In this document: positions 1 through 38,150 of the stretch, one piece after another
How the letters are laid out: every line of letters starts with the position of its first letter
Numbering within the stretch: position 1 is the first letter of the stretch
Source of the DNA: a virus
Lineage: Duplodnaviria > Caudoviricetes
Direction: 5' to 3' (one strand)
Length of the DNA: 38,150 nucleotides
Virus record (IMG/VR): IMGVR_UViG_3300032293_000894
Span: 1-38,150 of that record
Program-made: the position numbers and the translations under genes
Notes under the pieces: generated by a model
Told to the model about the DNA's origin: nothing
The model's database searches: none
Seen by the model: only the letters and a program-made list of their open reading frames with translations

Positions 1-123
1 AATAAGCACCTAAGATTTGATTTGTTTTAGTGTTAATTGAGTGTCCTATTGTTTCATTTGCAACAGGAACTTGTGGAGTAATAACAGGAATAATTTTAGA
101 AGGGTAAGTAACATTCTTTAAAG
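1..123. repeat. Terminal direct repeat copy 1 (identical to 38028-38150); probable circular-assembly overlap
   Basis: Sequence aataagcacc...ttctttaaag occurs at both ends; an ORF continues in frame across the junction. Confidence 0.95.
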
Positions 124-211
124 CACCCCATCCTGAATCTGCTTCTGTTCCTTCTCCAACTATTCCGTAAATTTCTTGTGATTGTAATGTTTCAGGGTAA
201 TAGACTGCCAT
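1..211 (-). CDS. 5' part of junction-spanning tail protein (~369 aa in total; continues 38027->37129)
   Basis: ATG at 211-209 overlaps the upstream stop (TAATG); reads MAVYYPETLQSQEIYG... without a stop into the 37129..37785 ORF once circularised; not in the ORF track. Confidence 0.85.
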   Translation of the reverse strand, partial: MAVYYPETLQSQEIYGIVGEGTEADSGWGALKNVTYPSKIIPVITPQVPVANETIGHSINTKTNQILGAY

Positions 212-1653
212 TATTTGCTAAACATTATTTGAGCATTTAATACTTCAGGGGATGTGTTTCCTGTAGGTGTAAGTATTATTTTAATCTCAATAATCTTTCC
301 TTTATCTCCAATTAAAAAGACTGCTTCAGTTCCATTTGTAGTTGAGAAGTTAGTAGCACCACTTACTGTGTTGCATCTATACCAACCGTCAGCAGTAACT
401 CCTGTTCCTGCAGTTGCAGTTTCAACTTTATCAATTCTTCTCCATACTTCAATGTTTGTTCCTGCAGGGTGTGGCATTAGATTTAAAACAACTGTTTCAA
501 AATTAACAGGTGTTTGATAAGTAGCAGGTGCTTTTAGGTCTAAAGATTCATAAGTTCCAACTGCTTTGTTTGATAAATCTATTTTCTTAACTCCGTAGTT
601 GTTTCCATTTTTATATGAGAAAAGAATTGTATTTCCAATTTTTTTAACTGAATTGATTTCATCACAAGTAAATTGATGTTCGCAACTTAAAATAAAGTCG
701 GCATTTTTCCACTTTCTTCCGTATGTATAAAGTCCTGATTTAGTTCCATTTCCATATACTCCAAAATATGCAAGACCGTCTGAAACTTCTACTCCGTCAG
801 GGTCGCACTGACCACCACTTGGAAATCTTGTAACAGGTAACTTAGAAGCATCAGAATAAAAATATAACCCACCTTCAGTCCCAAACTGCATAATTCCAAT
901 TTCAGATTCAATCATGGCATTGATGCTTGAAAACGGTAATTGCATTTTATCGTTCCAATTTTGTGCAATACCATCCCATAAAAATATATTTGATGACATT
1001 GAAGCATCAGTTCTATTAGCACCAAGTCGCAAGTTTGTTCCTGATTCAACTAATGTTTTTCCAATATTAGAAGGGATTATAATTAGTTCGTCAGGAAGAT
1101 ATGCATCAGTATATTTAACAGTTGCAACCTTATCAGCATTTAAAATCATTAAAACCCCATTAACTTGTTTCATGGTGTGCCATGCTGTTGAAGTAAGATT
1201 TGTTTTAGGGTAAGTCTGTGAATTAACAGTAGCATCTAAATCACCCCAACCTGTATTGGTATAACCTGTTCCGATAATTCTTTTTCTGTGAAGTTTTGTA
1301 GCAGTGGTGTAATAAATAAATGTATCTCCTACATTATTAACCCACTCTGCAGCACCATTGATTCCTGCATCTGCATCAGTATGTTCTAAAGTATAAGTTC
1401 CACCTGATGTTCTTTTATATATTTTGTTGTTTGTAAAAAAGTAAGTGTTTCCATCTGACGCAGGAACTATAAACCTACATCTTGAATCAAATGTTCCTGA
1501 AGCAAGGTCATCTGCAAGTGTTTGAGTTGTAGTTAAAGAATCCCTTCTTTTTCTAACATCAAGATTCTGAGCATACTTGTAAGCACCTGTTATACCTCTA
1601 TCTTCGTAATCTGATATGCCCCCTGCAAATTTGTTAATGATAAATGAATCCAT
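211..1653 (-). CDS. Putative podovirus tail nozzle/stabilisation protein (P22 gp10 / T7 gp12-like, beta-rich)
   Basis: 480 aa, beta-propeller-like composition, N-terminal 'INKFAGGIS' pattern, position in tail module. Confidence 0.55.
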   Translation of the reverse strand: MDSFIINKFAGGISDYEDRGITGAYKYAQNLDVRKRRDSLTTTQTLADDLASGTFDSRCRFIVPASDGNTYFFTNNKIYKRTSGGTYTLEHTDADAGINGAAEWVNNVGDTFIYYTTATKLHRKRIIGTGYTNTGWGDLDATVNSQTYPKTNLTSTAWHTMKQVNGVLMILNADKVATVKYTDAYLPDELIIIPSNIGKTLVESGTNLRLGANRTDASMSSNIFLWDGIAQNWNDKMQLPFSSINAMIESEIGIMQFGTEGGLYFYSDASKLPVTRFPSGGQCDPDGVEVSDGLAYFGVYGNGTKSGLYTYGRKWKNADFILSCEHQFTCDEINSVKKIGNTILFSYKNGNNYGVKKIDLSNKAVGTYESLDLKAPATYQTPVNFETVVLNLMPHPAGTNIEVWRRIDKVETATAGTGVTADGWYRCNTVSGATNFSTTNGTEAVFLIGDKGKIIEIKIILTPTGNTSPEVLNAQIMFSK

Positions 1654-1689
1654 AGTTTTATTTTACTTGCTTTCTTTATAAATAATCAA
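1654..1689 (-). promoter_or_regulatory. Sigma70-like leaderless promoter TTGATT-N18-TAAAAT-N6-ATG
   Basis: -35 at 1689-1684, -10 at 1665-1660, ATG 6 nt downstream, no SD. Confidence 0.55.
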
Positions 1690-4474
1690 TATATGTTGTT
1701 CCTTGTTCTGAATATTTGTTACCTTCTATAGTTCCTTGTGGAGTGTATTTTGAAGTATAAGAAGTATTTCTGTCAGTATATTTAGTATTGTATGTGCTAC
1801 TTCTAACAGAATATTTAGAATTATAAACAGTGCCTGAATCAACATATTTAACAGTGTAAGAAGTTCCTGTATCAACATACTTAGTATTATAAACAGTTGT
1901 TTGGTCTATGTAGATGTTTGAGTAAGCAGTGCTTTGCCCTACATATTTGTTTCCATAAACTGAGTTTTGTTCAAGGTATTCAGTGGTGTAACCTGTTGAT
2001 TGCTCGGCATAGATGCTATTAAATATTGTTCCCTGATAAACATAAATGTAAGGACTGTAACTAACCTGACCTGTAATCTTGGCATTTCTTGAGTTTGTTT
2101 CAGTTACACTTCCTGATATTTTTGCTGACTTCTCGGAGTTTTCATAACCAAATCCTGAAATCTTTGCATTTCTTTCTCTATTGTCAGTGATGCTTCCCTT
2201 AATCTTGGCATTTCTTTCATTATTAGCAGTAGCAAATCCTGTTACTTTTGCATTCTTTTCAGAAGAATCAAAAACCCCTGTAAATTCAATTAAATAAACA
2301 TTTACATATTCAGGAATGTTATTTGCAGAATTTGCAGATGTGTTTGATGCAGATAAGTTTGTAGATGTGCTACTTGATGTAGTTGAAGCATGGACTGTGG
2401 ATGTGTTTGCCATGTTGAAACTACCTGAAGAATCTCTTGTATCACCTGTATGCCCAACTTGTGGTGTGGTGTGAGTGTGAGAAGGAACTGAGTGATAGTG
2501 AGACTGACTTCCGTGAGTGTGTGTTTCAGAACCACCTGTAGAACCTGTGGCATTAGAACCCCTAATAAATCTTCCAAGTTTGCTGTAAATAGTCCAACCA
2601 ATAGGAAGGTTGTTTTCACTTCCTAAGTAGTAACCAAGAACACCTGATTGAGTTAGTTTGTTTCCTGTTTTGTTTTGTCCAACTATTACATCAAGGTATG
2701 GTGGAAGAACTGTTTCTGATTGTGCAGGTATTTGAACTGCTATTCCATCTGATGTAACTGAAGTGCTGTTTAACGGCACTGTGTGGGTGTGGGTGAGTCT
2801 TGTTAGGTCTCCCCCTGTATTGTTGTCCCTTCTTAGGTTTCCACCTGCAGTAGTTGCTGCAATGTGTGAGTGAGAAGTTGAGTGGGTGTGAGCATCAAGT
2901 GTGTGAGCATTGGTTGATGAACCACCTGTAGTTCCTGCATCTGCTCCTGTTGCAGCACCTTTTAAGAATCTATTTTGTAGATTTGGTGTTGAGTTGTTAC
3001 CGTCAGCAAGTGTTAATGAACCTAATGATGTCTTAGCAAATGCAACTGCACCGTTTGGAACACTTGTAACAATCTCATCTTCTTTAGTTATAAAGATAAC
3101 TTCATAGAACGGTGGGTTGTTTGAGTAAGCAGAATAATTTGGAGAAGCAGTTCCAATAGAAACATTCTCAGGGTTTCCTGATGTTGTTGTTCCGTGAGTG
3201 TGAGTTAATTCATTACCTTGTTGGTTTGTAGTTCCACCTGCTTGAGTTGAACCACCTGAACCTGCAGGAAGTGTGAATGTGTGGGTGTGGTTATCTAATC
3301 CGTGAGTGTGAGAGTTTGATGTGTGAGTGTGGGTCGCATTACCACCTGTTGCTCCAACTGTTTCACCTGTAGCAAGAACTCTTGGAAATTTACCGTCAAG
3401 TTCAGTTACTCTTGTCCAACCTGTAGGAATTGTAGAAGCAGTTCCTGTCCAAATAAATATTGGGTTGTCTATTCTTCCTGTAACTTTTGCAGACCTTTGA
3501 TTTGCATCTGTAGCAACTCCTGAAATCTTTGCAGACTTTTCTGAAATTCCTATTCCAACTCCAAAAATCTTTGCATTTCGTTCTGCTTGTGAGAAATCTT
3601 GTCCTGTAACCTTAGCATTTCTTTCATTATTATCGGTTGAAAAACCTGTAATTTTAGCACTCCTGAAGTTGTCTGCTAATGCTTGACCTGTAATTTTGCT
3701 TGATTTAACGGCATTTGCAAAATCTTGACCTGTAATTTTCGTGTTTTTTTCGGAATTTTCAAGTGCCTGACCTATAATCTTTGCAAGTTTCTCATCTTGA
3801 GAAGTTGCTTGACCTATAACTTTAGAATTTCTTTGGTCGTTCGCAAATGCCTGACCTACAACTTTAGAATTTCTCTCGTTGTTTGCAAAATCCTGACCTG
3901 TAACTTTGGCATTTCTTGTATCAAATGCAGAATCTTGTCCTGTAATCTTGGCATTTCTAAAGTCATTAGCGAAGTCTTGTCCTGTAATCTTGGCATCTCG
4001 TTCGTTATTTGCTGAGTCCTGACCTGTAACTTTTGCAAGTCTTTCATCATTAGCAAATGCTTGTCCTGTAATCTTAGATAGTCTGCTGTCATTAGCAAAA
4101 TCCTGACCTGTAACCTTAGATGATTTATCTGAATCGGCAAATGCCTGACCTGTAGTCTTTGCAAACCTGCTGTCATTAGCAAAATCTTGTCCTGTTACTT
4201 TTGAATTTCTTTCGTCAAAAGCAAATGCTTGTCCTGTAACTTTGGCATTACGGTTGTCGTTTGCAAATGCTTGTCCTGTAATTTTTGCTGATTTTTGGTC
4301 GTTAGCAAAATCTTGTCCTGTTACTTTTGCTGACCGTTCGTTGTTTGCAGATGCTTGACCTGTTATCTTTCCTGCTCGTTCAGAACCTACATAGTTTTCA
4401 AGTTGGAGTTTGTCTCCCCCTTGTTGTAGTAGAAAATCTCCTGATTCTAAAAGTAAGCAGAAAATAATTTCCAC
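1676..4474 (-). CDS. Repetitive fibre-like virion protein: 14-aa repeats, His-x-His collar/needle cassette, 11-aa Tyr repeats
   Basis: 932 aa; LLLESGDFLLQ N-terminal motif; ~27 xxRNAK(I/V)TGQxxAN repeats; three P-x-G-W/G...F-x-(R/K)...TGG...HTH modules. Confidence 0.75.
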   Translation of the reverse strand: MEIIFCLLLESGDFLLQQGGDKLQLENYVGSERAGKITGQASANNERSAKVTGQDFANDQKSAKITGQAFANDNRNAKVTGQAFAFDERNSKVTGQDFANDSRFAKTTGQAFADSDKSSKVTGQDFANDSRLSKITGQAFANDERLAKVTGQDSANNERDAKITGQDFANDFRNAKITGQDSAFDTRNAKVTGQDFANNERNSKVVGQAFANDQRNSKVIGQATSQDEKLAKIIGQALENSEKNTKITGQDFANAVKSSKITGQALADNFRSAKITGFSTDNNERNAKVTGQDFSQAERNAKIFGVGIGISEKSAKISGVATDANQRSAKVTGRIDNPIFIWTGTASTIPTGWTRVTELDGKFPRVLATGETVGATGGNATHTHTSNSHTHGLDNHTHTFTLPAGSGGSTQAGGTTNQQGNELTHTHGTTTSGNPENVSIGTASPNYSAYSNNPPFYEVIFITKEDEIVTSVPNGAVAFAKTSLGSLTLADGNNSTPNLQNRFLKGAATGADAGTTGGSSTNAHTLDAHTHSTSHSHIAATTAGGNLRRDNNTGGDLTRLTHTHTVPLNSTSVTSDGIAVQIPAQSETVLPPYLDVIVGQNKTGNKLTQSGVLGYYLGSENNLPIGWTIYSKLGRFIRGSNATGSTGGSETHTHGSQSHYHSVPSHTHTTPQVGHTGDTRDSSGSFNMANTSTVHASTTSSSTSTNLSASNTSANSANNIPEYVNVYLIEFTGVFDSSEKNAKVTGFATANNERNAKIKGSITDNRERNAKISGFGYENSEKSAKISGSVTETNSRNAKITGQVSYSPYIYVYQGTIFNSIYAEQSTGYTTEYLEQNSVYGNKYVGQSTAYSNIYIDQTTVYNTKYVDTGTSYTVKYVDSGTVYNSKYSVRSSTYNTKYTDRNTSYTSKYTPQGTIEGNKYSEQGTTYIDYL
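1679..2050 (-). repeat. ~10 tandem 33-bp (11-aa) Tyr-rich repeats YxxKYxxxxTx
   Basis: YNTKYVDTGTS YTVKYVDSGTV YNSKYSVRSST YNTKYTDRNTS... Confidence 0.85.
2054..2263 (-). repeat. Five further 42-bp (14-aa) repeats after the His-rich cassette
   Basis: SEKNAKVTGFATAN NERNAKIKGSITDN RERNAKISGFGYEN SEKSAKISGSVTET NSRNAKITGQVSYS. Confidence 0.85.
3458..4381 (-). repeat. 22 tandem 42-bp (14-aa) coding repeats
   Basis: SERAGKITGQASAN, NERSAKVTGQDFAN, DQKSAKITGQAFAN...; recurring cctgtaa(c/t) every 42 bp. Confidence 0.9.
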
Positions 4475-4475
4475 T

Positions 4476-4691
4476 TTAACCCCCTATTAAAGGATTGTCA
4501 GGAAAAATGACATCATCAGGGTTTTCGTAATCTTTAGTTAAATCTCTGAGTTTTTGTCTGTAAATTTTCATTTCCTGAACTAATTCAGGAGACAGTTGAA
4601 CATCAGGTAGTTGTGTCCAATCAGTTTGAGCAAGTAGTGCATTTCTGTTGCTTCTAATATTATTCCATTTTCTAATTGTTTCTTTATCCAT
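4476..4691 (-). CDS. Tail fibre assembly chaperone (Phage_tail_APC-like)
   Basis: IRSNRNALLAQTDWTQLPD...YRQKLRDL...FP signature; directly follows a fibre gene. Confidence 0.85.
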   Translation of the reverse strand: MDKETIRKWNNIRSNRNALLAQTDWTQLPDVQLSPELVQEMKIYRQKLRDLTKDYENPDDVIFPDNPLIGG

Positions 4692-7464
4692 AAATTCTAA
4701 CTACCTTTCCGTTCCAACCATTACTTCCATTAGCACCATTTACTGATTTAGCGATTTCCATAGAAATACCTGCTATAGCACCATTTGTAGTTGTATGAGT
4801 TTGTGTATTAGTTTGGGTTGCTGAATTTACCTGACTCGCTAAAATAGGTGCTGTAGTTTGTGAATTTACTAAAGTAGCACCTCCTGCAGCAGCAAGACCT
4901 GTAGCAACTGTTCTTGCAAATACTGAATAAACAAGGTTTCCTGTTGTAGGAGCAACAGGCAGTGTAACTGTAAGTGAGAGTGCAGAATCCACTTGGTTTA
5001 TAGCATTGTTACCAACTATTGGGTTTGTTGTAAAACTTGCATCTGTGTTTTGAATTTCATCAATGATTACTCTTGCTGTTGTGTTCAAGTCAGATAGTTC
5101 AACTGTGATTGTTTCATCATCTACAATATCAGGTTCAACTCCTTTATAGTAACCATACCAAATTTCTATAACCCTGTTAGGAGAAGCAATAGAGTTAAAT
5201 GTATTTCTTAAGTTTGCATTAGTCCATTGAATACCAAATCCTGACATTGAGTTAATACCTGAACCACCAATTCCACCTGTTTTTTGTAGGTGAAATGTAA
5301 CCATATATAGGTTGCCTTTAGTTAAAGGAACTGTTGGTGTTAAAGTCATTGTTTGGGTTGCAGTAGTTACTGTTCCTTGTGCTGTAGCAACAGGGTAAGT
5401 TCCTGTAACTGTGTCAATAACAGTTGTTCCACCTTCTCCACCATCTGCAGTTGGAGTTATTGTAGAAGTTTTTGCAATCATACACATAATTCCACCACCT
5501 CCACCTCCACCACCACCGAAGTTTCCATTTGCTCCTGTAGCATTACCACCTGCCCCACCGTCTGCTGAAATAGTTCCTGAACCTGAAATAACAGGAGCAG
5601 CAACAAAACAAATTCCACCACCCCCACCACCTGCTCCTGATGTTCCTGCAGGTGTTGAACCTGTTGCTGATTTAGCACCTGAACCCCCACCTATAGATGG
5701 AGTCATTTGCCAATTTGTTGCACCAACAACATATCTTGTTAGGTAATTTACAAAATTTGAAGGGACTTTATTTCCACCGTCTGCATCTGCAGGGACTGTT
5801 ACATTGGCAGAAGTAATCATTCCACCTGTAAATGTAGTGTTAGATGCCCTTCCCATTGCACCTTTACCACCAAGACCACCAACCCAAGTGTTTGTTGTAG
5901 GTGATGGTGGCACTGCTCCTACAGCACCTGCTGAACCTGTTCCTAACCCTGCAGCACCTGCATTACCTGCTTTGAAGAATCCACCTAACCCACCTGCACC
6001 TGCTGTAGTTCCTGAACCTGCAGAACCGTCATTGTGTAATTCCCCATTAACTGTAAGTGATGAGTTAGCAAACACTCTGTAACCTGCTGTAATAACAATA
6101 ATTGAAGAATTAACAGTTATTGTTGTAGCAAATATATCTCTTGTTAAGGTGTAAGTAGAACCATTTAATGTAGCAAAAGTGTGAGTTGTAGAACCATCAA
6201 AAGTAATTGCACCATCAGAACCATCACCATAAACAGGTAATACTTGGTCGCCTGTGTTTGTTCCTGTCAGGTTAGAACCTGTAACAGTTCCAACTGCTGA
6301 TACATTATCAGTTGTATAAATTTCTCCTGTTGTAAATATTCCACCTACAACATGGAGTGGGTAGGTTGGGTTATCAGTTCCAATGCCGACCTTACCTGAA
6401 CCTTTAATAACCATCTTTTCAGTTGGATTTCTGTCTGTTGTTCCTGAAGAACCTGCTGTTGCTGTAAAGAATTTAATATCTGATGTGCTGTTTCCTGTAG
6501 CAATTCCTGATGAGAGTATTAAATTTCCACCTGCAATGTTTGTTCCACCTGAAACTGCTCCACCTGATTGAACTGTTAATGCCCTTCCTGCTGTTGATGC
6601 AGTAGTTGTTCTATCAACATTAACTGCTTTTGCTGCAGTTCCGTTAAAATTTAAAGTATTTCCTGTAAGTGGAGTGTTTGTTAAATCTAATCTTAAATAA
6701 TCTACATTAACAGTTGATGGAGAAACATTCTTCCATAAACTTGTTGCAGAATCATATTGCAGTAAGTTCTTATCTGCAACTGATGTTATAGAAACATCAT
6801 GAAGTTCGTCAAGTTCAAAACCGTTCATTACTTCAACATAAATAATTCCTGATGTTGAGTTTTGTGCAATTACCTTTGCAACATAAACCATGTGATTTGG
6901 GGCAACAGGTTTTGTTGAAGTCATATCTCCATCATCTGCGAGATAAAGTTGAGTCCCTGCTGTGTATGAATTGGTATTTAGACCTGTTACAAGACCTTTA
7001 GTAACAACATAACCACTGTTATTGTTGTTTATATTTTCTGCAACTACACCAAATGTTCTTGCAGATGTTGCATCACTTGAATAGTCAGCAAGGGTAATTG
7101 TTGGTCTATTTCCTTGACCACCATTGATATAAACTACCTTTCCTTTTGCAATGGTAGTTCCTGTTTTATTTACACACAGTTCAATCATCTGCAAACCTAC
7201 TTCTAAAGCGAAACCCCCTTTAAGACCTATTTCTAAAGTCTTAGCATCATCATTCCATATTGCTTGACCTTCAACAGGTGCTGTAGTTTGTGTAATATCA
7301 AATTGAATTGATGTAACTTCAACATCAGTAAAAGATTCTTGCAGGTCATCAAATGTAATTCTTTTGGAAACAGGAGTTGTTCCTGTATCAGTAACCAAAT
7401 ATAGTTCGTCATTTGGGACTGCCCCTGTTGCTTGTGGTAATTGTGTTAGTTTTTGGTCTGCCAT
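4684..7464 (-). CDS. Tail fibre / receptor-binding protein with glycine-rich domain
   Basis: 926 aa; MADQKLTQLP N-terminus, GKVGIGTDNP motif, YGDGSDG followed by GGGGGGG polyglycine segments. Confidence 0.8.
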   Translation of the reverse strand: MADQKLTQLPQATGAVPNDELYLVTDTGTTPVSKRITFDDLQESFTDVEVTSIQFDITQTTAPVEGQAIWNDDAKTLEIGLKGGFALEVGLQMIELCVNKTGTTIAKGKVVYINGGQGNRPTITLADYSSDATSARTFGVVAENINNNNSGYVVTKGLVTGLNTNSYTAGTQLYLADDGDMTSTKPVAPNHMVYVAKVIAQNSTSGIIYVEVMNGFELDELHDVSITSVADKNLLQYDSATSLWKNVSPSTVNVDYLRLDLTNTPLTGNTLNFNGTAAKAVNVDRTTTASTAGRALTVQSGGAVSGGTNIAGGNLILSSGIATGNSTSDIKFFTATAGSSGTTDRNPTEKMVIKGSGKVGIGTDNPTYPLHVVGGIFTTGEIYTTDNVSAVGTVTGSNLTGTNTGDQVLPVYGDGSDGAITFDGSTTHTFATLNGSTYTLTRDIFATTITVNSSIIVITAGYRVFANSSLTVNGELHNDGSAGSGTTAGAGGLGGFFKAGNAGAAGLGTGSAGAVGAVPPSPTTNTWVGGLGGKGAMGRASNTTFTGGMITSANVTVPADADGGNKVPSNFVNYLTRYVVGATNWQMTPSIGGGSGAKSATGSTPAGTSGAGGGGGGICFVAAPVISGSGTISADGGAGGNATGANGNFGGGGGGGGGIMCMIAKTSTITPTADGGEGGTTVIDTVTGTYPVATAQGTVTTATQTMTLTPTVPLTKGNLYMVTFHLQKTGGIGGSGINSMSGFGIQWTNANLRNTFNSIASPNRVIEIWYGYYKGVEPDIVDDETITVELSDLNTTARVIIDEIQNTDASFTTNPIVGNNAINQVDSALSLTVTLPVAPTTGNLVYSVFARTVATGLAAAGGATLVNSQTTAPILASQVNSATQTNTQTHTTTNGAIAGISMEIAKSVNGANGSNGWNGKVVRIYG

Positions 7465-7886
7465 TACATTTTATTTACAACTGACCATGTGTTGTTTGGA
7501 TTTCTGTCATCAACCCAAATGGTAAATTTATAAATACTCCCTTCAATATCAAACCAAGAATTTATAGTTGTGTAAATATCTGAATTTTCTTTATCATCCC
7601 AATCAAGACCTACTTTTCTTTCCATTGTGTATTTAAATGGTTTTTCTGCCATATCAAATGCCCTAAACTTAGGGTTCTTTCCTGCAGATGGTAAATTCCA
7701 TCTTCTTCCATCTTCAGTATATAAAGCAAGTGAAGTAATAGTTAGATTGTTTTCAGTTAGATAGTTTTGTAATTTGTTCCATGCAGATAACTCACCCGCA
7801 ACTTCAAGGAATAATCCTTTGCCTTCGTAATGGGTTTCCCCATTATTTAATGAAACTGTCCATTTTACTTTGTAATCCATAGTCAT
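7464..7886 (-). CDS. Hypothetical protein (structural module)
   Basis: 140-aa ORF coupled to the fibre gene via TAATG. Confidence 0.7.
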   Translation of the reverse strand: MTMDYKVKWTVSLNNGETHYEGKGLFLEVAGELSAWNKLQNYLTENNLTITSLALYTEDGRRWNLPSAGKNPKFRAFDMAEKPFKYTMERKVGLDWDDKENSDIYTTINSWFDIEGSIYKFTIWVDDRNPNNTWSVVNKM

Positions 7887-7922
7887 TCGCCTATTTAAAA
7901 ATGTAGTAGTCGCTGTCGCCTA

Positions 7923-8474
7923 CTATGAGTATGTTAGTTCAATTCTTACTTTAAATGCAGTTTTCTCACCAACTGAGTCAGGAGAAGAACTTACAAGTAG
8001 GTAAAAATCGTGTGAAGTTGCAGGAGTTGAGTTGTTTGCTAAAGCAACTGCACTTGCACTTCCACCTGCAGTAGTCCAAGTTGAATTTCCTTGTTCTGCT
8101 GCTTTAAAAGTTACATCAGTTGGAGCAACTGTAGTAGTTGTTCCGTTGTATGCATAAAAAACTGCATCATAAGTGATAACTGAAACACCGTGTGAAAAGT
8201 TAATCTTTAACGGAGAGTTTGCAGTAGTTACACCACTTAATGATTCTGAAGCACCACCGTTAATTGAAACAGTAGTTGATGTTAAGAATTTAGAATTTTT
8301 AGGAGAATTTCCTGAAGATAAATTAGTCCCTGTTGATGACTCTACATGAGTTGAATCGTTATATTCAGTTATAGTAACAGGTGAATCAAAAGTTGCTTTA
8401 GCAAACTGTAAGATGTCTGTTGCACCAATAGTTGTTGGTGTTGTTCCTTGTAAATACCATGTAAAACTTGCCAT
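7923..8474 (-). CDS. Putative minor virion/decoration protein
   Basis: 183 aa, Ser/Thr-rich, beta-type; follows capsid gene; SD AAAGGA. Confidence 0.6.
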   Translation of the reverse strand: MASFTWYLQGTTPTTIGATDILQFAKATFDSPVTITEYNDSTHVESSTGTNLSSGNSPKNSKFLTSTTVSINGGASESLSGVTTANSPLKINFSHGVSVITYDAVFYAYNGTTTTVAPTDVTFKAAEQGNSTWTTAGGSASAVALANNSTPATSHDFYLLVSSSPDSVGEKTAFKVRIELTYS

Positions 8475-8506
8475 CTATTTCCTTTATAAATTCTTAAATA
8501 CTTGGT

Positions 8507-8547
8507 GCTACCCACCACTCCATACAGTATAGGAGTAGTAGGTTAGC
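8507..8547 (-). other. Long G-U-containing hairpin right after the capsid stop (stabiliser/attenuator; no U-tract)
   Basis: GCTAACCTACTACTCC...GGAGTGGTGGGTAGC on the minus strand. Confidence 0.55.
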
Positions 8548-8553
8548 GAGAAG

Positions 8554-9651
8554 TTATGCTTTGATAAATAATTCTACCAATGCTTTTCTTCTTTCATCAG
8601 CAACTTTTGCTCCATAAACATACAATGATTTGTATGCTTTACCGAAGTTACCAATGATGTCTTGCTCAACTTGATTTCTAACAAGTCCCATAGCAAAACA
8701 GATTGCGACTTTATGACCACCTAAACAGTGGAATCCGTCTGTTGAATTTCCTGAGATTCTATCGTCAGAAACTTCATAGACATTGAATCCTGCAAATTGA
8801 CCACTTAACATACCGTTTAATACAGCAGTTCTACCTGATTCAGTTCCTTGTGAAATGAATTGAGGTGCTTGTCTGATTAAAGAAGCAATGTCAGCAGGAA
8901 CAACCATAAATCTGTTATCGTAAGGGATTTCAGAATTTGTAAGGATTGCTGCTGCTTGTGTCATGTATTGGAAAATTGTGTCCTTAGTAACTGTTAAAGC
9001 AGTGTTTGCTTGAACAGTGTAAGAAGCACCTGCTGAGATTGCTCCACCTGAGTAAGCAGATGTTTCATCATCAGAATCATTTTCAATAGTGATTGATGTT
9101 GCAGAAGTATAAGTTTTTACTCTATACCATACTGAGTGTCCTGTTGCTTTGAATCCTTTTCCTTCCATTGCAGCAGTAAATGTAGTTCCTGTTCCTGTAA
9201 CAACTCCTGTTGTAGCAGCAATAGCAACTGTTCCTGTTGTGTAGTCAGTTCCGATTCTTTGTCCTGCAGCGACATCAGTCCAAAATCCAAGAACAAATGT
9301 ATCAACGACTTTTTTAATTTCGTTTCCTACTTGTTCAACGATTGTGTTTTCAGGGTTTTTGATATAAGACCTAAATGTGTCCCAATCTTTAACCTTGAAA
9401 TAGAAATACTTTTTTTGGTCTGTGATTAACTGTGCATTAGATTCTGTTAAATCTTGAGCAGTCATGTCAGCACCTGTGTAGTTTTGAGCAGATAGTTTTC
9501 CGAATGTTAAAACATTAAGGATTGAAGAAGTGTCTTTAATTTGACCTTCGTAATCGCTGTTTGTAATAGCATCTGAAACAGATTTCATATAGAAAACTTT
9601 TAATGCTTGTGAAGCAAATGCTTCTATAAGTTTGTTTGGATATGTTGCCAT
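8554..9651 (-). CDS. Major capsid protein (P22 coat-like HK97 fold) with an ~80-aa inserted beta domain
   Basis: Start MATYPNKL after SD GAAAGGT; N-x-D-Y-E-G, LITDQKKYF, RFMVVP, GQFAGFNVY and YVYGAKV motifs; follows scaffold. Confidence 0.85.
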   Translation of the reverse strand: MATYPNKLIEAFASQALKVFYMKSVSDAITNSDYEGQIKDTSSILNVLTFGKLSAQNYTGADMTAQDLTESNAQLITDQKKYFYFKVKDWDTFRSYIKNPENTIVEQVGNEIKKVVDTFVLGFWTDVAAGQRIGTDYTTGTVAIAATTGVVTGTGTTFTAAMEGKGFKATGHSVWYRVKTYTSATSITIENDSDDETSAYSGGAISAGASYTVQANTALTVTKDTIFQYMTQAAAILTNSEIPYDNRFMVVPADIASLIRQAPQFISQGTESGRTAVLNGMLSGQFAGFNVYEVSDDRISGNSTDGFHCLGGHKVAICFAMGLVRNQVEQDIIGNFGKAYKSLYVYGAKVADERRKALVELFIKA

Positions 9652-9738
9652 AACAATACCTTTCAATTAAATTTATACTTATTTCTAAATTCAATTAAAC
9701 TGTCTTGTTTAGCAAGGTTAGTTTGAATTACTAATTCA

Positions 9739-9768
9739 ATGATAATGGAATAAGTTATTTAATGTCAA
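9739..9768 (-). promoter_or_regulatory. Capsid promoter TTGACA-N18-TATCAT
   Basis: Consensus -35 at 9768-9763, -10 at 9744-9739. Confidence 0.7.
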
Positions 9769-9773
9769 GCAAT

Positions 9774-10571
9774 TTATAAATCAATATTGATTTGACCTGA
9801 TTTAATAAGTCGTCTGTATTCTTTAGGGTCGTTCTCTCTAATGAATGCTGCTTGTGTATCACTTATACCTGCAGACTTAATTGGTGCTGCTTGTGAGTTG
9901 CCCCCTGATAGTAAAACTGACTTCTTTTGTGGTGTTCCTTGTTTCAAACTTCTTTCAGCAGAAAATAGGAATGATGCAACAAGGTCATCTAAATCAACAC
10001 CCCTTCTTGATTCTTTCATAGCGAACTTTTTAAAGTCCTGACCTAACGAACCAAGTGATGGGTATTTACTGTTATCAACTGCATCTTCAATGAATGTATC
10101 TACACTGTTTGCCCAAGCATCAATTTGTTTTGATTCCTGTGCTACATTTTGAATCTTTTCAAATCTTCTATTGTTAATAAGGGTATCTTTTAAAATGTTT
10201 TGTGAAAATTCATCAAGGTCATCATATTCAGCACCCCTGCTTTTAGCATAAGAAACAAGTTCTTCTTGTGTAGGTTCAGCAATGTTTGCTGCTTCTTCAA
10301 TAACTTGGTTTAACTTTTGATTTTTGAAATAAAGTGCAGATGCTTCTCTTGTAGATTCAACAAATTTATCTTTGTAATCTACTTCTTCCGAAGGTCTTTT
10401 ATTATCTGACTTGATATTAGTAATGTTTGCTTGATTGTTATCAAAATTACTTTCCAAATTGTCAGAATAATCTTCTGTATTTTCTTGGTTGTTTTCTTCA
10501 AATTGTGTTTCATTTTCTACTATTGGTTCATCAATGCTTGATAAATCAAATTCTCTTGTTCTATTGTCCAT
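9774..10571 (-). CDS. Capsid scaffolding protein
   Basis: 265 aa; acidic N-terminus, DYKDKFVESTREA coiled coil, C-terminal EYRRLIK helix; immediately upstream of capsid. Confidence 0.75.
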   Translation of the reverse strand: MDNRTREFDLSSIDEPIVENETQFEENNQENTEDYSDNLESNFDNNQANITNIKSDNKRPSEEVDYKDKFVESTREASALYFKNQKLNQVIEEAANIAEPTQEELVSYAKSRGAEYDDLDEFSQNILKDTLINNRRFEKIQNVAQESKQIDAWANSVDTFIEDAVDNSKYPSLGSLGQDFKKFAMKESRRGVDLDDLVASFLFSAERSLKQGTPQKKSVLLSGGNSQAAPIKSAGISDTQAAFIRENDPKEYRRLIKSGQINIDL

Positions 10572-10616
10572 GTTTTCCTTTCAACAGTTCAGGCATAACC
10601 TGAGTTAGTTAGTTTG

Positions 10617-10832
10617 TTACTTTCTTCTTGTAGTTTTCTTTGGTTCTTCTGTTTTTTCAGGAGTTACCATTTCAATCTTCGGAGACTCACCCAAAATTTC
10701 TGCATAGAAACTCTTTTGAATAGGGTTTAAAGCATCTCGTCTTGCTCTTAAAAATGAAATTTCGTCTTGTGATAAGGAATTAGTAGGTTTTGATAAGATA
10801 AAGTTAAATCTTTCAAGTGATTTAGAATCCAT
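10617..10832 (-). CDS. Small hypothetical protein with basic tail (start reassigned to ATG 10832)
   Basis: MDSKSLERF...FLRARRD...KKTTRRK; preceded by a leaderless promoter. Confidence 0.7.
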   Translation of the reverse strand: MDSKSLERFNFILSKPTNSLSQDEISFLRARRDALNPIQKSFYAEILGESPKIEMVTPEKTEEPKKTTRRK

Positions 10833-10868
10833 ATATAGATTATAAGTAATACTTTTGTGTTTAGTCAA
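10833..10868 (-). promoter_or_regulatory. Leaderless promoter TTGACT-N18-TATAAT-N6-ATG
   Basis: -35 at 10868-10863, -10 at 10844-10839. Confidence 0.7.
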
Positions 10869-10883
10869 GGGTGAGAAGGTATT

Positions 10884-11144
10884 TCACTTCCCACCCTGCC
10901 GTTTTTTGAGTTCAGAAAAGGTAACAGGTCGCCCTGTATAGTTCCCGTAATGAATCAAATCATGGCAATAAGTGCATACTGTCAATAAATTATCAGGTCG
11001 GTCTGTTCCACCCCATCTTCTCCATACTATGTGATGAACTTCCAAGATGTAGTCTGAAGTCTTACCACCACGACCACAAAACTTGCATTTGAAATCATCT
11101 CTTTCAAGTATGGAATATCGGACTTCCTTTGAAATTACTCCCAC
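10884..11144 (-). CDS. HNH endonuclease
   Basis: RDDFKCKFCG...LEVHHI...GGTD..DNLLTVCTYCH. Confidence 0.9.
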   Translation of the reverse strand: MGVISKEVRYSILERDDFKCKFCGRGGKTSDYILEVHHIVWRRWGGTDRPDNLLTVCTYCHDLIHYGNYTGRPVTFSELKKRQGGK

Positions 11145-11354
11145 TTATTCTTCACTTAGTAGTGATGCATGAATCATGTGGTAACCAAGCAAGAAAAACG
11201 GCATTGCTATTTCGTTTGCTTGAACCATATAATCCATAAACAAGTCGGGTCGGTAAGTGGTGGTAAGTCGGACATCAACTCCTTCCCTTCGTAACTTAAC
11301 AACAATCTTCATGACAATCTCCTTAACCGTGTTCCGAATTACTCGGTGCGACAA
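11145..11354 (-). CDS. Hypothetical protein (start uncertain)
   Basis: 69-aa ORF in operon with HNH. Confidence 0.5.
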   Translation of the reverse strand: MSHRVIRNTVKEIVMKIVVKLRREGVDVRLTTTYRPDLFMDYMVQANEIAMPFFLLGYHMIHASLLSEE

Positions 11355-11535
11355 CTTCGTAGTTTTGCGTATAAAACTTGTGAATTTTGTAACCTACATC
11401 AGTAAATGGTTTAGCATATTTAAATACTAATTCCGTTGTTTCTGATGCATACAAACTATGCGAAGTTTTAATAAGCGACAACTCTGTGTCATCACGAATC
11501 AGAATAATCACAATCTGAAAAGTGTATTCAGGCAT
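11323..11535 (-). CDS. Hypothetical protein
   Basis: 70 aa; SD AAAGGGGGAG; upstream promoter TTTACA-N18-TACAAT (11593-11564). Confidence 0.6.
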   Translation of the reverse strand: MPEYTFQIVIILIRDDTELSLIKTSHSLYASETTELVFKYAKPFTDVGYKIHKFYTQNYEVVAPSNSEHG

Positions 11536-11593
11536 ATCTCCCCCTTTAACAGTATGCTATTTAATTGTAATACTTGGATTTATAAAATGTAAA

Positions 11594-11848
11594 TTAACAT
11601 TTCCATCTGCGTCTTGCAGCAAGTCCCCGTTCGCCATCCCATGACTTTGACCTTGCACAGAATGATTTTTTTCTTCCTTCTTCTTTTTTAGTCTTTGGAT
11701 TTGGTGCAGGTGGTTTTAAGTTAGAACCTGTTTCCCTGTTATATTTAGCACGACCCTTAGCAGTAAGTCCTGCTCCTTTAGAAACAGGTAACTTCTCACC
11801 CCTACCAACAGATAACTTAACCTGTGGTTTATTTCTTCTTTTTTCCAT
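11594..11848 (-). CDS. Small basic phage protein (DUF6321-like)
   Basis: GAGLTAKGRAKYNRETGSNLKPP...RKKSFCAR...RRRWKC signature. Confidence 0.75.
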   Translation of the reverse strand: MEKRRNKPQVKLSVGRGEKLPVSKGAGLTAKGRAKYNRETGSNLKPPAPNPKTKKEEGRKKSFCARSKSWDGERGLAARRRWKC

Positions 11849-11984
11849 AGGTCTTTAACTTTGCAAATTCTTTAGGTGCTATGGTTGATTTTGATTTAGG
11901 GTTTGATGTTCCCCTTCTTTTAGCAAGTGCTATGTTTTTAACCAAACTATTCTTCATATTTTTAAGTTCTTTTATTGTTTTCAT
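11829..11984 (-). CDS. Small Lys-rich protein, 51 aa (not in ORF track)
   Basis: MKTIKELKNMKNSLVKNIALAKRRGTSNPKSKSTIAPKEFAKLKTYGKKKK; ATGA overlap with lysin stop. Confidence 0.7.
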   Translation of the reverse strand: MKTIKELKNMKNSLVKNIALAKRRGTSNPKSKSTIAPKEFAKLKTYGKKKK

Positions 11985-12682
11985 TTTTTCTTTATTGCAT
12001 CCCTAAGTGTGTAACCAATTAGTGCTGTGATAATCATGTCTGCTGTTTCATACATCCTATCATCAAGATAACCTTGTGAGTGTAAGATTCCAAGCATTAT
12101 AACTAAACCTGTAACAATCTTTGTTTTGTTTCCATCAAGTCCTGATAAATCAACTAATGGTGTTTTAGCAGGTTTAACTTCTTCTTCTTTGTGAGTGTGT
12201 GTAGGTATAGGTTCAGGTGCTACAACAGGTGCTACAGCAACTTCAGGAGTATAAACAGGTGCAACTTCAGGTGTGTTTCTCTTTGGTCTAAACCAACCTG
12301 TTACATGGTCGTAAGGGTGATTTACCATTCTACATTTCTGAACTCCATTCCAATTCTGTTCAAATGCTTTGAAGTTCATAACATCACCTTCAACAAATAT
12401 TCCAACATGTCCATGTATTCCAACTCCTTGATTCCAAATCATTACATCTCCTGCCATAGGAACTGCAGTAGGACTGTTAGGTATTGCAGTAAAGTTAGGA
12501 TTGTTCTTAGCATAACCAAAATTTTGATATGCAGATGCTACAGGAAACTGTTGAATTGGATTTGGAATACCCCAAACTTCAACACAATATTGATTGAAGG
12601 CATCCTGACATTGTCCTCCGTATGCTTTGTCAAAATCAATAGTCTTGCCATCATATTTTTTTATAAACTCTTGTAGTGTCAT
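11981..12682 (-). CDS. CHAP-domain endolysin with Pro-rich linker and C-terminal hydrophobic (holin-like) domain
   Basis: DFDKAYGGQCQD (Cys), GDVMIW, HGHVGI (His), FEQNW; C-terminal GNKTKIVTGLVIMLG...LIGYTLRDAIKKK. Confidence 0.85.
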   Translation of the reverse strand: MTLQEFIKKYDGKTIDFDKAYGGQCQDAFNQYCVEVWGIPNPIQQFPVASAYQNFGYAKNNPNFTAIPNSPTAVPMAGDVMIWNQGVGIHGHVGIFVEGDVMNFKAFEQNWNGVQKCRMVNHPYDHVTGWFRPKRNTPEVAPVYTPEVAVAPVVAPEPIPTHTHKEEEVKPAKTPLVDLSGLDGNKTKIVTGLVIMLGILHSQGYLDDRMYETADMIITALIGYTLRDAIKKK

Positions 12683-12927
12683 TTTTTATCTTCTTCTTTC
12701 TTATCGTCTTTCTTAGTTAATAACATGCCTGATAAAGTTCCTGTTAAGAAGGTAGCGATTGGACTAATTAAACTAAATAATCTTTCATCATTAGGTGATG
12801 ATTGAGTCATTGGTTGTTGAACGAATACTAATGAGTAAAGTGTAGTAAATACTGTGCCTGTTAGCATTAAAACTAAACAAACACCAATTATAAATCGTAG
12901 TGATTCTTCTTTTTCAGTTGGTTTCAT
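12679..12927 (-). CDS. Two-TM membrane protein (holin candidate)
   Basis: Two hydrophobic helices flanking VQQPM..SPND; charged C-terminal tail. Confidence 0.65.
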   Translation of the reverse strand: MKPTEKEESLRFIIGVCLVLMLTGTVFTTLYSLVFVQQPMTQSSPNDERLFSLISPIATFLTGTLSGMLLTKKDDKKEEDKK

Positions 12928-13141
12928 TTGTAATCTCCTGTGGCATTGTTTCCACTTCTCCTATTAAATACTTAGTGCATAATCCTGAAACTTCGCATAG
13001 TGGAGGTTGGCATTGTGGTAAATGATATTTATAAGGGTCTTGGCACTCGTATCTGTATTGTTTTTTACTAAACATAATCATTGAAACAAATGCGACTATA
13101 AATAAAATTATAAATAGAAATGCGACTATTTTTATCTTCAT
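12914..13141 (-). CDS. N-terminally anchored 4-Cys small protein
   Basis: Signal/TM then YRYECQDP...CQPPLCEVSGLC. Confidence 0.7.
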   Translation of the reverse strand: MKIKIVAFLFIILFIVAFVSMIMFSKKQYRYECQDPYKYHLPQCQPPLCEVSGLCTKYLIGEVETMPQEITNETN

Positions 13142-13177
13142 ACCATAATGATATAAAGAAAACTTATTAAATGTAAA
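13142..13177 (-). promoter_or_regulatory. Leaderless promoter TTTACA-N18-TATCAT-N6-ATG
   Basis: -35 at 13177-13172, -10 at 13153-13148. Confidence 0.6.
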
Positions 13178-13179
13178 TG

Positions 13180-13368
13180 CTATTTTACTAAATGACTAAT
13201 TGCTATTTGAAGTGCCATTGCAAGACCCATACCGATATAGATGAATTTGGACATACCGTCTAACTTTTTTTCTATGTTAGGTAGTTTATGTTTAACGACA
13301 TCATCAAGGTTTTCCTTGATGTTCTCTACCTTTTCTTCTAACTTTGCCATACGGACATCCAAATTCAT
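13180..13368 (-). CDS. Coiled-coil plus C-terminal TM protein (XhlA-like lysis accessory)
   Basis: RMAKLEEKVENI heptads followed by FIYIGMGLAMALQIAI. Confidence 0.6.
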   Translation of the reverse strand: MNLDVRMAKLEEKVENIKENLDDVVKHKLPNIEKKLDGMSKFIYIGMGLAMALQIAISHLVK

Positions 13369-13379
13369 ACCGTTTCTTT

Positions 13380-13550
13380 CTAATACATCATTGATGGTTT
13401 CATTGCCATCTTTGCTTTTTTCCCTGCTATTTTACCCATTTTCTTCATTACTTCTTTTTTGGCATTACCCATAGGGGACATTTTCTTTTCACCCATTTCT
13501 TCTTTCATGAGTTTTGCTCTCATTTTTTTACCCATTTTGTTCATCATCAT
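13380..13550 (-). CDS. Met/Lys-rich microprotein, 56 aa (not in ORF track)
   Basis: MMMNKMGKKMRAKLMKEEMGEKKMSPMGNAKKEVMKKMGKIAGKKAKMAMKPSMMY; ATGA overlap; fills the gap between neighbours. Confidence 0.7.
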   Translation of the reverse strand: MMMNKMGKKMRAKLMKEEMGEKKMSPMGNAKKEVMKKMGKIAGKKAKMAMKPSMMY

Positions 13551-13861
13551 AAAGTTATTCCTTTCTCTAAATTATTACTTAACTTCTGAAGTTGTTTTCT
13601 AATTTCTATTTCTGCTTGTTCAGGTTGTATTAAAAATTTCTCAATCATTATCATGTTTTCAAGTCTTGCTTGTAGTTTTATAATCTTTTCTTCATCCTTA
13701 ACGGATGTTTTACATAATTCAAATGCTATTTCGTCTTTTAGTTTAGTGAATAATTTTCTAATGTCGGAAACTTCAATTTGTTTTGTTTTGTAACCTTCAA
13801 TCAGTTGGTTGTATGTGTTTAATTCTTCGTAATTTAACTCAGAAGGGTTGATTCCAAACAT
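13547..13861 (-). CDS. Helical hypothetical protein following portal
   Basis: 104-aa coiled-coil-like ORF at the usual post-portal position. Confidence 0.7.
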   Translation of the reverse strand: MFGINPSELNYEELNTYNQLIEGYKTKQIEVSDIRKLFTKLKDEIAFELCKTSVKDEEKIIKLQARLENMIMIEKFLIQPEQAEIEIRKQLQKLSNNLEKGITL

Positions 13862-13862
13862 A

Positions 13863-15662
13863 TTATCTACCTGTTAAATCAGGCATCCCTACCCCTGCAT
13901 CAGCAGGTAACATTGCACCTTGTTCCATTGGTGCTTGTAACTGTGGCATATTTTCTTGCATTATTTCACCTTGAATAGCATTAGATTCTTCAAGTCCAAG
14001 TGAAGGTTCTTGCATCCCACCTTGTTCTTCGTAATCTTCTACCTGTGAGATTTCATCAGGAGTTAGTCCTGCAAACTGCAGTAAGTGTCTCCTGTAAATC
14101 TTCTGAAGTGGTTGGTTTTCAGGCATGATTCCGACTGCTGCTTGTAGTTTTTGAATATTATCAATATCTTCTTGCTGCTTGTCTTTAAGCATCTTAACTT
14201 CTGCCATGTAACCCATCTTGGATTTCCAATCTTTAACAGTGATTTCTCTTGTATAGACCTTTAGTCCTAATCTTCCTTCTTTATTAACAATGACTGCATC
14301 AAGCATGTCTGAAGCAGACTCAGTTAGTTTGGCAAACTTAGTTGCAAAATCTTTCCAATCTTCATCAATAAACTTCTGAATTGATTCAACTCTTTGTTGA
14401 GCATTAGCAAGTGCTAATTGAACTTCACCTAAAGTTACTGCTTGTTTTTCAACTACTCCTTGTTGAGTTGCTGTTGCTGCTGTTGCCTTTTCAGCAAGTC
14501 CTACAACATATTGAATCTCATCAAGCGATTCTGATAAGTCAGGAATCTCAACAGGCATCATCACTTCGTTAGGATTTCCTGCAACAGGGTAGAATCCAAA
14601 TGGTTGTGGTGTATAAGTTTGTGGAACGAAGTTAGGATTTGTAGCATTGTAGTAAGTCATGCCGTAGTTTCTAAGTTGTCTATTCTCAACAAGTTGGGAC
14701 ATCCATGAATTTACAATCTTGTTTGGTGTTCTGATAACATCTCCTGCACCGTCTGACCAAAAGTCAGTTCTTTCAATGTCAGTTGCCCATGCAGAATAAG
14801 GGAAGTGGTCGTGCCAAAAATCATCCTTAGTTTCACCTAACAGTTCATATAATCTTCCTTTGTATAACTTGTAATAGGAAGAATCAGCAACTGCTACAAC
14901 ATAAACAAATATTAAGTTCTTCTTATGTTCTTCACAGTATTCGTATTTATAAACTTCGTTAAGTTCAATAGTCATGGCACTGACAGTTGGAGTGTATGCA
15001 TCCATAACACCCATAGTCGCAAACCTTCTATCTCTATCAGTGTTGTATTCGTAAGTGGTGTCTTGTGCTAATGTTTGGTCTTTGTTTGCATAGTGGATTC
15101 TAAGTTGTTCTTTACCTTTTTCTTCATAATCTTCGTTGTTTAAAATATCATCTAAGGTTCTGAAGATTCCTGTCTGCATGATAAATCTTGCACCATCAAA
15201 ATTGGTTGGATTTACAAACCTATCAATGAGCATATCTCTTGGGTCTATAACTTCCATAGTTATCTTGCCATTTTCAATGTTTAATTTTTTAAAAGACCTT
15301 CCAAAAAGTAGTGCTTGTTTTCTATCTACTTCTGCAACTTGGTCTATATTGTTTCTTTTTGATGCTTCCTTCCAATACTCATTGAAGTAAATCTCTGCTT
15401 GGTCGTCATTATCTAAACTTTTAAAATATACCTGTGGTGTTTCGTTCAAGTCCTTCATGATTGTATTGATTGCATACTTCATGAGTGGAACATTAACTGA
15501 TTGTCTTTGAATAAGTCTGTTGGTTACAACTTTGTCCCTATAAAGAAGATAATTATCATCCCAATCTACTAATCTTCTTTCTTTAAATTTAAATGCTGAT
15601 TGTTTGTCCTGTTTGATTGATTCTATATCGGCATCAAGGAACTGTTTGTTTTCTTTGTCCAT
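13863..15662 (-). CDS. Portal protein (P22-like); start reassigned to ATG 15662
   Basis: ~599 aa; ALLFGRSFKK, EVIDPRDMLID, FWSDGAGD, LAEKATAAT...TLGEVQL; acidic/Gln tail; downstream of TerL. Confidence 0.85.
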   Translation of the reverse strand: MDKENKQFLDADIESIKQDKQSAFKFKERRLVDWDDNYLLYRDKVVTNRLIQRQSVNVPLMKYAINTIMKDLNETPQVYFKSLDNDDQAEIYFNEYWKEASKRNNIDQVAEVDRKQALLFGRSFKKLNIENGKITMEVIDPRDMLIDRFVNPTNFDGARFIMQTGIFRTLDDILNNEDYEEKGKEQLRIHYANKDQTLAQDTTYEYNTDRDRRFATMGVMDAYTPTVSAMTIELNEVYKYEYCEEHKKNLIFVYVVAVADSSYYKLYKGRLYELLGETKDDFWHDHFPYSAWATDIERTDFWSDGAGDVIRTPNKIVNSWMSQLVENRQLRNYGMTYYNATNPNFVPQTYTPQPFGFYPVAGNPNEVMMPVEIPDLSESLDEIQYVVGLAEKATAATATQQGVVEKQAVTLGEVQLALANAQQRVESIQKFIDEDWKDFATKFAKLTESASDMLDAVIVNKEGRLGLKVYTREITVKDWKSKMGYMAEVKMLKDKQQEDIDNIQKLQAAVGIMPENQPLQKIYRRHLLQFAGLTPDEISQVEDYEEQGGMQEPSLGLEESNAIQGEIMQENMPQLQAPMEQGAMLPADAGVGMPDLTGR

Positions 15663-15699
15663 ATATTCAAATTGTAAGTATTGTTTTTGTATTTTACAA
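15663..15699 (-). promoter_or_regulatory. Near-leaderless portal promoter TTGTAA-N17-TACAAT-N8-ATG
   Basis: -35 at 15699-15694, -10 at 15676-15671; no SD. Confidence 0.55.
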
Positions 15700-15814
15700 G
15701 TTTTAGTTTTGAGCAGTCTCTTTCCCAAATTTATTTGATTAGGATTTTAGTTGGTGATTGTTATAGTTGCGATTTAATAAAGAGATAGATTGAGTCCCAA
15801 GAGTTTTAAGGTGT

Positions 15815-16074
15815 TAGTCCCCCTATAATCCCCCATACATGAGTTCATATAAACATAACTGCTTCCGTTGTCTCTCGGAGTTACATTACCTTTTACATCA
15901 GCACTGTATGATTAACAGTGGGGAGAAGAATCTACAAGGTTCAATTAACCTTCTCCATTATGACTATGCTGAACTTTCTCTTACCAATTCTTTTAGATGT
16001 CGCCCTGTCGCTTTTGTTCTGCGAGTTGGAATTTCTTTTAATTGGCACTCCGACTTCTTATAAGTCCCACCAAT
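15815..16074 (-). ncRNA. Candidate ~260-nt structured ncRNA ending in GGGGGATTATAGGGGG
   Basis: Promoter TTGAAA-N16-TATTAT (16108-16081) places +1 at the first base of stem ATTGGTG/TGCCAAT; multiple hairpins; no credible minus-strand ORF. Confidence 0.55.
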
Positions 16075-16104
16075 AATTTAATAATAATAAATAGATTTAA
16101 AATT

Positions 16105-16734
16105 TCAAGATGCTTGGTAAAAGAAATATGGTGAGTTGCCATAACTTCTATCAATATCTTCGCTTGTTAATTGCTCTTTGAACACTTTGAGTCTTGGAAT
16201 GTTTTCTTTATCGTATGGAACTATGAAGTCAGGATTGTGCCATCTAAGTAAGTTGTTAGGTTGGATGCAGAAGTTTCCATTATCTAAAACTATGAACTGA
16301 TAGCACTTAGAATCTTGGTCATTTGAATAACCTACATTGAGTTCGTTTAAATCACCTTCGTAATCATCAATGGTAAATAGGTAAGTCCCACTTCTCCACT
16401 CACCATCTCTACAATGAACATCTACCCTTTTGTTTTGTAAGAATGCAAATGTATTTACTGCTATGTTATTAGATTGGCAGTCCCAAGTCTGAAGCAGGGA
16501 CAATCTCTTTTGTTCGTCATCAGATAACACTTCGTAATCGTCAGTATGAGCAAATGCTGATATTGGCATGTTCCAAAAGATAGCACCAATACGAGATAAG
16601 AAATGGAAGTGCATAGGTCTATTAAGCATTGATTTAACTCCGAAGATGTAACCTTCAAGGTTTTCTTCATGACCTGTATATTCCTTCCTGATAAAGCATT
16701 GTATGTAGGGTATGTTTGCATTTAACTGTGCCAT
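16105..16734 (-). CDS. Phage hypothetical protein between TerL and portal
   Basis: 209 aa, MAQLNANIP...IRKEY, WDCQS, LDNGNFCIQPNN; resembles from memory a widespread uncharacterised aquatic phage family. Confidence 0.7.
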   Translation of the reverse strand: MAQLNANIPYIQCFIRKEYTGHEENLEGYIFGVKSMLNRPMHFHFLSRIGAIFWNMPISAFAHTDDYEVLSDDEQKRLSLLQTWDCQSNNIAVNTFAFLQNKRVDVHCRDGEWRSGTYLFTIDDYEGDLNELNVGYSNDQDSKCYQFIVLDNGNFCIQPNNLLRWHNPDFIVPYDKENIPRLKVFKEQLTSEDIDRSYGNSPYFFYQAS

Positions 16735-16735
16735 G

Positions 16736-18181
16736 TTAGTTCCATCCTACCCCACCAAATGGAGTTGCAACACCCCTTTCCTGAAGATATTCTGCAGGTG
16801 GCATATAGAAGTCATGAGATGTATCAGGAATCGCTGCTACAAAATACATTCTCATCATAAGCATGTCGGCATAGTCAGGAGACCTTCCTATTTGTTCTTT
16901 TATATCTTCTTTTGGTATGATTTGAAGTGGTGCATCAGTCCCTGTATCAACTCTTTTAATCTGCATCAATTCTTCTATTATCTTATATTTAATTTCTTCA
17001 GAAACAGGTGCTGATATGCTGAGTCTCCTGTTATTAACTGCATCAGCAAGTAGGAAGTAACACTGACTTCTTAGATTTTTATAATTAGGTTTGGTTAAGT
17101 AACTTGCAGGTGCATTTACAATATTGGTCTTGGTATCTTCCTTCTTAGTTAATGGACTTCTACCACCCATAAAACCATTAACACCTTCCAAATGGTCAAT
17201 GACCCCACCCCCTACTCCATCTTCATCTATAATGGCATTTTTAAACGGTATAAACTCTTTGTGAAGCAGGTCTCTGATTTCATTTTCAGTCTGCATAATG
17301 GACTGTTTGTTTCTTTCATCAATTCGGTATAAGTTCATCCCCCTATACATTCCATAGACTATTTTGTCTGACCCAAACCGTGCAACATCTGCACTGAAAT
17401 ATTTATCTTTTGAATCTTCAAATCTGTTAGTGAATAGGTCTAACACTGCTGAATAGTTAAAGATTGCTAAGTCATCAGTGGAGTATTCCCATAACCCATC
17501 TCTAAGTCTTGCTCTAAGTGTTGCATCACTGATTGTTTCAAGTTGAGCAGCATAGATGTCTGCTGTGTGTGGATTGTCTTTAAATAATGATTGAATGAAC
17601 TTATAGTTGGTTGGAAGATTATTGTTCTTTGTTGGTTCGTAAAAGACCTTATAGACCCAATTCCTTGTAGGGTTACAAGTTAAAAAGAATTTAGGTGGAG
17701 TTAGTCCATACTCTGTGTTTAATTGCCTACCAATTCTTGATTTAAGGGTATCAAATGCTTTGAAATCCCACTCTCCTACTTCTTCTCCGAACCCACCTGT
17801 AAATTCAATAGAACCAAGTCTTTCATATTCAGGGTCTGAAGGTTGGTAAGCGACATCAAGCAGGTCTATTCTTGAACCATTAGCAAATTGGATGTAATGC
17901 ATCTGTGAATTTAAACTCCAATCAGTTTGTGGAATTTTGTGATGCCTTGTAACTTTAACCCATGTTTGATAAGTAGATGCCATGAGTCGCTTCAGTTCTT
18001 TTCTTGCTATAAACCATCTTGTGTTTGGATATAGGTAACAGTTAGTTAGTAACCACTCACAACCAATCCATGACTTACCCCCACCTGCTGCACCCCCAAA
18101 TAACAGGAAGTTAGTTTCCTTGTCCTGCAGTATCTGAAATGCTTGGTGTTGTTTCAGTGTTGGTCTGAGTGTTGGCATCAT
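16736..18181 (-). CDS. terL: Terminase large subunit
   Basis: Walker A GGAAGGGKS, Walker B GGFGEE, coupling motif LTCNP, nuclease ADVARFGSD and RSPDYAD; start probably MMPTLRPT after GAAGGGG. Confidence 0.93.
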   Translation of the reverse strand: MMPTLRPTLKQHQAFQILQDKETNFLLFGGAAGGGKSWIGCEWLLTNCYLYPNTRWFIARKELKRLMASTYQTWVKVTRHHKIPQTDWSLNSQMHYIQFANGSRIDLLDVAYQPSDPEYERLGSIEFTGGFGEEVGEWDFKAFDTLKSRIGRQLNTEYGLTPPKFFLTCNPTRNWVYKVFYEPTKNNNLPTNYKFIQSLFKDNPHTADIYAAQLETISDATLRARLRDGLWEYSTDDLAIFNYSAVLDLFTNRFEDSKDKYFSADVARFGSDKIVYGMYRGMNLYRIDERNKQSIMQTENEIRDLLHKEFIPFKNAIIDEDGVGGGVIDHLEGVNGFMGGRSPLTKKEDTKTNIVNAPASYLTKPNYKNLRSQCYFLLADAVNNRRLSISAPVSEEIKYKIIEELMQIKRVDTGTDAPLQIIPKEDIKEQIGRSPDYADMLMMRMYFVAAIPDTSHDFYMPPAEYLQERGVATPFGGVGWN

Positions 18182-18629
18182 CTGATAGTTCCCCTTCAAT
18201 TACTTCGGTTGGTAATACATAGTTAAACCCTGTAATAGGTTTTCCACCTGATGTTACATCAAGTTCGGTCTTAACTCCAAACTCTGCTTTCTTCTTTCTC
18301 TCAAGGAATTTTAAAGCAAGTTCAGGGTTCTCTTTGACCCCCTTCATCAGTGTTCTTCGTGCGATTGCAAACTGATTTTCCTTGAGTTCTTCCTTCCTTC
18401 TTGCGAAATCAGGATTTTCTTTGCAATACCTATAAAGTGTTGCAGGGTCAATATTTGCGATAAGACATGCTTCAGTATCAGTATGACCTATAAGAAAAGC
18501 ATCTTCAAGAATTGCAAGAACTTCAGGTGTAACCTTAGACGGTCTGCCTGAATCTCTATATCTAACTTCATGCAGGTTAGGTCTGCCTTTGCTTGATGCT
18601 ATCTTATCTTTGATTGTAGTATTCTTCAT
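18111..18629 (-). CDS. terS: Terminase small subunit
   Basis: GRPSKVTPE, HTH ACLIANIDPATLYRY, ALKFLERK, ELDVTSGGKPI; adjacent to TerL. Confidence 0.8.
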   Translation of the reverse strand: MKNTTIKDKIASSKGRPNLHEVRYRDSGRPSKVTPEVLAILEDAFLIGHTDTEACLIANIDPATLYRYCKENPDFARRKEELKENQFAIARRTLMKGVKENPELALKFLERKKKAEFGVKTELDVTSGGKPITGFNYVLPTEVIEGELSDDANTQTNTETTPSISDTAGQGN

Positions 18630-18858
18630 ATTCGTGGTAATCCAAATTCCTTAATTTAACATAAGCAATCGGTTTTACATTTATTGCTCGTCTTATATAC
18701 TTTTTTTTCATTAGTGAAGTTAATGTTGCTTTAATAGTTGTAAGGGGCATCATCCCCCTTGCCTTCATGGCAATTTCAATTTGAGATATTGGGTCAGTTT
18801 TGTATCTGCACCAATCCATGACAATTCGCATAATCATTTTTTGGTTTGGTTTAAGCAT
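18604..18858 (-). CDS. Putative winged-helix DNA-binding protein
   Basis: PISQIEIA...TTIKATLTSLMKKKYIRR pattern. Confidence 0.55.
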   Translation of the reverse strand: MLKPNQKMIMRIVMDWCRYKTDPISQIEIAMKARGMMPLTTIKATLTSLMKKKYIRRAINVKPIAYVKLRNLDYHEYEEYYNQR

Positions 18859-18870
18859 TTCATTACCTTA

Positions 18871-18956
18871 CTAGTGGTGGGTATGAACGGCAGTTAGGTA
18901 ATCTTAACTGCTATGACAAGTTCCTGCCCAAGCACTTGGTTCAATCCCACCATTAG
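18871..18956. ncRNA. Three-way-junction structured element
   Basis: CTAGTGGTGGG/CCCACCATTAG, TGAAC/GTTCA, GCAGTTAGG/CTTAACTGC, CAAGT/ACTTG. Confidence 0.5.
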
Positions 18957-19183
18957 GAAGATAATTCTAAAGCAACAATCGGAACACCTTTTTCAATTTT
19001 ACCTGAATCCACTGCTTCAATATATGCTTTCATTTCTCTCTTATAGATTGCTCTCTCACTCTTATCTGCATTCTTATAAACTTCTAATAAAATATCAAAA
19101 GTAATTCTTTCATCAAGATGTCCCCTATACTCGGAATACTTCTGAATAAGTTCTACTGTTGTATTTTCAATCTGTTTCATCAA
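18953..19183 (-). CDS. Hypothetical protein
   Basis: 76-aa ORF in operon (start uncertain). Confidence 0.6.
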   Translation of the reverse strand: MMKQIENTTVELIQKYSEYRGHLDERITFDILLEVYKNADKSERAIYKREMKAYIEAVDSGKIEKGVPIVALELSS

Positions 19184-19451
19184 ATTTCTTTTCTTCTAAA
19201 CTTCTACTTTTTAACACTTCATCAACATTCACTCGTGCCTTATCAACTATTGCTGTTATTTCTTCAAATGGTTTGTTGATTAGTAAGTAGCACTCTTCAT
19301 CTGTGTAACCCATTTCTAAAACTACATCTTCATCATTTAACATTGTTCCTACTTCGTTCATCATCATTAAACCCCCAACTGCAATGGGTGCTGTAGGTGC
19401 TTCGTATGATGATAATTGGTAGAAATTGGCAAGTGGAATGTTTGTAAGCAT
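19167..19451 (-). CDS. Hypothetical acidic protein, leaderless
   Basis: 94 aa; TAGACA-N16-TATAAT-N7-ATG (19486-19459). Confidence 0.65.
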   Translation of the reverse strand: MLTNIPLANFYQLSSYEAPTAPIAVGGLMMMNEVGTMLNDEDVVLEMGYTDEECYLLINKPFEEITAIVDKARVNVDEVLKSRSLEEKKFDETD

Positions 19452-19494
19452 TACTTATATTATATTAGTTATTCTAATAATGTCTATAAACATT

Positions 19495-19956
19495 TTAAAT
19501 TGAAACTTCTTTCATTTGCGATTTTAAAAAATAAACAGGTGAGTTATCGTAAGTTGGAACACCATTTAAAGCAGTTGCTCTTTTGTGCAGACATTTAAAG
19601 TTAGGTATAAATTCGCATTCATCTTTAACTATTTTTCTCAGACGAAACTTCCTGAAATTTACATAGTAGTAAAGCATGTAGAAATCATAGTCAGGATTGT
19701 TTGCTGCCATGTTGTATTTAGAAACAGAAATTATGTTTGTAGGGTAGTTTGTCTTGGTATAAAGCAGTTTTACATCTACAAATATATCAAGCAGGTTAGG
19801 ATTATTATTTTTTCCGAAGTGGTCAAATATAACTCCTGTAACATCTTCTTTTCTTTGTTTGAAATCGTATTGCTGTAATAGTGGAAATAAAGTGATTGCT
19901 TTGTTTAATGCTCTTATTTCTTTGTCCCTATCTTCGGGTGTTTCGTAGTATGTCAT
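19495..19956 (-). CDS. Putative PD-(D/E)XK-fold nuclease
   Basis: FD...IFVDVK...IISVSKY pattern. Confidence 0.45.
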   Translation of the reverse strand: MTYYETPEDRDKEIRALNKAITLFPLLQQYDFKQRKEDVTGVIFDHFGKNNNPNLLDIFVDVKLLYTKTNYPTNIISVSKYNMAANNPDYDFYMLYYYVNFRKFRLRKIVKDECEFIPNFKCLHKRATALNGVPTYDNSPVYFLKSQMKEVSI

Positions 19957-20003
19957 GCCGTGCTATATGTTTCTCGGCAGGAACATTTACTTCAAATTTG
20001 GGA

Positions 20004-20043
20004 CTTACCACTGCTACTCTTGCGAATAACAGTGGCGAAGCGT
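20004..20043 (-). promoter_or_regulatory. GCAA-tetraloop hairpin at the 5' end of the transcript from promoter TTGAAT-N16-TATAAT (20077-20050)
   Basis: GCCACTGTTATTC-GCAA-GAGTAGCAGTGGT, 13-bp stem with G-U pairs. Confidence 0.6.
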
Positions 20044-20058
20044 AATAGAATTATACCT

Positions 20059-20083
20059 TACTTATAAATGTATTCAATGGGTA
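20059..20083. promoter_or_regulatory. Operator A: TACTTAT-N11-ATGGGTA
   Basis: One of six copies; overlaps the -35. Confidence 0.7.
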
Positions 20084-20087
20084 ATTT

Positions 20088-20132
20088 AAAAAAAGTGTCG
20101 GTAAAAAGGAGGTGAATCACAAATTACCGACA
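20088..20132 (-). ncRNA. Hairpin/intrinsic terminator with anti-Shine-Dalgarno loop; candidate ~44-nt sRNA
   Basis: TGTCGGTAA-TTTGTGATTCACCTCCTTT-TTACCGACA-CTTTTTTT; extended -10 TGcTACAAT at 20146-20138. Confidence 0.6.
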
Positions 20133-20147
20133 ACTTGATTGTAGCAC

Positions 20148-20735
20148 TTACTTTAAGAATTTTAAGTAAGCACCTGTGTTATAAGCAACCCAAGCATTCC
20201 ATCCTGAAGCATCATAAATCTGTTTGGCACACTTAATGTTACCTGTAACAGTTGAAACTTCTTTTAAGGAACAACCTTGTTTGCTGAAATGGATTGAGTT
20301 AATCTGAAACAATCCGACATCAATAGTGTTATTTGTATTGATGTTAAAAGCACTCTCTCTCATACCACTCTCTGCTTTAGCAACTGCAATCGCTTCTCTA
20401 CAATGTAGTCCGAAAGTATCGCAAATCTTCTTCTCAGTGTCATTTAAACCCTTGTAGAACTCAGGTTTGACTTCGTAGATGACTGCATCTAACTGAATTA
20501 CTTGTGGTCTATCTTTAATCACAATAGGTGATTGAATTTTAACTTCAACAGGGGTTTGATATACAACTTCGTGTGTTGCACCCCATCTTGCTGTAGCATC
20601 CATTGCGTATGCACCTGATAAAACTGCTGATATAATACTAATTGCATAAATGCCAATTTTGATTCTTCTTTTCGTTGCGAGTGATAAGAACTTCTTTTTT
20701 GGCATTTTGTATTTACCTTGTAAGTTTGTTTCCAT
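20148..20735 (-). CDS. Membrane-anchored lytic transglycosylase (SLT-like)
   Basis: N-terminal basic segment plus TM; AIAVAKAESG (catalytic Glu), DVGLFQIN, GWNAWVAY. Confidence 0.85.
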   Translation of the reverse strand: METNLQGKYKMPKKKFLSLATKRRIKIGIYAISIISAVLSGAYAMDATARWGATHEVVYQTPVEVKIQSPIVIKDRPQVIQLDAVIYEVKPEFYKGLNDTEKKICDTFGLHCREAIAVAKAESGMRESAFNINTNNTIDVGLFQINSIHFSKQGCSLKEVSTVTGNIKCAKQIYDASGWNAWVAYNTGAYLKFLK

Positions 20736-20851
20736 TATTTGTTCCTTCCTTCTATAAAAATTGCTACTGCAAGAAGTTTCTCGGTTATAGATGCCAAGAA
20801 CAACTTGCCTTCGTTTTGTAACCTAATTGTTAGGTCAAGCAGGTATAACAT
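20735..20851 (-). CDS. 38-aa peptide coupled to SLT (not in ORF track)
   Basis: SD GAAAGG; MLYLLDLTIRLQNEGKLFLASITEKLLAVAIFIEGRNK; TAATG overlap. Confidence 0.6.
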   Translation of the reverse strand: MLYLLDLTIRLQNEGKLFLASITEKLLAVAIFIEGRNK

Positions 20852-20874
20852 GTGTTATGTGCCTTTCAACTTAT

Positions 20875-20914
20875 TACTTATATTATATTAGTATGGGTAA
20901 GGGTGAAGTGTCAA
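20875..20914 (-). promoter_or_regulatory. Promoter (TTGACA at 20914-20909) with operator B TACTTAT-N11-ATGGGTA (20875-20899)
   Basis: Repeated motif. Confidence 0.7.
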
Positions 20915-20924
20915 TAGGGTAAAT

Positions 20925-20957
20925 AAAAAAGACCCCTGTCCGAAAAACAAGGGTCTT
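20925..20957 (-). terminator. Rho-independent terminator
   Basis: AAGACCCTTGT-loop-ACAGGGGTC-TTTTTT. Confidence 0.8.
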
Positions 20958-21018
20958 AATAAAGATGGTTCAGACTATCAAAAAATAGACCAAGTTATAG
21001 AAACAAAATGGATTATAA

Positions 21019-21408
21019 CTATTCAAGTATAACTGATTCCCAATTTCTATCAATATCGTAATCGGTAGTTTGTAGGTCTTTAATAAATTCGCTTGGAACT
21101 CCGTCTGCTTTTAAAAATGCATATACAAAAACTTTAACTGCAGATTCGCATTCAAATCTTCCTTGTATTGCCATTGCTAACCAATCAAATACTCTGTATC
21201 TTGCTAATGCTAAATCAAAATATATTTGAGATAACTCTGCTTCAGATGCTCCGAAGAAGTCAGCAGTTCCTAAAATAGTGTTTAGGTCATCCCTGTTTAG
21301 GATGTTAGCAACATCTCTTGATTCAGATTTGCCTTTAACTCTTTTGGACATTACTTGATTCCAAGCATCCAATCTACTTAATACTTTAATTGTTTTGATT
21401 TCGTTCAT
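21019..21408 (-). CDS. Hypothetical early protein
   Basis: 129 aa, SD GAAAGGT. Confidence 0.7.
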   Translation of the reverse strand: MNEIKTIKVLSRLDAWNQVMSKRVKGKSESRDVANILNRDDLNTILGTADFFGASEAELSQIYFDLALARYRVFDWLAMAIQGRFECESAVKVFVYAFLKADGVPSEFIKDLQTTDYDIDRNWESVILE

Positions 21409-21434
21409 AGATTACCTTTCATGAACTAACTACT

Positions 21435-21472
21435 TACTTATGATATATTACCATAGGTAAGTAGATAGTCAA
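21435..21472 (-). promoter_or_regulatory. Promoter TTGACT-N16-TAATAT with operator C TACTTAT-N11-ATAGGTA (21435-21459)
   Basis: Extended inverted repeat CTACTTAC...GTAAGTAG. Confidence 0.7.
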
Positions 21473-21482
21473 TAGATTAAAT

Positions 21483-21812
21483 TTAACTTAATTTTTTGGC
21501 ATACATATCAAGGTGTGCCTTGATTTCTAATCTTCTATTAAGATTGGTTTCATCAAATGTAAAACCACCATATTGGGATTTAGCATCTTTGATTTGCTCT
21601 AAAAAGAACCATGTGTAGTATTCAACAACCCTATCTTCAGTATCTTCGTTTCTATGTATTTCTCTGATAACTTCGTCAATGTAGTCCCAATCAAATATTC
21701 TATTAGTTATATGAACTAACGAATTGTAATCAATTTCGTAGATTACACTTTCTTCTTTATTTACTTTGAACTCAAACACTGTTTTATCAGTTCTTGGATT
21801 TTTATTTTTCAT
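21483..21812 (-). CDS. Hypothetical early protein
   Basis: 109 aa, SD GAAGGAG. Confidence 0.7.
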   Translation of the reverse strand: MKNKNPRTDKTVFEFKVNKEESVIYEIDYNSLVHITNRIFDWDYIDEVIREIHRNEDTEDRVVEYYTWFFLEQIKDAKSQYGGFTFDETNLNRRLEIKAHLDMYAKKLS

Positions 21813-22032
21813 CTGACTCCTTCAATGTTTTTTCAAGCAAATCTGCTTGTGTTTGAACAAGTTTGATTACTGTTTCAAAAGAACTAATTACTTTTGCTTG
21901 AACTTCAATTTGGGAAGCATCAATTTCATTTTTGATTGATGTTTCTTGGATGAAGTTAATATGACCAAGCAAGTCATTTAAAACATCAGCAGTGAATCTT
22001 AAAGATTCTGAGTTGTGTGCTTTTCTTTGCAT
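21802..22032 (-). CDS. Hypothetical helical protein
   Basis: 76 aa, SD GGAAGGT. Confidence 0.65.
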   Translation of the reverse strand: MQRKAHNSESLRFTADVLNDLLGHINFIQETSIKNEIDASQIEVQAKVISSFETVIKLVQTQADLLEKTLKESDEK

Positions 22033-22055
22033 AGGAGATTACCTTCCTAACTATT

Positions 22056-22094
22056 TACTCATGTTATATTATCATAAGTAAGTTAGTGTGTCAA
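22056..22094 (-). promoter_or_regulatory. Promoter TTGACA-N17-TAATAT with operator D TACTCAT-N11-ATAAGTA (22056-22080)
   Basis: Repeated motif. Confidence 0.75.
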
Positions 22095-22099
22095 TAAGA

Positions 22100-22369
22100 T
22101 TAGAAAATCCAATTCCAAATTCCTGATAAGAACCACCATCCGATTACAAAACATAAGATAATCCAAAACAATTCCCATAAGCACCCACCGACCCCAATAA
22201 TAAATCCTATAATCAATGAAACTCCATAAACTATGTAACCTAATACCACGACAAGAACATCCCAAACTTTTTTATAGAAGGGTTTATTTTTTTCTTCCAA
22301 GTATTTTTGGAATGCTTCAAGTTCTCTTGGAGTTGGTTCAAGTGAATCTAAATTATAATTTTGATTCAT
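22100..22369 (-). CDS. Small membrane protein
   Basis: 89 aa with long hydrophobic, Trp-rich C-terminal half. Confidence 0.65.
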   Translation of the reverse strand: MNQNYNLDSLEPTPRELEAFQKYLEEKNKPFYKKVWDVLVVVLGYIVYGVSLIIGFIIGVGGCLWELFWIILCFVIGWWFLSGIWNWIF

Positions 22370-22370
22370 A

Positions 22371-22616
22371 TTATTTTTTCTCCCATAAATTAACTACTCT
22401 TAAAAACTCAATTAACTCGTGTTTAGCAATGTCCTTAGGAAATGTTCTTTCATATAAAGTATGGGTGTCTTGGTCAATGGTAAATCTCCAATCGGTAGCA
22501 TCATCTTCTAAGTAATGCCTTCTGATGACCCATACACAATTAGTTCCATGTGCTAATGCCATTCCCCATCTGCTTGTATCAGTCCATAAACTTGCTGTAT
22601 TTGTTTCGTTAAACAT
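22371..22616 (-). CDS. Hypothetical protein (start reassigned to MFNETN)
   Basis: SD TAAGGA before ATG 22616. Confidence 0.6.
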   Translation of the reverse strand: MFNETNTASLWTDTSRWGMALAHGTNCVWVIRRHYLEDDATDWRFTIDQDTHTLYERTFPKDIAKHELIEFLRVVNLWEKK

Positions 22617-22624
22617 AGTTTTCC

Positions 22625-22720
22625 TTAACTTAATAAAGCAATCACAATTCCTACGATTGCAAACATAAATACTATTTGTAACCAAATTGGTGTGTCGTCT
22701 TGTTTCTTTTTTCTATACAT
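22625..22720 (-). CDS. 31-aa single-TM peptide (not in ORF track)
   Basis: MYRKKKQDDTPIWLQIVFMFAIVGIVIALLS; TAATG coupling. Confidence 0.6.
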   Translation of the reverse strand: MYRKKKQDDTPIWLQIVFMFAIVGIVIALLS

Positions 22721-22941
22721 TATTTTTTTTCTCCTTGTTCTACTGAATTAACTAATGTTTGAATTTGAATTACTGCTGTTTTAGAACCTTCAATAAACTT
22801 GTTCATCTGTTTAATAGTTTTTTTATCAATAGTCATTTCTCTTAATGACTCAGCATGACCGATAAGTTTTAGAAGTGTTCTAACAGTTATCTTCATATCA
22901 AGAACTAATTCAGGAGTCATTATTTGTTCCCCTTCTGACAA
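22720..22941 (-). CDS. Hypothetical protein
   Basis: ORF coupled to erf; real start may be ATG 22920. Confidence 0.6.
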   Translation of the reverse strand: MSEGEQIMTPELVLDMKITVRTLLKLIGHAESLREMTIDKKTIKQMNKFIEGSKTAVIQIQTLVNSVEQGEKK

Positions 22942-23519
22942 TCTCTACATAATTCAGCACCCATCATTTTTTTGGAATAAGATGCTTCGTTGATTGTGAT
23001 GTTCTTTTTGCATTTGCTACATGATTTACCATTAAGACCTGCACCTGTAGTTATTGTGCCGTTAGAACTCGCTACAATGGTTTTTACAACAGGTTTTACT
23101 TCAGTAACGGTTGCAATACCGTTTGTGTAATCAGAATCTTTTGTATCGTCTATTAGGAATAATCCGTTGAGTGCATATTTTCTTGCATAAGATGATGCAG
23201 CACCTGTAATTTGAGATGCATCCATACCCCTTTTGGTATCTTCTTCTCTTGCAAGACCTGTAACTGTTAAATACTCTTTGTCTTTAGAATCAAGGTCAGA
23301 TAATTGAACTGTTGCTTCAATGTAGTATCTACTTCCAATGAATTTTACTGCATCAGATATTCTTAAACCTAAGTTGTATTTAACAAGAAGTGGTTTAACT
23401 GCTTCTAAAATATCTTCTTGGTTTCTATATTTATAGTTACCAAAAGAATTAAATTGTGATTTTGGTGCTTTTAACTCTTGCTGCACCATTGCAAGTTTTT
23501 GAACTAAATTTTTTTCCAT
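22920..23519 (-). CDS. erf: ERF-family ssDNA annealing protein with C-terminal Zn finger
   Basis: LKAPKSQFNSFGNYKYRNQEDIL, QITGAASSYARKYAL; CSKC...CRDC. Confidence 0.9.
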   Translation of the reverse strand: MEKNLVQKLAMVQQELKAPKSQFNSFGNYKYRNQEDILEAVKPLLVKYNLGLRISDAVKFIGSRYYIEATVQLSDLDSKDKEYLTVTGLAREEDTKRGMDASQITGAASSYARKYALNGLFLIDDTKDSDYTNGIATVTEVKPVVKTIVASSNGTITTGAGLNGKSCSKCKKNITINEASYSKKMMGAELCRDCQKGNK

Positions 23520-23551
23520 AGGATTACCTTTCTAATGGAATTAACTACTTT

Positions 23552-23725
23552 TTACTTTTCAAGAACTGATTCTACAAACTGTTCTTTTTTTATTAACTTT
23601 TTATCTTTGTTCCAATAAGGAGACTTACATTTTGGGCAAATAGTAACTTGTTTCCTTCTTGGCATCCATTCATGAGTGCATCTTTTGCACTTTGCTGTTG
23701 GTATATTAAATTCATTATTACTCAT
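23552..23725 (-). CDS. Small C4 zinc-ribbon protein, leaderless (not in ORF track)
   Basis: MSNNEFNIPTAKCKRCTHEWMPRRKQVTICPKCKSPYWNKDKK... Confidence 0.8.
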   Translation of the reverse strand: MSNNEFNIPTAKCKRCTHEWMPRRKQVTICPKCKSPYWNKDKKLIKKEQFVESVLEK

Positions 23726-23759
23726 ACTCATATTATATCAGTAAGTTCCCTTCCGTCAA
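23719..23759 (-). promoter_or_regulatory. Promoter TTGACG-N16-TATAAT-N6-ATG with operator E TACTCAT-N11-ATCAGTA (23719-23743)
   Basis: Operator overlaps the -10 and the start codon of the zinc-ribbon gene. Confidence 0.7.
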
Positions 23760-24424
23760 TACTCTTTGAAATAGCAATTTCCTGTTGAGTTATTGAACAA
23801 ATAAATTCTTTTTACTAAGTGTTTTTTGCAGGTATCACAATAAACCCATCTTGCTTCGCAATCAAAAATTGTTTTGTATTCATGTAGTTTTAAATCAATT
23901 TTCTTAATCCTTGCTTCAACAGGATGTCTCTCTTTGCTTTCGGTATGGTGGGTTATAGCATCATTTACATACCACCCACCAAGTCCTACTTCAGGAAAAG
24001 ATAAAGTTTGAACTTCTGAAATGAGCATCTGATAAGTTTCTTCTATATGTTCGTTTAACTGTGTATCTACTTCCTTTGCTTGAACTTTACCTGAACTTTT
24101 CCAATACTCATTTTGCTTTTTAAGCATTAGTTTGATTTTTAATTTCATCTCATCCATCTTAGTTTGCTGTTCCTGTGTTACATCTTTAAATTCTTCATGA
24201 ACCCATGCAGGAGTTGAAAACAAGGTATCTTCTTTATAAATCTTTTTAGCAGATGTTATAAAAGCAGGGTTGATAACTTTGTCCCCAATTTTAACTAACC
24301 TAATACCTTCATTTTCTTTCTTCATAAGGTCTTGGAATCCTTTATCGGACAACTCAAACTTGTCTTTGCCAACAGTAATTTCCCATTTAAATACTTCGCT
24401 ATTAGTAGTCGGTAATTTCTGCAT
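23756..24424 (-). CDS. Hypothetical protein downstream of initiator (possible helicase-loader position)
   Basis: ~222 aa, SD GAAAGGG, C-terminal Cys cluster. Confidence 0.6.
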   Translation of the reverse strand: MQKLPTTNSEVFKWEITVGKDKFELSDKGFQDLMKKENEGIRLVKIGDKVINPAFITSAKKIYKEDTLFSTPAWVHEEFKDVTQEQQTKMDEMKLKIKLMLKKQNEYWKSSGKVQAKEVDTQLNEHIEETYQMLISEVQTLSFPEVGLGGWYVNDAITHHTESKERHPVEARIKKIDLKLHEYKTIFDCEARWVYCDTCKKHLVKRIYLFNNSTGNCYFKEY

Positions 24425-25040
24425 ACCCACCCTTTCGTTTAAAATTATTACTTTGTTTGTGTTTTGTGATTGTGTCTTTGTAATCCTTCTTTACCCAATT
24501 AGTTAGAAATGCTTTGTAATTCTTCATGGTTTTGCCATGAGCATCTAACCAATTATGTGCTGAATCCCAACAGTCCCAAATGAACCCTTCAGGAACATTG
24601 AAGGTTTCTGCAAGTTCTTTAATAACTGTTTCATTTATATCTTCTTTAGAAGAAAACTTCTTTGGTGCAACAGTATTATTTTTATTATTTATATTTATAT
24701 TATTTTGTAGAAGTTTTTTTCCATAGGGGTCTGTAACTTTTTTTCCATAGGTATAGAAATTTTCTTCTATAGTCCTAAGTTTAATGTATCTAACATTTCC
24801 TTTGTCTGTTTCTACTCTTGATTCAATGTAACCAAACTTAACTAACTTATTAACCCCATCTGAAATAGTTCTTTCAGAAACATCATAAAGTTCTGCAAAA
24901 TATCTATTAGATGCCCAACACTCACCTGTCTTGTTAGTTAGTGCTGTTATCTCAGAATATAGTAATTTTTGTAAGTGTGTAAGTCGTTTGTCGTATCTGA
25001 CTTCTGCTATAAGGATGGAGTAGTAGGTAGGATTTTCCAT
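24402..25040 (-). CDS. Phage replication initiator (HTH_36 N-terminus, lambda-O-like)
   Basis: YYSILIAEVRYDKRL...CWASNRYFAELYDVSERTIS...LVKFGYI; C-terminal KNYKAFLTNW. Confidence 0.85.
   Translation of the reverse strand: MENPTYYSILIAEVRYDKRLTHLQKLLYSEITALTNKTGECWASNRYFAELYDVSERTISDGVNKLVKFGYIESRVETDKGNVRYIKLRTIEENFYTYGKKVTDPYGKKLLQNNININNKNNTVAPKKFSSKEDINETVIKELAETFNVPEGFIWDCWDSAHNWLDAHGKTMKNYKAFLTNWVKKDYKDTITKHKQSNNFKRKGGYAEITDY
24674..24772. repeat. Putative replication origin: three iterons plus pure-AT tract inside the initiator gene
   Basis: aagtttttttccatagg / aactttttttccatagg / aaattttcttctatagt at 22-24-bp spacing, next to AT-only 24674-24706. Confidence 0.65.
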
Positions 25041-25076
25041 ATACCTATATTATACACTTATGAGTAGGTTATACAA
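25041..25076 (-). promoter_or_regulatory. Initiator promoter TTGTAT-N16-TATAAT-N8-ATG with operator F TACCTAT-N11-ATGAGTA (25042-25066)
   Basis: Repeated motif. Confidence 0.7.
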
Positions 25077-25081
25077 GCAAT

Positions 25082-27337
25082 TTATTTTTTAGGTTTTCTG
25101 TATCTGAATTTCCTTAAGGTCTCATCAAGCAGGTCTTGTTTAATTTTGTTAATCTCTTTTGCTTTATCTTCATCAGATAATCTCTTGTATCTTGCTGATG
25201 CTATAAGTCGTGAAGTTCTAATGTTCATGTTTGTTCCGAAGAACTTCTTAACTTCCATAAACTTTGCTTCCCCAACTTGTTCTTTAAGTTGTTTGTATCT
25301 TTCGTTGGTTCTCTCATAATCTGAAATAGCAGGTAGGTTACCTGTTCCTGCAAGTCGTGAGTATTCTTCTACAACAGGGTTAGTGTTTGCAGTTTTAACT
25401 CTTGAACCAAATAGAAGTTGAGATAATGCTGATTCAGTTTCTATCTTCTCACCTAATACATTTATCTTTTCAGGTAGTTGCTGTCTTATAAATGGCAATC
25501 TTGAAATGAAGGATTGGTAAGGGTCATTAGGTTTTACTTCTCTTTCGTATTGGTCAGTTGCTTTTGCTACATCATAAATGATTGATGGGACTGTTCTTGA
25601 TGTAACAAAATCCTGTGCTGCTTTTTTAAGTCCTTCAGTAACATTTTCTGCTTCTCCAAATCTTTGTTTTTCAATCAAATCTTTTAATGAACCTGCAACA
25701 TCAAGTGAAGGGATTTTAAGTATTTGCCTTCCCGAACCTAAATAATAATTATAAATAATTTTGTCTGTTTGTCCTTCACCGTATTTTTTAGCATACATCA
25801 TGCCTATAAATGGAGTTCCTAATATACCGAAGTAATCTAAACTAATCCACCTATCACCGATTCTTACACTGTTAGTAGATGCTTGTTGAAGTCGTAATAG
25901 TTCTCTTTCTTTATCTGTGGTTGGGTATTCCCCAATAAAATCTTCAGGTTCAAATGCTTCAGCAAGAATATAAGCAAGGGACATACCAAGACCTGCTCTA
26001 ACAAACTTTCTCATATAACCTTTAAAGTTATTTAGTCGTGCATCTGATATAGATTCACCTTTTCTAACATCATTTATAAATTTAACTGTGTCTATTGATA
26101 ATTGAAATGGCAGCAAGATTCCTGATGATTCAATTCCTGCTGCTACAACATTTGCAGGTGTCTTAACAAATGGGAGTAATTGGTCGCCTAATCTTAGGTC
26201 AGGTTGAACTGCATTTAATGCTGTTCTTATAGCAAGTGCAAGGTCGGAGTATGCTGACTTATTAGTGTAGGTGGCATATTCAGCATCAGCGATTGCTTGT
26301 TCTCTTACCTTTTTACCTTGTGGGGTTTTAGGTTCAATGCTTGTAGCATCTTTAAATATTTCTGCTGCTCTTGTAACCAACTTCTCACCTGTAAATCCTT
26401 CTGCTTTTGCTAACATTGTAGATGTCAAATTGACCGAATCAGCAAATGCTACTGAAGAAAAAATAACATCAGGAGTTCCCATTAGTTTTTTAAATACTAA
26501 ATCTTCGTAAAATCTTCCTATTGCTCTAATAGCACCTTTACCTTGTGAAGTAACTCTTTCTTCTCCAAGAATTTTACCTTCATCATCTAAGGTTCTAAGT
26601 CTTGTAACATCAAACCCTGTTTCGTTCCAAACCTTTAAAGCATAATCTCTATATTCTTTTCCAAGTTTGTTATTAACCCCACCGATTCTTCTTGTTTCAA
26701 ATCTTCTCTCTACTGCTTGTAGAAATGCTTGGATGGTGTTTGATTCAATGTTGAGTAATGCTGATTTAAAGTTAAGTAACATTGTTCCCCTACCGATTGT
26801 GCTTGTTAGAACCTGTAACTGACCTGATGGTTCAATACCTGCAAGGTAATCTTCCATCTCTCTTTTTGCTTTAAAGTATTCAATGCTTGGTAATCCAAAT
26901 TCGTTTGTTTGGTCTGCAGATGCTTCCATCTTGTTAGCAAGTTCTACAATCTTATTAACTTCTTCAGTAGTAACAGTTGCCCCTAACTTAGTAGCAGCAA
27001 GGTCATCTAAAAATGCATCTTCCCCCTGTGGAGTAAGCACTCCTGTTTTCTCTAATGATTTAACTTTTGCAGCAACATCTTTTCTCTTACCTTCGTTTGA
27101 TTTACCTTTGAAGGTTTTCTCTGCCCACTTAGCAAGTGCATTTGCTTGGGTTGAAATCATTGCTGATTCAAAACCTGCATTGATTTGTTTTGCTGTTTCA
27201 GAATCAACATACTTAGCAAACAATGCCCTTCTCTGACTTGAAGTCATGTCATACATTTCAGCAATGTTTATATCGCCTTTGATTGCTGCTGCTTTTAACT
27301 TGTCTGCTATATCTTTAGTTAAACAAAATGCTGCCAT
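25082..27337 (-). CDS. Putative internal virion/ejection protein
   Basis: ~751 aa, helical; LLPFVKTPANV and VRIGDRWISLDYFG motifs typical of podophage DNA-transfer proteins; start MAAFCL. Confidence 0.6.
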   Translation of the reverse strand: MAAFCLTKDIADKLKAAAIKGDINIAEMYDMTSSQRRALFAKYVDSETAKQINAGFESAMISTQANALAKWAEKTFKGKSNEGKRKDVAAKVKSLEKTGVLTPQGEDAFLDDLAATKLGATVTTEEVNKIVELANKMEASADQTNEFGLPSIEYFKAKREMEDYLAGIEPSGQLQVLTSTIGRGTMLLNFKSALLNIESNTIQAFLQAVERRFETRRIGGVNNKLGKEYRDYALKVWNETGFDVTRLRTLDDEGKILGEERVTSQGKGAIRAIGRFYEDLVFKKLMGTPDVIFSSVAFADSVNLTSTMLAKAEGFTGEKLVTRAAEIFKDATSIEPKTPQGKKVREQAIADAEYATYTNKSAYSDLALAIRTALNAVQPDLRLGDQLLPFVKTPANVVAAGIESSGILLPFQLSIDTVKFINDVRKGESISDARLNNFKGYMRKFVRAGLGMSLAYILAEAFEPEDFIGEYPTTDKERELLRLQQASTNSVRIGDRWISLDYFGILGTPFIGMMYAKKYGEGQTDKIIYNYYLGSGRQILKIPSLDVAGSLKDLIEKQRFGEAENVTEGLKKAAQDFVTSRTVPSIIYDVAKATDQYEREVKPNDPYQSFISRLPFIRQQLPEKINVLGEKIETESALSQLLFGSRVKTANTNPVVEEYSRLAGTGNLPAISDYERTNERYKQLKEQVGEAKFMEVKKFFGTNMNIRTSRLIASARYKRLSDEDKAKEINKIKQDLLDETLRKFRYRKPKK

Positions 27338-27339
27338 AA

Positions 27340-30300
27340 TTAACACCTTAAACTATCAATGATGTCTTGTGCCGATTTAATTTTTTTGGCATCTTTGATA
27401 ACCTTCTTTAATTCTACTTTCTCTTTTTGTATTCTTTCAAATACTTCTTTTTTATTTGACTTTTTAAGTCCTAACATTGTTGCTCTTTGACCTAATCCAC
27501 CTGCAAATTTATCACCTAACTTGTTAAGTCGTGCATCCAATGCTCTTTTAATGTAGTTTTCTGCACTGTTGTCGTTAAACTGACCCCTTAAAGATGCAAT
27601 CTCTTGACCCCTTCTTGTGTTCTTTAGGGAGTTTCTAACCAAGACCTGTTTGTATAAATCTAAGTTACCAAGTTGTTTTAACCTTAGTGCTACTGCTACT
27701 TCAATAGTGTTTTCAAGGTAACCTGCAGGTGCTGATTCGTTACCAAGTGCAATGTTTAATGCTCTCATAGGGTCTGCTTCTATAAAGTTAATTGCTCTCT
27801 CAGATTCTCTTTCAAGGTTTGCTACATTGTAAGTTCCATCTACATCATTAAATCCAAATGCTTCAGGGTTAGTTCCAAGCAACTGCTCATTTAATCTTTC
27901 CATGAATCTTGATTTCTTAACCTTACCACCACCAACAGTTTCAGAAGGTGCTTCTACTTTTGGCATCTTTTTAGCACCAAGTTTCTTCTTTTCAGGTGGT
28001 GCTTGTGCTGCTTTTTTCTCTCCAAGTTTTGCAGTTTTTTTCTTTGCTTTTTCTCGTTCTGCTTTTATTTTTGCTGCTTTACCACTTAAAATTTCTTCAT
28101 ATAGTTTGTTAATAGCATCAAGATTTTCAAAATAACTGTTAGTTCTAACAAATAATTTTTCAAAAAAGTCCTGAATTTTACCTAATAAAGTAGATGTTTT
28201 TTGGATTCTTGCATTAGCAAAAGCAATAAAATCTTCAGCAATATGTTCTTCAAGAACTGCCATATCAGTAGTTTTATATTTAATAATTGCTTCTTTAAGT
28301 AATGCTTTTTGTTCAGCAGGTGTCATAAATATATCAATGTATTTATGGACTGCTTCGTGTAACCATGTATCAGTTGGTTGTGCCTGACCTGATAAGATAT
28401 AAACAAAATCTTCTCCGTAAGCACCAAGTGCATCCATAGAAGCAAGGATGTTCTGAACGAACTTTACATTTTCATCTCCAAATATTTTCTTGTTTAGTTT
28501 TTTAATTGTTTTTACTTGTTCGTCAGTTACATCTTGTCTTGTAATTTGAGCATCTTGTGATTTTCTATATGCTTTAATTTTTCCTATAGTTTCTCCATCA
28601 ATAACTTTTCTTATAAATGGAAAATCAGAAGGGGATAAAGTAAGTGTAGTGTTTTTTCCATATTTAGCAAAAAATGGCATGTATTTATTTTTATAATTGA
28701 TTCCTATAGGTGCTCTTTGTGATAAACCACTTATTAAGTATGAATTGTTGTAGGTTAAAAATACTTCAAAATTCTTCAAAATTGAATCTTGTATTTTTTT
28801 ATCTATAGATTTAAGTTCTTCTTCTGTGTAATTTTTTGCTTTCTGTTTTTTAACTTCAACATCTTTAAATTCTGTTTGAATTAAATTGATATTTGTTAGG
28901 TAGTTACTTATTGTTCTAATGTAGTTACCTATAAATCTTAATTGGTTTTTTTCAAGTTCGGTTTCACCCAATCCTTTTTCAAACAGTGTAGGATTTAAAT
29001 CTTCAAAAACTACATCTCTATTTTTATTAACTTCATCATTTTTAATATCAAGAATAATTTCACTTATAGATTTATTTGCATCTTTAATAGGGTCTTTTGC
29101 ATCTCTTATTTTTAATATTGTTTCATTTAATAGTTCTTCTGATGTTTTGTTTTCAGTTGGTGGAAATAAACTTGCAAGTGTTTTATAGGTTTCATTATTA
29201 AATATTCTTTTAAAAACAATGTTTCTATCACCCGTTAAAATAAAAGGGTCAGTTACTCTATATTCTCTTGTGCTATTTTCTACATAAGGTTTTAATGTTT
29301 CGGAAATATACATTGATGCACTTAATTGATTTAAAGTATCAATAATTGTTAATTCGTTTAAATACTCTTTATTTACTTTTTCAACATCAGTTTTTATTTG
29401 TTTTTGTTCTGCAAGTCTTTTTAGTGTTTCAGGAGTTAAACCTTCTTTTCTATTCAATCGTCTTAAATCATCACTTAAAACAATAATCTTATCGCTATTT
29501 GGAATTTGAAATGTGTTTGGGTATCCACCTGTTGCAAGAGATGTTTCAATATAATTTAATGCCTTTTGAGTTATATCAGTTTGTAATTTTTCAAGAGAAA
29601 TACTGTCAGCATAATCTCCGTATAATTCATCTGCTTCTTTTATAAGTTTTCTATTTTTATCTGAAAAATAACTATAGTTTGAAAAATCAAATGCAGGGTT
29701 ATTAAAATTACCTTCTTCTTTATAAATGTCTTGCAGTTTTTGTGGTAATTGTTTTAGTTCTTCATCTAAATTTAAATCTTTTGCATTAAGGTCTTTTAAA
29801 TCTTGATTATAAGTTTTTATGTTTTGCTTATAGTAACCAATATCGCCTTCAGCATCTGATATGTTTGAATCAATTTTTGAATTTAACTCGTTAAACACTC
29901 TTTCGTTTAAATCTTTAAGAAGTTTATTTTGATAATTGTTATCATAAATAAATTTAACTGTATTTTTAAACTTTTGTTTTTGAGTTTCGGATTCAAAACC
30001 TAAAGATAAATCATTTAGAAAATTTTGAAAAGAATCATAATCTTTATAAATATTTGCATCTACATACTCTTGGGAAGTTACTGCACCACTTTCATATACC
30101 TTTCTATTAGTGTCTATAAAACTTATGATGAAGTTATATTCGTAAGAAGTAGAAATTGAGTATTTTTTAAAGAACTCTATATATTTATCAAAAAAATATT
30201 TATCAAATTCGTTTGCTGTTTCTATCTTTGCGACATCATTTTGAATTTCTAAAGCATCTTTTTTTTGTTGTTTTTTTTCTACAAGTCTTTTTTCAGCACC

Positions 30301-33300
30301 ATCTAAAAATCTTGTAGTTCTTTCAAGTCCTTCTGTAGCATTTTGTTTTGCTTCAGTTTTATCTTTTAAAATTCTTAGAACTTTTTCAATATCTACTAAT
30401 TTAGTTTTTAAATCACCAACTTTTTCAATGCCATAAATGTTTTTCCAAATGTTGGTGATTTTATCTACTGTTGAATCTTTTTTAAAAGTTTCTAACCTTT
30501 TTTCTTTAAAGTTTTCTTTTGTGTATGTTTCAAAATCAAGATTATCTACTGCTGTAAATTTTTCATCATTTATTGTAATTATTGTCCAACTTGCTGAAGG
30601 ACTAATTTCAAATTCAACAACATCTCCGACTTCCAAATTATTTTTATCTTTTGCAGATAAGACTTTATATTTTTCTCCTTTAGGTTTATCAACAGGATTT
30701 GGATTCCAATTTACATGCCTTTCAACAACACCTAAAGTTAATGGTGTTGGAAAATTGACTGCTGTAGCACCTTTATCTCCATAATATCTAAGGATTTCTT
30801 TAATTGACCTTTCATGCCATGTTGCTAAATAGGTCATGTGCATTTTTTCAAGTTTTGTAGGTTTATAGTCTAAATAATCGTTTAACTTTTTTTGGTCTTT
30901 TTCTAATTGTTTATAAGCATAATCAATATTGTTGTTAATTTTTTCAATTCCTATTTTATGGTCGTTAATAAATTCTTCTCGTGCTTTAATTAAATTTTTG
31001 GTTTTTGGTTCTGATTGATTTAATAACCTTAAACTTTCTTCTCTATCTGCTATTCTTTGTTTTAGTTCTGCAATATCATTTTGGTAACCTTCTATATTTT
31101 TTTTCAATGCTTCTATTTGTTTATTAACAAATTTTGTTGTATCAATGTTGTCTGCACCATCAGTAACGGTATCTTGAAAAGGGTCTGATTGCATTTCAAG
31201 AATATAAATTTCACCTGTTTTTGTATCTTCAATAACTCTAAACCAAGAAAATAAACCTTCAGGTAAAGTATCTGCTAATTCAGGATTGGTTCTTATTAGT
31301 TCTTTTCTTTGGTTTTCATAGAAATCTATTCCAAATCTACCCCCTAAATGTTTATTTATTCTTTTATGGTCATAAGGAGAATTTAAAACTATAACTTTAG
31401 ATAAATATCTTCCTGAATCATCCATATTTAATGAAGTTCTTCCCATATTAAAAATTGCACTTTGCCCACTTGCTATTGTTGTGTCTTTTTCAAAAATTTG
31501 AATTGGTAATAATTCTTCTATTATTTTTTGATTTAATTGTCTTATAGAAACTTGACTGTCGTTTTTAAATTCTGTATCAAGTAATTCTTTTATTATTGCT
31601 ATTTCTTCTTTTGATATTCCGTATTTGGTTGTTGCATCTTTAAGAAATTTATCTATTTCTTGTTTTGATAAAGTATCTTTTTTAAAAGTTTGCAAAACTT
31701 CTTCAGTTCTTGTTGTTAGTTTTTGTGTTCCTTCGTTAAATAAAACATTGTCGGTTAATCTAAATTTTGGGGTTCTTTTATTTACATATTTTTCAATTTT
31801 ATTTTCAATGTATTTATCGTATTCATATAAAACCTTGTTAATATCAGCAATAACTTGGTCGTTTTCAAATTTTCCATTTTCAATAGTTTTTAAAATGCTT
31901 TGTAGTTTTGTTTGAAATGATTTAACTTTTGGGGTATCAGGGTTAATTGATAACAAATTGATAACAGGTGTATATTTTAATTTAAGTTGTTTTTTAAAAT
32001 CCCTTGAATTAGCACCTTCATTAGTTAGATAAGTAATTTTAAGTTTATTGATTTGAGAACTGCTGACTTCCTTGCCAAAAATAGCATTTTGCATAACCTT
32101 GTGAGCATTATCAACCTTATTTTGAGTTGCTTCTTTTATATTTGATTGGTCAAATACTGTTCCTGCTTTAACGGTAATAGGGTTAGGTTGTTTGGTTACA
32201 ACTTTTTTCTCCCCTACCTTTTTAACAGGTTTCTTTATTTCTTTTTTCTCAACCTTTTTTTCGCCAAGTTTCTTTTTCGGTGCTTCTTTTTCTACCTTCT
32301 TTCCTTTGTAATCAAGACCCTGTGATAAGTTCCATGCAGCAGTTGCTTCGCCTGTTTTGAGTGTAATTCCCTTGTCTTTAAGTTCCTTTTGACCTTTATC
32401 AGTTGCCAAGTAATTTAAAAATTCTGCTTGGTTTTTAAATCTTTTAGCAATGTTTTGAACATCAATGTCTTTATCTCCAAGCATTACATATTCAACACCA
32501 CCCCTTGAAGTAGTATTTTTAGTAACTGTATAACCTTTATCTAATAGGAATTTAGTTAATGCTTTTGTATCAACAAGCATCTCTTTAGGAACTATAGTTT
32601 GATTAGGATTTTCTTTAATTAAATCAAGATTGAAAACCTTTGTTCCTTTAGGAAGAGTTGATGTTTCGGAAATATCGCCAAATTGTTTAGCAAGTTGCTC
32701 ATTATCTCCGAAGTATTTTCCCCTAACAAGAGTTGAGAATCCTGTGCCTTTACCACCCCTATAAAGAGTTACATCTTGTTTAAGTGTTTCTTCAGCATCT
32801 TTTAGTTTAGCAACTTTAGGTTTAGTTTCCTTTTTAACCTGTTTAATAGACTTCTTAGCAGGTTTTTCTGTCGGAGTTGGTGTAACAGTTGGTTTAGTTT
32901 CAGTAGTGGTTGTAGGGGTAACCTGTGGGGTTGTAGCAGGTTGCTCAGGTGTAACCATTGGTTGAGTTTCAGGTGGGGTAACAAACCCTTCAGTTGGAGT
33001 TGTAGTAGGAGCAAATGCTTCTCTTACTCTTTCAGAAACATTTTCACCATCTACTACTATTTCTCTTAATGGTTCGCCTGTAAGGTTAGACCTTTTAAGT
33101 TCTTTAACGGCAGCATTATCTTTAACTTCTTCAACTATTGCTTGTTGTTCTGCAGTTCTTTTATTAACAGGGGTATCAAGTGCCTTATCAATGACTTTGT
33201 TTGCTTTATCTACTTGCTCAAGGGTAATACCGTCATTTTCATCAAAATTTTGCCTACCTGATAACAGGAATCCAAATATAAATGAAACAACTGATGTTTG

Positions 33301-34734
33301 GTCAGCACCTTCAAACCATTCAGGATTGTCTTTGTAGATTTCAGAAACTGCTGTTGCAACAAGGTCTTGTGAATTTTCTTCAATAACTTCCCCAAGTCCT
33401 GCTTTAGTTCTTCTAATACCACCTGTAACTAATCTTCTTTGTAGTTCGTTTTCAATCTTATCTGCATTTAATTTGCTAATTTTTATCTGACTTAATTTAT
33501 CGCTTAAACCTACTTTTGATATTGCAACGGAAATTGGTGCATAGATTCTTGCTGCTTGTTTTGCTTGTAATGGTGTAGAACCTTCTAAAATTGCTTGATT
33601 GTAGATGTTACCAAATTCGTTTCCGTAGTTAGTTGTAAGTGAAATTCCTGATAATGCAGCAGCAGTTTTAACTTTACCTTTTTTTAATGAATATGCTGCA
33701 AGTATTCCTGTTCCAAGACCTTCAACAATGTCAGCACCGTTTTCTGCAAGACCAAATAAAATTCCTGTAGGAGTGTAAAATTCAGGGTTTCCAAATCTTT
33801 CTCTTATTTCTTTTCTTTGTTGTTGAACATCTTTAAAATTACTAAGACCGTAGTTTTCTAACTGACCTTCAATAGTTTCTCCCTTTTTATTTCTTTCATC
33901 TATTTTTCTAAGTTCTTCCTGTAATCTCTGAACTTCTTTTATCTTTTCTAACTTTTCTTCTTCTGTAAGGTTAGGTCTATCAGCATATAAATTAGCAGTA
34001 ATCTGACTTACTTCCCCTGATTTTTGCCTTCTATCTTCTTCTTCCCAAAATGCAATTTCGGCATCAATTCCTTTTAACTGATTTTTTGTTCTTTCAACAA
34101 GTTCTTTGTTGTTTGTAAATTTGGCATTTTCTTCGTAGATTTTTAATTCTTCATTTAATCTTTCTTTTCTTGCTTTTAGTTGTTCTGCAGGTGGAGTTCC
34201 TTGTGGTAATACTGCACCTACCCCTTCTACAATGTTCCTTAATCCACCAACAATAGGAAGTTCAGCATTATAAACACTCTGACCAAATTCTTCTAAAGCA
34301 TTTCTTTCAATCTTTTTACCTAATTGAATTTCAGCATTAAGGTTTTCAATCTGTCTGTTAATTTGATTCTTTGTATTTGCAGTTCCTACATAAGGGATTG
34401 CTGAAACTTCCTGACTTGCAGTAGTTCCTACAATGTTTCCAAAAGTTTGTTTAGCACCTGTTAAAAGAAGTTCCCCTGCACCATACAATGCTTTACCTGC
34501 ATCAGAAGCACCTTGTGTAATAGAATCCCACCAACCTTTTGGTTGTGTAGGTGCTGCTGTGGGTTGTGCTGTTTGTTGTAATTGCTGTTTTCCTTGTCTA
34601 TAAAAATCACTTAATCCACTTGTGTTTGTAGAAGTGGTTGGTTGTGAAACAGGTGGTTGTGCAGGTGGGTTACTTCCTGATTGTGGTTGATTATTATTTT
34701 GTTGTTTCCCTTTTAAATAAAACTCTGATGGCAT
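27340..34734 (-). CDS. Giant polyvalent ejection protein (ART-like, EMQSD and zincin HEAVH domains)
   Basis: 2464 aa; LYRG..KYF..A..FG...KGY...EYVM; YILEMQSD; HEAVH...EEHIAEDF. Confidence 0.65.
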   Translation of the reverse strand: MPSEFYLKGKQQNNNQPQSGSNPPAQPPVSQPTTSTNTSGLSDFYRQGKQQLQQTAQPTAAPTQPKGWWDSITQGASDAGKALYGAGELLLTGAKQTFGNIVGTTASQEVSAIPYVGTANTKNQINRQIENLNAEIQLGKKIERNALEEFGQSVYNAELPIVGGLRNIVEGVGAVLPQGTPPAEQLKARKERLNEELKIYEENAKFTNNKELVERTKNQLKGIDAEIAFWEEEDRRQKSGEVSQITANLYADRPNLTEEEKLEKIKEVQRLQEELRKIDERNKKGETIEGQLENYGLSNFKDVQQQRKEIRERFGNPEFYTPTGILFGLAENGADIVEGLGTGILAAYSLKKGKVKTAAALSGISLTTNYGNEFGNIYNQAILEGSTPLQAKQAARIYAPISVAISKVGLSDKLSQIKISKLNADKIENELQRRLVTGGIRRTKAGLGEVIEENSQDLVATAVSEIYKDNPEWFEGADQTSVVSFIFGFLLSGRQNFDENDGITLEQVDKANKVIDKALDTPVNKRTAEQQAIVEEVKDNAAVKELKRSNLTGEPLREIVVDGENVSERVREAFAPTTTPTEGFVTPPETQPMVTPEQPATTPQVTPTTTTETKPTVTPTPTEKPAKKSIKQVKKETKPKVAKLKDAEETLKQDVTLYRGGKGTGFSTLVRGKYFGDNEQLAKQFGDISETSTLPKGTKVFNLDLIKENPNQTIVPKEMLVDTKALTKFLLDKGYTVTKNTTSRGGVEYVMLGDKDIDVQNIAKRFKNQAEFLNYLATDKGQKELKDKGITLKTGEATAAWNLSQGLDYKGKKVEKEAPKKKLGEKKVEKKEIKKPVKKVGEKKVVTKQPNPITVKAGTVFDQSNIKEATQNKVDNAHKVMQNAIFGKEVSSSQINKLKITYLTNEGANSRDFKKQLKLKYTPVINLLSINPDTPKVKSFQTKLQSILKTIENGKFENDQVIADINKVLYEYDKYIENKIEKYVNKRTPKFRLTDNVLFNEGTQKLTTRTEEVLQTFKKDTLSKQEIDKFLKDATTKYGISKEEIAIIKELLDTEFKNDSQVSIRQLNQKIIEELLPIQIFEKDTTIASGQSAIFNMGRTSLNMDDSGRYLSKVIVLNSPYDHKRINKHLGGRFGIDFYENQRKELIRTNPELADTLPEGLFSWFRVIEDTKTGEIYILEMQSDPFQDTVTDGADNIDTTKFVNKQIEALKKNIEGYQNDIAELKQRIADREESLRLLNQSEPKTKNLIKAREEFINDHKIGIEKINNNIDYAYKQLEKDQKKLNDYLDYKPTKLEKMHMTYLATWHERSIKEILRYYGDKGATAVNFPTPLTLGVVERHVNWNPNPVDKPKGEKYKVLSAKDKNNLEVGDVVEFEISPSASWTIITINDEKFTAVDNLDFETYTKENFKEKRLETFKKDSTVDKITNIWKNIYGIEKVGDLKTKLVDIEKVLRILKDKTEAKQNATEGLERTTRFLDGAEKRLVEKKQQKKDALEIQNDVAKIETANEFDKYFFDKYIEFFKKYSISTSYEYNFIISFIDTNRKVYESGAVTSQEYVDANIYKDYDSFQNFLNDLSLGFESETQKQKFKNTVKFIYDNNYQNKLLKDLNERVFNELNSKIDSNISDAEGDIGYYKQNIKTYNQDLKDLNAKDLNLDEELKQLPQKLQDIYKEEGNFNNPAFDFSNYSYFSDKNRKLIKEADELYGDYADSISLEKLQTDITQKALNYIETSLATGGYPNTFQIPNSDKIIVLSDDLRRLNRKEGLTPETLKRLAEQKQIKTDVEKVNKEYLNELTIIDTLNQLSASMYISETLKPYVENSTREYRVTDPFILTGDRNIVFKRIFNNETYKTLASLFPPTENKTSEELLNETILKIRDAKDPIKDANKSISEIILDIKNDEVNKNRDVVFEDLNPTLFEKGLGETELEKNQLRFIGNYIRTISNYLTNINLIQTEFKDVEVKKQKAKNYTEEELKSIDKKIQDSILKNFEVFLTYNNSYLISGLSQRAPIGINYKNKYMPFFAKYGKNTTLTLSPSDFPFIRKVIDGETIGKIKAYRKSQDAQITRQDVTDEQVKTIKKLNKKIFGDENVKFVQNILASMDALGAYGEDFVYILSGQAQPTDTWLHEAVHKYIDIFMTPAEQKALLKEAIIKYKTTDMAVLEEHIAEDFIAFANARIQKTSTLLGKIQDFFEKLFVRTNSYFENLDAINKLYEEILSGKAAKIKAEREKAKKKTAKLGEKKAAQAPPEKKKLGAKKMPKVEAPSETVGGGKVKKSRFMERLNEQLLGTNPEAFGFNDVDGTYNVANLERESERAINFIEADPMRALNIALGNESAPAGYLENTIEVAVALRLKQLGNLDLYKQVLVRNSLKNTRRGQEIASLRGQFNDNSAENYIKRALDARLNKLGDKFAGGLGQRATMLGLKKSNKKEVFERIQKEKVELKKVIKDAKKIKSAQDIIDSLRC

Positions 34735-35804
34735 TATGCAAATCCTTTGTTATTTAATCCCTGATAATTAACAGATATAGGTTGTCCTGTTTTAGTTTCA
34801 CCCCATCTATAATATTTATTTTTACTCATTGATTCAATAACAATTTTTTCTGCAAGTTCTATGTCGCCAACTTCAAGGGCAACTGCATCTACAACTGCAG
34901 CATATTCGGCAGCATCAAGATAACTATCTGCTGAACCACCTTTTATAGTGTCTTGTAGTTGCATTTCTTCAAGTGCTACTTTTTTGGCACTTGCAGGAAC
35001 TTTGTCCCAATTAAATGCAGTTTTCTCTGCTTCTTTAGCAAGTTTTGCTTGTTGGTCTAATTTAATTTGATTTACTGCACCTTTTACAACTCCGATTGGG
35101 TAACCTGTTGCTTTTGCAATCTGTTGTAATTCTGCTTCAGAAGCACCTGCTAAAGCACCTGTAGAAACATAAGTTTTAAATATTTCTCTGTTATTAGATA
35201 AAGCATCTTGTTGCATCTTATAAGCATTTTGAGCATTGGTTTGTGCTGTAGTTAATCTGTTCTGAGCAAGTGCTAATTCTTGATTAAATTTATCGTTTAA
35301 TCTATTAACTTTTCCACCCCTTGTTCCTTCTGAATAAAATGGGTTGTCGTTAATTTCAGCAAGTGCTTGATTCTTTTGTGCTGTAATAGCATCAACTTCT
35401 TTTTGTGCTGTTTGTATTTCAGGTGTTTGAAATGGGTTTGCAGATGTTCCTGCTGACATTGAAGAACTGATTCCTGAAGTCATTCCTGAAGTTCCTGCTG
35501 TTCCTGTAGTTCCTGAAGTCATCCCTGCATTTCTTGCAGCATCTTTTGCTTGTTGCTCTGCAGTTTTCCATGTAGGAATATTTGTAATTCCAAGTTTTTG
35601 TAGGTTAGGAACTTCGGTATTAACAATTAAGGATTCTTTAGCAGATGCTACTTGTTTAGAACCATATTTCTCAGGAGTTTTAACTTTAAGTAAATTGACT
35701 GCCTTACCAACTTCTTTGGATGTGCTTTCAGTTTTGCCTTTTGCTTTTTGGTCTTTAACAAACTGCTTTAATTGTTCAACTGACATTGATGATAGTTGTG
35801 CCAT
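34734..35804 (-). CDS. Putative ejection/pilot protein
   Basis: 356 aa, Gln/Ala coiled coil with G/T/S low-complexity linker; precedes the giant protein. Confidence 0.5.
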   Translation of the reverse strand: MAQLSSMSVEQLKQFVKDQKAKGKTESTSKEVGKAVNLLKVKTPEKYGSKQVASAKESLIVNTEVPNLQKLGITNIPTWKTAEQQAKDAARNAGMTSGTTGTAGTSGMTSGISSSMSAGTSANPFQTPEIQTAQKEVDAITAQKNQALAEINDNPFYSEGTRGGKVNRLNDKFNQELALAQNRLTTAQTNAQNAYKMQQDALSNNREIFKTYVSTGALAGASEAELQQIAKATGYPIGVVKGAVNQIKLDQQAKLAKEAEKTAFNWDKVPASAKKVALEEMQLQDTIKGGSADSYLDAAEYAAVVDAVALEVGDIELAEKIVIESMSKNKYYRWGETKTGQPISVNYQGLNNKGFA

Positions 35805-36505
35805 TATAAGATGTCCTCAAAATTAAAATTACCATAACTTGTCTTGTATCTACCTGCATAAAAGTCAGGAACAAGGAACTTAGGATGTTGAATCCTTTGG
35901 TCTCTTTGTGTTGCTGCAAGTTCATCAAAATTTAATTTATTAAATATATCGTTTGCTGCTTGTTCTTCGGCAACTGATAGATTTTTATCAATTCTAACAA
36001 GTGCTACTGATAATGCTTTTCTAACTAATGCTTCGTTACCTTCTTCTTTGTTATCAGTAAATATTGTGATGTCTGTAGAATTTGTTAGTGCATCTGCTTT
36101 TAATGAACCCCAAACAGTGATGTTGTTTGTTCCACTTGCTGAAGGTGTTGGGTGAATAAAGTAGTATCTTCCGTATGAAGCAAACATTTTAAATTGGTCT
36201 GAAGGGTTTCTTTCCTTGTATGCCAAGTAATCTTCAAAATTCTTTCTTTCATAAGAAACACCATCAACGGTTAATCTCATAATAGTATTTGACCTGAAAT
36301 CATCAGGGTAATCGTAGTATTCGTTTGCAGCAATAGTTGAAGTGTGTTTTCCATTAACAAGGTCAGTCCAAATCCATTTAGTAGTTGCCCAAATGTAAGC
36401 ATCTTTAACAAGTTGGGTTAATCTTGCAGCAGGAAACATAGTGGAATTGTTTGCCACCTGTAGTCTTGATAGTAATTCAGTTTCCATGTCTGCTCTTGTT
36501 CGCAT
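35804..36505 (-). CDS. Head-tail adaptor (P22 gp4 / T7 gp11-like)
   Basis: MRTRADMETEL, WIW, YYDYPDDF, YFIHPTP motifs. Confidence 0.7.
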   Translation of the reverse strand: MRTRADMETELLSRLQVANNSTMFPAARLTQLVKDAYIWATTKWIWTDLVNGKHTSTIAANEYYDYPDDFRSNTIMRLTVDGVSYERKNFEDYLAYKERNPSDQFKMFASYGRYYFIHPTPSASGTNNITVWGSLKADALTNSTDITIFTDNKEEGNEALVRKALSVALVRIDKNLSVAEEQAANDIFNKLNFDELAATQRDQRIQHPKFLVPDFYAGRYKTSYGNFNFEDIL

Positions 36506-36717
36506 TATTTTTCCCCTTCAACTTCTAAAAAGTTCAATAAGAATTGGTTTTTGTGTTGGTTCATAACAAGTAATGCAAGTTTTAAATCATCAGGTAAAAC
36601 TTTGTATTCAGGAAAATCTAATACAATTTGAACTTGATAACCATATTTTTGTAGTAAATTGTTAAATTCTTGTGAAAATTCTTGGTTTTTTGTGTCAGTT
36701 TGGGTATTTTGTTCCAT
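36505..36717 (-). CDS. Hypothetical protein, leaderless
   Basis: 70 aa; TAGACA-N18-TATACT-N6-ATG (36753-36724). Confidence 0.65.
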   Translation of the reverse strand: MEQNTQTDTKNQEFSQEFNNLLQKYGYQVQIVLDFPEYKVLPDDLKLALLVMNQHKNQFLLNFLEVEGEK

Positions 36718-36757
36718 GTTTCAAGTATAAATTAAATATTTGTAAATTGTCTATATC

Positions 36758-37132
36758 TTACTTAGATTCAAGTTCTGTAATTCTTGCTTCTAAGATTTCA
36801 ATTTTTTCCATTGCTTTGTTGTAAGCATTAGCGATTGTTAGATATATGTTATGTCTTGTTTCGTATTCACCAATCTTTTCGTGTGCATCTATTGGTAATG
36901 GTAATAAGTTATTAGTAGGTAATCTTTCAGGCATTTTTTCGTATCTGACACGATTCTCTTTGAATAATAAAAATTTATTTCTTGCATTTCTTTTGAACTG
37001 TGGGGTAATCGGTAACTCTGTAATTAACAGGTTATAGTATTCTTCATCCATTACACCGTTTGCATCAAATAACTTTTCAGCATCAATCATGTTTGGATTA
37101 CCGTTTTTGTATAAATCTTCTATTTTTTTCAT
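36758..37132 (-). CDS. Hypothetical protein with C-terminal coiled coil (fibre chaperone-like)
   Basis: 124 aa ending KIEILEARITELESK; ATGA overlap with tail gene. Confidence 0.6.
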   Translation of the reverse strand: MKKIEDLYKNGNPNMIDAEKLFDANGVMDEEYYNLLITELPITPQFKRNARNKFLLFKENRVRYEKMPERLPTNNLLPLPIDAHEKIGEYETRHNIYLTIANAYNKAMEKIEILEARITELESK

Positions 37133-38150
37133 TGTGCTACTTGTTCAAACCTTCCGTGAAAACCATCTTGTCTGCTTCCCCAATATTCGTTACCACCATC
37201 AGCATATAAATATAAAGAACCTTGTGTAGTAGTATATTGTCTTGTTTTGGTATTAAAAATAAGTTTATCTATTTCTTTAATATCATAATCGTTCATATCA
37301 ATATCTCCACTCATGCTAATAGAAGAAAATGAACCTGAACCACCCGAAAAAGTATTTGCTACAACTTCATTAACTTCTTTAAAGTTTGCATTGTTGATTC
37401 TTATATCTGAACCTGCAACTATTATATCTAAATCTCTACCGTCATAAGTTTGTATAGTTGCATCAGTTGCTTCTGTCAAACTAAGTTTTAATCCCATATC
37501 ATTACCACTGTCATACCAAGCAATGTTATCTCCGTTAGCATCCATTTGAACTCTTGTTCCTGATGCAGATGTTTTAATTAAAGTTCCTGTAATAGTTCCT
37601 GCATTCATTGTCCCCCTAATGTTAAATGTTCCTGCACTGTTGTCCCATAAAGCACCGTTGCTGCCACCATAATTTCCAAGTTGGACATCACCAACATCAG
37701 TTCCACCTACTGTTACTTTGAAAACTACTGTTGTTCCGTCTGAAGCATAAGCGACTATTCCTGTGTTTGCATCAGGTAACAACATTACTTTTGCTGCAGT
37801 TGCTGCAGTAGTTGTGTATTGACCACCTGTAGATGCGACATAACCTACAACTAATGAACCTGCTTCAATAGTTCCGAAGAAGGAAGCATTACCTGTAGTT
37901 CCGTCAATTACAAAAGTGTTTGTTCCACTGCTGTTTCTTGCTGTAATTCCACTTGGAGTAATTCTTATATCTCCACTTGTGCCATTTACATAGTTACCGA
38001 CTTGTAACGAACCAACTCTGCCAAATGAATAAGCACCTAAGATTTGATTTGTTTTAGTGTTAATTGAGTGTCCTATTGTTTCATTTGCAACAGGAACTTG
38101 TGGAGTAATAACAGGAATAATTTTAGAAGGGTAAGTAACATTCTTTAAAG
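37129..38150 (-). CDS. 3' part of junction-spanning tail protein
   Basis: Open frame from the window end to the stop at 37129; ITPSGITARN, FVIDGTTGNASF, GTITGTLIKTSASGTRV are tail-protein-type motifs. Confidence 0.85.
   Translation of the reverse strand, partial: LKNVTYPSKIIPVITPQVPVANETIGHSINTKTNQILGAYSFGRVGSLQVGNYVNGTSGDIRITPSGITARNSSGTNTFVIDGTTGNASFFGTIEAGSLVVGYVASTGGQYTTTAATAAKVMLLPDANTGIVAYASDGTTVVFKVTVGGTDVGDVQLGNYGGSNGALWDNSAGTFNIRGTMNAGTITGTLIKTSASGTRVQMDANGDNIAWYDSGNDMGLKLSLTEATDATIQTYDGRDLDIIVAGSDIRINNANFKEVNEVVANTFSGGSGSFSSISMSGDIDMNDYDIKEIDKLIFNTKTRQYTTTQGSLYLYADGGNEYWGSRQDGFHGRFEQVAQ
38028..38150. repeat. Terminal direct repeat copy 2
   Basis: Identical to 1-123. Confidence 0.95.

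Follow-up and report, generated by a model that had tools for sequence, protein, structure and literature searches.

The window analysed here, that is, the whole stretch of DNA, is a 38,150-bp virus record (34% GC, with direct terminal repeats) whose minus strand carries the genes, among them those for a terminase, a capsid protein, Erf, a replication initiator and a CHAP endolysin. None of the cultured phages is close, their terminase and capsid matches reaching at most 41% identity. The locus of interest lies at the end of a gene for an SLT_3/lysozyme-like protein, for which 71 homologues were found. Alignable hairpins come from three sequences, namely the window, L001 (SLT 86% identical to that of the window) and L171 (SLT 70% identical); L001 is carried, together with L042, on G003, a 37-kb contig from a sister phage. 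The features of the locus, in the 5' to 3' order of the minus strand, are the following.

20929..20957, minus strand: neighbouring ordinary terminator, used as an internal control; in L042 the outer stem is kept, and the loop and upper stem are changed
20885..20914, minus strand: sigma-70-like promoter (TTGACA ... TAATAT) of the unit formed by the small ORF and the SLT gene, present also in L042 and L171
20735..20851, minus strand: small conserved ORF (38 aa) with GAAAGG as its site; TAATG couples it to the start of the SLT gene
20148..20735, minus strand: SLT_3/lysozyme-like gene of 195 aa whose product has a hydrophobic segment at its N terminus (PF18896, 42.2 bits against a cut-off of 27)
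20138..20146, minus strand: TGcTACAAT, an extended -10-like box predicted to drive a short RNA, with a weak -35 (TTAAAA) at 20165-20160
20131-20124, minus strand: 5' arm of the hairpin, GUCGGUAA
20124..20132, minus strand: 9-nt form of the 5' arm, UGUCGGUAA; an imperfect AAG helix can extend the stem in the mRNA context
20123-20105, minus strand: 19-nt loop, UUUGUGAUUCACCUCCUUU
20105-20116, minus strand: part of the loop, UUCACCUCCUUU, the 12-nt complement of AAAGGAGGUGAA
20104-20097, minus strand: 3' arm, UUACCGAC, followed by AC
20096..20104, minus strand: 9-nt form of the 3' arm, UUACCGACA
20094-20088, minus strand: U7 tract of the predicted intrinsic terminator (four U and then AAUUU in L001, five U in L171)
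20050..20077, minus strand: next promoter (TTGAAT-16-TATAAT), downstream of the terminator and exact in L001

The 38-aa ORF is below the usual gene-calling size and has no match in Pfam; its protein is nearly identical in L042 and L171, though the SLT of L171 is only 70% identical, and the constraint could act on the peptide or on RNA structure. Elsewhere on the minus strand of the window, several early genes (21019-23519) have a common leader, AGTAGTTA...GAAAGGTAAT, ahead of the ATG, possibly a common regulatory motif. A 2464-aa protein (27340-34734) without a PHROG or Pfam match adjoins proteins of 754 and 356 aa of no assigned function, and the three are, by their position, possibly virion ejection proteins. 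In L104, L191 and L204, the SLT-family genes adjoin genes that, from their translations only, we take to resemble heptose/GHMP-kinase sugar enzymes.

The hairpin starts about 15 nt past the SLT stop codon, and its stem, 19-nt loop and U7 tract, like the TGcTACAAT box ahead of them, all lie on the minus strand where a first-pass annotation of this DNA had placed them. For the predicted 44-nt unit, the folding energy is -11.7 kcal/mol (z -4.96; none of 200 shuffles is as good), and within this predicted fold a weak 3-bp helix leaves the UCC of the anti-Shine-Dalgarno (anti-SD) segment half closed. The anti-SD 10-mer, TCACCTCCTT, occurs once on the coding strand, against 0.016 expected under an order-2 Markov model. 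A GC-rich covarying stem, a U tract and a position just past a stop codon are the features of an intrinsic terminator, and the hairpin is predicted to end the small-ORF/SLT unit; a simple terminator scan missed it because the loop limit of that scan is 8 nt. With a +1 at G20131, the stem would have 8 bp and two bases would stand before the U tract, making the terminator weaker than it is within the mRNA. Rfam models run over 19900-21100 gave six weak matches, all far under their gathering scores, and no family; the best match over the hairpin was Yfr19 (22 bits against 70), and the thresholds of the RF02278 toxic sRNA, 6C and C4 families were not reached by the hairpin.

Across the window, L001 and L171, both partners have changed in four of the nine stem pairs and 26 of 27 cells pair, against 14-58% in slid controls; because there are three sequences and the structure was drawn from one of them, this covariation is supportive and does not amount to a p-value. 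In L171, the loop on this same stem is replaced by a GCAA-capped helix and there is no anti-SD, so the stem appears to have been a terminator first, and this locus serves as a natural loop-less control. The L171 loop also resembles the reverse complement of the -10 box; given its folding into a helix capped by GCAA, we put this likeness down to chance.

The loop itself differs at 0 of 19 positions between the window and G003, and the stem arms at 5 of 16, mostly in a compensatory manner. Fourfold-degenerate sites of the same pair differ at 120 of 385 (0.31), a divergence at which an unchanged 19-mer has a P of about 8e-4. The control terminator about 800 bp upstream shows the reverse pattern in this pair, with the outer stem kept and the loop changed. 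As a caveat, the next promoter is as invariant in L001 as the loop, and we therefore regard the whole interval as constrained. Contigs from sequencing reads were compared from 4 of 17 runs, and X10 gave nothing. The X3 contig has one change in the hairpin, which on the minus strand pairs as G-U and on the plus strand gives A-C, and the X5 contig has none; each has 14 listed changes in the adjacent 183 bases of the SLT gene (20148-20330). The X8 contig, with no listed hairpin change, was left uncounted because two unlisted differences lie near the ends of its pieces. The three compared runs with relatives are labelled freshwater or aquatic, and no RNA run is listed as containing such sequences. 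Judged from these alignments, the loop looks selected in the lineage that bears it. The conserved loop on a covarying stem that the first-pass annotation had looked for is thus borne out in the sister lineage (L001/G003), and since all carriers belong to one lineage, they count as about two independent sequences. The opposite picture, of a hairpin that is only a terminator or whose loop is not conserved, is in part right, as L171 has the stem without the loop, and in part contradicted by the unchanged loop in L001/G003.

The possible partners of this loop can be approached through the other SLT-family phages, which presumably share a host group and from which we draw host start-site usage. In 34 related phage records, TCACCTCCTT was matched at 30 places, 29 of them distinct, and in 28 of the 29 distinct AAGGAGGTGA sites an ATG comes 2-8 nt after, the exception being the hairpin in G003. 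The base following GGAGGTGA is an A in 19 of the 28 start sites (P 4e-4 against 0.35), so the extra U of the loop pairs with real start sites, and half of the sites (14/28) pair with the loop over at least 12 contiguous bases. Duplexes of the loop with these 28 sites have energies of -17.7 to -21.7 kcal/mol (median -18.7), and duplexes with nine start sites of the window itself, -5.9 to -11.5 kcal/mol. GGAGG stands upstream of none of the 41 called genes of the window and none of the 42 of G003, and the proposal that the start sites of the phage itself would for the most part be spared by the RNA is supported by this and by the weak duplexes; because the escape follows from the GAGG purge described below, it is not independent evidence for the RNA. 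No matching target for the loop was found within the window, where the best coding-strand sites (-18.0 and -17.1 kcal/mol) are G-U-rich and lie inside terL. Compared with the class of RNAs that have anti-SD or C-rich loops, the hairpin has a conserved segment complementary to ribosome-binding sites in one lineage, its seed lies partly in predicted weak pairing, and the segment is absent in L171.

Part of this picture is explained by the words that the phage avoids. On both strands together, CCTC/GAGG occurs nine times in the window against 99 expected and four times in G003 against 78, and synonymous-codon shuffles confirm the avoidance in coding sequence. Such strand-symmetric avoidance is probably that of a restriction site. 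In G003, the sole coding-strand CCTC is the hairpin loop. As the both-strand avoidance explains the missing AGGAGG sites, these are not independent evidence for an RNA; likewise, a contrast in GGAGG start sites (0/83 against 8/134, P 0.025) was dropped as evidence, there being one carrier lineage and the GAGG avoidance explaining it. Among related phages, G008 (L352-L353) has no GGAGG in coding sequence against 50 expected; its single CCTCC/GGAGG in 40 kb is at a start site, and it has no TCACCTCCTT match. GATC, AGCT, CCAG/CTGG, GTAC, TCGA, AGCC/GGCT and ACGT are absent from both strands of the window and G003, and of the words tested the relatives G013, G017 and G005 have only the CCAG/CTGG gap in common with them; the pattern suggests a host with many restriction systems.

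The loop could be displayed by an RNA of its own. TGcTACAAT ends six bases ahead of G20131, a spacing that matches four apparently leaderless genes (6, 6, 7 and 8 nt), and a TG with a hexamer matching at 5/6 at a spacing of 5-7 is found by chance at 0.07% of coding-strand positions. The box is identical in L001 at 9 of 9 positions despite lying past the stop codon, and the next six bases (the discriminator) differ at three. As L171 has an in-register -10-like hexamer (5/6) without the loop, the box is not specific to the anti-SD form; the hairpin of the unrelated phage L401, described below, has no such promoter box on reading. The +1 at G20131 and the RNA of about 44 nt are predictions only, and the loop would be on display in either such an RNA or a stable 3' end of the mRNA.

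Based on these results, we favour a model, whose chances we consider about even, in which a terminator has been co-opted in one lineage as an antisense RNA against ribosome-binding sites, made from its own promoter or as an mRNA 3' end. The comparisons of sequence behind it give a covarying stem, a constrained loop, its complementarity to strong start sites, and own start sites that do not match it. From these, we infer transcription of the minus strand, targets and repression. The minus strand would be transcribed as a 44-nt RNA from TGcTACAAT, as an mRNA 3' end, or as both, and the loop would be an antisense seed covering strong AAAGGAGGUGAA sites on non-phage messages, those of the host or of co-infecting phages with such sites. 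By the precedent of the 6C RNA, its G-C-rich pairing would need no chaperone. Phage genes that are leaderless, coupled or led by GAAAGG would be spared, and restriction-like loss of GAGG, having stripped the phage of its own strong sites, would make such an RNA cheap to carry. On the evidence of the sequences, the loop likely dampens translation of host or rival-phage messages. A more far-reaching version, which we put forward tentatively and think rather less probable than not, is that the erasure of GAGG by restriction pressure, which left the genes of this lineage leaderless, coupled or with weak GAAAGG sites, has turned an immunity into a weapon, the 44-nt RNA broadly masking AAAGGAGGUGAA sites in a protein-free takeover, possibly of CPR bacteria; ribosomes would then be shifted away from host messages and from rival phages dependent on those sites.

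It is unlikely, in our view, that the hairpin is an ordinary terminator whose loop is an inverted fragment of a ribosome-binding site, gained by recombination and with no role of its own. The narrow distribution of the loop speaks for this relic. Among the 86 SLT loci examined (of 160), it was found only in L090, L091 and L170, all of the same sister lineage; it is missing from L096 and L100, syntenic relatives with a terminase identity of about 68% and without TCACCTCCTT anywhere in their records, and from more distant relatives. In L171 the same stem bears a plain terminator with a GCAA cap, and the terminator-like hairpins that follow the SLT genes of L100, L104 and L191 are unrelated; independent carriers are few. 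In IMG/VR, none of the 37 matches to a stem-plus-loop pattern is the hairpin, two of the six exact-loop matches are the sister contigs, and the three stem-plus-promoter matches are the two sister contigs and L252, a candidate rejected as it has no such hairpin on reading. A loop-plus-U-tail pattern gave 47 matches (37 distinct), mostly opposite-strand start sites, and one of the 37, L401, is in a hairpin. Of 520 ACCTCC sites in a scan of 305 loci (1.92 Mb), three fall within the loop of a hairpin that has a U-rich tail, namely in the window, G003 and L056 (8-nt loop); this filter has a background, because five other motifs gave 1-4 matches each in the same scan, two of which re-find the hairpin. 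Against a relic stand the invariance of the loop at a synonymous divergence of 0.31, where the loop of the control terminator has changed, the retention of a word purged about tenfold or more elsewhere, and the recurrence of this 13-nt core in the unrelated phage L401 (G035), where it again sits in a terminator loop but on another stem. The L401 hairpin (G035:C1, about 34000-34050) is a terminator between convergent genes on a 74-kb phage fragment, with the loop GAUUCACCUCCUUU; there, cis pairing is possible because the gene that it ends has a AAAAAGGAGGU start site.

Improbable, too, is an antisense RNA against one message (a host defence, a toxin, a repressor or a rival phage gene), comparable to c4 and directed at a leader with a match to most of the loop's 19 nt. 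UUGUGA, on the 5' side of the loop, is not part of the generic complement and does not differ in L001 either, as would fit such a single target. The sites on offer do not fit, since the best in the window are the G-U-rich ones inside terL and the one complete complement of the loop (19/19) found elsewhere, in L085, lies inside a long ORF and not at a start.

The first-pass annotation had put the hairpin forward as a candidate decoy of the 16S rRNA 3' tail, the commonest form of which is reported to be GATCACCTCCTTT (PMC6107228). The likeness is real: the loop matches the tail over 11 nt (UCACCUCCUUU) and carries 13 of 13 tail bases with one inserted U. We consider it very unlikely that the loop serves as a protein decoy of that tail, soaking up Era-like proteins or substituting for the substrate of a toxin. 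Besides the 13 shared bases, this explanation can draw on CACCU in the loop, a reported cleavage consensus of MazF-mt11 (PMC12274833), and RelE1 is described as also releasing the anti-SD (PMC12620021). The Era KH domain is reported to read the GAUCA of the tail (PMC10582724), however, and the inserted U breaks this word, the loop reading GAUUCA; unlike the tail, the hairpin has no helix 45 next to its split GAUCA and no free 3' end, and Rfam returned no family. In the window, CACCT (45 against 36 expected on the coding strand) and TCCTT (22 against 27) are not depleted, and so there is no sign of an anti-SD-cleaving toxin in the host. We prefer an antisense seed to a 16S mimic because the extra U breaks GAUCA yet pairs with the A of targets, which makes decoy the weaker label. 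As for the suggestion that this U removes a GATC, that word is indeed avoided (0 in the window against about 102 expected) and its avoidance may contribute, but U-A pairing fits at least as well.

A DNA-level function, with the loop palindrome GTGATTCAC as an operator between two promoters or CCTC kept for restriction or methylation, has very little probability; GTGANTCAC does occur a single time in each of the window and G003, both times at the loop, but this would leave the conserved CUCCUUU half and the match to start sites unexplained, and there is no second operator copy. Hardly credible, finally, is that the plus strand is the RNA, a hairpin showing a perfect SD that traps 30S subunits: it folds nearly as well (-10.0 kcal/mol, z -3.78), but the minus strand is the one that carries the genes and has a U tract after the stem, no plus-strand promoter is listed nearby and the X3 variant pairs as G-U on the minus strand only. 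After the plus-strand AAGGAGGTGA, no ATG, GTG or TTG stands at normal spacing, which agrees with the earlier view that it is not a used ribosome-binding site, and no opposite-strand toxin ORF uses this complementary SD in the manner of a type I system; an ATT-started frame of 37 codons in the window shrinks to 6 in L001, and is thus not kept.

The co-opted antisense terminator that we favour has partial counterparts among known systems. The RF02278 'toxic small RNAs' of Burkholderia, double hairpins whose overexpression is reported to slow growth and which have many predicted targets in start regions (PMC5688073, PMC4603805), resemble the phage hairpin, as described there, in being very short with CU-rich unpaired stretches complementary to ribosome-binding sites. 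They are chromosomal, have two hairpins and belong to Betaproteobacteria, whereas the present element is borne by a phage, has one hairpin that doubles as a terminator, and has a longer, 12-nt complement. The 6C sRNA of Actinobacteria, reported to pair directly with several mRNAs through C-rich loops and without a chaperone (PMC6486639), offers the same type of pairing as that proposed here; by that account it differs in its two C-rich loops, its chromosomal location and its high-GC hosts, and the phage hairpin has no Rfam match. The 3'-UTR of icaR in Staphylococcus aureus likewise has an anti-SD motif at an mRNA 3' end (PMC3868564), but is described as acting in cis on its own SD; the SLT start is translationally coupled and pairs with the loop at -8.4 kcal/mol, so that strong pairing with the SD of the same mRNA was not found. 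In the c4 antisense RNA of phages P1 and P7, phage RNA loops are reported to block a ribosome-binding region (PMC12197685), that of the phage's own ant mRNA; the window has no matching target. The parts searched of that 2025 review of phage sRNAs contain no generic anti-SD RNA, and in the open-licence literature we found no phage RNA that generically masks strong ribosome-binding sites.

The host can be approached from several sides. A genome scan gave weak Burkholderiales SLT matches only, a cluster look-up returned no organisms, and the Atlas taxa rest on few members. Leaderless TATAAT starts, the names of 0.1-micron groundwater contigs among the SLT relatives and motifs known from Roizmanbacteria may together point to a host among the CPR/Microgenomates. 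TAA/AAT 'RBS' motifs have been reported for Roizmanbacteria (PMC6509639), and the anti-SD is reported to be wholly missing from some Parcubacteria (PMC9297842).

In conclusion, with CCTC purged genome-wide and one site kept, the case for selection is unusually clean for a non-coding element. Anti-SD loops are already known from chromosomal sRNAs; if our reading is true, the hairpin of this phage lineage would be a minimal device for host takeover or for competition between phages.
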